Under the pieces are notes generated by a model that was not told the origin of the DNA, made no database searches, and saw nothing but the letters and a program-made list of their open reading frames with translations. From positions 1,239,843-1,281,633 of the forward strand of contig CP070689.1 in assembly GCA_020353155.1 (NCBI GenBank): a DNA stretch of 41,791 nt, in the 5' to 3' direction. Source of the stretch: Deltaproteobacteria bacterium. Its GTDB lineage: Bacteria > Desulfobacterota > Syntrophobacteria > BM002. The first letter of the stretch is position 1, and each line of letters opens with the position of its first letter. Position numbers and translations under genes: made by a program. Shown piece after piece: positions 1 to 41,791 of this stretch.

Positions 1-495
1 ACATCCGAGACGTCTGGCAATAGCAGCCATCTGTTTATTCCGTTTGTTTTTGGAAAGCTTGTCGACTTTGGTGACCACGATTATGACCTCGATGGAGGTC
101 GTCTGTAGCCAATGCCAGAGGTTTAAGTCTTCCTTGGAAGGTTCCCGGCGAATATCCAGAAGAAGGACCATTCCCCTCAGATTTGGCCTGCTGGTCAGAT
201 AGGTCTCCACCATGGGACGCCAGCGTTTTTGTATTTCAGCAGGCACCTTTGCGTAGCCATATCCGGGTAGGTCCACAAAACGGTAAATCTCATTGATCTC
301 GAAAAAATTGAGGAGCTGGGTGCGACCAGGTGTCTTGCTGGTACGCACCAGTTTTTTGCGATTTAGTATCTTGTTGATAAGTGAGGATTTTCCTACATTT
401 GAACGGCCAGCGAAGGCCGCTTCCGGCAGGTCCGCGGGTGGGTACTGCTCTGGGGTAACCGCACTACAGATAAACTTTGCTGAACGTATTATCAT
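1..495 (-). CDS. engB: Ribosome biogenesis GTP-binding protein YihA/EngB (3' end runs off the window)
   Basis: Hand translation from ATG at 495: [41 protein letters not shown]...[13 protein letters not shown]...[12 protein letters not shown]...VTKVDKL; G1, G2, G3 and G4 motifs of YihA. Not in the ORF track because it lacks a stop. Confidence 0.96.
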
Positions 496-580
496 TGGGC
501 TCAAACAGGAAGGTTATTAGCTGGAAATGATTTAGCCTCACCAGTTGGCAGTGCCAAGATAAAGGCGAACCTAGTTTTGC

Positions 581-606
581 CTAGTGCATAGTGCATAGTG
601 CTTAGT
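581..606. repeat. Short heptamer tandem array (TAGTGCA type)
   Basis: CTAGTGC ATAGTGC ATAGTGC TTAGT in the intergenic space. Confidence 0.7.
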
Positions 607-616
607 TTCCCCTTTG

Positions 617-1783
617 CTATACGCTTTCCGCTTTGCGAGTCTTCAGGTAACGCTCGAGTCGATCCATGCCTTCGGTGATGTTCTCTAAAGAATTCGCATA
701 GGTAAGTCGGATATACCCTTCAGCGTTCGGGCCAAAATCAACTCCTGGAGTAACACCCAACTTGGCATTGTGCAGAATATCAAAGGCGAAGCTGTAGGAG
801 TCGCTGCTAAATCGCTTAGCATTGGCCAACACATAAAATGCTCCAGTCGGTTCAACCGTAATACCAAAGCCCATTTTCTTGAGTCGCTGGATCATGTAGC
901 GTCGCCGTTCATCGTAGGTGCTTACCATGCGAGCCACTTCTTCAGCCGCTTCTCTGCTTGTCAGGGCCTCAACTCCAGCCCATTGAGCCATTGCACTGGC
1001 AGAGATGAAAAAATTCTGCTGCATTTTCTGCATGGCACGAACGAAACGTGGCGGTGCAATGACATAGCCCAACCGCCAGCCAGTCATGGCGTATAGCTTA
1101 GAGAAGCCATTCAAGACGAAACATTCGTCAGTGTATTCTAGGATTGTATGTTCTTCCCCTTCATAAACTAGACCGTGGTAAATCTCATCTGAAATAATCA
1201 TCGATCCAAGATTGGCAATCTCAGCCATCCGCTCTGGGGACAGAAGGTTTCCGGTAGGATTGGCAGGGGAGTTAATGAAGATCCCCCTGGTGCGAGGTGT
1301 TATTTTCCTGCGAATCTCTTCGGGCCGATACTGAAAACCATCCTCTTCGGCCACGGGTATCCTGATTGGAACCCCGTCGACAAATCTTATGAAGTTAGGA
1401 TAACAGGCATAGTGTGGGTCCGAGATTATTACCTCATCTCCTGCTTCCAGCAAGGCTCCGAAAATCAGTAACATGGCAGGTGAGGTTCCAGAAGTGACAA
1501 TGATTTGATCCGGGTTAATCTGCACTCCATAAAGTTTCTTGTACTGTTCACAAATGGCCTCGCGCAGTTCCAGGAGCCCCAGGCTGTGGGTGTAGTGGGT
1601 TTTTCCTTCTCTCAGCGCCCTTTCGCCAGCCTCTCGGATACAGATCGGAGTATCAAAATCCGGCTCTCCCACCTCCAGATGGATTACGTGCTCACCCTGT
1701 TTTTCGAGCTCCTGGGCGCGCTCGAGCACGTCCATAACTATAAAAGGTCTTATTTCTTCGGCGCGTTTGGTGATCATGGCCAA
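617..1783 (-). CDS. PLP-dependent aminotransferase class I/II (aspartate aminotransferase-like)
   Basis: GEPDFDTP, NSPANPTG, SDEIY and SKLYAMTGWRLG (PLP lysine) motifs; 388 aa. Confidence 0.93.
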   Translation of the reverse strand: MAMITKRAEEIRPFIVMDVLERAQELEKQGEHVIHLEVGEPDFDTPICIREAGERALREGKTHYTHSLGLLELREAICEQYKKLYGVQINPDQIIVTSGTSPAMLLIFGALLEAGDEVIISDPHYACYPNFIRFVDGVPIRIPVAEEDGFQYRPEEIRRKITPRTRGIFINSPANPTGNLLSPERMAEIANLGSMIISDEIYHGLVYEGEEHTILEYTDECFVLNGFSKLYAMTGWRLGYVIAPPRFVRAMQKMQQNFFISASAMAQWAGVEALTSREAAEEVARMVSTYDERRRYMIQRLKKMGFGITVEPTGAFYVLANAKRFSSDSYSFAFDILHNAKLGVTPGVDFGPNAEGYIRLTYANSLENITEGMDRLERYLKTRKAESV

Positions 1784-1947
1784 GTGTCTAAAATGAGCTA
1801 AAGTGTTCTAAAGAGCCTAAAATTGGGTAAGCGGTCATGGATCATAGGTAATGGATAGTTCGAATCGTTGAAATCGTCGTACTTCTCAAAATCCGCATGC
1901 CAAAATCTGAAATCCGTAATTCTGCTGGCTGTCTGCTGATAGCTGAT
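1782..1947. repeat. Cluster of degenerate 7-10 bp tandem repeats
   Basis: AAGTGTCTA AAATGAGCTA AAGTGTTCTA AAGAGCCTA (1782-1819); AATCCGC..AATCTGA AATCCGT (about 1889-1920); GCTG-based units (1922-1947). Confidence 0.6.
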
Positions 1948-1953
1948 ATTTTT

Positions 1954-2826
1954 TCAAATTACCTTGTACAGAGGATACTCGATAATACCCTCTGCCCCGC
2001 GCTTCATCAGGGCGGGAATGAGTTCACGTACCTGATCCTTGTCGACCACGACCTCAATTGCCAACCAGTTACTCTGGTAGAGGTGCGACACTGTGGGGGC
2101 ATTGAGGCTGGGAAGAATTTCCATCACATTGCCCACTTTGTCTTCAGGTACGTTCATCTTCAGACCAACCATATTCTCAGCCTTCAACGCACCTTGCAGA
2201 AGAAGGGAAATCTGCTCTATTTTTTCCCTTTTCCACGGGTCCTTCCAGGAGTCCACATTGGCAATCAACTGAGTGTTGGACTGCATGAGCTCATGGACTA
2301 TTCTCAAGCCATTGGCCCGCATAGTACTGCCCGTTTCAGTAACCTCAACGATAGCGTCACACAATCCGTCAATCACCTTGGCCTCTGTCGCACCCCAGGA
2401 AAATTCCACCGTAACATTGACACCCTTTTCCTTGAAGTAACTGCGGGTGAAGTTCGTCAGTTCCGTGGAGATCTTTTTGCCCTCCAGGTCGGCCAGTTCT
2501 TTGATTTCTGACTCCAGGGGAACTGCCAGTACCCATCTTGCTGGTCTTTGACTCACCTTGGAGTAGATTAAATCGGCAACAACTTTTACCTGGGAACCGT
2601 TCTCGAGTATCCAGTCCTTTCCAGTCAGCCCTACATCGAAGGTGCCACTCTCAACATAGCGTGACATTTCTTGAGCCCGACAAATGGAGCAACTGATTGT
2701 AGAGTCATTGATCTCCGGAAAGTAATTGCGAGAGCTGAGAGAAATTCGCCAGCCGGATTTTTGGAATAAACTTATTGTAGCGTCCTGAAGGCTGCCCTTA
2801 GGCACGCCTAGTCTTAACTGTTGCAC
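1954..2826 (-). CDS. hisG: ATP phosphoribosyltransferase, long form
   Basis: [25 protein letters not shown] and [16 protein letters not shown] motifs plus C-terminal regulatory domain; start moved to GTG at 2826, downstream of a GAGGAGG RBS. Confidence 0.97.
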
Positions 2827-2953
2827 GGTGTAAATTACCTCCTCTTCTAGTGCGGCTAAGCCGCAGTCAAATTCGAAACGAATACAAATCATTAGATGTA
2901 GGATCAGGAACTAGAATTTCAAAACCCTCATCAAATATCTCACATCCCACATC

Positions 2954-3322
2954 TCACTTGTAGACTTCCTTGGGATCGAATACTCTAGTCGCAGTGGTTA
3001 TGAGCTCGCCATCCTCAACCTTGCGGTAGAAACAGCTCCCGTACCCTTCATGACAAGCGGCCCCGCCTACCTGGTGAACCTTGAGTAGCACTGTGTCCTG
3101 GTCGCAATCCACGTAAATAGCACGAACTTCTTGAATATGGCCTGAAGTTCCTCCTTTGAGCCACAGCTTTTGCCGGGAGCGGCTCCAGTAATGAGCTTTT
3201 CCGCTGCTAAGGGTCTTGTCCCAGGCCTCCTCATTCATATATGCCAGCATCAATACCTGTCCAGTGTCATCGTCTTGAACGATGGCCGGTACAAGACCAC
3301 CAGTTTTTTGGAAGTCAAGCAT
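2954..3322 (-). CDS. hisI: Phosphoribosyl-AMP cyclohydrolase
   Basis: [39 protein letters not shown] and [10 protein letters not shown] motifs; start moved to ATG at 3322. Confidence 0.97.
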
Positions 3323-3419
3323 GTTTTTCCTTCCCAGGTCAAACCCTTTTGTTGAAAAACAGCGAGATCTCAAACCCGAGCACTTGTTGTTATTATACCC
3401 GTTTGGCTTTGTCAAGCCA

Positions 3420-3460
3420 GTCATTTTACATTTCGCATTTATCATTTATCATCTGTCATT
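3420..3460. repeat. CATTTNN heptamer array
   Basis: CATTTTA CATTTCG CATTTAT CATTTAT CATCTGT CATT. Confidence 0.8.
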
Positions 3461-3805
3461 GTTAGGAACCCTAAGTCAGCAGCTGTCAGGGTCTTCCTTC
3501 CGGTGCTCTCGTGTCAACAATCCACAAAATATTGTGCCAGAATTAATTCCAGCTGACTGTTAATTAAGGAATGTAGCCTTAACTTTGACCCTTTTCCTTC
3601 TTGCTAAGCAAAACATCTTGTTACGTTCCTTGCCTTGACATGAGCCGACACCTTCACCTAATATTAAGTTAAGTTCAACTTCCCGTTCTCGTCCAACCTC
3701 AAGAGATCATACCTTCGAATCTAAAGTTCCCCGACCACGGTTTAGCCCTGGACTTCTCACTCCCGTAAGTTGCAACTAATCTTGCCCAGTAGGTACGGAG
3801 AAATC

Positions 3806-4480
3806 ATGATTAAATCGTCTCTGTCCCAATATAGAGTCGATAACGTGCCCCTTATCCTTCGGCCAATCTTCTATCTCTATGGTTACGGAGTGGCTATCCT
3901 ATTATTTATCGGCTGCCTTATCTTGAGAAAGATGATTAAGGTTGAGATTTCAGGCCTAGAGAACCTCAGGAAACATGCCAACTACATCTTTTGCTTTTGG
4001 CATACCTTTGTTCCATTGGGCCTGATAAGCTCATTACCGAGCATCCCGAGAACCTTCGATAGAGCTTCTCATGCCTGGATGCAGCACCCCAGCTGGTACA
4101 TGAAAGCAATTCATGTTGTGCTCCGATTGATGGGTGTAGATAAGATAATTCTGGGTTCCACCGGACATTCTGGTCGCGAGGCCGCGGATCAGCTTGTTGA
4201 TTATCTGAGAGGAGGTTATTCCACTCTTCTGATGCCGGACGGGCCAGATGGGCCTCCCTACATACTCAAAAAGGGTATTCTCCACATTTCCATGCAAAGT
4301 GGGATTCCAATTGTTGCGATACAATTTAGTGCATCGAAATTTTTTGAACTTAAGACTTGGGATCGTAAGAAATGGCCCTATCCTTTTTCCACTGTAAAAA
4401 TGAAAATCACTGCCCCAATTCAAATTACCAGCGATAATCTTAATGAGGCACAAAAAAGAATTACAGCAGCGTTGAGCTGA
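3806..4480 (+). CDS. DUF374 / lysophospholipid acyltransferase-superfamily protein
   Basis: IFCFWH, PDGPDGP, G-I-x-I-S and KTWDR..PYPFS motifs; GGAG RBS before ATG 3806. Confidence 0.8.
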   Translation: MIKSSLSQYRVDNVPLILRPIFYLYGYGVAILLFIGCLILRKMIKVEISGLENLRKHANYIFCFWHTFVPLGLISSLPSIPRTFDRASHAWMQHPSWYMKAIHVVLRLMGVDKIILGSTGHSGREAADQLVDYLRGGYSTLLMPDGPDGPPYILKKGILHISMQSGIPIVAIQFSASKFFELKTWDRKKWPYPFSTVKMKITAPIQITSDNLNEAQKRITAALS

Positions 4481-5122
4481 CCTGTTAACTCTCAATTTTC
4501 CCCAACATATTGCGTTCATTTCTTTGAGGTCAAAGTTTAGATTAAGAAATGTAATTCACACTCTTACTATCATCGAAAATGAACTCTGGCCTTTCCCTCT
4601 TAATAGTCCAGATCGAATGTAGTTGATGGTTTTTCTTGGTAGGATCCTTTGCCTTGTGGTATCCTGACTCTAGACAATGTCTTTTCGATCTACAATCAGT
4701 TAAGCCAAGGGACCATAAATGAACCTCAAAGTGGGCTAACCTTGCTCCCAACGGAACATCTGTTATTCTGTTGGGAGTCTGAGATATTGATTGAGATTCT
4801 CCTGGACTTGGTGTGGCATTAAGTTTGACAGTACACCCAAGATACTAACTCTATTTACCCCCCAAACGCTCCACCTCCCTTCAGACCCTTGTCCTCCAGT
4901 GGATTTATCGTTTTCCGCCTCTTCACCGTTCGATCCTTGGTAAAGCTAAATCGCTCCGAGAATACGATAAACTGTTTAGTTTTAGAAAATCTCTGTCCCT
5001 TCTAATCCAAAGCTCTCCTACATTTAGAACACGGTAGCCAAGTCTAGGTCAAAACATGCGGTGGAGGACAAAAATAGATCTTTAGTCCTTGGCTGAGTAA
5101 CAAAGACCAGGAGGTGGTTCCC

Positions 5123-5716
5123 ATGTTCAATCAAAAGAAAGTAATGGATGGGAGAATTTTCAAGCAAATACGGATGCTCTCAATCTTGTTCCTTGCAGTG
5201 CTGATCCCGCTCACTGGCTACACAGCGGATTTAGATTCTGATCTTGTTAACGCAGTTTTGAAGGCCGACACTGCTGCCGTCAATGCCTTGTTGGCCACGG
5301 GTTCAGACGTAAACGCTAAAAATCGAGATGGTGAGACCGTCTTGATATTGGCTGCCAAATATGGTTACACCGACGTGGTGAAAGCTTTACTGGCCAAAGG
5401 CGCCGAGGTGAACGCGAAAAGTCGGGAAGGTCAGACCGCCTTGCTCTTAGCGGCTAATAATGGTCACGCCGACGTGGTAAAAACTTTACTGGCCAAAGGC
5501 GCCGAGGTTAACGCGAAAGATCCCTATTGGTTTGGCAGGACCGCCTTGACCTTAGCAGTTATCCGTGGTCACACCAACACAGTGAAGGTTTTACTGGCCG
5601 AAGGCGCTGATCTGAACGCGAGAGATAGATTTGGAGAGACGGCCCTGACCTGCGCAAAGAGATGTGGTCACATGAAGATCACTCGATTGCTCAAGGATGC
5701 CGGAGCTAAAGAATAA
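5123..5716 (+). CDS. Exported ankyrin-repeat protein
   Basis: N-terminal hydrophobic signal; 4-5 repeats of G-x-T-A-L-x-L-A-A-x-x-G-H-x-D-V-V-K-x-L-L-A-K-G-A-E-V-N; GGAGG RBS. Confidence 0.93.
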   Translation: MFNQKKVMDGRIFKQIRMLSILFLAVLIPLTGYTADLDSDLVNAVLKADTAAVNALLATGSDVNAKNRDGETVLILAAKYGYTDVVKALLAKGAEVNAKSREGQTALLLAANNGHADVVKTLLAKGAEVNAKDPYWFGRTALTLAVIRGHTNTVKVLLAEGADLNARDRFGETALTCAKRCGHMKITRLLKDAGAKE

Positions 5717-6001
5717 CCAGCCATAATGTGGGAACTAACGGCGTTCGTAAGAAAGAAAGCGATCTGAGTAACAGAGAAAGAGTTAACGATCTAAACTGTA
5801 TGGCAGGGTCAGAAATGGCTCTGCCTTTTTGTTTTGGAAAATGTAAATTACATACTTTAATCTTCACTATGTCATTCTATATTCAGCCACTATATATAAT
5901 TATAGTTTGTAGTACGAATATTTGGCTAAAGGATGCGGCGCAAAGGCATTCAACTCTGACTTGCCCTGGAGGACAATGTCTGGTGGCCTCAAATGAAATG
6001 A

Positions 6002-7030
6002 CTAATGACAATGGCTGAGCTGGCCGCAGGCCGCCATGATTCCAGCACCACGGCTTTGGCGCACGGTGGCGGTGAAATGCTTTTCCTGGAGAATTTTTTG
6101 GAACTCGTCGACACTGGTAGGTGAAGGAGCTTTGAATTTAGCCCCTGGGTACTCGTTGAATAGAATGATGTTTATCTTGGCCCGAAGACCTCTTAAAAGC
6201 TTGGCCAGCTTTCCAGCTGCTTCTGGTGAGTCATTCACACCCCCGAGCAGAAGGTACTCGAAGGTGATCCGGTTACGCCGTGGCAGTTCCAGGTCGCGGC
6301 AGGCCTTCAGCAACTCTTCCAGAGGATAACGTCTGTTGATGGGCATGATACGAGATCTTGTCTCGTTGTCCGCGGCATGCAGGGATACTGCCAGTTTTAT
6401 CGGGAAAAGACTGCTAAGTTTGAGCATTTCCGGGATCAACCCCACTGTGGAGAGGGTAATTCGCCTGGTAGAGAAATTGAGGCCGCGATCTGAGGTGATT
6501 ATTTCAAGAGCTTTGAGCACCTGCTCCAGATTGGCAAGAGGCTCTCCCATGCCCATGAATACCAGATTGGTCAGCCTTTCCCCCTCAGCGAGCTCCTTAC
6601 GTGCTGCACATATCTGATCAACTATTTCACCGGCCGTGAGATCTCGGCGGAATCCGTCTCTCCCAGTCAGACAGAAGCGACAACCGTAGGCACAGCCAAC
6701 CTGGCTGGAGAGGCAAAGAGTAAGCCTCTCTCCCTCATCGATCAGAACGCTTTCGATGCGCTCCCCATCTTGAAGTCGCAGTAAAAGCTTTCGCGTCCCA
6801 TCAGCATCGGTCAGAACCTTTTCTCGCTTTACCGAGGAGATATGCGTGTTTTCGGCGAGCCAACTTCGAAAGTCCTTGCTTAAATCGGTCATTACCTGAA
6901 AATCTTCGGCGTTCTGAGAGTAGAGCCATTTGAGTAGTTGTCTGGCTCGGTAAGCAGGCTGCCCCCCTTGCTGGGCCCAGATTTCCAGCTCAGCCGGGGT
7001 AAAATCTTTCAGAAAAACAGGTTCGCTCAT
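6002..7030 (-). CDS. rlmN: 23S rRNA m2A2503 / tRNA m2A37 radical SAM methyltransferase RlmN
   Basis: CLSSQVGCAYGCRFC (CxxxCxxC), FMGMGEPL, SLHA, FEYLLL and AACGQL motifs. Confidence 0.96.
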   Translation of the reverse strand: MSEPVFLKDFTPAELEIWAQQGGQPAYRARQLLKWLYSQNAEDFQVMTDLSKDFRSWLAENTHISSVKREKVLTDADGTRKLLLRLQDGERIESVLIDEGERLTLCLSSQVGCAYGCRFCLTGRDGFRRDLTAGEIVDQICAARKELAEGERLTNLVFMGMGEPLANLEQVLKALEIITSDRGLNFSTRRITLSTVGLIPEMLKLSSLFPIKLAVSLHAADNETRSRIMPINRRYPLEELLKACRDLELPRRNRITFEYLLLGGVNDSPEAAGKLAKLLRGLRAKINIILFNEYPGAKFKAPSPTSVDEFQKILQEKHFTATVRQSRGAGIMAACGQLSHCH

Positions 7031-8340
7031 TTCCGTTTCACGTGATATTCATCAGTTACTCTGTCTTGCAGACAAACCAGATCAAACCTGGCGACACTTC
7101 CTTCCTCAAACCATTTTCTGCCAATTTCCTGGCAAGTGTTACAACTTTTTCTGGGAATCTGGATCGCTAGGAGGTGATTCCCCGTATCAGCATAGGAGTC
7201 GATCTTTAACACGCCGGCACATTCTCTGCAGACTCGAACAACTTCTTTTTGTTCCTCAATGATGTTGTCTGTATCGTAGAAGATGGTCTTGCTGCGCTCG
7301 ACAAATTCCTTGCCCTCCAGATACTTCTCACGTTTTGGTCCGCACTGTTTCTTTTCCTCAAACAGAAAATCACAGGTACTTGCTATAGAACCTCTCACCT
7401 CGTCAGTCTGACTAATCTCTGCCGGATTGTAATCGGGCTCCCGCACCCAGGAATAATCAATCCCGGCAAGTGCCAAAATAATCCCGACGTTCACATAAGG
7501 TAAAGCCCCCTCAATAGAGTATCCCCCTTCAAGCACAGCGATGTGGGGCTTGAGCTTGTCTGTTAGTTTTGCATAACCCTGGGCGGAGAAGTTCATTGCA
7601 GTAATGGGGTCGCTGTAGTGATTGTCCTGGCCTGCAGAATTGACGATGATCTCGGGCTTGAATTCTTCCAATATAGGCAGAACCACCCGATCTATCACAT
7701 AGAGAAACCCTTCCTCAGAGGTTTTGGGTGGCAGCGGTATGTTTATCGTGGTTCCAAGAGCATTGGGGCCACCCATCTCACGGGGAAAGCCGGAGCCAGG
7801 ATATAGGGTGCGACCGTCCTGGTGCATACTAATGAAGAGAGTGTCCGGGTCATGCCAATAGATGTCCTGGGTACCGTCTCCATGGTGACAATCCGTGTCC
7901 ACAATAGCCACCCGGTCCACCCCGTAGGTTTGGCGCATGTGCTCTATCATTACGGCTTCGATGTTAATATTGCAAAACCCTCGAGCACCGTGGACCACTC
8001 GCATGGCATGGTGTCCAGGCGGCCTTACCAAAGCAAAACCGCAATCCACCTTGTCTTCGAGCACCGCCTCAGCAACGGTCATGCATCCACCGGCAGAAAT
8101 GTAGTGGCTTTCGGTAACAACAGTTTCCACTTTCGGCACACAAAAGTGGACACGCTCCACCTCCTTGGTGCTTGCGAGCGAAGGGTTGAATTCCACCAAC
8201 CCCTCGATGTCCAATATACCTTCTTCGAAGATCTGGTCTTGAGTGTAGAGCAGACGCTCTTCCCTTTCTGGGTGAGTGTCACTGATAGCCCAGTCAAAGG
8301 CCGGGAAAAAGACCAGACCCGTTCTTATCTTCGCCTTCAT
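7027..8340 (-). CDS. Histone deacetylase-family (Zn-dependent) amidohydrolase with a Cys-containing C-terminal extension
   Basis: HPE, RPPGHH, GFC, DTDCHHGDGTQ, SAGQD and LEGGY motifs; C-terminal CREC and CNTC. Confidence 0.93.
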   Translation of the reverse strand: MKAKIRTGLVFFPAFDWAISDTHPEREERLLYTQDQIFEEGILDIEGLVEFNPSLASTKEVERVHFCVPKVETVVTESHYISAGGCMTVAEAVLEDKVDCGFALVRPPGHHAMRVVHGARGFCNINIEAVMIEHMRQTYGVDRVAIVDTDCHHGDGTQDIYWHDPDTLFISMHQDGRTLYPGSGFPREMGGPNALGTTINIPLPPKTSEEGFLYVIDRVVLPILEEFKPEIIVNSAGQDNHYSDPITAMNFSAQGYAKLTDKLKPHIAVLEGGYSIEGALPYVNVGIILALAGIDYSWVREPDYNPAEISQTDEVRGSIASTCDFLFEEKKQCGPKREKYLEGKEFVERSKTIFYDTDNIIEEQKEVVRVCRECAGVLKIDSYADTGNHLLAIQIPRKSCNTCQEIGRKWFEEGSVARFDLVCLQDRVTDEYHVKRK

Positions 8341-10007
8341 GCGGTCGCCTCACTATAGGGACTTATGAGACCCGGCTTGACTTGAGCCCTCACCCGGATA
8401 CTCCTTCCCACGGGGTAGAATCCCTTTACCATCTTAAATTCGTGATCCTCCAACAACTCCATTTCCAGATCATCTTCGTTGGCTCCAAGCCGCAAAGCTT
8501 TCTTCCGTAAAAGGTTGAAAGCGATTCTTGTTACTTCCTTCTTGGTGGCTCTCCAGTCGATTTTATCCACATAGCCCTCCTCCGGAGCGATAACGTAGCG
8601 ACGATCCGTGTCCGCCATCACTGTTACCTCGCAGGTGGTTCTGGCAATGGCGGCGCCAATAGCGTTAGCCACATCGTAATTGGGCGGTACTCGAGCCTGC
8701 CAACCGCTCATGATCTCCAGCCTTGGAGCGAGCTCTTTTGCGGGACCCCCAATAACTATCAAGCCTGAGGGCTTCACCTGTCTTCCTTTTAGCAGTTCGT
8801 GAATGGTATAAACCGGCTGCTGGTTGACTCGCTCCACCAGTGCGTACACCGCCTCGAGAATAAGAGCACAGGTTTTGGACACCACTTCTTCCGCGGTCTC
8901 CTCTAAGTTTTTACCCATTCGTTCCGCCAGCCTGCGCATTCCATCGATAGCTCTTTGCTTTTGCCCACCTTGGGCTAAATCCAGGGTGATCAGGGCGTCA
9001 GTCGGGGTTGGCTCCGGCCCTCCATGGGCAAGAGCCCGGCCCTTTCTCTCGGGCCCGACTTTAAGTTCGCCTCTTTCCCATCGCACCCAACTATCGCCGC
9101 CGACACCTATGGAAAAAGTTCGGAGGCTCCGCACCAAAGTGTTAAAACCACCCATCCTTATTCCCAAAGGCTTTAGTAAAGGCACCCCATCCACCAGTAT
9201 AGCTATGTCTGTAGTGGTGCCACCAATGTCTAAAACCACCTCTTCCTTTGTCCTGTCTGCAAAAGTGAGCGTACCCATAACACTGGCCGCTGGCCCAGAG
9301 AGAATGGTCTCCACTGCGTATTGCCCTGAAACCTCCTGGGCCATAGTGCCGCCGTCTGCCTTGAGTATCTCCAATGGTACCTGGATTCCCTCTTTATCCA
9401 TACACCTTCTAGTTGCTTGGTAGAATTTGCGGCTAATTGTGGTTACGGCAGCATTTAGGTATGCGGTGGCAATCCGTCGGCCAAAGTTGAGATGGCCGGA
9501 TAGTTTGTGACCTAGAGTAACACTGCTAAAGTTGTCCGCCAACAAATCACCCATTTTTAATTCGAGACCCGGATTGCGTACGCTGAATTTACTCACCAGC
9601 GCCAGATTGCGAACATTTTTGGAGCTCAATTCCTTGCCAATCCCCAATACTTCGTCATCGCTGAGGGGCGCCACCTCTATACCTCTGTGATCAACGGCAC
9701 CGTTTACCGGATAGTAGTGGTTGCCTATTTCGTAAGCCCAGGGGTTAATCCCTGGGCCACTGGCAACAAGGACTCCCACTGGCTCTATTTTATCCTGCAC
9801 GATGGCATTCGTAGCCAAGGTAGTGCTCACCACCACTCGCTCAATGGATTGAACCTTTAGGCCTTGTATAGCTTCAAAAATTCCGAAACAGACGGTTTGG
9901 AGAAGATCTTCCTCGTCAGTAAGGAGTTTGACCTTGCTGACGATCTCTTTACCCTGTAGGACCACCACGTCAGTGTGTGTTCCACCAACATCCAGACCAA
10001 CAATCAT
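8337..10007 (-). CDS. Hydantoinase A / oxoprolinase-family protein
   Basis: GLDVGGTHTD, STTLATNA, ETILSGPAAS, DIGGTTTD, GGDS, PTPTDA and ANAIGAA motifs; start moved to ATG at 10007 after a GAGGTG RBS. Confidence 0.92.
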   Translation of the reverse strand: MIVGLDVGGTHTDVVVLQGKEIVSKVKLLTDEEDLLQTVCFGIFEAIQGLKVQSIERVVVSTTLATNAIVQDKIEPVGVLVASGPGINPWAYEIGNHYYPVNGAVDHRGIEVAPLSDDEVLGIGKELSSKNVRNLALVSKFSVRNPGLELKMGDLLADNFSSVTLGHKLSGHLNFGRRIATAYLNAAVTTISRKFYQATRRCMDKEGIQVPLEILKADGGTMAQEVSGQYAVETILSGPAASVMGTLTFADRTKEEVVLDIGGTTTDIAILVDGVPLLKPLGIRMGGFNTLVRSLRTFSIGVGGDSWVRWERGELKVGPERKGRALAHGGPEPTPTDALITLDLAQGGQKQRAIDGMRRLAERMGKNLEETAEEVVSKTCALILEAVYALVERVNQQPVYTIHELLKGRQVKPSGLIVIGGPAKELAPRLEIMSGWQARVPPNYDVANAIGAAIARTTCEVTVMADTDRRYVIAPEEGYVDKIDWRATKKEVTRIAFNLLRKKALRLGANEDDLEMELLEDHEFKMVKGFYPVGRSIRVRAQVKPGLISPYSEATA

Positions 10008-10221
10008 TAACCACCTCTGCACTAAATGAGTTGAGCCTTCGCGGGGAGCTTGCAGCCCAGAATTTTGCGTAAGCACGGTTATATCATTCGCGCTTGCTGC
10101 GCTCCGCTCAGTCCCGCAAGCGGGTTCTCAGTTTCGCGGTCAGAGAAAGCCAAATGTGACATGTCCAGGCTAATTTCAATCGCGGCAAAGATAGCAGATA
10201 CTTTTGGGAGAGTCGAGAGGT

Positions 10222-10421
10222 TTGGCATTGGAGATTGCAGATTTTAGATTTCAGATTCTGGATGCTGGATACTAGATTCGAGATGCTAGTCTGGTGATCA
10301 CTCTTTGGCAGGAAGAGAGAACTACCCTATTGGATTCTAAATTTAATTGTGACTTCTAGTTTTTACTCTATGCTCCATGCCCTATGCTCTATGCCTTCCC
10401 AAATCTGCGATCTAAAATCTA
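10222..10421. repeat. Composite heptamer arrays with inverted outer blocks
   Basis: GAGATTG CAGATTT TAGATTT CAGATTC TGGATGC TGGATAC TAGATTC GAGATGC; then TGCTCCA TGCCCTA TGCTCTA; then AAATCTG CGATCTA AAATCTA. Confidence 0.8.
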
Positions 10422-11324
10422 TTAGAGAGGTTTTTTGCCATTTAGTCGTTGGGCGAGAGTGTAGACTGTGTCGGCGTAATAGGTGCTGCGGTTATAGTAG
10501 AGGAGCACTTTTTTCTTCCCAGAATCACCCTGGGCTTTCCCCCAGCGATGAGCTCGAAGAAAAGAGGCAACACTAACTATGGCGTCATGGTGGTTGAAGA
10601 GATCTATGCGGCCGTCCCCATCGCCGTCCTGACCATAATGTTCAATATTGGACGGCAAGAATTGTGGTATGCCAATTGCCCCTTCACTGGATCCCTGCAC
10701 AGTGAAAGGATCGATGTCATTGTTGTTAACGTAATTGATTAAGGCCTTGAGTTCTCGGTAACCGCGGGTAGCCCTCTTTGTCAAACGTTTGGCTATGACC
10801 TCTGGCGATTGCATATTACGTTGTTCCTCGGTGAGGCTGGCAAGGACCCTTTCCCGAATCTCTCCATCTTCTGAAGCTGCCATGGTTGAAAGCACATTGA
10901 CCGCAACATACTTGCCCGGGTAAGTGCCTAGGGCAGTCTCTACCATAAGAACTGCAACCACCACCTCCGGTTCCACCCCGAAACTCTGCTTTGCTCCCTC
11001 CAGGGTTTGTCCGTATCGTTCCAGGTAACGGGCTGCTTTATTTACCGCATAAGGGGAGAGAAATTGACCATAATCAAGGGTCGCTTCACTTCGAACGAGG
11101 TTCCCAGCTACTACCTCGAGCTCCACCTTTGCCTTGGGGTTCTGATAAATCGACCTTACTAGAATAGGATCCATGCCATCAGAGATAAGTCTCTCCTGTA
11201 AATTGCCGAAAAGGCTCTCTGAACCGCAGACTGCAACAGGAGAAAGCAGAATCAGGAACAAAATAGCGGCAGCACAAGTTCTCATCCAATTTTCCATCAT
11301 CGTTGCCAGCTTATTAGTAGCCAT
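10422..11324 (-). CDS. Lytic murein transglycosylase (MltB / SLT_2 family)
   Basis: Signal peptide; GVEPEVVVAVLMVET (catalytic Glu), GSSEGAIGIPQFLPS, EF-hand-like DGDGDGRIDL and YNRS motifs. Confidence 0.9.
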   Translation of the reverse strand: MATNKLATMMENWMRTCAAAILFLILLSPVAVCGSESLFGNLQERLISDGMDPILVRSIYQNPKAKVELEVVAGNLVRSEATLDYGQFLSPYAVNKAARYLERYGQTLEGAKQSFGVEPEVVVAVLMVETALGTYPGKYVAVNVLSTMAASEDGEIRERVLASLTEEQRNMQSPEVIAKRLTKRATRGYRELKALINYVNNNDIDPFTVQGSSEGAIGIPQFLPSNIEHYGQDGDGDGRIDLFNHHDAIVSVASFLRAHRWGKAQGDSGKKKVLLYYNRSTYYADTVYTLAQRLNGKKPL

Positions 11325-11645
11325 ATAATTTCTCTCCAGTCCGGTCAGATCCGCTTTAAGGTGGCTAGATGTTAATCAGTTTCGCTCCAGATGTCACGCT
11401 AGATTGCACGAAATGCGCCAATAATTGATAGTTCTATCTCCTTTGTTTTAAAATTTGTCAACCTCCAGAACCCTCCTTTACTCTGTTATAATTTGCCTCC
11501 TTGGCACACAATAGCTGAAGTTGCCAATCGTTTATGAAAAAACCGGGCAGTGTTTGCCTTGACACCTCAAACTGTGTCTGGCAAGGTATGCCGCTAAGAT
11601 GGCCAAACTGTAGCCTGGCCTCAAAACAGAAGGGATGGTGTGGTA

Positions 11646-12062
11646 ATGAAAAGTTATCGTAAGGAACTCTGGTTTGAAGTGCCCTCCCGGCGGGCCTTCA
11701 TCAACATTACTCCTCAAGTTGAACAATGCCTGAGGGAGAGTGGGATTAGAGAAGGACTCGTTCTGGTTAATGCCATGCACATAACCGCCTCAGTCTTCAT
11801 TAACGACGATGAATCAGGGTTACATCATGACTATGATGTGTGGCTGGAAAAACTTGCACCCCATGAGCCTGTCTCTCAATATCGCCACAATGTGGGAGAA
11901 GACAATGCTGACGCCCACATGAAGAGACAAATCATGGGGCGTGAGGTGGTCGTGGCGATAACAGACGGCAAGCTGGACTTTGGTACTTGGGAACGGATCT
12001 TCTACGGCGAATTCGACGGGCGTCGGCGCAAACGTGCCCTGGTCAAAATCATAGGCGAATAG
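11646..12062 (+). CDS. yjbQ: YjbQ / UPF0047 family protein
   Basis: [18 protein letters not shown] and [13 protein letters not shown] motifs. Confidence 0.93.
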
Positions 12063-12063
12063 G

Positions 12064-12561
12064 ATGGAACCAAAGATGAAACATTTTGGAGACGAAGAGG
12101 TACGGCAATTTCTGACTTTTCACGGTCTGGAAAGGCAGATTCATAGTTTTACTGAAAGCACTGAGAACGCTTATCTTGCAGCTGAGGCCTTGGGAGTGGA
12201 ATTAGGCCAGATTGTCAAATCGGTAGTCTTTCTGGCAGATGGAAAGCCGGTTTTAGTTCTCATTTCGGGGGATATGAACGTCCATACTAAAAAACTCAAA
12301 ACCCTCCTTGGAGTTCGAAAAGTTAGAATTGCCGATGCAGAGACGGTTGTTACCGTGACTGGGTATCCGGTTGGAGCTGTCCCCCCGATGGCCCACAGGC
12401 AGAGAATCCCCACTTATTTGGATGAAAGTCTAAAACGCTTCATGAAAATCTTTCCGGCAGCCGGCACCACCCAGAACATGTTCAGCACCACCTTTGATGA
12501 ACTGTTGAGACTCACCACTGCAGAGGTTATCGACGTGGCAGCTCCGAAGAAGAAAAACTAG
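12064..12561 (+). CDS. YbaK/EbsC-family aminoacyl-tRNA deacylase
   Basis: AEALG..GQIVKSVVF, TGYPVGAVPP and AAG motifs. Confidence 0.9.
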   Translation: MEPKMKHFGDEEVRQFLTFHGLERQIHSFTESTENAYLAAEALGVELGQIVKSVVFLADGKPVLVLISGDMNVHTKKLKTLLGVRKVRIADAETVVTVTGYPVGAVPPMAHRQRIPTYLDESLKRFMKIFPAAGTTQNMFSTTFDELLRLTTAEVIDVAAPKKKN

Positions 12562-12570
12562 GCACCATTC

Positions 12571-12693
12571 CATTTCACATTTCTCATTTCGCATTTATCA
12601 TTTTCCATATGGAAAAAAGGCCAAAATTACAAGTTAGTCTAAGTCAAAATGAGAAATGATAAATGAGCAATGAGAGATGAAAAATGTGAAATG
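12571..12693. repeat. Mirror-image heptamer element: (CATTTNN)5 / spacer / (AAATGNN)6-7
   Basis: Left CATTTCA CATTTCT CATTTCG CATTTAT CATTTTC; right AAATGAG AAATGAT AAATGAG CAATGAG AGATGAA AAATGTG AAATG; outer 12 bp are a perfect inverted repeat. Confidence 0.88.
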
Positions 12694-12737
12694 TTGGGGG
12701 GTATTGACTTGAAACATCTGTCTGGTTATTTATCTTT

Positions 12738-12821
12738 ATGAGGCTGGGGCCTCACTCTCTTTCTCCTTTCAAATAACCCCGAGAGGCCATGGGTGCTTAT
12801 TACGTAGCCTCTTATTTTTTT
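12738..12821 (+). ncRNA. Candidate sRNA 1 (anti-SD seed)
   Basis: TTGACT at 12704 with an AT-rich -10-like region about 17 bp downstream; hairpin GAGGC-TGGG-GCCTC; seed ACTCTCTTTCTCCTT; terminator-like stem AGAGGC..GCCTCT followed by TATTTTTTT. Confidence 0.55.
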
Positions 12822-12890
12822 ACCCTTTTAATTCAGGGCTAGGAAAAATACCTAGGTAGTTTATCGCGAAAAAATACTGCCTTTGCCTTA

Positions 12891-12920
12891 TTGAAATCCC
12901 CACTTGATTATCGCTATCAT
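12891..12920 (+). promoter_or_regulatory. sigma70-type promoter of candidate sRNA 2
   Basis: TTGAAA-N18-TATCAT. Confidence 0.5.
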
Positions 12921-12925
12921 GATAG

Positions 12926-13033
12926 TGTCTTCAGGGGTGTAAAATCACCACCTGTTTTGCAACTCTTTTCTCCTTACCCCACCGTTCGACCGCGCCAGAC
13001 CATAAAGGCAACATGAAAGGTGGGGTTTTCTTT
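12926..13033 (+). ncRNA. Candidate sRNA 2 (anti-SD seed; sibling of sRNA 1)
   Basis: Hairpin CAGGGGTG-TAAAAT-CACCACCTG; seed ACTCTTTTCTCCTT; stem ACCCCACC..GGTGGGGT followed by TTTCTTT. Confidence 0.55.
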
Positions 13034-13227
13034 GTCCACTCCCTCCATGTCAACAAAACCCCTGCTAACCTGAGTGTGACTGACCAGTTAAGGGTATTCT
13101 TTTTAAGAGGGTAATGGTTTTTCTGATTGACGGGATTTCTTGATCGAGTATATCGTGTTTTAAGAAGTCTGGAAATGGAATGGAGGGGTGAGCTGCAAGC
13201 GACTCAACTCTTATAAGGAGGGAGATC

Positions 13228-13443
13228 ATGTCTGTGGGTGCCTACAAGATTATTGAATTGGTGGGGACAAGTGATGTTTCTTGGGAAGAGGCAGCCAAGA
13301 ACGCTGTGGAGACTGCCAGCAAAAGCTTGAGGGATCTGAGAATCGCTGAGGTCAAGCAACTGGATATGAAAATCGAAGGAGGTAAAGATGTCGCCTATAG
13401 AGTAAGATTAAATCTGTCTTTTAAATATGAAGTAAATGAGTGA
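13228..13443 (+). CDS. Dodecin-family protein
   Basis: YKIIELVGTS..SWEEAAKNAVETASKSLRDLRIAEV..YRVRLNLSFKYE; strong AAGGAGG RBS. Confidence 0.93.
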   Translation: MSVGAYKIIELVGTSDVSWEEAAKNAVETASKSLRDLRIAEVKQLDMKIEGGKDVAYRVRLNLSFKYEVNE

Positions 13444-13536
13444 TGATGAGAGGATGCAACAAAACCGCTCAAGTCTACATACTATAATGAATTATCGGGT
13501 CCAGCATTCATCCTTCTGAAACCTAAGGGGTTGCTC

Positions 13537-14004
13537 ATGGATCGTTCTGAGATTATCAACCTTTTGAAAAACTGCGAGTTTTTCAAAGGGCTGCAAAAAG
13601 ATGACCTCGAGGAAATGGCAAATCTTTGCAGTGTGGAAGCCTATGCAGCGGGAGATCACATTTTTCGGCAAGGCGATTTGGGAGATCGAATCTACATTGT
13701 CGCCGAAGGCAATGTTTTTTTGGAACGATCCGTAGATCTCGGCACACGTAAAGGAACTGCCTTTATCGGAATGCTCAGCAAAGGAAGAGTTTTTGGCTGC
13801 TGGTCTACACTTCTCAACGAAAAGCACACCCTCATGTCCTCGGCCGTCTGCCGGAAACCAACAAAAGTCTTGGCCATCAAGGGCCCGGATCTGAGAAAGA
13901 TTATGCTTCAAGACAATGAGCTCGGATTTAATGTTTTACAGAGGTTCTGCTTTTTACTTCGAGACAGGCTAAAGGGTGCATACGAGGCGATGGAAGAACT
14001 CTGA
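13537..14004 (+). CDS. Stand-alone cyclic nucleotide-binding domain protein
   Basis: FFKGL...IFRQGDLGDRIYIVAEGNV...G.VFG pattern; no HTH follows. Confidence 0.85.
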   Translation: MDRSEIINLLKNCEFFKGLQKDDLEEMANLCSVEAYAAGDHIFRQGDLGDRIYIVAEGNVFLERSVDLGTRKGTAFIGMLSKGRVFGCWSTLLNEKHTLMSSAVCRKPTKVLAIKGPDLRKIMLQDNELGFNVLQRFCFLLRDRLKGAYEAMEEL

Positions 14005-14300
14005 GAATGAAATTTTCCAGCCCCAACAGCCCGAACTAATCGATATCTTCTGCCAGCTTTCAAAATCCCATCTTGACAATCACCTTGTTACCAATTCAGT
14101 AATTTTCTGTTGGTTTATCTATCTAATGGATAATTGACAAAATCTAATTCCGGCTTTATGGTTCTATCCAATAGTTTTGATTGTACATGACAGCTCGTTC
14201 GAATTAGCGTGCTTCTCGCAGGCAAATTAAGTTGAGTTTCCAAAACTTCTTGTTGAGGTATACGCTTTTAATTTTAAGCAAACAAAAGTGGAGAGGGGTT

Positions 14301-15584
14301 ATGAAGAAAAAAACCACGACATTGAGGATTGCCAGTTTGACTCTGATTGTATTTCTGTCGCTAACTGGGGCAGTGCTGCCACAGGAGAGGCTAGTACCAA
14401 AGGTCGATAACTTCATCCTTCTCATAGATAAATCAGGCTCCATGTTTCTAACGCAACAAGGCGCAGGTCCAACCAAAGCTGAACTGGCCAAGGAAATACT
14501 GACTGAAATGAACAGTTTTATTCCTGAACTCGACTATATAGGTGCGATACAGTCATTTCCTCCTAATAACATCCTGGTTGGACCGAAAAGATATGACCGC
14601 AATTCATTCAAAAAGGCCATAGAAAATTTGCCGGTAAAGGGGACCATCTTTGGCAATCGGACACCCTTGGGAACCGGCATCCTTGATCTTGCCGAAATTT
14701 TAAATGAAATGCCTCGGGGAAAAACCGCGATTATCATTTTCTCCGAAGGCGGAGAAAACTTGGGTGTCGAAGCACTGGAGGCACAAGACAGATTGCGAGC
14801 AAAATTTAGTAATGTATCATTTCACACCGTTTCCATGTCTGATAAGGAAAAAGAAAGAGCAACTCTCAGGGAAATGAGCAACCGCACCGATGGTATTTAC
14901 GTGGAGGGCAGCGATCTCTTTTCAAATAAAATGGCACTAGAGCGTTTTGTCAAAGAGGTATTTTATCTCGTTCAAGCTCCTTTGGACAGCGATGGCGATG
15001 GTGTTATTGATGAGGCGGACAAATGTCCCAATACGCCAAGAGGGATGGAAGTGGACGCACAAGGTTGTCCTCTGGACAGCGATGTTGATGGCGTTGTCAA
15101 CTATGCAGACAAGTGTCCCAACACTCCGCCGGGGGTGGCTGTGGACAGTTCCGGCTGTCCTCCCGACAGTGACGGTGACGGTGTGCCTGACTACTTGGAC
15201 CAATGTCCCGGGACTCCCAAAGGGGCCACGGTGAACGAGGTGGGATGCTGGGCCCTTAAGGCGACAATGCTTTTCGATACCAACAGCTCCTACATAAAAA
15301 CTGAGGCCCACCCACTTTTGGATGAAGTGGCCTCCATCTTGGAGAAAAATCCTCAGATAGAGGTAGAAGTCCAAGGATACGCAGACAACACTGGGACCGA
15401 AGAGTACAACCAGTGGCTATCTGAAAGACGAGCCAAAAGAGTAATGGATTACTTGGTGGCCAAGGGTATTGATCCTGAGCGTCTGCAAGCCAAAGGATAT
15501 GGCTCCACCCGGCCGGTGGCGTCGAATGCCACTGAAGAAGGACGGGCCCAAAACCGGAGGGTGGAACTGAAACGTATGCCATAG
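14301..15584 (+). CDS. OmpA-family protein with vWA domain and thrombospondin type-3-like Ca-binding repeats
   Basis: Signal peptide; LLIDKSGSM (MIDAS); three DSDGDGV.D..DKCP.TP repeats; C-terminal GYADNTG..YNQWLSERRA..NRRVE. Confidence 0.92.
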   Translation: MKKKTTTLRIASLTLIVFLSLTGAVLPQERLVPKVDNFILLIDKSGSMFLTQQGAGPTKAELAKEILTEMNSFIPELDYIGAIQSFPPNNILVGPKRYDRNSFKKAIENLPVKGTIFGNRTPLGTGILDLAEILNEMPRGKTAIIIFSEGGENLGVEALEAQDRLRAKFSNVSFHTVSMSDKEKERATLREMSNRTDGIYVEGSDLFSNKMALERFVKEVFYLVQAPLDSDGDGVIDEADKCPNTPRGMEVDAQGCPLDSDVDGVVNYADKCPNTPPGVAVDSSGCPPDSDGDGVPDYLDQCPGTPKGATVNEVGCWALKATMLFDTNSSYIKTEAHPLLDEVASILEKNPQIEVEVQGYADNTGTEEYNQWLSERRAKRVMDYLVAKGIDPERLQAKGYGSTRPVASNATEEGRAQNRRVELKRMP

Positions 15585-15893
15585 AGCTGCAGCTATCCGT
15601 CCAGATGACAGATCCAACAGCTTTATTGTTACTTGAGTGGGTGGAGAATCAACTCGCATAGACATAGACTCGAGATTCTTCTTTGATCTAATCAAAGGAA
15701 TTGCTTAGTAGTCCCTTTCCTGATTAGTGCCAACTAAGTTACCACCATGCTGCGCACCTTCTTTACACTTCTTAACTCTTTAAAACTATTGACTTATTCT
15801 TGTTCGCCCCAAACCAGCTGCTAATTAGGTTGTTCTTTTCTCTACAGATCATCCGCAAGTTGCCCGCATTTTATCTAGAATAATATCCAGTAA

Positions 15894-15950
15894 AATCAAA
15901 CAATTATAAAGCCAAGTTCATCAAGAACCAGGTTTGGCACAAAGGTTGCC
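15894..15950 (+). promoter_or_regulatory. sigma54 promoter with upstream IHF site
   Basis: TTGGCAC-AAAGG-TTGC (15934-15949); AATCAA-ACAA-TTA (15894-15906) matches the IHF consensus WATCAANNNNTTR. Confidence 0.8.
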
Positions 15951-15969
15951 ATTGGAATAGATTAGGGAG

Positions 15970-16176
15970 GTGATTGTTTTGACGTACAGCAAAATAAAAT
16001 CGTGTCCCGCATTTGAACAAGGAATATGCCCTCACCAGATTGAGATGGAGAGGGTCTATCTCATACCCCAACTATTACCTATTCGTGAGCTTCGACAATC
16101 CGAAAAGACTTGCCTTGCCTGCGCCAAATTGCAATACAATGGAGGGGAGAGACCTGCGGGCAGCCCCGTAGACTGA
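15970..16176 (+). CDS. Small Cys-rich hypothetical protein
   Basis: sigma54 promoter and GGAGGTG RBS directly upstream (true start may be TTG 15979); C-x7-C-P-H ... CxxC. Confidence 0.65.
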   Translation: MIVLTYSKIKSCPAFEQGICPHQIEMERVYLIPQLLPIRELRQSEKTCLACAKLQYNGGERPAGSPVD

Positions 16177-16305
16177 CCATTCAAGTATGCCAACATGGCT
16201 TGACAAGCCTAATCCTTGCCAACACCCTTGCAATGATGTTAAGTGTTACCTGCCCGGTTAGACTACATTTAACAAAATTTCACCCTTCGCTCGAGGTCTG
16301 AATGG

Positions 16306-16839
16306 ATGAGGGAAAATACTGCAGGATCTAAGGCAGGATCCTCTAAGGGACCCATAACTCCTACGAACATCCGAAATATCCTTTTTGTTTGCACTGGCAA
16401 CACCTGCCGCAGCCCTTTGGCCGCAGGCTTTCTGAAAAAGTTGTTGGAAAGGAATTCCCTTGGCGAAATGGAGATTGGCTCGGCGGGCCTTACAGCCTTG
16501 CCAGGCAGTCCTTCATCTTTCCATTCTTTACGGGTGGCCCTCGAAAACTCAGTTTCTTTGGAAGAGCACCAAGCCCGCCTAGTCACTGCGGAACTCATTG
16601 ACAATGCAGACCTGATAGTGGTCATGGAACCCGGACACCGACAGCGGTTGCTTGACCGCTACCCTCAAGCTTCTGACAAGATATATCTCCTTCGGCATTT
16701 TGCTCGCTATGGTTCCCGGGAGCGGGGAATCAATGATCCTTACGGTGGCAACCTGGAAGCCTATCGTTTCTGCTTTGAGGACATCAAAGAGTGCGTAGGG
16801 TCACTACATGAGTGGCTCCTCGAGGCTAGTCAATCCTAG
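16306..16839 (+). CDS. Low-molecular-weight phosphatase, YwlE-like (probable protein-arginine phosphatase)
   Basis: ILFVCTGNTCRS P-loop, SAG and DPYG motifs. Confidence 0.9.
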   Translation: MRENTAGSKAGSSKGPITPTNIRNILFVCTGNTCRSPLAAGFLKKLLERNSLGEMEIGSAGLTALPGSPSSFHSLRVALENSVSLEEHQARLVTAELIDNADLIVVMEPGHRQRLLDRYPQASDKIYLLRHFARYGSRERGINDPYGGNLEAYRFCFEDIKECVGSLHEWLLEASQS

Positions 16840-16921
16840 CTTCTAAATAGTGGCCGGTGCCGAGTGTCTAGTTGCTTTTTCGGGGTTTGCCCTCACCACT
16901 GTTTATGGTACAGTCGCCACT

Positions 16922-17377
16922 ATGACTCACATGGGCCCGTCTAATTACCTGTATCGCTTTTTTCACCCCATCCAGGTCCGTTTTATCGAGACGGACCAGC
17001 AGGGGCATGTATTTTTTGGTCACTTCCTCACCTACTTCGACGTGGCCCTCACCGAGTACTTAAAAGCAATTGACTACAGCTACGACAAATTTCTGCAAGC
17101 CGGGGTTGATTTTTATTACGTGGAGTCACTATGCCAGTACCGCGACCGGGCCTTTTTTGACGAAATTCTCCATGTTCATGCCAGGGTAGGAAAAATCGGC
17201 AATTCCAGTTTCACTTTCGAATTCTCCATCTTCGAGCCTGAATCTCAACGGTTCATTGCTAACGGTCATATTGTCGCGGTGGCCGTTGATCCATCTACAT
17301 CCAAGCCCATTCGCGCACCAGAGAGTTTCCGCCAAGCCGTGGCTCGCTTCGAGGGCAACGGCAGCCAACCTTCTTGA
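16922..17377 (+). CDS. Acyl-CoA thioesterase (YbgC/FadM hotdog fold)
   Basis: VRFIETDQQGHVFFGHFLTYFD and IGNSSFTFEF motifs. Confidence 0.88.
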   Translation: MTHMGPSNYLYRFFHPIQVRFIETDQQGHVFFGHFLTYFDVALTEYLKAIDYSYDKFLQAGVDFYYVESLCQYRDRAFFDEILHVHARVGKIGNSSFTFEFSIFEPESQRFIANGHIVAVAVDPSTSKPIRAPESFRQAVARFEGNGSQPS

Positions 17378-17535
17378 ACCCTGTCAAATCAATAATCAAC
17401 TTGCATATCGACTTGCCATAGAAGGGCCCTACAAAACCTCATGCAGATCGGTTACAGTTTAGTTTGTTCGCCCCCAGATCAGTCTGCCAGCCACCTAACC
17501 ATTTTTGTAAAGCTTCGAAATAAGGAGGAAATAGG

Positions 17536-18237
17536 ATGCTCGTCTTAGGGATTTGCGGAAGTCCCCGGAAGGAAAAGACATCTGGGGTTTACAAGCTTGT
17601 CAACACTGTCCTGGAGGCAACGGGTTTGGAGTACGAGTTCGTTCACCTGAGAAAGAAGCAGATCTCGGGATGTATTGCTTGCCTCGGCTGCGTCAAAGAC
17701 AACGTCTGCAAAGTGGAGGACGATCTGCAGTCCCTTCGTGACAAAATCGTTGAGGCCGACGCTTACGTCATTGGCGCACCCAATTACTACTCGGGGATAA
17801 ACGCTACCACTCATGCTTTCCTGGAGAGATGGTTTCAGTTCCGTCACCAGGAAGGCGATATCCTCTGGGGTAAATTGGGAGTTGCAGTGGGTGTCGGGGG
17901 CACTGCAGGTCACTATCCGGCGGATGAAATAGAGAAGTTCTTCCTTTACAATTTTGTTGAAACAGTGGCCAAGGTCCCAGGGCAAGGTGCAGCCAGTTGT
18001 TTTTCCTGTGGCTATGGTGAAACCTGTAAGGTAGGCATACCATACTTTCTCCATGGTGAAGGAGTTAAGATTGGCGATGATATTATTCCCGATGTGAGCA
18101 AACAACCAGAGGTAATGCAGACAGCAGTTGAAGCAGGTAAAAAACTGGGCCAGAGGCTCAAAGAGGGACACAACCGAGCACAGGTGACTGAAAAGATGCA
18201 AGCAGTTATGATGGAGAAGTTTGAGGGATCAGCTTAA
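17536..18237 (+). CDS. Iron-sulfur flavoprotein / flavodoxin-family protein
   Basis: GICGSPRK, CIACLGC-x5-C and GAPNYY motifs, plus a second CFSCGYGETC cluster; AAGGAGG RBS. Confidence 0.9.
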   Translation: MLVLGICGSPRKEKTSGVYKLVNTVLEATGLEYEFVHLRKKQISGCIACLGCVKDNVCKVEDDLQSLRDKIVEADAYVIGAPNYYSGINATTHAFLERWFQFRHQEGDILWGKLGVAVGVGGTAGHYPADEIEKFFLYNFVETVAKVPGQGAASCFSCGYGETCKVGIPYFLHGEGVKIGDDIIPDVSKQPEVMQTAVEAGKKLGQRLKEGHNRAQVTEKMQAVMMEKFEGSA

Positions 18238-18268
18238 GATTTATTTTCTTGCATAAATTGAAATTAAT

Positions 18269-18307
18269 AAGGGACCATCTTCAGCAAACGAAGGTGGTCT
18301 TTTGTTT
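18269..18307 (+). terminator. Intrinsic terminator
   Basis: GGGACCATCTTC / GAAGGTGGTCTT stem followed by a T-rich tail. Confidence 0.8.
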
Positions 18308-18432
18308 CCTCCTTTTTCAACTCTCCTCATTGCATTGGAAATCTTTTGAACTTATCTTGCTACACAAACCAGGTAAATGACCAATAGAGCATTGACTCAT
18401 ACTGTTGATTTCGAAAGTGGGAGACTCAAGGA

Positions 18433-21201
18433 ATGTCTTGGAGCATTATTAGTGTCAACCTATTACGTCTGAAAAAGCACGCCATAATAGCTCTGGGCTT
18501 ACTCTGTATCTATGCAATTTGTGGCTTTCTAGTAGCGCCTGCAATCATCAAATACAAAGCACCAGCAATCATTACCGAGCAGTTGGGTCGAAAAGCCACG
18601 GTAGAGCAAGTTAGGCTCAATCCGTTCGTGCTTTCACTCACTGTCAGAGGCTTCGAGCTCGAGGAGCCAAATGGCGAGCCCTTCGCCGGCTTTGAAGAAT
18701 TCTATGTCAATTTCCAGCTATCCTCCCTTTTTCGCCTGGCCTTCACCTTCGCCGATGTCAGCTTGATTGCACCCTACGGGCATGTGAAGATCTTGGCAGA
18801 CGGTAAGCTCAATTTTTCAGATCTCCTTGCCAAAATGGCACGGGAGGAATCCCCGCAAGATCCAAGTGGCGAGTTGCCTCCTGTAAGAATCCAACGATTG
18901 CACATCGACGGGGGACGATTAGTCTTCAGTGATCTGTCCATGCCCACCCCCTACGAAGAGAAGATTTTTCCCATACAACTTACTTTGAACAATTTCAACA
19001 CCCGTAAGGAAGCCAATAGCCCCTATAGTTTCACTGCCTCCTTAGGTGAAAGCGCGGTTATTAGCTGGGAGGGAGATCTCTCGGTTACCCCCTTACGGTC
19101 GCAAGGAAGGTTTGCGATCAACAAAGGAGATACAGTCGATCTGTGGAAGTACATTCAGGATTACGTCAATTTTAAACTGACTAGCGGCAAAGTGGATATC
19201 TCCGGCAGTTACATGTTTGCTCTAACTGGTGGTGCTCCAAATATTGAATTGACTGAAGGAGAATTTGAACTCAGTGAGTTGATATTAGTCGTTAAAGAAA
19301 GCGAAAGCATGATCCTCTCGGTACCTTCCCTGTCCATACGTGTTGCCGGGGCAAATTTAATCAACAAGCAGGTTGTGGTTGCTGCGGTTACCTCAAAAGG
19401 GGCAAGGGCTAATGGGTGGCTCTCACCCGATGGCAAGTTCATGCATGAGACGGTTTTTGCCTTGGATGCTCTCGAGGAGAGGTTCGATAATTGGTCGGCA
19501 AGGGGAGATGAACCAAAAGAGGACACCCAGCCTTGGGTCATCAACATTGATGAGGTGAATCTTGAAGACTATGCAGTTTATTTCGAGGACCGTACTCTTA
19601 AGGAACCGAAAAAGATTAACCTAGATTCCATAGAGGTTGACCTAAAGCATTTAAGCAATAAAAAGGGGGCGCAGGCAGAAATTAACGCTGCCCTGAAACT
19701 CAATCAGACTGGAATTGTGGAGGTCAAGGGGCTCGCCACCATTAATCCTGTGTCCGCCGATCTTACCCTGAAGGTGGCTCAGAATCCCGTTAAACCCATG
19801 CAGCCATATGTTGATGCGGTTGCCCCAGTTGAACTGGCGAGTGGCACAACAAATCTCGAGGGCCGGGTATGGTATCAAGCCCTGGGTGGTGATGGACCTA
19901 AAATTCGTTTTGAGGGCCAGGCTGATATTGAAAATCTCAGGACATTTGATCGCAGTAAATCAGAGGATCTTTATTCCCTTAAGAAATTGGCGATCAAAGG
20001 ACTGGCACTTGATCTTGATCCTAACAAGCTGAGAGTGTCTGAAGTTTTTCTGAGCCAACCTGATTTCAAGGTCGCTATCTGGCCCGATGGAAAAATCAAT
20101 GTGGCAACCATTTTATCCATGAAGGATGATTCCACCAAGGAAGCGGAGAACGGCAAGAAGGTGGAAACACTTTTAGATAAGGTGGTTAAATATATCACTC
20201 TCCAAATAGAAGGACCCATGCCAATCACCGTCGATACTGTCCGGGTTGAAAAGGGCGCGGTAGATTTTTCCGACCTTTTTGTAAAGCCGAATTTCGCTGC
20301 AGACGTCAGAAACCTCAAGGGAAGGGTAAAAGGTTTGTCCTCCAAGCCTGGGACTCGGGCAGATGTCTTGCTGGAGGGCGAGGTAAACAAATACTCTCCG
20401 GTGAAAATATCCGGCCAGATAAATCCTCTCATCAAAGACAAATATGCTGACCTGGCAATGTCATTCAAAAACTTCGACCTTAGCTCAACCTCCCCTTACT
20501 CAGGTAGGTTTGCTGGTTACACCATCGAAAAAGGTAAGCTATCATTGGATCTGAAATACCAGGTGTCTGAAAACGTTTTCACTGGTGAAAACAGAATTAC
20601 TGTGGAACAACTCACCCTGGGTGAGCGGGTGGAAAGCCCTGATGCCACCAAACTGCCGGTGAGCCTTGCAGTAGCCTTGCTCAAGGATGCCAATGGCAAT
20701 ATTAAACTAGATGTACCCGTGAAGGGTGACATCAACGACCCCCATTTCGACTTTGGCAAGGTTATAGCGCACACTTTGAGTAATACAATCACCAAAGTGG
20801 TGAGTTCTCCTTTTGCCGCCCTCGGCAGTCTTGTTGGAGGAAATGGGGAGGAACTGAGTTATATAGAGTTTGAATTCGGCAGTGCGACCCTTGGTCCAGA
20901 ACAGATCGAAAAACTGGATAAACTTGTCAAGGCACTTCAGGAGCGACCCGGGTTGCGGCTTGAGATTACAGGTAGGGCCGACAAGGAAAATGATCGGTCT
21001 GTACTGACTAAAATTGAAAACCAGGCAGTTGATGATGAAAGGCTGCTACTGCTTGCTCAGGACCGGTCTGGGCAAATTAAGACTCACCTGGTCGAAACCG
21101 GAGGAGTCTCAGCCGAAAGGATATCGCTAAACCGGGAGCAGATACTCGAGTCTTCAGAAGGCGATCACTCCCGGACCAATTTAAATCTCGCGGGTAGTTA
21201 A
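18433..21201 (+). CDS. DUF748 (AsmA-like) protein with a C-terminal OmpA-like region
   Basis: N-terminal TM anchor; VRLNPFVLSLT, SPYSGRFAGYTIEKGKL, LPVSLAVALLKD.NG.I.LDVPV.GDINDP.F and L.ERP.LRLEI.G motifs. Confidence 0.88.
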   Translation: MSWSIISVNLLRLKKHAIIALGLLCIYAICGFLVAPAIIKYKAPAIITEQLGRKATVEQVRLNPFVLSLTVRGFELEEPNGEPFAGFEEFYVNFQLSSLFRLAFTFADVSLIAPYGHVKILADGKLNFSDLLAKMAREESPQDPSGELPPVRIQRLHIDGGRLVFSDLSMPTPYEEKIFPIQLTLNNFNTRKEANSPYSFTASLGESAVISWEGDLSVTPLRSQGRFAINKGDTVDLWKYIQDYVNFKLTSGKVDISGSYMFALTGGAPNIELTEGEFELSELILVVKESESMILSVPSLSIRVAGANLINKQVVVAAVTSKGARANGWLSPDGKFMHETVFALDALEERFDNWSARGDEPKEDTQPWVINIDEVNLEDYAVYFEDRTLKEPKKINLDSIEVDLKHLSNKKGAQAEINAALKLNQTGIVEVKGLATINPVSADLTLKVAQNPVKPMQPYVDAVAPVELASGTTNLEGRVWYQALGGDGPKIRFEGQADIENLRTFDRSKSEDLYSLKKLAIKGLALDLDPNKLRVSEVFLSQPDFKVAIWPDGKINVATILSMKDDSTKEAENGKKVETLLDKVVKYITLQIEGPMPITVDTVRVEKGAVDFSDLFVKPNFAADVRNLKGRVKGLSSKPGTRADVLLEGEVNKYSPVKISGQINPLIKDKYADLAMSFKNFDLSSTSPYSGRFAGYTIEKGKLSLDLKYQVSENVFTGENRITVEQLTLGERVESPDATKLPVSLAVALLKDANGNIKLDVPVKGDINDPHFDFGKVIAHTLSNTITKVVSSPFAALGSLVGGNGEELSYIEFEFGSATLGPEQIEKLDKLVKALQERPGLRLEITGRADKENDRSVLTKIENQAVDDERLLLLAQDRSGQIKTHLVETGGVSAERISLNREQILESSEGDHSRTNLNLAGS

Positions 21202-21217
21202 TGGCAAAGATGTGATT

Positions 21218-21613
21218 ATGGACAACGAGGAGCTTATCGAAAAACTGGCCCACGAGGTGGCCGAGTGGGAATATTCAACCTATTATTTGGAGAAGGAAGA
21301 ACTCTTCGACCTCGAAGGTTTTTTACTGGACCACCATGCTCATGCTCTTAAAGAAGAGCTTGAAGAGACTTACGGTAGACCTCTCAACGAAAAGTTCTGG
21401 GTCGGCTCCCTCGCCTACCAACGGCTGAAAAGAACGCGGGAGGTAGTAAAAGAAATGGATGCCGAGCAGGAAAGGAAGCGAGAGGAGTTTGCTGAGTCGC
21501 TAGTGGAAAACAAGAAGGCCCGAGAACAACTATTGAGAGATTTGAGAGCAAGTCAGCGGAGAAGTCAACTTAGAGTCATTCCTGGTGGGCAGAGCAATTC
21601 CTCAAAAAAATAA
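21218..21613 (+). CDS. Hypothetical acidic/coiled-coil protein
   Basis: Closely follows the DUF748 gene; protein-like composition; C-terminal LRVIPGG. Confidence 0.7.
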   Translation: MDNEELIEKLAHEVAEWEYSTYYLEKEELFDLEGFLLDHHAHALKEELEETYGRPLNEKFWVGSLAYQRLKRTREVVKEMDAEQERKREEFAESLVENKKAREQLLRDLRASQRRSQLRVIPGGQSNSSKK

Positions 21614-21688
21614 CCTCCCCAATCCAAAACCCCATAAGTACACCCTCCTCTCCCTATAGGTAAAAAATTAGCCTCACCTCATTAACCA

Positions 21689-21725
21689 CTCTTTCCCCTC
21701 CCCCTTTACAGGGGAGGGGAAAGAG
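21689..21725. terminator. Perfect 15-bp hairpin between convergent genes (REP-like / bidirectional terminator)
   Basis: CTCTTTCCCCTCCCC-CTTTACA-GGGGAGGGGAAAGAG. Confidence 0.7.
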
Positions 21726-21768
21726 GTTGTCGGACAGTCTCTACAGAGGAATCGTATAGAGGTGAGTT

Positions 21769-21990
21769 TTACTTGATTGCACTGGGCTGACAAAGTTGAT
21801 CCGGCTCCATGGCGACCCTGCCGCAACCCGAGCAGGAATACTTCATGGCTGCCAGTTTGTCCCTGCACATGTGTTTGGTATCCGTCTCCGGCGTGCCGCA
21901 AAAGCTGCACTTGGACGCCTCTCCGCAGGGATTGCATAAATGTCCAGGTTCACTTGCAACGGCTCCGCAATTTTTACAGGTGTAAGCCAT
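21769..21990 (-). CDS. Small protein with three CxxCG-x7-[HQ]xC repeats (putative metal-binding)
   Basis: CKNCG..HLC, CSFCG..HMC, CSGCG..QLC; AAGGAG RBS. Confidence 0.85.
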   Translation of the reverse strand: MAYTCKNCGAVASEPGHLCNPCGEASKCSFCGTPETDTKHMCRDKLAAMKYSCSGCGRVAMEPDQLCQPSAIK

Positions 21991-22236
21991 ATTTGTTCTC
22001 CTTTTTTATAGTCAGTCGATTTCTTTGAATTGAACTTCCTTTTTATCCATAAGTACTAAGGCAAGAATGTCAACCTCCTTCCGCTCTCAAATCCTCCTCT
22101 CGCCCGCTCTGAACCTCTCGAAGGGCCCCACATCACGTCTCTCTCACGTACTCTCAGCGCTTTGCTTTTGTAACAAAGGACAGCCAGGTTGCGTAATTGG
22201 TTGAAATAGTAAAAAGTTTTCATAAAATAGGTCCTT

Positions 22237-22330
22237 GATGTTGGATGCTTGATTCTTGATGCTCGATGCTGGATACTGGATTTTGATACGCGACTCGAGT
22301 TGAACATCTGATCTGGAATATGGGATCTGT
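22237..22330. repeat. GATGCTG-type heptamer array
   Basis: GATGTTG GATGCTT GATTCTT GATGCTC GATGCTG GATACTG GATTTT. Confidence 0.8.
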
Positions 22331-22541
22331 TTTGTAATAACTTTTGCGAATTCTCTGGCCGTTGACCCTATGCCTCAGTCTGCAATCAAAGTTCTGCCCT
22401 TTTTCAATGCGAATTACATATTTATAATTGCAACTTGAGATTAAAATAATAGCAGTGGTAAGTAAAAATAAAAAATTGGAAATCATAACTTTAAGTGGTA
22501 AATACAATGCTAAATACAAAATCATAAATGAGAAATGACAA

Positions 22542-23537
22542 ATGCAAAATGATAATTTACTTGTGCTTCCGACTCCTCCGCGAAAAATCATCCTGTTATT
22601 CTTACTAACTGCGTGGCTTACAAGCTGTGCTCCAACAAAGAATGTATGGTATCAGGAAGACATTTCAAGCGTGATGATGCATACCGACCTTGAATCATGC
22701 ACAACTGACCCCCAGGATGATAGGAGGCTGGCTTACTGCATGCGGGCCAAGGGCTACCTGCAAATCTCCCAACCCCAGGCGGAACTGCTATCTGTGAGGT
22801 CTCTGGAGGAAGAGGGGTTGGATGCTGAAGAAATTGCCCAGAGCCTGCAATGGAGCAGGAGAAAAGTCTTGCTCTACCTGGACGAAGATTATGATCTGCC
22901 CCGTACTGCTTCCCTCGGTCGGCAACCCGTAGAAATCGCAATGAAAATAGGCAAAGCGGCAGTGAGGCCTCTAATATATGACCTTAAAGACCGTGATCCT
23001 CTAGTGCGAAGTAATTCGGTAAAGGCTTTGGGCGCAATTCAGGACCCTAGGGCAGTGGAGCCTCTAATTAAGGTGCTGAAAGACAAAGATCCTCTCATTC
23101 AAAGACAGGCGGTACAAGCGCTCGGAAGGATCAATGACCCTCGGGCGGTAGAACCCCTGATTGTTGTTCTGGAGGATAGAAGAAGAAGACCCTATGTACG
23201 AATGAGCGCGGCAGAAGCCCTGGGTTCACTGGGAGATCCCAGGGCAGTGGAAGCTTTGATTGTGGCCCTCGAGGACGAACACTGGGAAGTGAGAAGTCAC
23301 GCTGCTGAGGCGCTGGGTAGGATTCAGGATCCCCTTGCAGTAGAACCGCTTATTGGTGCATTGAAGGACCAGGATGTCACAGTGAGGGGTAATGCGGTGG
23401 ACGCACTGGCCAAGATCAGGGATCCCCGCGCTCTAGAACCTCTGTCTGCAGCCCTGACAGACAAGAGCAGAATGGTTCGCCAGAAAGCTGGTCGAGCATT
23501 GACATTGATTGCTGGGGAAGACTTCAGCGACCGCTAA
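22542..23537 (+). CDS. HEAT-repeat (PBS lyase-type) lipoprotein
   Basis: Lipobox LTSC; about six repeats of VR..AA.ALG.I.DPRAVEPLI..L.D; start uncertain because the ATG lies in an AAATGNN array. Confidence 0.88.
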   Translation: MQNDNLLVLPTPPRKIILLFLLTAWLTSCAPTKNVWYQEDISSVMMHTDLESCTTDPQDDRRLAYCMRAKGYLQISQPQAELLSVRSLEEEGLDAEEIAQSLQWSRRKVLLYLDEDYDLPRTASLGRQPVEIAMKIGKAAVRPLIYDLKDRDPLVRSNSVKALGAIQDPRAVEPLIKVLKDKDPLIQRQAVQALGRINDPRAVEPLIVVLEDRRRRPYVRMSAAEALGSLGDPRAVEALIVALEDEHWEVRSHAAEALGRIQDPLAVEPLIGALKDQDVTVRGNAVDALAKIRDPRALEPLSAALTDKSRMVRQKAGRALTLIAGEDFSDR

Positions 23538-23556
23538 GAACCCCAGAGGAAGTTGC

Positions 23557-24588
23557 TCAAGCAGTCTTGCTCTCTGCCAAGTACTGCTCACCTTTTGCGG
23601 CGATCTTGTATTCGGGAGGTCTGCCAACTTCAACAGATATGTTTATGTATGCTTGTTCCTTGAGAACATCCAGATAAGGTTCTAATTTGGGGCCAACTAT
23701 ACCCAGTAAATCTGACAAATCTTCCAAGGGATATCCCGTGTCCCCGGCTTCAGAAAGGAGCGTGAGAACTCTCTTCTGAACGCTCTCCGGTTCAGCTGCT
23801 TCATCTTTCTTCTTGCCACGTTTCTTCTTCTTTTTGATTACAACTCCCGGGGAACTCCGAGGTTTGGGTTTCGGCTCGCTGGTCTCCTTTCTATCCCTCA
23901 ATCTCTCTTCAATAGCGCCATCTATTTCCTCATCTAACCCTTCCTCGACCAGCTGTATCTCCGGGGGCGTCTCATCAACCTTCTTTGCCTTTTCGCTTGC
24001 CACAGATGCAGTATAATCTTGGCCCGCCGTTGGAGCAGTTTCAGCTCCAGCCCGAACTTCAACCTGCCCTTCACTTATATGAACGGCTGGAATTTCTCTA
24101 TCGCTGGCTTGAGCTGATGATGCAATCGATACCAGAGTAGCGCGCAACTCGGCTTTCATGGTGTCATAGGAGAGTCTTGGAAGTCGCTTGATGCCGAATC
24201 GTTTTGCCAAGTCGTTGAAGAGCTGCTCCATAAAATCTTCATTTTCAACCTCCAACACGTCGAAGGTGCGAAGGTGTGGCGGGAGACCAACCTTGTTCAA
24301 ACCCGAGTGGCAGATACAAGTTATCGCTATACTCTTGGTCCAGGCGCAGCCGAATTCAAAGTGTATCCACGGTTGACGGATTGATTTCGGGCTACATATT
24401 ACCAAAAGGAGCTCGGCACTGGTCAGTGAACCATCCAGTTCCACCAGCCATTTATCTCCCACCCCCCTCTCGCCAGAATTGCTGCTAAGGAACACTTCAA
24501 ATTGTCCAAGGAAGGTAGATTCAATGAAGTCCTTCAGAAGTAAAGCAAACAAGGCCTCGTCTGAAACATGGCTGATCAATATCTTCAA
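23557..24588 (-). CDS. TIR-domain protein with a disordered linker and C-terminal winged-helix-like domain
   Basis: ILISH..D, VFLSS, GDKW and ICSPKSIRQPWIHFEFG (TIR, Glu retained); C-terminal LEDLSDLLGI..LEPYLDVLKEQAYI..YKIAAKGEQYL; GGAGG RBS before TTG. Confidence 0.85.
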   Translation of the reverse strand: MKILISHVSDEALFALLLKDFIESTFLGQFEVFLSSNSGERGVGDKWLVELDGSLTSAELLLVICSPKSIRQPWIHFEFGCAWTKSIAITCICHSGLNKVGLPPHLRTFDVLEVENEDFMEQLFNDLAKRFGIKRLPRLSYDTMKAELRATLVSIASSAQASDREIPAVHISEGQVEVRAGAETAPTAGQDYTASVASEKAKKVDETPPEIQLVEEGLDEEIDGAIEERLRDRKETSEPKPKPRSSPGVVIKKKKKRGKKKDEAAEPESVQKRVLTLLSEAGDTGYPLEDLSDLLGIVGPKLEPYLDVLKEQAYINISVEVGRPPEYKIAAKGEQYLAESKTA

Positions 24589-24634
24589 TTCTTCATTCCT
24601 CCCAAGATTTTTTTCTCTTCAACCACGTACACTT

Positions 24635-24651
24635 AGCACGACTCGTGCCAA
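24635..24651 (-). promoter_or_regulatory. sigma54 promoter upstream of the TIR gene
   Basis: Minus strand TTGGCAC-GAGTC-GTGCT. Confidence 0.72.
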
Positions 24652-24685
24652 AAATGGTCAAAGAGGGAGTCATGGGTTAGCCCAT

Positions 24686-24716
24686 AAAAAAAGCCATGCC
24701 CAAATGGCATGGCTTT
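24686..24716 (-). terminator. Intrinsic terminator after the flavodoxin gene
   Basis: Minus strand AAAGCCATGCC-ATTTG-GGCATGGCTTTTTTT. Confidence 0.88.
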
Positions 24717-24768
24717 AACACCAAGGCTTATTGCAACACCCACAAGGCTCTGGGTTTTCAGCACCCTC

Positions 24769-25212
24769 CTAACCCAGTTGCTCGCAGATGCCCTTTCCAT
24801 AATCCTGGCAGGCGCGCAAACCTTCTGCGCCCTCAACAAGGCCCTCCTTCAAATTGAACGAACCTAGATGGGTCATCTTCATCCTGAACACGTGCTCCAT
24901 GGTGTCGAAAATTATCGCGGGCGCATCTCCGCTATGGGTATATGAACCAAATGCGCCGCCTACCTTGCCTTCTAGGTTTGCCTTTTGGGCCAAGAAAAGA
25001 AATGTCTTCATCGTACCGATCATGTCCCTGTGGTAGGTGGGGGAACCCAGGACATAGGCATCATAGCCTTGCAATTCTGCCTCGCTCTTGATTTGGGTAA
25101 TCTTTTTGAGTTCCGCCTCGTGACCTGCCATGCGGATTCCTTCTGCAATAGACTCAGCCATTTTTTCCGTTTTGCCAGTCCTGCTGTCGTAGGCAATCAG
25201 TACCTTCTTCAT
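24769..25212 (-). CDS. Flavodoxin-domain protein (FprA C-terminal-like)
   Basis: YDSRTGKTEKMA, GSPTY and GAFGSYTHSG motifs; AAGGAGG RBS. Confidence 0.92.
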   Translation of the reverse strand: MKKVLIAYDSRTGKTEKMAESIAEGIRMAGHEAELKKITQIKSEAELQGYDAYVLGSPTYHRDMIGTMKTFLFLAQKANLEGKVGGAFGSYTHSGDAPAIIFDTMEHVFRMKMTHLGSFNLKEGLVEGAEGLRACQDYGKGICEQLG

Positions 25213-25229
25213 GTCGAAACCTCCTTTGC

Positions 25230-25308
25230 GATTTTAGATCAAAGAGTGCAGATTACAGATTTAAGAACTGGTAATTGTATTCGAAATCTTAAATCTGAAA
25301 TTTTAAAT
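25230..25308. repeat. Mirror-image heptamer element (GATTTNA / AAATCTN)
   Basis: GATTTTA GATCAAA GAGTGCA GATTACA GATTTAA ... AAATCTT AAATCTG AAATTTT AAATT. Confidence 0.7.
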
Positions 25309-25520
25309 TAGCCTAGGATCTTGAGTTTGCCATGCCAAGCACACCGGTTGCAGTATGTCTCCGTCTCTTGGTCTACTTCTGGCAAATCGGATTCATCCAC
25401 TTCCGAGCTGAATATCATTTTTCCTTCTGACAGATCAAATTCGTAGATTTCATATGGATCTGTGGGGTCTTTGGCATAGAAACTATTCGAGCCGCAAAGT
25501 GGGCATTTTAACTCGGCCAT
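25308..25520 (-). CDS. Small acidic zinc-ribbon-like protein
   Basis: CPLCG ... YCNRCAWHG; AGGAG RBS. Confidence 0.82.
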   Translation of the reverse strand: MAELKCPLCGSNSFYAKDPTDPYEIYEFDLSEGKMIFSSEVDESDLPEVDQETETYCNRCAWHGKLKILG

Positions 25521-25567
25521 TTCCCGCTCCTAAATTTCACCACTAGAATTTTTATTAATACCACCTA

Positions 25568-25826
25568 ATCAGGATTCATGCCAAGGGCACTTCCCAAAGT
25601 AAATTAAAATAAATTAAGTAATATTAAGTGTTTAAATTAAAATACCAAAATTGATCCCGAGTGTACTACCCACAGACAATGAGACATATTTGAGACACTT
25701 TAGACTTGTTACATAACCGAAAAATTTATCTTATTGAGATTAAAAACAATTTAAGTGGACTACAAAAGCAGATAATCCCAAGTGTATCACATTAATTTAT
25801 GAAACATATATGTCTCATGAGACATA
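25568..25826 (-). promoter_or_regulatory. Variant sigma54 promoter with AT-rich spacer and TGAGACA-containing upstream sites
   Basis: Minus strand TTGGCAT-GAATC-CTGAT (25584-25568); TGAGACA at 25680 and 25691; perfect palindrome TATGTCTCATGAGACATA at 25809-25826. Confidence 0.55.
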
Positions 25827-25907
25827 CAAAGACAATTTAGTCCCCCACTGTCTGCCTGGTTAAAGGAAGGGAACAGCCGGATCGATTGAGATATCTTCTC
25901 TAGCTCA

Positions 25908-26147
25908 TCATTTGCCAATAGTAATACCCTCTTTCTCATAAAGATCTTTAACTCCGGCTTTTACCAGGGCGGGGTTGAGAAGGAGTTTATATTTCTTCGA
26001 TCCTCTTGCATTCACAAAGGTATCTTTGAAAGTGAGATCCACTTTCTTCAATATCTTTATATTGCTATCAAGCAAAATAAAGTGATAGTTCAAGCTTCCA
26101 AAAGCCAAGACCGCCAGAATAGCCACTACCGCGGCAATTTTTTTCAC
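25908..26147 (-). CDS. Small membrane-anchored hypothetical protein
   Basis: GGAGGTG RBS; N-terminal hydrophobic helix, then YHFI..K..LTFKDTFVNAR. Confidence 0.78.
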   Translation of the reverse strand: MKKIAAVVAILAVLAFGSLNYHFILLDSNIKILKKVDLTFKDTFVNARGSKKYKLLLNPALVKAGVKDLYEKEGITIGK

Positions 26148-26253
26148 AATACACCTCCATCAGCGAAGCCTTCAGGCAGAAACTCCACGACGGCTGGGCT
26201 CCCCTGCTCTCTGGTAAATCTCGGTACCGGCACGGGAGAGAAAAAATGAGGAC

Positions 26254-27645
26254 CTAATGACTTTCATCTGCAGAAGCCTTCTGCCTCTCGGATTTTTGAG
26301 AGACCAAGATAACACTAGAGGGCTCTGCCAGGGCAAACTCCTTGACAGTAAGACCCCTGAGTTCTTTAGCCATGGCCTGGTCGAGATCGTTGATCACCTG
26401 GTCCACAACAAATTCAGCTGGAAGGTCGTTAAAACTGGAGTTGTGCGGTTCATCGGCTGTGCGAACTGCATCGAGAACTTCCTTTATTTCCGTTGTATCC
26501 AAGGGCCGCCCGGGTAAATAGGTAGGGGGATCCGTTGCGGCACTGGCGAGTATTCGCTTGTTTTCAAGGGATTCGATGATGGGCTCCAGAACATCGGCGG
26601 GCACATGCAGTTGCTGAGCGAGATCGTCAAGGCTCCACTCCGGGCCGTTGTGATAGTGGTTTTGCCCCACCATGAACATTACCAAGAGCGAAAGCCTTTC
26701 CTTAAGCCGATTACTCAACCGCAGACGCCGCCGCTCGGGCGTCAGAGACTCTGGATGCTGGTGATAGTAGGCAATGTTTGCACCCACCAGGAGAATCAGC
26801 CAGCTCAAATACACCCAGAGCATGAACATAATGAGGATGGCAAAACCGGAATAAATTGCTGTGTATTTGGTAGAGCTGGCTACAAATGAAGCAAAACCCC
26901 AACCCGTAACCTCCCAGAGAACACCTGCGGTGATTCCGCCGATTAAAGCAGAGATGAACTGAACTTTTTTGTTTGGCACTAATACATAAAAGAAGGTAAA
27001 CGCCGTAATGATCAACAGGTAGGGGAGCAAATGACTTCCTATCTGTAAAAAACTACCGAAGGGCTCGATGGCCACCAACTTTTGAACTACTGCCGTGCTC
27101 GTCAGAGTGGCTGTGATGCCGAGAGCAGTAAATATTAGGACCGGGCCTATTAAAATGATGCTCAAGTAGTCGCTGAACCTCTGGGCAAATGGCCTGCTCC
27201 GCTTGACTCGCCAGGTGTAATTGAAAGCCGATTCAATTTTCTGAATCAGTGAGATAACCGTATAGACTAAAAGGGCCACACCCAGAGAACCCAAAACTCC
27301 TGCTTTTACATTGTCCACAAACCCTATGATCCGTGAACTGATCTCGACCCCTCTCTCTCCTAAGGGGCTCAGGAAGTTCAACAGCAGGGGTTCTATCTGA
27401 TTGTGCACTCCAAAGCCTTTAAGCACGGAAAAGCTAACAGCAAGCAAGGGCACCAGGGCAAGCAAGGTGGTATACACCAAGCTCATGGCTCGGAGTGTTA
27501 GTTGCCCGTCCACAACATCCCGCACGACAACATAGCAAATCTGGACCGATTTCGTCAGCCAGGCCTGCCACCAGGGCAAGGCTGATAATTCTCGTTCCCA
27601 TATTAGTTTCTTCAGATAAACACCGATTTTAGTTTTATATGGCAT
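26254..27645 (-). CDS. YihY/BrkB-family inner membrane protein with a C-terminal Rrf2-like HTH
   Basis: RAMSLVYTTLLALVPLLA, IESAFNYTW, YTAIYSGFA and W.Y.SW.I.L.GA motifs. Confidence 0.92.
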   Translation of the reverse strand: MPYKTKIGVYLKKLIWERELSALPWWQAWLTKSVQICYVVVRDVVDGQLTLRAMSLVYTTLLALVPLLAVSFSVLKGFGVHNQIEPLLLNFLSPLGERGVEISSRIIGFVDNVKAGVLGSLGVALLVYTVISLIQKIESAFNYTWRVKRSRPFAQRFSDYLSIILIGPVLIFTALGITATLTSTAVVQKLVAIEPFGSFLQIGSHLLPYLLIITAFTFFYVLVPNKKVQFISALIGGITAGVLWEVTGWGFASFVASSTKYTAIYSGFAILIMFMLWVYLSWLILLVGANIAYYHQHPESLTPERRRLRLSNRLKERLSLLVMFMVGQNHYHNGPEWSLDDLAQQLHVPADVLEPIIESLENKRILASAATDPPTYLPGRPLDTTEIKEVLDAVRTADEPHNSSFNDLPAEFVVDQVINDLDQAMAKELRGLTVKEFALAEPSSVILVSQKSERQKASADESH

Positions 27646-27877
27646 AGTGAAACTACGTCTCTTTCCTTTCACCCTGTTCTTCCAACAATAATGTCTAATA
27701 CTGACCACTTAAAGTGTACTTGTCAAGAAGACCTCCTTCTTTGCTTGCTGCATAAGGTGTTTGAGATGTAGCAGAATATCATGCCCTTGCAACGAAACAG
27801 TGGGCAAGCATCATCTTATCTCCCTAAAATTGCGCACTTTCTACTTTTTTTTCGAGAAAGGGGCCCCATCTTTAAAC

Positions 27878-27893
27878 TTGGCACTCTTATTGC
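27878..27893 (+). promoter_or_regulatory. sigma54 promoter upstream of the SPOR protein gene
   Basis: TTGGCAC-TCTTA-TTGC. Confidence 0.8.
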
Positions 27894-27997
27894 GAGAGGT
27901 TTAACCCGAATATTTGATGAATTGGTGCACGCCAAGAAAGTCGCGCAAGAATATTAATCCAGTTGTTGGGAATTTCTCAGAAATGGAACAAGGAACA

Positions 27998-29287
27998 ATG
28001 ACAGAGTTCTATTGCAAGAATTCAAGGCCAGGAGTTTTGCTAGATAAACAAGAGCAAATCCGGCTGTGGCTAATAATACTTTTGACCACCTTATTTTGCC
28101 TTTCTTTCATCCCCCATTTGGCTCAGGCGAAGAATAAATATTATTATGTCCATGTCGGTTCATTCAGAGCTAAGAGCAATGCAGTTAGAGTCGCAGAGGA
28201 CTTACAAAAAAAAGGATACAGTGCGGTGGTCAGGGGCGAAGAGGTCCCCAAACTGGGATACTGGTATCGCATATACCTTGGCCCTTTCTCCACCTACAAG
28301 GAGGCAAAAATAAGAAGTGACGAATTGAAGAAGAGAGGGCTTGTCAAGTACACTGCCATTTATGGTAAGGACTCTCCCATTAGGGAGGACATGGCGAAAG
28401 CACCTAGGATTGAAAAAAGGCCAGCTCTTGTTCCGCCGCCGCCTCCAAAGACTGAACCATCGGTTGCAAAGAAACCAACTGCAATACAGCCCCAAAAGGT
28501 AACCCCAGCAGAGGCCAAAAAAGCTCCTCCTGTCTCACCTACACCGCCCCCTGCCAAGCCGCCACCAGTCAAAGTCAAAGCAGAACCTCTTGAGGAGGGA
28601 CCGTTGTGGCAGAAGAGAGGATACGGCAGGAATGTTGCGGGGGGCAAGTTTTCACTTGCTTGGCAGCACACCTACCGAGAAGTCCAGACTGAGGTAACCG
28701 ATCGTAAAAATGGTTCGGTTTCAGGCAATGAAAAATATAAATTCGATACTGAAATGCACCTGGATATGTTGAGGATCGGCTTCGGGATTACTGATTTCTT
28801 GGGACTGTTTGCCGATGTCGGTGTCTGTTATGACGACTTTGACGACATCAATTTGGCTTACGGAGGAGGGGCCCGGCTAAATCTTTTCGAAGTAAAAAAT
28901 GGCACCATGCGAGGATTTTACTCTACCCTTCAGGCGGAGTATTATAAGGGCAAGCTGGAAACTGATTATCAGTCAGTGGGGGGAAACAAATTCTCCAAAG
29001 AAGCTGATTGGTGGGAATTTTCCGGCAAGGGAGAATTAGGACTTGTGCGTGATCGTTTTGCCCTCTACTTTGGGGCGACTTATTTCATGTACAGCGAAGA
29101 CACCGATCGCAAACAGCTGGAAAACACACCACCAACTGTTGTATATGAAGACGACTTGGAAGAGGAAAACAGCTTCGGCGCCTACGGCGGTCTTTCCCTT
29201 CATCTGACTCCAGGGCTATTGATAAACGTGGAGGGTCAAATCCTAACTCAGAACTCCATTGCCGCAATGGTTGAATACCGTTTTTAA
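27998..29287 (+). CDS. SPOR-domain protein with Pro/Lys linker and C-terminal outer-membrane beta-barrel
   Basis: Signal peptide ending AQA; YYVHVGSFR..NA..L..KGY..WYRIYLGPF (SPOR); amphipathic beta-strands ending VEYRF. Confidence 0.82.
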   Translation: MTEFYCKNSRPGVLLDKQEQIRLWLIILLTTLFCLSFIPHLAQAKNKYYYVHVGSFRAKSNAVRVAEDLQKKGYSAVVRGEEVPKLGYWYRIYLGPFSTYKEAKIRSDELKKRGLVKYTAIYGKDSPIREDMAKAPRIEKRPALVPPPPPKTEPSVAKKPTAIQPQKVTPAEAKKAPPVSPTPPPAKPPPVKVKAEPLEEGPLWQKRGYGRNVAGGKFSLAWQHTYREVQTEVTDRKNGSVSGNEKYKFDTEMHLDMLRIGFGITDFLGLFADVGVCYDDFDDINLAYGGGARLNLFEVKNGTMRGFYSTLQAEYYKGKLETDYQSVGGNKFSKEADWWEFSGKGELGLVRDRFALYFGATYFMYSEDTDRKQLENTPPTVVYEDDLEEENSFGAYGGLSLHLTPGLLINVEGQILTQNSIAAMVEYRF

Positions 29288-29288
29288 T

Positions 29289-30155
29289 CTAAATGGGATA
29301 GCCGTGGTTGAGTTGGAAGGTATTGCCTTTTTGTAAATCGGCAGGAAAGACAAACTGTTCGAACTCGCGAGGTTCCGCCCCGTCCATTTCTACCTGAACT
29401 ATATAGCCCTGTTCAGGTACCAACCAAAAGACCTCAAAGTCAGGGTTCTCCACATCAACGATTATACGGGTGTATTCTTCATCAGCCTCACTTAGGTCTC
29501 CACTGAGGTCTTTGTCTAAAAATATTGTGACCATGGCTTCGACTGACTTGTATTCCCCAAAAGTCCCAGCAGCAATTTCTCCTCGTATGGAAGCCGCCTC
29601 CTTGGTGGGATTGATGTGCAAGACAGGTTCGAGCTTATATGAATGAGTTGGCGGTGGACCAGATATTGAAAGTGACTGGCTCAAGTCAAAATCGATGGTG
29701 AGATCCAGCGTCTTGCCACCCTTCAACTCGAAGTGAAATTCCCTTTCGATGCTCAAGCTCCCTGAGGGTAAAGCAACAGAATAAAAAACCCCCCCACTTA
29801 GCACAGCCACGCTACTAACTGAGGCTCGAATCTTGTCATATTTACTGGCCTCCAGTTTCGCTGGCTTCACCAAATGAGAGGTGTTACCTGAATGCAACTC
29901 GAGCAAATCAATGGCATAGGGCGAATTTACCAACTCCAAAGATATCCAGTCTCCAGCCTCACTGTGGACAAAGAACTCCTCAAATGTGATAAAAACCGCC
30001 TCAACTCCATGAGGAAGAGAGGGTCGTGCATCTGTTACCCGCACAAACAAAGTGCTCGATCCTCCGTTGAAGGAGACGAAAAACGAGACTCGGCAACCGA
30101 AAAAAAACACTAAAACCAGCATTGTTAGCAGGAGATATAACTCAATTTTTCTCAT
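29289..30155 (-). CDS. DUF4382-domain (lipo)protein
   Basis: FFGC lipobox-like; V.VTDA, IDLLEL, LTIDFDLSQS and YKLEPV motifs. Confidence 0.8.
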   Translation of the reverse strand: MRKIELYLLLTMLVLVFFFGCRVSFFVSFNGGSSTLFVRVTDARPSLPHGVEAVFITFEEFFVHSEAGDWISLELVNSPYAIDLLELHSGNTSHLVKPAKLEASKYDKIRASVSSVAVLSGGVFYSVALPSGSLSIEREFHFELKGGKTLDLTIDFDLSQSLSISGPPPTHSYKLEPVLHINPTKEAASIRGEIAAGTFGEYKSVEAMVTIFLDKDLSGDLSEADEEYTRIIVDVENPDFEVFWLVPEQGYIVQVEMDGAEPREFEQFVFPADLQKGNTFQLNHGYPI

Positions 30156-30157
30156 GC

Positions 30158-30553
30158 CTACTCTCTGTAGGCCTTTTCTAGCGCCTCTTGCACCGCGTTC
30201 ATAATTACTCGGCTACTGTTTGTCGCCCCCGAAACTGCATCAACGGCGGTCGATTGTTCAGCTATTATCCTCTGGGGAATTATCTCATTAGCGTTATCGC
30301 CTTTCCAGGAGGCAAAATGTTTGATCAATTCTATGTCTACAATTTTTCCTTGGGAAATTATCACCCTCACCTTGGCGCTATTGGGCCCATGTCTGTAACC
30401 GCCCTCATATATTCCATCTGCTAATTTTCCCTCTTCAATTTCTGCCCCCCTTATGGGAGCCATTGTGCAGCCAAGGTCAAAGTAGAGCAAGACAGCTAAA
30501 ATTGACAGAAAAAGTATGGGCGAGCAAAATCGCTTAAAGTCAGCTCTATTCAT
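30158..30553 (-). CDS. FMN-binding domain protein
   Basis: LADGIYEG, V.V.I..GKI.DI and VDAVSGATNSS (flavinylation motif). Confidence 0.9.
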   Translation of the reverse strand: MNRADFKRFCSPILFLSILAVLLYFDLGCTMAPIRGAEIEEGKLADGIYEGGYRHGPNSAKVRVIISQGKIVDIELIKHFASWKGDNANEIIPQRIIAEQSTAVDAVSGATNSSRVIMNAVQEALEKAYRE

Positions 30554-30778
30554 TTCCCTGCTTAGGTGGTTATGATCTACAGCCGTTCTTTGATATGTTA
30601 AAATAACGGTCATATACCCGTTAGGAGAGAATTTCTGAAATATTTTGTCATGGACCAAGGTTAGCACAAAGAACTTAAACGGGTCAATTTACTGGGAGAT
30701 AACAATCCAGCCACAGCCGGACATCTAGAAGAATGGGCTGTCCTTATGATTTTTGCATCTTCCACTTGGGATCTTTTG

Positions 30779-31384
30779 ATGAAAAAAAGTCTTCTCCATT
30801 GCTTACTCATACTGTTTGCCATACCCTCCTTAGCTCACAGCGAAGAGCCTACAGATGTGCTGGAAAAGACCGTTACCCTGGGAATAGGCATATTGAAAAA
30901 TCCCCAATATCAGGTGGCAGGCAAAAAGGAGGAACAACGAGAACTGCTCTGCGACACTGCAGGGCGGGTCTTCGACTTCAGGGAGTTCTCCAGGCGGGTT
31001 TTGGCTTCAAAATGGCAGAGCTTCACTGCGGAACAGAGGGATGAATTCGTAGATGTTTTCGCCGAGTTTCTCTGCAAGTACTATATCACTAGGTTGCAGG
31101 AGGGATACAAAGATGAAAAGGTCATCTATCTGAGCCAGCACCTCGTAGGCAGTCGTATAGCTCTCGTCAGAGTTAACGTGCTGTGGAAGGGGGTGGAAGT
31201 TCCAGTGGAAGTGCGGATGTTGAAACGCAATTTCACTTGGAAAGTCTATGATCTTGTCATTTTGGGGATCAGCGGGGTAATGAATTATCGAGCGCAGTTT
31301 CATGCTCTTTTCCGCAATGAAACACCATCCGAGGTGATAGGACGAATTCGGCAAAGAATAAAGGAAGAAGAAAGGAGAGGCTAA
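30779..31384 (+). CDS. MlaC/Ttg2D-family periplasmic phospholipid-binding protein
   Basis: FDFREFSRRVL..W..FT.EQR.EF and WKVYDLVILGIS.V.NYRAQF motifs. Confidence 0.9.
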   Translation: MKKSLLHCLLILFAIPSLAHSEEPTDVLEKTVTLGIGILKNPQYQVAGKKEEQRELLCDTAGRVFDFREFSRRVLASKWQSFTAEQRDEFVDVFAEFLCKYYITRLQEGYKDEKVIYLSQHLVGSRIALVRVNVLWKGVEVPVEVRMLKRNFTWKVYDLVILGISGVMNYRAQFHALFRNETPSEVIGRIRQRIKEEERRG

Positions 31385-31405
31385 CTGATTAGGAAAAAGT
31401 TTTTA

Positions 31406-32224
31406 TTATGTTGACTTTGGGGTTCTCTTTTTTGCCTGGAGCTCTCTGAGCCGTTCGCGGTAATATTTATTGAGGATGTCTTTTACAGCTGGCGACTGTC
31501 GTACCACCTCTTTCATGCTCTCGTAACTTAGTTCGCATAAGAGAGTATCTTCTGCAGCTTGCACAGTTGCAAACCTTGGCGCTGCAGTTAGGAAGGAAAT
31601 CTCTCCGAAGAACTCATTATCCTCTAGGTAAGATACATGAATATCTTTACCCTCGTCGTCTTGAGTCAGCACCTCGGCTTTGCCCTCCAGTACGATGAAC
31701 ATTGATCGGCCCATATCCCCCTCTCGGACAATAACTGTCCCCTGCTTGACAAGCCGCAGCTTTGCCGCCTGGCCTACTTCTGTAAGCTCTTCTTGGGGGA
31801 AATTGGACAGAAAGGGAACTTTGGAAAACGCTTCCTTAAACCGGGCCGGCAGTTCACCACCAGCCGGACCTCGAGAAACATCTGTGTGGGTCAGTTCTTG
31901 AGTCTCACCGCCAACATCTATTCCATCCTGATCATTCTCTTGCAAAAATCGCAGGGCCACATCTCCAACCCAGACAATGTCTCCGCTGGACAGGGCAGCC
32001 TTCTCAACCCTTTCACCGTTTAGGAAAGTTCCATTTCTACTTTCCATATCCTGGACAAATGGTTGTCCATCTTCCAGATAGACTACGGTGTGTTGTCTGG
32101 ATACGGTAGAATGGGTAAGACGGATGTCGTTTTCCTCTCCCCGCCCTATGGTCAATCGGCTGTCCAGAGGAAAGATCATACCTTTTGTAAGCCCTTCCTC
32201 GGCAATGAGGTATGATTGGATCAT
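31406..32224 (-). CDS. FHA + cyclic nucleotide-binding domain protein
   Basis: TIGR..NDI...VSRQH...D..SRNGTFLNG (FHA); REGD.G.SMF...FFGEISFL...PRFATV (cNMP). Confidence 0.92.
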   Translation of the reverse strand: MIQSYLIAEEGLTKGMIFPLDSRLTIGRGEENDIRLTHSTVSRQHTVVYLEDGQPFVQDMESRNGTFLNGERVEKAALSSGDIVWVGDVALRFLQENDQDGIDVGGETQELTHTDVSRGPAGGELPARFKEAFSKVPFLSNFPQEELTEVGQAAKLRLVKQGTVIVREGDMGRSMFIVLEGKAEVLTQDDEGKDIHVSYLEDNEFFGEISFLTAAPRFATVQAAEDTLLCELSYESMKEVVRQSPAVKDILNKYYRERLRELQAKKRTPKST

Positions 32225-32303
32225 TTCGGCCAGATCTCCGTATTCGACTATGCAATCTCTCAGTAGCTTACCAGATTGAAGTTCCTGTCAAAGCACAGCG
32301 AAA

Positions 32304-32945
32304 CTACGCAACTGCATAGACGCCTCTTCGCACCCGCTTGATTGTTCCTTCTTTGGCGGCCCTGTAGACAATGTTCCTAACGGTACTGTCGTTAAGGCCG
32401 GTTGCCTTTATCAAGCTGGCTATATCTATGCCTTTCTTGTACCTCTTTATTGTTTTCAAAACCTCGTCCTTGGGAGATTCTTTCCTCGTCTTTCGGACAG
32501 GGGGCTTTCGCGCTAGGCCTTTTTTCCCGGCAGCAGCCTTAGCAGTTGCCACCGAAGATTTCGCTGTGGTAGCCCGGTCCAGGGTTGAGTTAATCCTCTG
32601 GACATCAACCATCAGAGCTCTGAAGCTATTTACCAATTTTTTTATTCTCTCGTTGCGCTCCGCACCCCCAAGCTTCGATTTTTGCCTCAGGCTATGCAAG
32701 GTCCGGGTCGCCTGGTGAAGAAACTGCATGGAGGCGGGGTCGGCTGAACCTTTTCTTACCCTCAAGTAGTTGCAGACTGGCAGGGTTAAATTAATCAACT
32801 TCTTGCTGTGAGAGTCATCACCGACTTTCTCTTTAAGAACCTCTAATTCCTTCTCAAACTTGCCAATAGTTTGCGGACTGATTTCCCAGTCTAGAGTAAG
32901 AAGGCTTGCCATTAAAGGTTCCAACATATGTTGTTTCCGTGTCAT
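32304..32945 (-). CDS. Hypothetical protein: helical N-domain, Ala/Lys linker, C-terminal winged-helix
   Basis: GIDIASLIKATGL..STVRNIVYR..KEG.IKRVRRGVY; AAGGAG RBS. Confidence 0.8.
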   Translation of the reverse strand: MTRKQHMLEPLMASLLTLDWEISPQTIGKFEKELEVLKEKVGDDSHSKKLINLTLPVCNYLRVRKGSADPASMQFLHQATRTLHSLRQKSKLGGAERNERIKKLVNSFRALMVDVQRINSTLDRATTAKSSVATAKAAAGKKGLARKPPVRKTRKESPKDEVLKTIKRYKKGIDIASLIKATGLNDSTVRNIVYRAAKEGTIKRVRRGVYAVA

Positions 32946-32984
32946 GGTTTGCTCCTTTTACTCAGGAAAGATGTTACTTGCAGG

Positions 32985-33001
32985 AGCACATATCGTGCCA
33001 A
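32985..33001 (-). promoter_or_regulatory. sigma54 promoter
   Basis: Minus strand TTGGCAC-GATAT-GTGCT, about 40 bp upstream of the ATG at 32945. Confidence 0.75.
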
Positions 33002-33069
33002 CTCTTAAGATTTTATATTGTAGATTGGGGAAGACGTCCGTCACCTGCATCAATCTTAAATCTCAAATC

Positions 33070-34056
33070 TTAAATCTCATCATTCTCCCCCACTGGGTTG
33101 TTCAAGAATGATACCACTCGCGCTTCAAACCAGTACTCTTTCCGTTTATTGAAGGAGATAAAAGCCACATGGCCACCCGATCTTGGCATCTCCAGAAAGA
33201 AATTCGGATTTGCCTCTGCCTCCCGCAAGGGATAGCATTGCTCTGAGAGAAAAGGATCGTCCTTGGCATTCACCAGCAGGGTAGGAATGGTGATCTGGGG
33301 GATGAACTGTTTGCAGCTGGCTCGACTGTAATAGTCTTCCGCATCTCTGAAGCCGTGCAGCGGTGCAGTGTAGCGGTCGTCAAATTGTCTGAATGTCTTT
33401 ATCAGATTGTAGCCATCATCACTAATCCTGCCGGGCATGATGCGCATTTTTGCCTTTATCTTCTCATGAAGCATCCGAGTAAATCGTTTCATGTAGATCT
33501 TGTTTGACCTCTTCGCCATTTCCTCTGCTCCTGAGGCCAGGTCGCAAGGCACCGAGCAGGTCACGGCCCCGATAATAGCTTTATTTATCTCCGAACCTCG
33601 CTCTCCCAGATATTTCAAGGTCAAATTGCCACCCAAGCTAAAGCCCACCAATCCTATGGCATGGTATTTTCCCCCTTGGATTATATGTTCCACAACCGCT
33701 TCTAAATCCTCGGTGATCCCGCTGTGATAGGATCGAATTGTCTTGTTGGGCTCGCCACTGCACCCTCTCATGTTCCAAGCCAGTGTGTCCCAGCCGCTAC
33801 GGTTGAGTGCCCTTACAACCCCCAAGACATACCACCGCCCTGAGTTTCCCTCCAAGCCATGGGAAACAACTGCCACTCTACTCGCGCCGACAGAAGACCA
33901 GTCAAGATCGAGAAAATCTTCGTCCGGTGTCCAAATTCGCTCCCTTTTATATCTAACCCCCTTTACTTTTCTAAACAGATAAGGAAAAAGTGTCTGGATA
34001 TGGGCATTACTAAATCCAGGGGGAGGAATATAGCTGGATTCGGCTAATACAGGCAT
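33070..34056 (-). CDS. YheT-family alpha/beta hydrolase
   Basis: HIQTL, HGLEG, RGCSG, YHSG, GFSLGG, NAKDDPF and GGHV motifs. Confidence 0.93.
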   Translation of the reverse strand: MPVLAESSYIPPPGFSNAHIQTLFPYLFRKVKGVRYKRERIWTPDEDFLDLDWSSVGASRVAVVSHGLEGNSGRWYVLGVVRALNRSGWDTLAWNMRGCSGEPNKTIRSYHSGITEDLEAVVEHIIQGGKYHAIGLVGFSLGGNLTLKYLGERGSEINKAIIGAVTCSVPCDLASGAEEMAKRSNKIYMKRFTRMLHEKIKAKMRIMPGRISDDGYNLIKTFRQFDDRYTAPLHGFRDAEDYYSRASCKQFIPQITIPTLLVNAKDDPFLSEQCYPLREAEANPNFFLEMPRSGGHVAFISFNKRKEYWFEARVVSFLNNPVGENDEI

Positions 34057-34151
34057 AGCGCAATCCTCAATGGATTTTTCACCGCATCGCAGTTAAGAAG
34101 TCACTAGATGTGGGATATGGGATATGCTTCGTGTACAAAATTCTCTATGGG

Positions 34152-35045
34152 TTATCCACGACCTTGTTCCCCGCGGACGGCGAGGTAAATTGCTGCCAGG
34201 ATTAGACTCCCTCCGATAAACTTGGTCCAGGTCAAGCCTTCGTCAAAGATTACATAGGCCAGAATAGTTGCGCCAATGGGTTCTCCAAGTAGACTCACGG
34301 CAATTAAGCTGGCGCTAAACCACTTGAGCGCCCAGTTGTAGCTGGTATGGCCAATGATCTGTGATATAAGGGCCATCCCGGCAAAAGCCGCATAAGTACC
34401 CGAGCTGAAACCAACAACCTGAAATCCCAGGGCAATAACTAAACCCCACAAGATTATTGCAGCACTACCGTAGCAAATGATTACGTAGGCGAGCAAGGAA
34501 AGTTTGCGCCTTAAACTACGACCCAGCAAAAGATATACGGCAGCGAAAATGCTGCCCAACAATGCCAAGAAATCGCCCCATAATGCTTGACCACCCGTGG
34601 CAAAATCCCCAGCGCCTATAATGACGCCGCCAATTACACTAGTAAAAATGCCGATTTTAGTCATCAGGGTAAGCCGGTCCTTGCTGATTACAGGTGTCAG
34701 AATCCCTACCCAGAGCGGATTTGTGTTAACCAACACCACACTGTTGGCCACAGAGGTATAAGTCAGAGATGAAATCCAAGCGGTGAAGTGCAAGGCAAGA
34801 AAAAGGCCGGACAATATGGCCAGGACGTAATCCCTCATCTCTAGCCCCATGATCTCATCTCTCACCTTCCACCAGGCTACAGGTGCCAGTATCAATGAGG
34901 CCAGACCAACTCTATATGCTGCGATCACCAAGGCGGGAGCTTCGGCGAGTCTGGCAAAGATAGCGCCAGTGGAAACGGCTAAAACGCCACTGATGAGGGC
35001 TAAAGAGGGATTGAAGGGAGGTCTGTTTTCCATCTCATATGTCAT
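34152..35045 (-). CDS. DMT/EamA-family transporter
   Basis: About 10 TM segments; LALHF..W..SL.YTSVA.S, IGHTSYNWAL and LGEP motifs. Confidence 0.93.
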   Translation of the reverse strand: MTYEMENRPPFNPSLALISGVLAVSTGAIFARLAEAPALVIAAYRVGLASLILAPVAWWKVRDEIMGLEMRDYVLAILSGLFLALHFTAWISSLTYTSVANSVVLVNTNPLWVGILTPVISKDRLTLMTKIGIFTSVIGGVIIGAGDFATGGQALWGDFLALLGSIFAAVYLLLGRSLRRKLSLLAYVIICYGSAAIILWGLVIALGFQVVGFSSGTYAAFAGMALISQIIGHTSYNWALKWFSASLIAVSLLGEPIGATILAYVIFDEGLTWTKFIGGSLILAAIYLAVRGEQGRG

Positions 35046-35090
35046 ATACCACAGCTCGAACGCAATAATTAAGAGACGCCAGCGAGCATA

Positions 35091-35888
35091 TCAAGAACGT
35101 ACCACGATGGTAAAGACGGCAATGTCCGTCCCTGCATGAGCCAGCCAGGGTGCCAACATGCCGCGAGACCGATAGCGCAGGTACCCAAGCAAAAACCCAT
35201 AAACAGAAGCCATTGCCACCCCTGCCAAACCCTTGGGAAAACCGACCTCAGAGTAATGCAACCAGCCAAAAATAACTGCTTGAATCACCAGGGAGATGAT
35301 CCCAGAGCCCACAGCACTGTCTAAAGCCTGCAAAAAAATACCCCTGAAGATGGCCTCCTCAACCGCTGAATTAACCAGGGCAAAAGCCACACCAGCCAGG
35401 GGCAAAAGCCAGATAGGCATGGCAGGTATATTATCCCGACTGGCAGTAAGATCCGGCTGGCAAACTGAGGTCCACACCAGGAGAGCTGCACTTGAAGCTA
35501 CCACAACGATTGATGCTAACAACCAAATGTCTACTCCCAATCGACCTGGACGAATCCAGAGGACTGATTCCCTAAGATGCCGACTTATCCCAACGATGAC
35601 GCCATAAACCACCAGAGGCGTGACTTTGTAGAGAGGCCATGTGCCAAGGAGAGGCATGAGGAGGGGGACTAGGAGCCACAGGGTACAGAAAAGACAAAGG
35701 TGAAATGGTTGAACTGACCTGGTACAAAGGGCTGTGAAAGTTAGCAACAGAAATATGGCGAGCAGCCAGCCGGAGGTGGCTCTGTGCATGGACAAATAGA
35801 TTGCAAAAAAGCAAACCACCGCCAGGGTAATTATTCTTTCCCCCGCCTTACCAAGCGGCGGATCCTCTATTAGCTTCCGAGTAGCCAT
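35091..35888 (-). CDS. CPBP-family (CAAX/Abi) intramembrane metalloprotease
   Basis: EEAIFRG, FGWLH and AHAGTD motifs; the longer ORF start lies in a repeat array. Confidence 0.9.
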   Translation of the reverse strand: MATRKLIEDPPLGKAGERIITLAVVCFFAIYLSMHRATSGWLLAIFLLLTFTALCTRSVQPFHLCLFCTLWLLVPLLMPLLGTWPLYKVTPLVVYGVIVGISRHLRESVLWIRPGRLGVDIWLLASIVVVASSAALLVWTSVCQPDLTASRDNIPAMPIWLLPLAGVAFALVNSAVEEAIFRGIFLQALDSAVGSGIISLVIQAVIFGWLHYSEVGFPKGLAGVAMASVYGFLLGYLRYRSRGMLAPWLAHAGTDIAVFTIVVRS

Positions 35889-35935
35889 AGATCTCCAGTT
35901 TTCAGAGTCCTCCGCTAAGTGCTGAGCACGTTTTT

Positions 35936-36044
35936 CATTTCGCATTTCGCATCTCACATTTCTCATTGATCATTTGCAAAAGAGTTGAAGCGGGGTGTCA
36001 CCAAAATGCGAAATGATAAATGATAAATGCGAATTGAAAAATGG
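35936..36044. repeat. Mirror-image heptamer element: (CATTTNN)6 / spacer / (AAATGNN)6
   Basis: CATTTCG CATTTCG CATCTCA CATTTCT CATTGAT CATTTGC ... AAATGCG AAATGAT AAATGAT AAATGCG AATTGAA AAATGG. Confidence 0.88.
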
Positions 36045-36118
36045 CCTTTCCCTTATCGCTTAAGGCTGACGGCCTGCCAGCCCCTAAAATGAGCCAATTA
36101 ATGTTCGCTGAGAAAGGC

Positions 36119-37063
36119 CTAATGGCTTGGAATGTAGCGCAAATGTGTGGCAAAGTCGAGGAAGAGTGCGAAAAGGGATGCTACAAAAGGAGTGAGAAAC
36201 CAGGCTAGAAAAATATGCAATAGGGTCTTCCGCTTTATTGTATTGACACCTTTAATGATTCCCACCCCCAGAACAGCGCCGATCACTGCCTGAGATGTAG
36301 AAACCGGGACCCCAATCAAAGCATAGATATGGACGGTTACAGCATGGGCCAGCACCACGACCAAGGCAGAAAAAGGATCCAGTTTCACCAGTTTTTTCCC
36401 TACGGTCTCCATTACCCCCCTGCTGAAGGTGAGGATACCTAAGCCGATACTCAATCCCCCAATGAGAGTAGCGGCAGAAAGGTTCAACATTCCAGCACCT
36501 ACAAAAACTGCAGTTACGTTTGCCACATTGTTGGCCCCGAGAGCAAAGGCACCGTAGGAACCAGCAACAATTAGACACAACCTCAGAAGTATATCGGACT
36601 GGAAGATATTTAGGTTCATGCTGTTGGCTATTGCAGCCAACAGTTTATAGACTATTATTCCTAGAACTAGACCCCCCACGGGGGTCCCAACCCAACAAAC
36701 CACAACCTTTTCCAGTCCGGCAAAATTGAGCTGGCGGTTCAAGAGCCCAACTCCCAAAATTGCTCCGACCACCGCTTGGGATGTGGAAACTGGCAGCCCC
36801 AACAGCGTCATGAGGGTTACGGTACAGGCGGCAGCAACAGATGCTATAATAGCTTGATTAGCGGTGAATTGAGTAAGGCCCTGAAGTGTTTCTATGCCGG
36901 ATCGGCCCGCAACCAGCGCACCTACCAGGACGAAGGCAGCGGCTAGAATAGCAGCCGTCCAGAATTTGAGCATTCTCGATGAAACAGCTGAGCCAAAAAC
37001 ATTGGCTGCATCATTAGCACCTAAAGACCAGCCCAGAAATATGCCACCGAGAAGAGAATTCAT
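36119..37063 (-). CDS. PiT-family inorganic phosphate transporter
   Basis: GANDAAN and GANNVAN signatures; two copies of PVSTSQA. Confidence 0.94.
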   Translation of the reverse strand: MNSLLGGIFLGWSLGANDAANVFGSAVSSRMLKFWTAAILAAAFVLVGALVAGRSGIETLQGLTQFTANQAIIASVAAACTVTLMTLLGLPVSTSQAVVGAILGVGLLNRQLNFAGLEKVVVCWVGTPVGGLVLGIIVYKLLAAIANSMNLNIFQSDILLRLCLIVAGSYGAFALGANNVANVTAVFVGAGMLNLSAATLIGGLSIGLGILTFSRGVMETVGKKLVKLDPFSALVVVLAHAVTVHIYALIGVPVSTSQAVIGAVLGVGIIKGVNTIKRKTLLHIFLAWFLTPFVASLFALFLDFATHLRYIPSH

Positions 37064-37713
37064 TACACCCGACGTTTAATATTTATGATGTAGACACTTC
37101 TGGAGACACGGTCAGCCTGATCCGAAATCTCGCCCATCTGGACCACTAATTCTTTGAGCTGCATCTTCTCAAAAGGTTCAACGTCTGAAGCAAAAATCTT
37201 TCTAACTATTTCTCGCTCTATGTGGTCACATCTACTTTCGTGCTTGTCAATGGTGGACACCAGAGGCTTGATATCCTCGGTTTTCTTGAAATAGGCTTCT
37301 ACTTGTCTCATCACTAACTCGCAGCATTCCAGAGATACCCGCATAAGTTCTCTAAGATCGGGAGTGATGAAATCCGGAACTTTGAGTTTCTGGCCTTGTA
37401 TCATAAAAAGAACCGTCTCGAAGTGAGTGGGAATGAGGTCTATTGACTCTAGAAGTCTCAATATGTCACCACGTGACTCGGGAATCAGTACTTTTGAATA
37501 CATCATTTCTATGATTTCGTTGCGAAAATCGTCAGCTCTTGATTCGAATTTATGAGTCTGCTCAATTAGAAAATCGCAATTCTCTCCCAGACCGAAGTCG
37601 AAATAGCAATCCATTGCCTTTTCAAAGTGCTCCTGAGTGCTTCTGAGATTATCCAAGTATTTTGATATGAGCTCTTGTACCTGCTGCTCTTTTCTGAAGA
37701 GGAATTTGAACAT
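37063..37713 (-). CDS. DUF47 / PhoU-like phosphate transport regulator
   Basis: Two E-x-x-x-D repeats (ESRADD, ESRCDH); stop overlaps the PiT start. Confidence 0.92.
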   Translation of the reverse strand: MFKFLFRKEQQVQELISKYLDNLRSTQEHFEKAMDCYFDFGLGENCDFLIEQTHKFESRADDFRNEIIEMMYSKVLIPESRGDILRLLESIDLIPTHFETVLFMIQGQKLKVPDFITPDLRELMRVSLECCELVMRQVEAYFKKTEDIKPLVSTIDKHESRCDHIEREIVRKIFASDVEPFEKMQLKELVVQMGEISDQADRVSRSVYIINIKRRV

Positions 37714-37967
37714 GTTGAATCCTTAGCAATGATGTTCCTGTAGACCAACAGCTACTGTGGGTGTGCTTTCAGGAAAAGGAAAATACTATTCAACTGTCCT
37801 TCATTGATCGTAGCCTACACCCCAGTAATTAGTGTAAACTGCTTGTCAAATATTACGCTTAACAGAAATCAGCAAGGTTTGTGCCATTTTGTCGGCTAGC
37901 CCGGATGTTTCATCAATTGCCGTCGCGAGACAACTGGCATGAGCGGGCTTGTGTTAGAGGAGAACCA

Positions 37968-38267
37968 ATGATGAAGTCAAAACTTTATTGTCTGGTGTTA
38001 GCGCTGGCATCGTTATTGTTCTTGGTCACAGTAATACCTACACTGGCTGCGGAGGCAGGGCGTTATCAAGCATTAGAGATAAGTGTGGGTAAGAAGAGTG
38101 AATACAACATCTTCATCCTAGATACGAAAGAGGGGCACATGTGGCTTCTAGAAACCAAGGAGAGCAGAGTGGACGGCAAGCTCTCTGGTGGTTTGAAGTA
38201 TCAGGGCAAATTGCGCCCAGGGAACAAGGCGGGGCAGATCATTTTTGAGTTCGGCAAGACAGAGTAA
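37968..38267 (+). CDS. Exported hypothetical protein
   Basis: GAGGAG RBS; signal peptide; GRYQ...FILDTKEGHMW. Confidence 0.75.
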   Translation: MMKSKLYCLVLALASLLFLVTVIPTLAAEAGRYQALEISVGKKSEYNIFILDTKEGHMWLLETKESRVDGKLSGGLKYQGKLRPGNKAGQIIFEFGKTE

Positions 38268-38391
38268 AAAGTGCGGGTCCCGAGGACTTAGACAGCCTCG
38301 CAAAATGTTATGATTTCAGGTTTCAAGGAAAAAAATAAAGGGTAAAACCTGGCACCTGAACACTGAAACCTTAGAATTGTGATTTGTTGCT

Positions 38392-39216
38392 CTACAATTC
38401 GATCGTCATTCCCTCTCTTGCATAAAAGGCCATGGGGAAAGTCTTCTGAACCTTCAATTCCACCTCAAAAAGAAAGTTATCCGAGTGTTCTGGGTCGTGA
38501 TGAAATAGGGCAAGTTTTTTCGCTCCTGCCCGTTCTGCAACCTCTGCCGCCTGCTCCCAACTGCTGTGACCCCATCCCTTTCTCTCTTTTAATTCATCAG
38601 GAGTGTATTGCGCATCGTGAATGAGGAGGTCGGCATTTCTGGAAAGGGCCACTACATTTTTATCTAATCCATCCCCATGCTCTACGTCTGTACAATAAAC
38701 TAGGGTCTTGTCGCCTTCCGTAATGCGATAACCGTATGCACCCCCAGGATGATTGTGCTTGGAGGCTACTATTTCAATGCCCATGGGGTGGACAAATTCT
38801 GTTAGGTCAGGTTGCCAGAAAGTCAACTGCGCCCCGATTTTATCCAAGGGAACAGGGAAGTAATCAAACTGCATCTGGGTGGCAAAAACGGACTTGAGAT
38901 CTTTTGAACCTCTACCTTTGCCACAGATAGCCAAAGTGATGTTACGTCGCGGATCATTTGCAAGTTTAAAAAAAGGAAAACCCTGGATGTGGTCCCAGTG
39001 GGTATGGGAGAAACCGATTATCATCTCACTATATTGTTCGTGAGACGCGGCCAGAAGATCATTACCCAGCTTTCGAATCCCTGTGCCGGCATCTAAAATG
39101 GCGACTCTACCGGTGCTGAAAGTTACCAGAATGCAAGAAGTATTACCCCCAAACTCCACAAAGTCAGGATCGGGGACCGGAATAGATCCTCTCGTGCCGT
39201 AGAAGGTAACTCTCAT
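38392..39216 (-). CDS. MBL-fold metallo-hydrolase (RNase Z / phosphodiesterase-like)
   Basis: GTRGSIP, GGNTSC, DAGTG, SHTHWDHIQG, HPGG, TDVE, HDAQY, GWGHS and FHHDP motifs. Confidence 0.93.
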   Translation of the reverse strand: MRVTFYGTRGSIPVPDPDFVEFGGNTSCILVTFSTGRVAILDAGTGIRKLGNDLLAASHEQYSEMIIGFSHTHWDHIQGFPFFKLANDPRRNITLAICGKGRGSKDLKSVFATQMQFDYFPVPLDKIGAQLTFWQPDLTEFVHPMGIEIVASKHNHPGGAYGYRITEGDKTLVYCTDVEHGDGLDKNVVALSRNADLLIHDAQYTPDELKERKGWGHSSWEQAAEVAERAGAKKLALFHHDPEHSDNFLFEVELKVQKTFPMAFYAREGMTIEL

Positions 39217-39426
39217 TCTAGTTCCTTATCCTTTTTCAATATCTAGTCGGCATAGAGGCTGAGTCATTTAAAAACTTAACAATGGCACTATGGGGAGAGG
39301 AATTGACGGACAACTTTACCATAAAATATAGAGAGAAGGCAAAATTATCAAAGGGAGTTCAGTTAAATCTCAGTTGACTGGTAATAATTAGATGGGTTTG
39401 AAAACGATTTTTTTTGGACGGCTTCC

Positions 39427-40050
39427 CTATTCACCATCGGATATCAACCTGATGACCTCATCGGCCAAACTTTGGTCTAGTTTTTTGAGAACCCCCCATG
39501 CCTCTAAGGCTGAAGCTTGGTCGCCGAGTTTTAAATAGATCAATGCCAAGGCATAGTGGGCCTGTGCGTATTGAGGCTTGATCTGAACCGCCTTTCTGCA
39601 AACTTCCAAAGCATCGTTGTTGCGACCAAGCACAGTGTAGGCCACTCCGAGTCCTAAGTAGGCTTCGGCGTGATGGGGACTTAATGCAACCGACTTAGCA
39701 AAAGAGGCAAGAGCTTTCTCCCATAATTCCAGCCGGGAATAGGTAATGCCCAAACCGAAATAGGCTAGGGCATAATCGGGCTCGGCTAGAGCAGCTTTTT
39801 CGAAAGCCTCGATGGCCTCATGCCACCGCCTCTGATCATAATAGCTCAATCCTTTAGAGAAAGAAGTTGCAGCAGAATCATATGGGCTAAAATCATTAAT
39901 TTCTTCACGATCAACATCTCCCTTACCGTGATATTCGCCAGCAGAAGATGTTAGGGCTTTGGAAAAGGTTGTCACAGCTGGAAGCTGAGAGATGGTAATG
40001 ACCAGCGAAAATACTAAAAAAGCCTTTGGAAATTTAGAACCTGAAATCAT
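39427..40050 (-). CDS. Exported TPR-repeat protein
   Basis: N-terminal hydrophobic segment; about four TPRs (A.AYFGLG..Y...A...F.KA..L.P). Confidence 0.9.
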   Translation of the reverse strand: MISGSKFPKAFLVFSLVITISQLPAVTTFSKALTSSAGEYHGKGDVDREEINDFSPYDSAATSFSKGLSYYDQRRWHEAIEAFEKAALAEPDYALAYFGLGITYSRLELWEKALASFAKSVALSPHHAEAYLGLGVAYTVLGRNNDALEVCRKAVQIKPQYAQAHYALALIYLKLGDQASALEAWGVLKKLDQSLADEVIRLISDGE

Positions 40051-40343
40051 ATGTTCCCTTGACCCCTTTACCTTTACCCACCTTGGCTAGACAAGAACCA
40101 TACCAGTTTGCCAATTTATAATAATATATAATATTAACAGCCATTTAAATCTATTGCAGGTTTGAGCTTGTTGCAGGATGGTGGCAAATGAATTCATAGA
40201 TTGGTAAAAGAAATTCCACTTGTGGGCAATTTGGCGGGTGAAACAAATTCAGGTGGAGTGTAAGAGTGAAGATACCTTTTTGATTATGCTGATTAATCTT
40301 CGATCAACTGCTCTGAGATTTGGATCACTATTCACTTCAACTT

Positions 40344-41252
40344 CTAAACAGCTTTTTTCTTTTTCTTCTTTGTCTTTCTTTTGCGTCGTCGCGCATCCCA
40401 ATCGGAATAAAGCTCAGGATAGGCTACTTTCCAAGGTTTGAGGAGCCAAAACCACTGGTCTGGATATTTCCTCACCATCTCTTCAACTATAGCAATCATA
40501 CGCTGGGTATTCGTTTGGATATCACGGCGCAAGTCGCCCGTTCTCGTCAATTCAAAAGGTGTCTTCACCTGGATGGTGAGCTCGCCGTCAGGTTCGCGGA
40601 CGGAAAAGGCTGGTAATACCAGACTCTTACATCGTAGCGCCAGTAAGGCAGCTGCAGGGGACGCAGTGGCCTTGTGGCCGAAAAAGGTAACCTCAACCCC
40701 CTGTTTGCGCCTACTCTGGTCTATCAACATACCAATTACTTCGCCCCTGCGGAGGCCCTCGGTAATTTTCGGCAATGCGCCTTTCTTGTCTACGATGATA
40801 TTGCCTAGACGGTTGCGCGAGCGACTCAGCAGGATATCGGCCCAGCCATAACGCATCTTTGCCGCCACACCAAGCATGGGCTTTCTGTAATAATTGGTGA
40901 AATGAAGACCAACTTCCCAGTTCCCCATGTGGGCGGAAACAATGACTACACCCTGATTACCTTTTATGACATCGATGAAATTTTCCTCCCCCTCAATTCG
41001 GCACATGTTAAAGACTTCATCATGGGACATGAAAGAAGATTGGAACATTTCCACCAGGTTGATGCCGAAATTCATGAAGACACGTCTGCTGAGCTCACGG
41101 ATTTCCTGGTAGGACCACTCAGGATAACAAAACTGCAAATTCCTCTGCACCAGCCGTCTATGAGGTACAGCTAGAGAATAGAAGATCAGCCCCAGAAGCC
41201 TCCCTGAGCTGATAATGAGGCGCCGAGGTATTCTGGTAATACCGGATTTCAC
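40344..41252 (-). CDS. Lipid A acyltransferase LpxL/HtrB-like (lysophospholipid acyltransferase family)
   Basis: SAHMGNWE, LIDQ, VTFFG and YPDQWFW motifs. Confidence 0.92.
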   Translation of the reverse strand: MKSGITRIPRRLIISSGRLLGLIFYSLAVPHRRLVQRNLQFCYPEWSYQEIRELSRRVFMNFGINLVEMFQSSFMSHDEVFNMCRIEGEENFIDVIKGNQGVVIVSAHMGNWEVGLHFTNYYRKPMLGVAAKMRYGWADILLSRSRNRLGNIIVDKKGALPKITEGLRRGEVIGMLIDQSRRKQGVEVTFFGHKATASPAAALLALRCKSLVLPAFSVREPDGELTIQVKTPFELTRTGDLRRDIQTNTQRMIAIVEEMVRKYPDQWFWLLKPWKVAYPELYSDWDARRRKRKTKKKKKKAV

Positions 41253-41304
41253 TGTCCCATTTATATTGGCAGAGAGGGGAGCGGCTACCAGCGTCTGCCC
41301 CTTT

Positions 41305-41332
41305 CAACAAAGCCGCCCTTGGAGAGGCGGCT
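41305..41332 (-). terminator. Hairpin downstream of tRNA-Val
   Basis: AGCCGCC / GGCGGCT stem followed on the minus strand by TTGTT. Confidence 0.6.
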
Positions 41333-41349
41333 CGATAGGTTTCGTTGGA

Positions 41350-41425
41350 TGGTGGGCGGGGAGAGATTCGAACTCTCGACTTCCGCCGTGTGAGGACGGC
41401 ACTCTCACCACTGAGTTACCCGCCC
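41350..41425 (-). tRNA. tRNA-Val(CAC)
   Basis: GGGCGGG/CCCGCCC acceptor stem, ACCA end, anticodon arm CCGTC-CT-CAC-AC-GGCGG, GTTCGAATC T-loop; 76 nt. Confidence 0.97.
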
Positions 41426-41494
41426 ACGTCCTATCCCTCGCGGGTGCAATCTCTATACACCACCGTACCGAATCATGCAACCCCATTGTATTAA

Positions 41495-41650
41495 AGAATT
41501 CAGTAGCCAGTAGCCAGAATTCAGAGAGGCATACGGCTCAAGGCTCAGGGCACAGGGAAAAATATTTAATCTTGCACTGCCTTGCACCTTGCATCTATCT
41601 CATATCTCAAATCCGCATTCCGCAATCCGAAATCCAAAATCTAAAATGCC
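41495..41650. repeat. Four consecutive heptamer arrays
   Basis: CAGTAGC CAGTAGC CAGAATT; GGCATAC GGCTCAA GGCTCAG GGCACAG; CTTGCAC-type units; ATCTCAA ATCCGCA TTCCGCA ATCCGAA ATCCAAA ATCTAAA. Confidence 0.8.
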
Positions 41651-41665
41651 TCAATTCCAGCATAC

Positions 41666-41791
41666 CTAAATTCTCAAGTTATTTGCATGGTACTCCTGTA
41701 AAGAAGTGACCTCCAATTCTCCTTCACATATTGCCGCAATCGCCTGGGCAAAAGCTTTTGCACCGGCAATGGTTGTTGCGTAGGGAAGATT
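41666..41791 (-). CDS. carB: Carbamoyl-phosphate synthase large subunit, C-terminal end only
   Basis: Hand translation NLPYATTIAGAKAFAQAIAAICEGELEVTSLQEYHANNLRI* matches the CarB MGS-domain tail (PY.TT..GA...V.SLQEYH). Confidence 0.85.
   Translation of the reverse strand, partial: NLPYATTIAGAKAFAQAIAAICEGELEVTSLQEYHANNLRI

Follow-up and report, generated by a model that had tools for sequence, protein, structure and literature searches.

Several groups of bacterial sRNAs share one feature or another with the locus analysed here. The Qrr1-5 sRNAs of Vibrio depend on sigma-54 plus LuxO. The homologous sRNAs GlmY and GlmZ of Enterobacteria are transcribed from sigma-54 or sigma-70 promoters, according to copy or species; they act through RapZ, activate glmS and are not known to have an anti-Shine-Dalgarno (anti-SD) seed. 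The term sibling sRNAs has been applied to paralogous sRNAs in one genome (PMC4211561). In Neisseria, NmsRA and NmsRB (NgncR_162/163) are described as tandem sRNA genes in one intergenic region, each with its own promoter and Rho-independent terminator, whose anti-SD motifs repress translation (PMC5362039). The cuckoo/CcsR (RSs0680) RNAs of Alphaproteobacteria are reported as multi-copy sRNAs in which only an anti-SD-like C/U motif is conserved, on variable stems, and this motif, CCUCCUCCC, is placed in the loops of 2-4 adjacent hairpins (PMC4615179). NrsZ of Pseudomonas is given as controlled by NtrBC plus sigma-54 (PMC4253122), and sigma-54-dependent ncRNAs have been reported from Desulfovibrio (PMC4641369). 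The lineage studied here is sulfate-reducer-like and consists of uncultured Desulfobacterota-type MAGs. The original prediction had spoken of a lineage with few characterised sRNAs, and our literature searches yielded no publication dealing with its sRNAs.

The window, i.e. the whole 41,791-nt stretch of DNA that was analysed, contains a gap between ybaK (12064-12561) and the dodecin gene (13228-13443). A UPF0047 gene and the tRNA_edit (YbaK-type) gene precede the gap, which is followed by the genes for dodecin and a cNMP-binding protein. Between ybaK and dodecin, in the gap that had been described as ORF-free, there is no ORF of more than 54 aa. Two sibling sRNA-like units had been proposed in it, each with promoter-like boxes, a 5' hairpin, a pyrimidine seed, a terminator hairpin and a T-tract. 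Both units were sought by direct reading of positions 12000-13700, and all boxes, hairpins, seeds and T-runs were found exactly where they had been placed. The elements of unit 1 are as follows:

12704..12732, + strand: promoter-like region of unit 1, with -35 box TTGACT (12704-12709), 17 nt, and -10 box TATTTA (12727-12732)
12738..12823, + strand: predicted sRNA of unit 1, about 85 nt (covariance model R1, 95.6 bits)
12739-12754, + strand: 5' hairpin of unit 1, GAGGC-TGGG-GCCTC at 12741-12754
12754-12768, + strand: seed of unit 1, ACTCTCTTTCTCCTT, within an unpaired linker reaching 12780
12782-12812, + strand: terminator stem of unit 1, AGAGGC (12782-12787) and GCCTCT (12807-12812)
12813-12821, + strand: T-run of unit 1, TATTTTTTT, directly after GCCTCT

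A simple scan of 12400-13400 returned 7 promoter-like sites, versus 1.5 +/- 1.1 in shuffled sequences. For unit 1 the scan picked a different box pair (12709-12736); conservation favours TTGACT as the probable -35 box, the -35 region TATTGACTT being invariant in 4/4 homologues, and the -10 position reads TAnnnT in three of the four. Blastn against 40 relatives matched 12718-12816 in genomes G012, G020 and G018. Searches with model R1 found unit 1 in 4/22 genomes of the family, belonging to three genera, at 95-100 bits and with no other credible match. In addition, genome G007 carries at a contig end a fragment of the unit 1 promoter that matches the G012 promoter exactly. When metagenome contigs were scanned for the unit 1 seed, 3 stretches matched, one of which was a true homologue. 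Identity is about 80% across the three genera, and the alignment is invariant in the -35 region, the 5' stem GAGGC/GCCTC, the seed and the ACCCC that follows it; the tetraloop is different in each sequence and the terminator stem contains changes. RNAalifold folded the unit 1 homologues into two hairpins with an unpaired seed, exactly the layout first proposed. Covariation in unit 1 is weak, with compensatory changes in 2/19 pairs and six pairs of the 5' stem that never vary. In all four complete cases unit 1 lies directly 3' of UPF0047-ybaK on the same strand, and what follows it varies from genome to genome (unit 2 and dodecin, MscS, a histidine kinase or an LMW phosphatase).

Unit 2 is preceded by a longer conserved upstream region:

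12839..12859, no strand assigned: inverted repeat CTAGGAAAAATACCTAG(GTAG) preceding the promoter of unit 2, a candidate regulator site
12872..12920, + strand: promoter region of unit 2, conserved in 6 sequences
12872-12895, + strand: conserved block of the unit 2 promoter, AAATACTGCCTTTGCCTTATTGAA
12891-12896 and 12915-12920, + strand: boxes of unit 2, TTGAAA and TATCAT, separated by 18 nt
12926..13036, + strand: predicted sRNA of unit 2, about 105-110 nt (model R2, 122.8 bits)
12932-12939 and 12946-12954, + strand: imperfect 5' hairpin of unit 2, CAGGGGTG and CACCACCTG, with one bulged A
12955-12975, + strand: unpaired seed of unit 2, with core ACTCTTTTCTCCTT at 12962-12975
12976-13026, + strand: 3' module/terminator of unit 2, stem ACCCCACC (12976-12983) and GGTGGGGT (13019-13026)
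13027-13033, + strand: T-run of unit 2, TTTCTTT

The TTGAAA-N18-TATCAT pair was called by the promoter scan with 10/12 matches. Neither unit's terminator was called by the simple terminator scan, because the loops are longer than its 8-nt limit; T-runs follow the hairpins of both units on the + strand only. The segment 12840-13446 is syntenic in G013 (89% identity), G005, G016 and G011. Model R2 identified unit 2 in 6/22 family genomes at 83-132 bits, the next best match reaching 44.9 bits, and in five genomes the unit lies between ybaK and dodecin. In the alignment of the six sequences 89% of cells are paired, versus 36-56% when the partners are slid, and compensatory changes occur in 5/20 pairs. 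The covariation score is 0.260 versus 0.188 for shuffles, and was reached by 3/500 of these. The unit 2 seed, CTCTTTTC(T)C, is invariant and the sequence of the 5' hairpin changes. The alignments of relatives yield covariation for unit 2 and little for unit 1; the seed is kept in all homologues aligned (4 of unit 1 and 6 of unit 2), and structure and seed are conserved rather than the whole sequence, with loops and stems that vary and show compensatory changes.

The inverted repeat CTAGGAAAAATACCTAG(GTAG) is conserved 5' of unit-2-type promoters in G013, G005, G016, G009 and G004, non-orthologous loci included. A search of the genome for the block AAATACTGCCTTTGCCTTATTGAA gave no further copy at up to 4 mismatches and two other matches with 5 substitutions each; for the unit 2 upstream motifs, one weak site with 5 mismatches was seen at G000:C1:1909774. 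In other genomes, unit-2-type copies with the same upstream block adjoin PilZ genes (G009), Metal_resist/DUF502 genes (a second copy in G013) and a peptidase gene (G004). Since these copies adjoin unrelated genes, unit 2 is not tied to dodecin. The dodecin gene has its own conserved promoter block (13115-13166) past the unit 2 terminator, and this promoter is kept in G006, a genome without unit 2.

The predicted folds were also examined. Unit 2 folds, as described beforehand, into two hairpins with an open seed (z = -2.68; seed unpaired probability 0.99). The same fold had been expected of unit 1, and its three homologues do adopt the two-hairpin layout, with a seed unpaired probability of 0.94, but the copy in the window does not at minimum free energy (-22.3 kcal/mol versus -15.4 kcal/mol for the two-hairpin form; z = -1.26), and its seed has an unpaired probability of 0.59. 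The CCATGG inner stem of the relatives is lost from the terminator of this copy; no other unit 1 homologue has so weak a terminator or so poorly accessible a seed. This unit 1 copy may be weakened. Unpaired probabilities of 0.85-0.99 were obtained for the seed in 5/6 unit 2 homologues (0.23 in G011) and in 8/10 homologues of both units, the exceptions being unit 1 of the window and unit 2 of G011, and both seeds are unpaired in the consensus folds. Conservation of micro-ORFs was sought among the homologues on either strand of both units and none was found. Three features by which a locus is assigned to the class of trans-acting base-pairing sRNAs were observed in silico: a promoter of its own, independent of the flanking genes; an intrinsic terminator with stem and T-run on the + strand and compensatory changes in the terminator stems; and a conserved, accessible seed.

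One important question is how units 1 and 2 are related. Model R1 misses unit 2 and model R2 misses unit 1 in covariance model searches at E <= 10; common to both are the seed and the ACCCC after it, on a different scaffold. As judged by these comparisons, units 1 and 2 are seed siblings and not overall paralogues. Own-genome blastn with 12560-13230 as query found a repeat confined to the hairpin part (query 1-138), and therefore units 1 and 2 have no overall paralogues in the genome. The ybaK gene is present in 17/22 family genomes. Downstream of it unit 1 occurs in 4 genomes (plus the truncated G007) and unit 2 in 5, and in G015, where a partial ybaK stands at a contig end, neither unit is seen. 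Because this genome alone has both units after ybaK, the tandem layout is a local juxtaposition. Both units are patchily distributed in the family (unit 1 in 4/22 genomes, unit 2 in 6/22). The proposal of two sibling units consequently stands as far as the common seed is concerned, but overall homology of sequence or structure between the units was not found and the tandem is confined to this genome.

The seed, ACUCU(N)UUUCUCCUU, is common to units 1 and 2 and three more terminator-ended loci of the genome. The corresponding pattern, ACTCT-N(0,1)-TTTCTCCTT, has 5 matches in the 3.21-Mb genome versus one for a backwards control; there were 28 matches versus 8 for the control in the 22 family genomes, and 15 versus about 30 in 100 genomes outside the family. 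A terminator-like hairpin and a T-run follow all five own-genome copies. In the narrower sense of a seed common to at least two sRNAs of one genome, these five loci are sibling sRNAs in silico. The three additional members are:

G000:C1:2431714, + strand: seed sibling with a sigma-54-type promoter upstream and a hairpin and T-run downstream
G000:C1:2773885, + strand: seed sibling with a sigma-54-type promoter upstream and a hairpin and T-run downstream
G000:C1:2735261, - strand: seed sibling with a sigma-54-type promoter upstream and a hairpin and T-run downstream

The sigma-54 promoters of these three loci are good (TGGCA-N6-TTGC type) and rpoN is present in the genome; the sigma-54 GG-N10-GC pattern was also read for at units 1 and 2, and none was found there. 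The sibling at 2431714 is situated between the genes for an NtrC-type response regulator and a histidine kinase, which it directly follows, and hrcA-grpE. It was detected by blastn in 19/22 family genomes and in two of the three genomes of a second family, and follows the regulator gene in 6/6 relatives checked. The siblings at 2773885 and 2735261 are 77% identical, are the only mutual paralogues among the siblings, and have full-length relatives in two other genomes. In genomes outside the family, most occurrences of the seed 14-mer are real ribosome-binding sites abutting a start codon, read on the reverse strand; therefore, the seed is antisense to an SD plus spacer that occurs naturally. 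The genome has 23,431 masked bases, which hide the 16S 3' end, and the anti-SD match is accordingly based on the universal CCUCC core.

Comparison of the locus with the systems introduced above gives partial likenesses in each case. As with NmsRA/NmsRB, there are two tandem predicted sRNA genes with their own promoters and terminators and an anti-SD motif, read here from sequence alone. However, the Neisseria RNAs are given as paralogues about 70% identical (PMC5362039), whereas here only the 14-15-nt seed is common and the scaffolds are unrelated; in addition, no sequence or Rfam match links the two systems, and Hfq is found above the Pfam cut-off in only 1/122 genomes of the class to which this lineage belongs. 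A conserved anti-SD-like C/U motif on variable stems recalls cuckoo/CcsR, but the motif here is another one, ACUCUNUUUCUCCUU, which occurs once per RNA in an unpaired linker between the 5' hairpin and the terminator. Membership of the cuckoo/CcsR group was discarded on these differences of motif and placement and on the lack of an Rfam match. The likeness to Qrr and NrsZ concerns the three sigma-54-type siblings only, i.e. a sigma-54 sRNA beside an NtrC-type regulator gene and siblings with one conserved pairing region. Units 1 and 2 differ from Qrr in their sigma-70-type boxes without GG-N10-GC and show no sequence similarity to it; Qrr (RF00378) was rejected, with no match at E <= 10. GlmY/GlmZ likewise are siblings under sigma-54 or sigma-70, with no sequence relation to the loci described here.

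Rfam 15 applied to the whole window at the gathering threshold returned only a tRNA (41353-41425). At E <= 10, the segment 12500-13300 gave 25 weak matches, all below gathering and none of them credible on 12700-13036; those with E < 0.1 were miRNA-precursor models on a long hairpin at 12560-12700, outside the units. The ybaK-dodecin regions of four relatives gave nothing at E <= 0.01, and the sibling loci together with the relatives' loci gave nothing but a sub-threshold 6S match. The suspicion that the family might be undescribed is in line with these searches: the units very probably represent undescribed sRNA families, although regulators of this kind are well known.

The weak matches of model R2 pointed to further sRNA-like loci, whose C/U-rich stretches differ and whose promoters are sigma-70-like or sigma-54; all of these loci end in CCCCAYCG ... 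ACCGCGCAGACC ... GGGCAACA ... CGRTGGGG followed by a T-run. In unit 2 this ending is the following feature:

12977..13032, + strand: 3' module in the unit 2 terminator (model R3, 59.1 bits)

Model R3 of this module, built from 21 sequences, detected three strong copies in the genome, one of them in unit 2, and across the class found the module in 18/21 family genomes versus 0/101 genomes of the other five families. The outer stem, CCCCAYCG/CGRTGGGG, shows compensatory changes in 5/10 pairs, with 94.7% of cells paired, and the conserved internal nucleotides, ACCGCGC(C)AGACC and GGCAACA, are unpaired in the consensus. Unit 1 does not carry the module. As a tentative and rather doubtful extension, the units might belong to a riboregulatory system that is modular, independent of Hfq and confined to the family, in which promoter class, anti-SD seed and 3' end would be interchangeable, and the 3' module, a terminator hairpin in which ACCGCGCAGACC and GGGCAACA are invariant and unpaired, would dock a lineage-specific RNA chaperone or RNase replacing Hfq/ProQ.

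Ten sequencing runs contain part of the stretch; five of them are RNA runs, and four of these were examined, all as assembled contigs. Metatranscriptome contigs from one study lie over both units (12574-12967, 12700-12974, 12886-13002 and 12961-13065) and bridge the 3' side of ybaK, unit 1 and unit 2. The contigs 12574-12967 and 12700-12974 cross the unit 2 promoter, and the contigs carry neither strand nor ends. Such contigs are compatible with separate RNAs but equally with read-through or carried-over DNA, and their coverage shows presence in RNA libraries without proving that the transcripts are discrete. Among the strain differences listed, which are at 12730, 12775, 12792, 12832, 12921-12960 and similar positions, none lies within the seed cores (12754-12768 and 12962-12975). 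Segment 13080-13187 is uncovered by the RNA contigs of the four runs; contig gaps are uninformative.

Possible targets were analysed in two ways. Perfect complementarity of at least 11 nt was no commoner for the seeds than for reversed seeds (48 vs 72; 65 vs 58), and duplex energies calculated on 3614 crude start regions were equal for seeds and shuffled seeds. The lipoprotein-like gene G000:C1:850619 has a ribosome-binding site, AAGGAGAA(A/G)AGAG-ATG, that is kept in 8 orthologues, and the gene ranks 97/3614; this candidate target is a lead and no finding. Hfq and ProQ were sought in this single-contig genome and not found, and because neither is present, pairing would be chaperone-independent or would proceed via another protein.

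Taken together, we consider it probable that units 1 and 2 are two separate + strand genes for base-pairing sRNAs of about 85 and 105-110 nt, the seeds of which would pair with ribosome-binding sites; transcription, transcript ends, targets and the direction of regulation are what we infer from the anatomy described above. Each unit would comprise a sigma-70-type promoter, a hairpin at the very 5' end of the RNA, an unpaired, invariant seed rich in C and U, 5'-ACUCU(C)UUUCUCCUU-3', and finally an intrinsic terminator. The two would be members of a group of at least five loci, specific to the lineage, that have the seed in common, the other three being of the sigma-54 type and the most widespread of these adjoining the gene for an NtrC-type response regulator. 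The seed would pair with the SD plus spacer of target mRNAs, 5'-AAGGAGAAA(A/G)AGAGU-3', thereby blocking 30S binding and lowering translation, without Hfq or ProQ. The hairpin at the first nucleotides would protect the 5' end of the RNA, and the terminator hairpin and U-tail would provide 3' stability.

It might be argued that the units are cis-acting parts of their neighbours, unit 1 belonging to ybaK as a terminator or 3'-UTR element, perhaps as an RNA derived from the 3'-UTR, and unit 2 being an upstream leader or attenuator of dodecin. Wherever unit 1 occurs it does come after ybaK, five genomes have unit 2 between ybaK and dodecin, and the RNA contigs span from the 3' side of ybaK through unit 1 into unit 2. 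However, the conserved promoter boxes of both units lie past the ybaK stop, unit-2-type copies adjoin unrelated genes, and dodecin retains its own promoter after the unit 2 terminator, also in G006, where unit 2 is missing. Furthermore, 7 of the 17 genomes with ybaK have readable sequence downstream of it yet carry neither unit (the contig of G007 stops within the promoter of unit 1). We therefore regard a cis-acting role as unlikely. It is a little harder still to sustain that the RNAs are real while the C/U stretch serves as a binding or decoy site for a protein (for instance a cold-shock protein or S1, which would bind the pyrimidines, or else a chaperone) and not as a base-pairing seed. 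The target signal, which did not rise above the controls, the missing Hfq and ProQ, and the conserved unpaired nucleotides of the 3' module, which suggest protein contacts, would all suit such a site. Against this, the seed is exactly antisense to a strong SD with its spacer, the same 14-mer outside the family is mostly the reverse strand of ribosome-binding sites beside start codons, and each RNA has a single motif, whereas sponges typically have multiple repeats.

The two remaining explanations are less probable than those just discussed. That they are chance resemblances or decaying, functionless remnants, which would apply especially to unit 1 of this genome, with its weak terminator and poorly accessible seed, and which the patchy distribution would also fit, is very improbable in view of the roughly 80% identity over three genera with seed and promoter invariant, the covariation of unit 2 and the five seed matches versus one for the control. 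As for the minus-strand AAGGAG motifs, it had been pointed out that they could be ribosome-binding sites of translated micro-ORFs, and in the window a GTG or TTG start does lie 7 nt past AAGGAG in both units, with GTG found in 4/4 unit 1 homologues. Nevertheless, the start codon of unit 2 is present in only 3/6 homologues, the unit 1 peptides differ and one of them ends after 3 aa, the GTG of unit 1 belongs to an invariant hairpin stem, and the minus strand has no terminator downstream. This possibility can be practically discounted; two base-pairing sRNA genes are the reading that we prefer.

Very few regulatory RNAs have been described from uncultured Desulfobacterota-type lineages. Annotations should not leave the ybaK-dodecin gap empty but give it two ncRNA features, and the loci would provide two covariance models for the units and one for the common 3' module. 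Further interest comes from a seed found across sigma-54 and sigma-70 loci, a 3' module restricted to one family, and a host without Hfq. The conserved 3' RNA module could be a bait for the missing RNA chaperone, and the five-member seed family would join two-component/sigma-54 input to sigma-70-driven copies.

The seed, the C/U-rich anti-Shine-Dalgarno stretch common to the two predicted sRNA genes of the ybaK-dodecin gap (units 1 and 2), also occurs in a sigma-54-type gene elsewhere in the window's own genome (G000), in which rpoN is present:

G000:C1:2431626-2431785, + strand, sRNA-like gene, sigma-54-type, with the seed as in units 1 and 2

Directly 5' of this gene are a histidine kinase gene and that of an NtrC-type response regulator; hrcA-grpE follow on its 3' side. 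It was found in 19 of the 22 genomes of the family and, in a second family, in 2/3 genomes; its adjacency to the regulator was kept in all six relatives checked (6/6).

Further loci in the same genome are as follows:

G000:C1:2911568-2911627, - strand, sRNA-like locus carrying the 3' module (family-restricted terminator hairpin) of unit 2
G000:C1:2731887-2731960, - strand, sRNA-like locus, also carrying this module
G000:C1:705331-705429, - strand, sRNA-like locus
G000:C1:2735364-2735543, - strand, sub-threshold 6S RNA match (32.3 bits versus a gathering threshold of 46.4, E 0.00044)

The three sRNA-like loci contain C/U-rich stretches other than the seed (CCUCCUU, CCCUCCCUUUUCUCU) and their promoters are sigma-54 or sigma-70-like. 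The sub-threshold 6S RNA match directly precedes the sigma-54 seed sibling at 2735261.

The Hfq Pfam model scored above its cut-off in only one of the 122 genomes of the class, and ProQ was not found in the own genome, whose file contains 23,431 masked bases and an unreadable 16S 3' end. As regards targets, a lipoprotein-like gene (169 aa) carries AAGGAGAAAAGAG directly before its ATG (RBS-spacer at G000:C1:850606-850621). This RBS-spacer is complementary to the seed, yet it ranked only 97 of 3614 start regions; AAGGAGAA(G/A)AGAG is retained by the orthologues in 8 loci.

Four elements lie around the units in the window:

12560-12700, long hairpin (z = -4.64), rich in A/T and composed of CATTTNN words of 7 nt together with words complementary to them
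12839-12859, palindrome CTAGGAAAAATACCTAG
12872-12895, block AAATACTGCCTTTGCCTTATTGAA
13115-13166, dodecin promoter block TTGACGGGATTTCTTGATCGAGTATATCGTG

By blastn, repetition of the intergenic region within the own genome was limited to the hairpin part, with 116 matches. In several relatives (stretches L194, L199, L200, L203 and L204 of genomes G005, G014, G008, G007 and G012), arrays of different 7-nt words (e.g. CTGTCNT, GAGCGGY, TCATTAGG) were observed just 3' of the stop codon of ybaK, and this site seems to attract word repeats of this kind.

The dodecin promoter block is highly conserved between the window and the relatives' stretches L194, L195, L197 and L198. An extra conserved stretch of ~60-70 nt, absent from the window, is present in the dodecin 5' UTR of G005, G016, G011 and G006. 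No Rfam match was obtained for the promoter/5' UTR region.

The palindrome and the block are kept upstream of unit-2-type promoters, including those at non-orthologous loci. A search of the own genome allowing up to 4 mismatches found no second copy of these upstream motifs. Both elements together are a likely binding site for a regulator.
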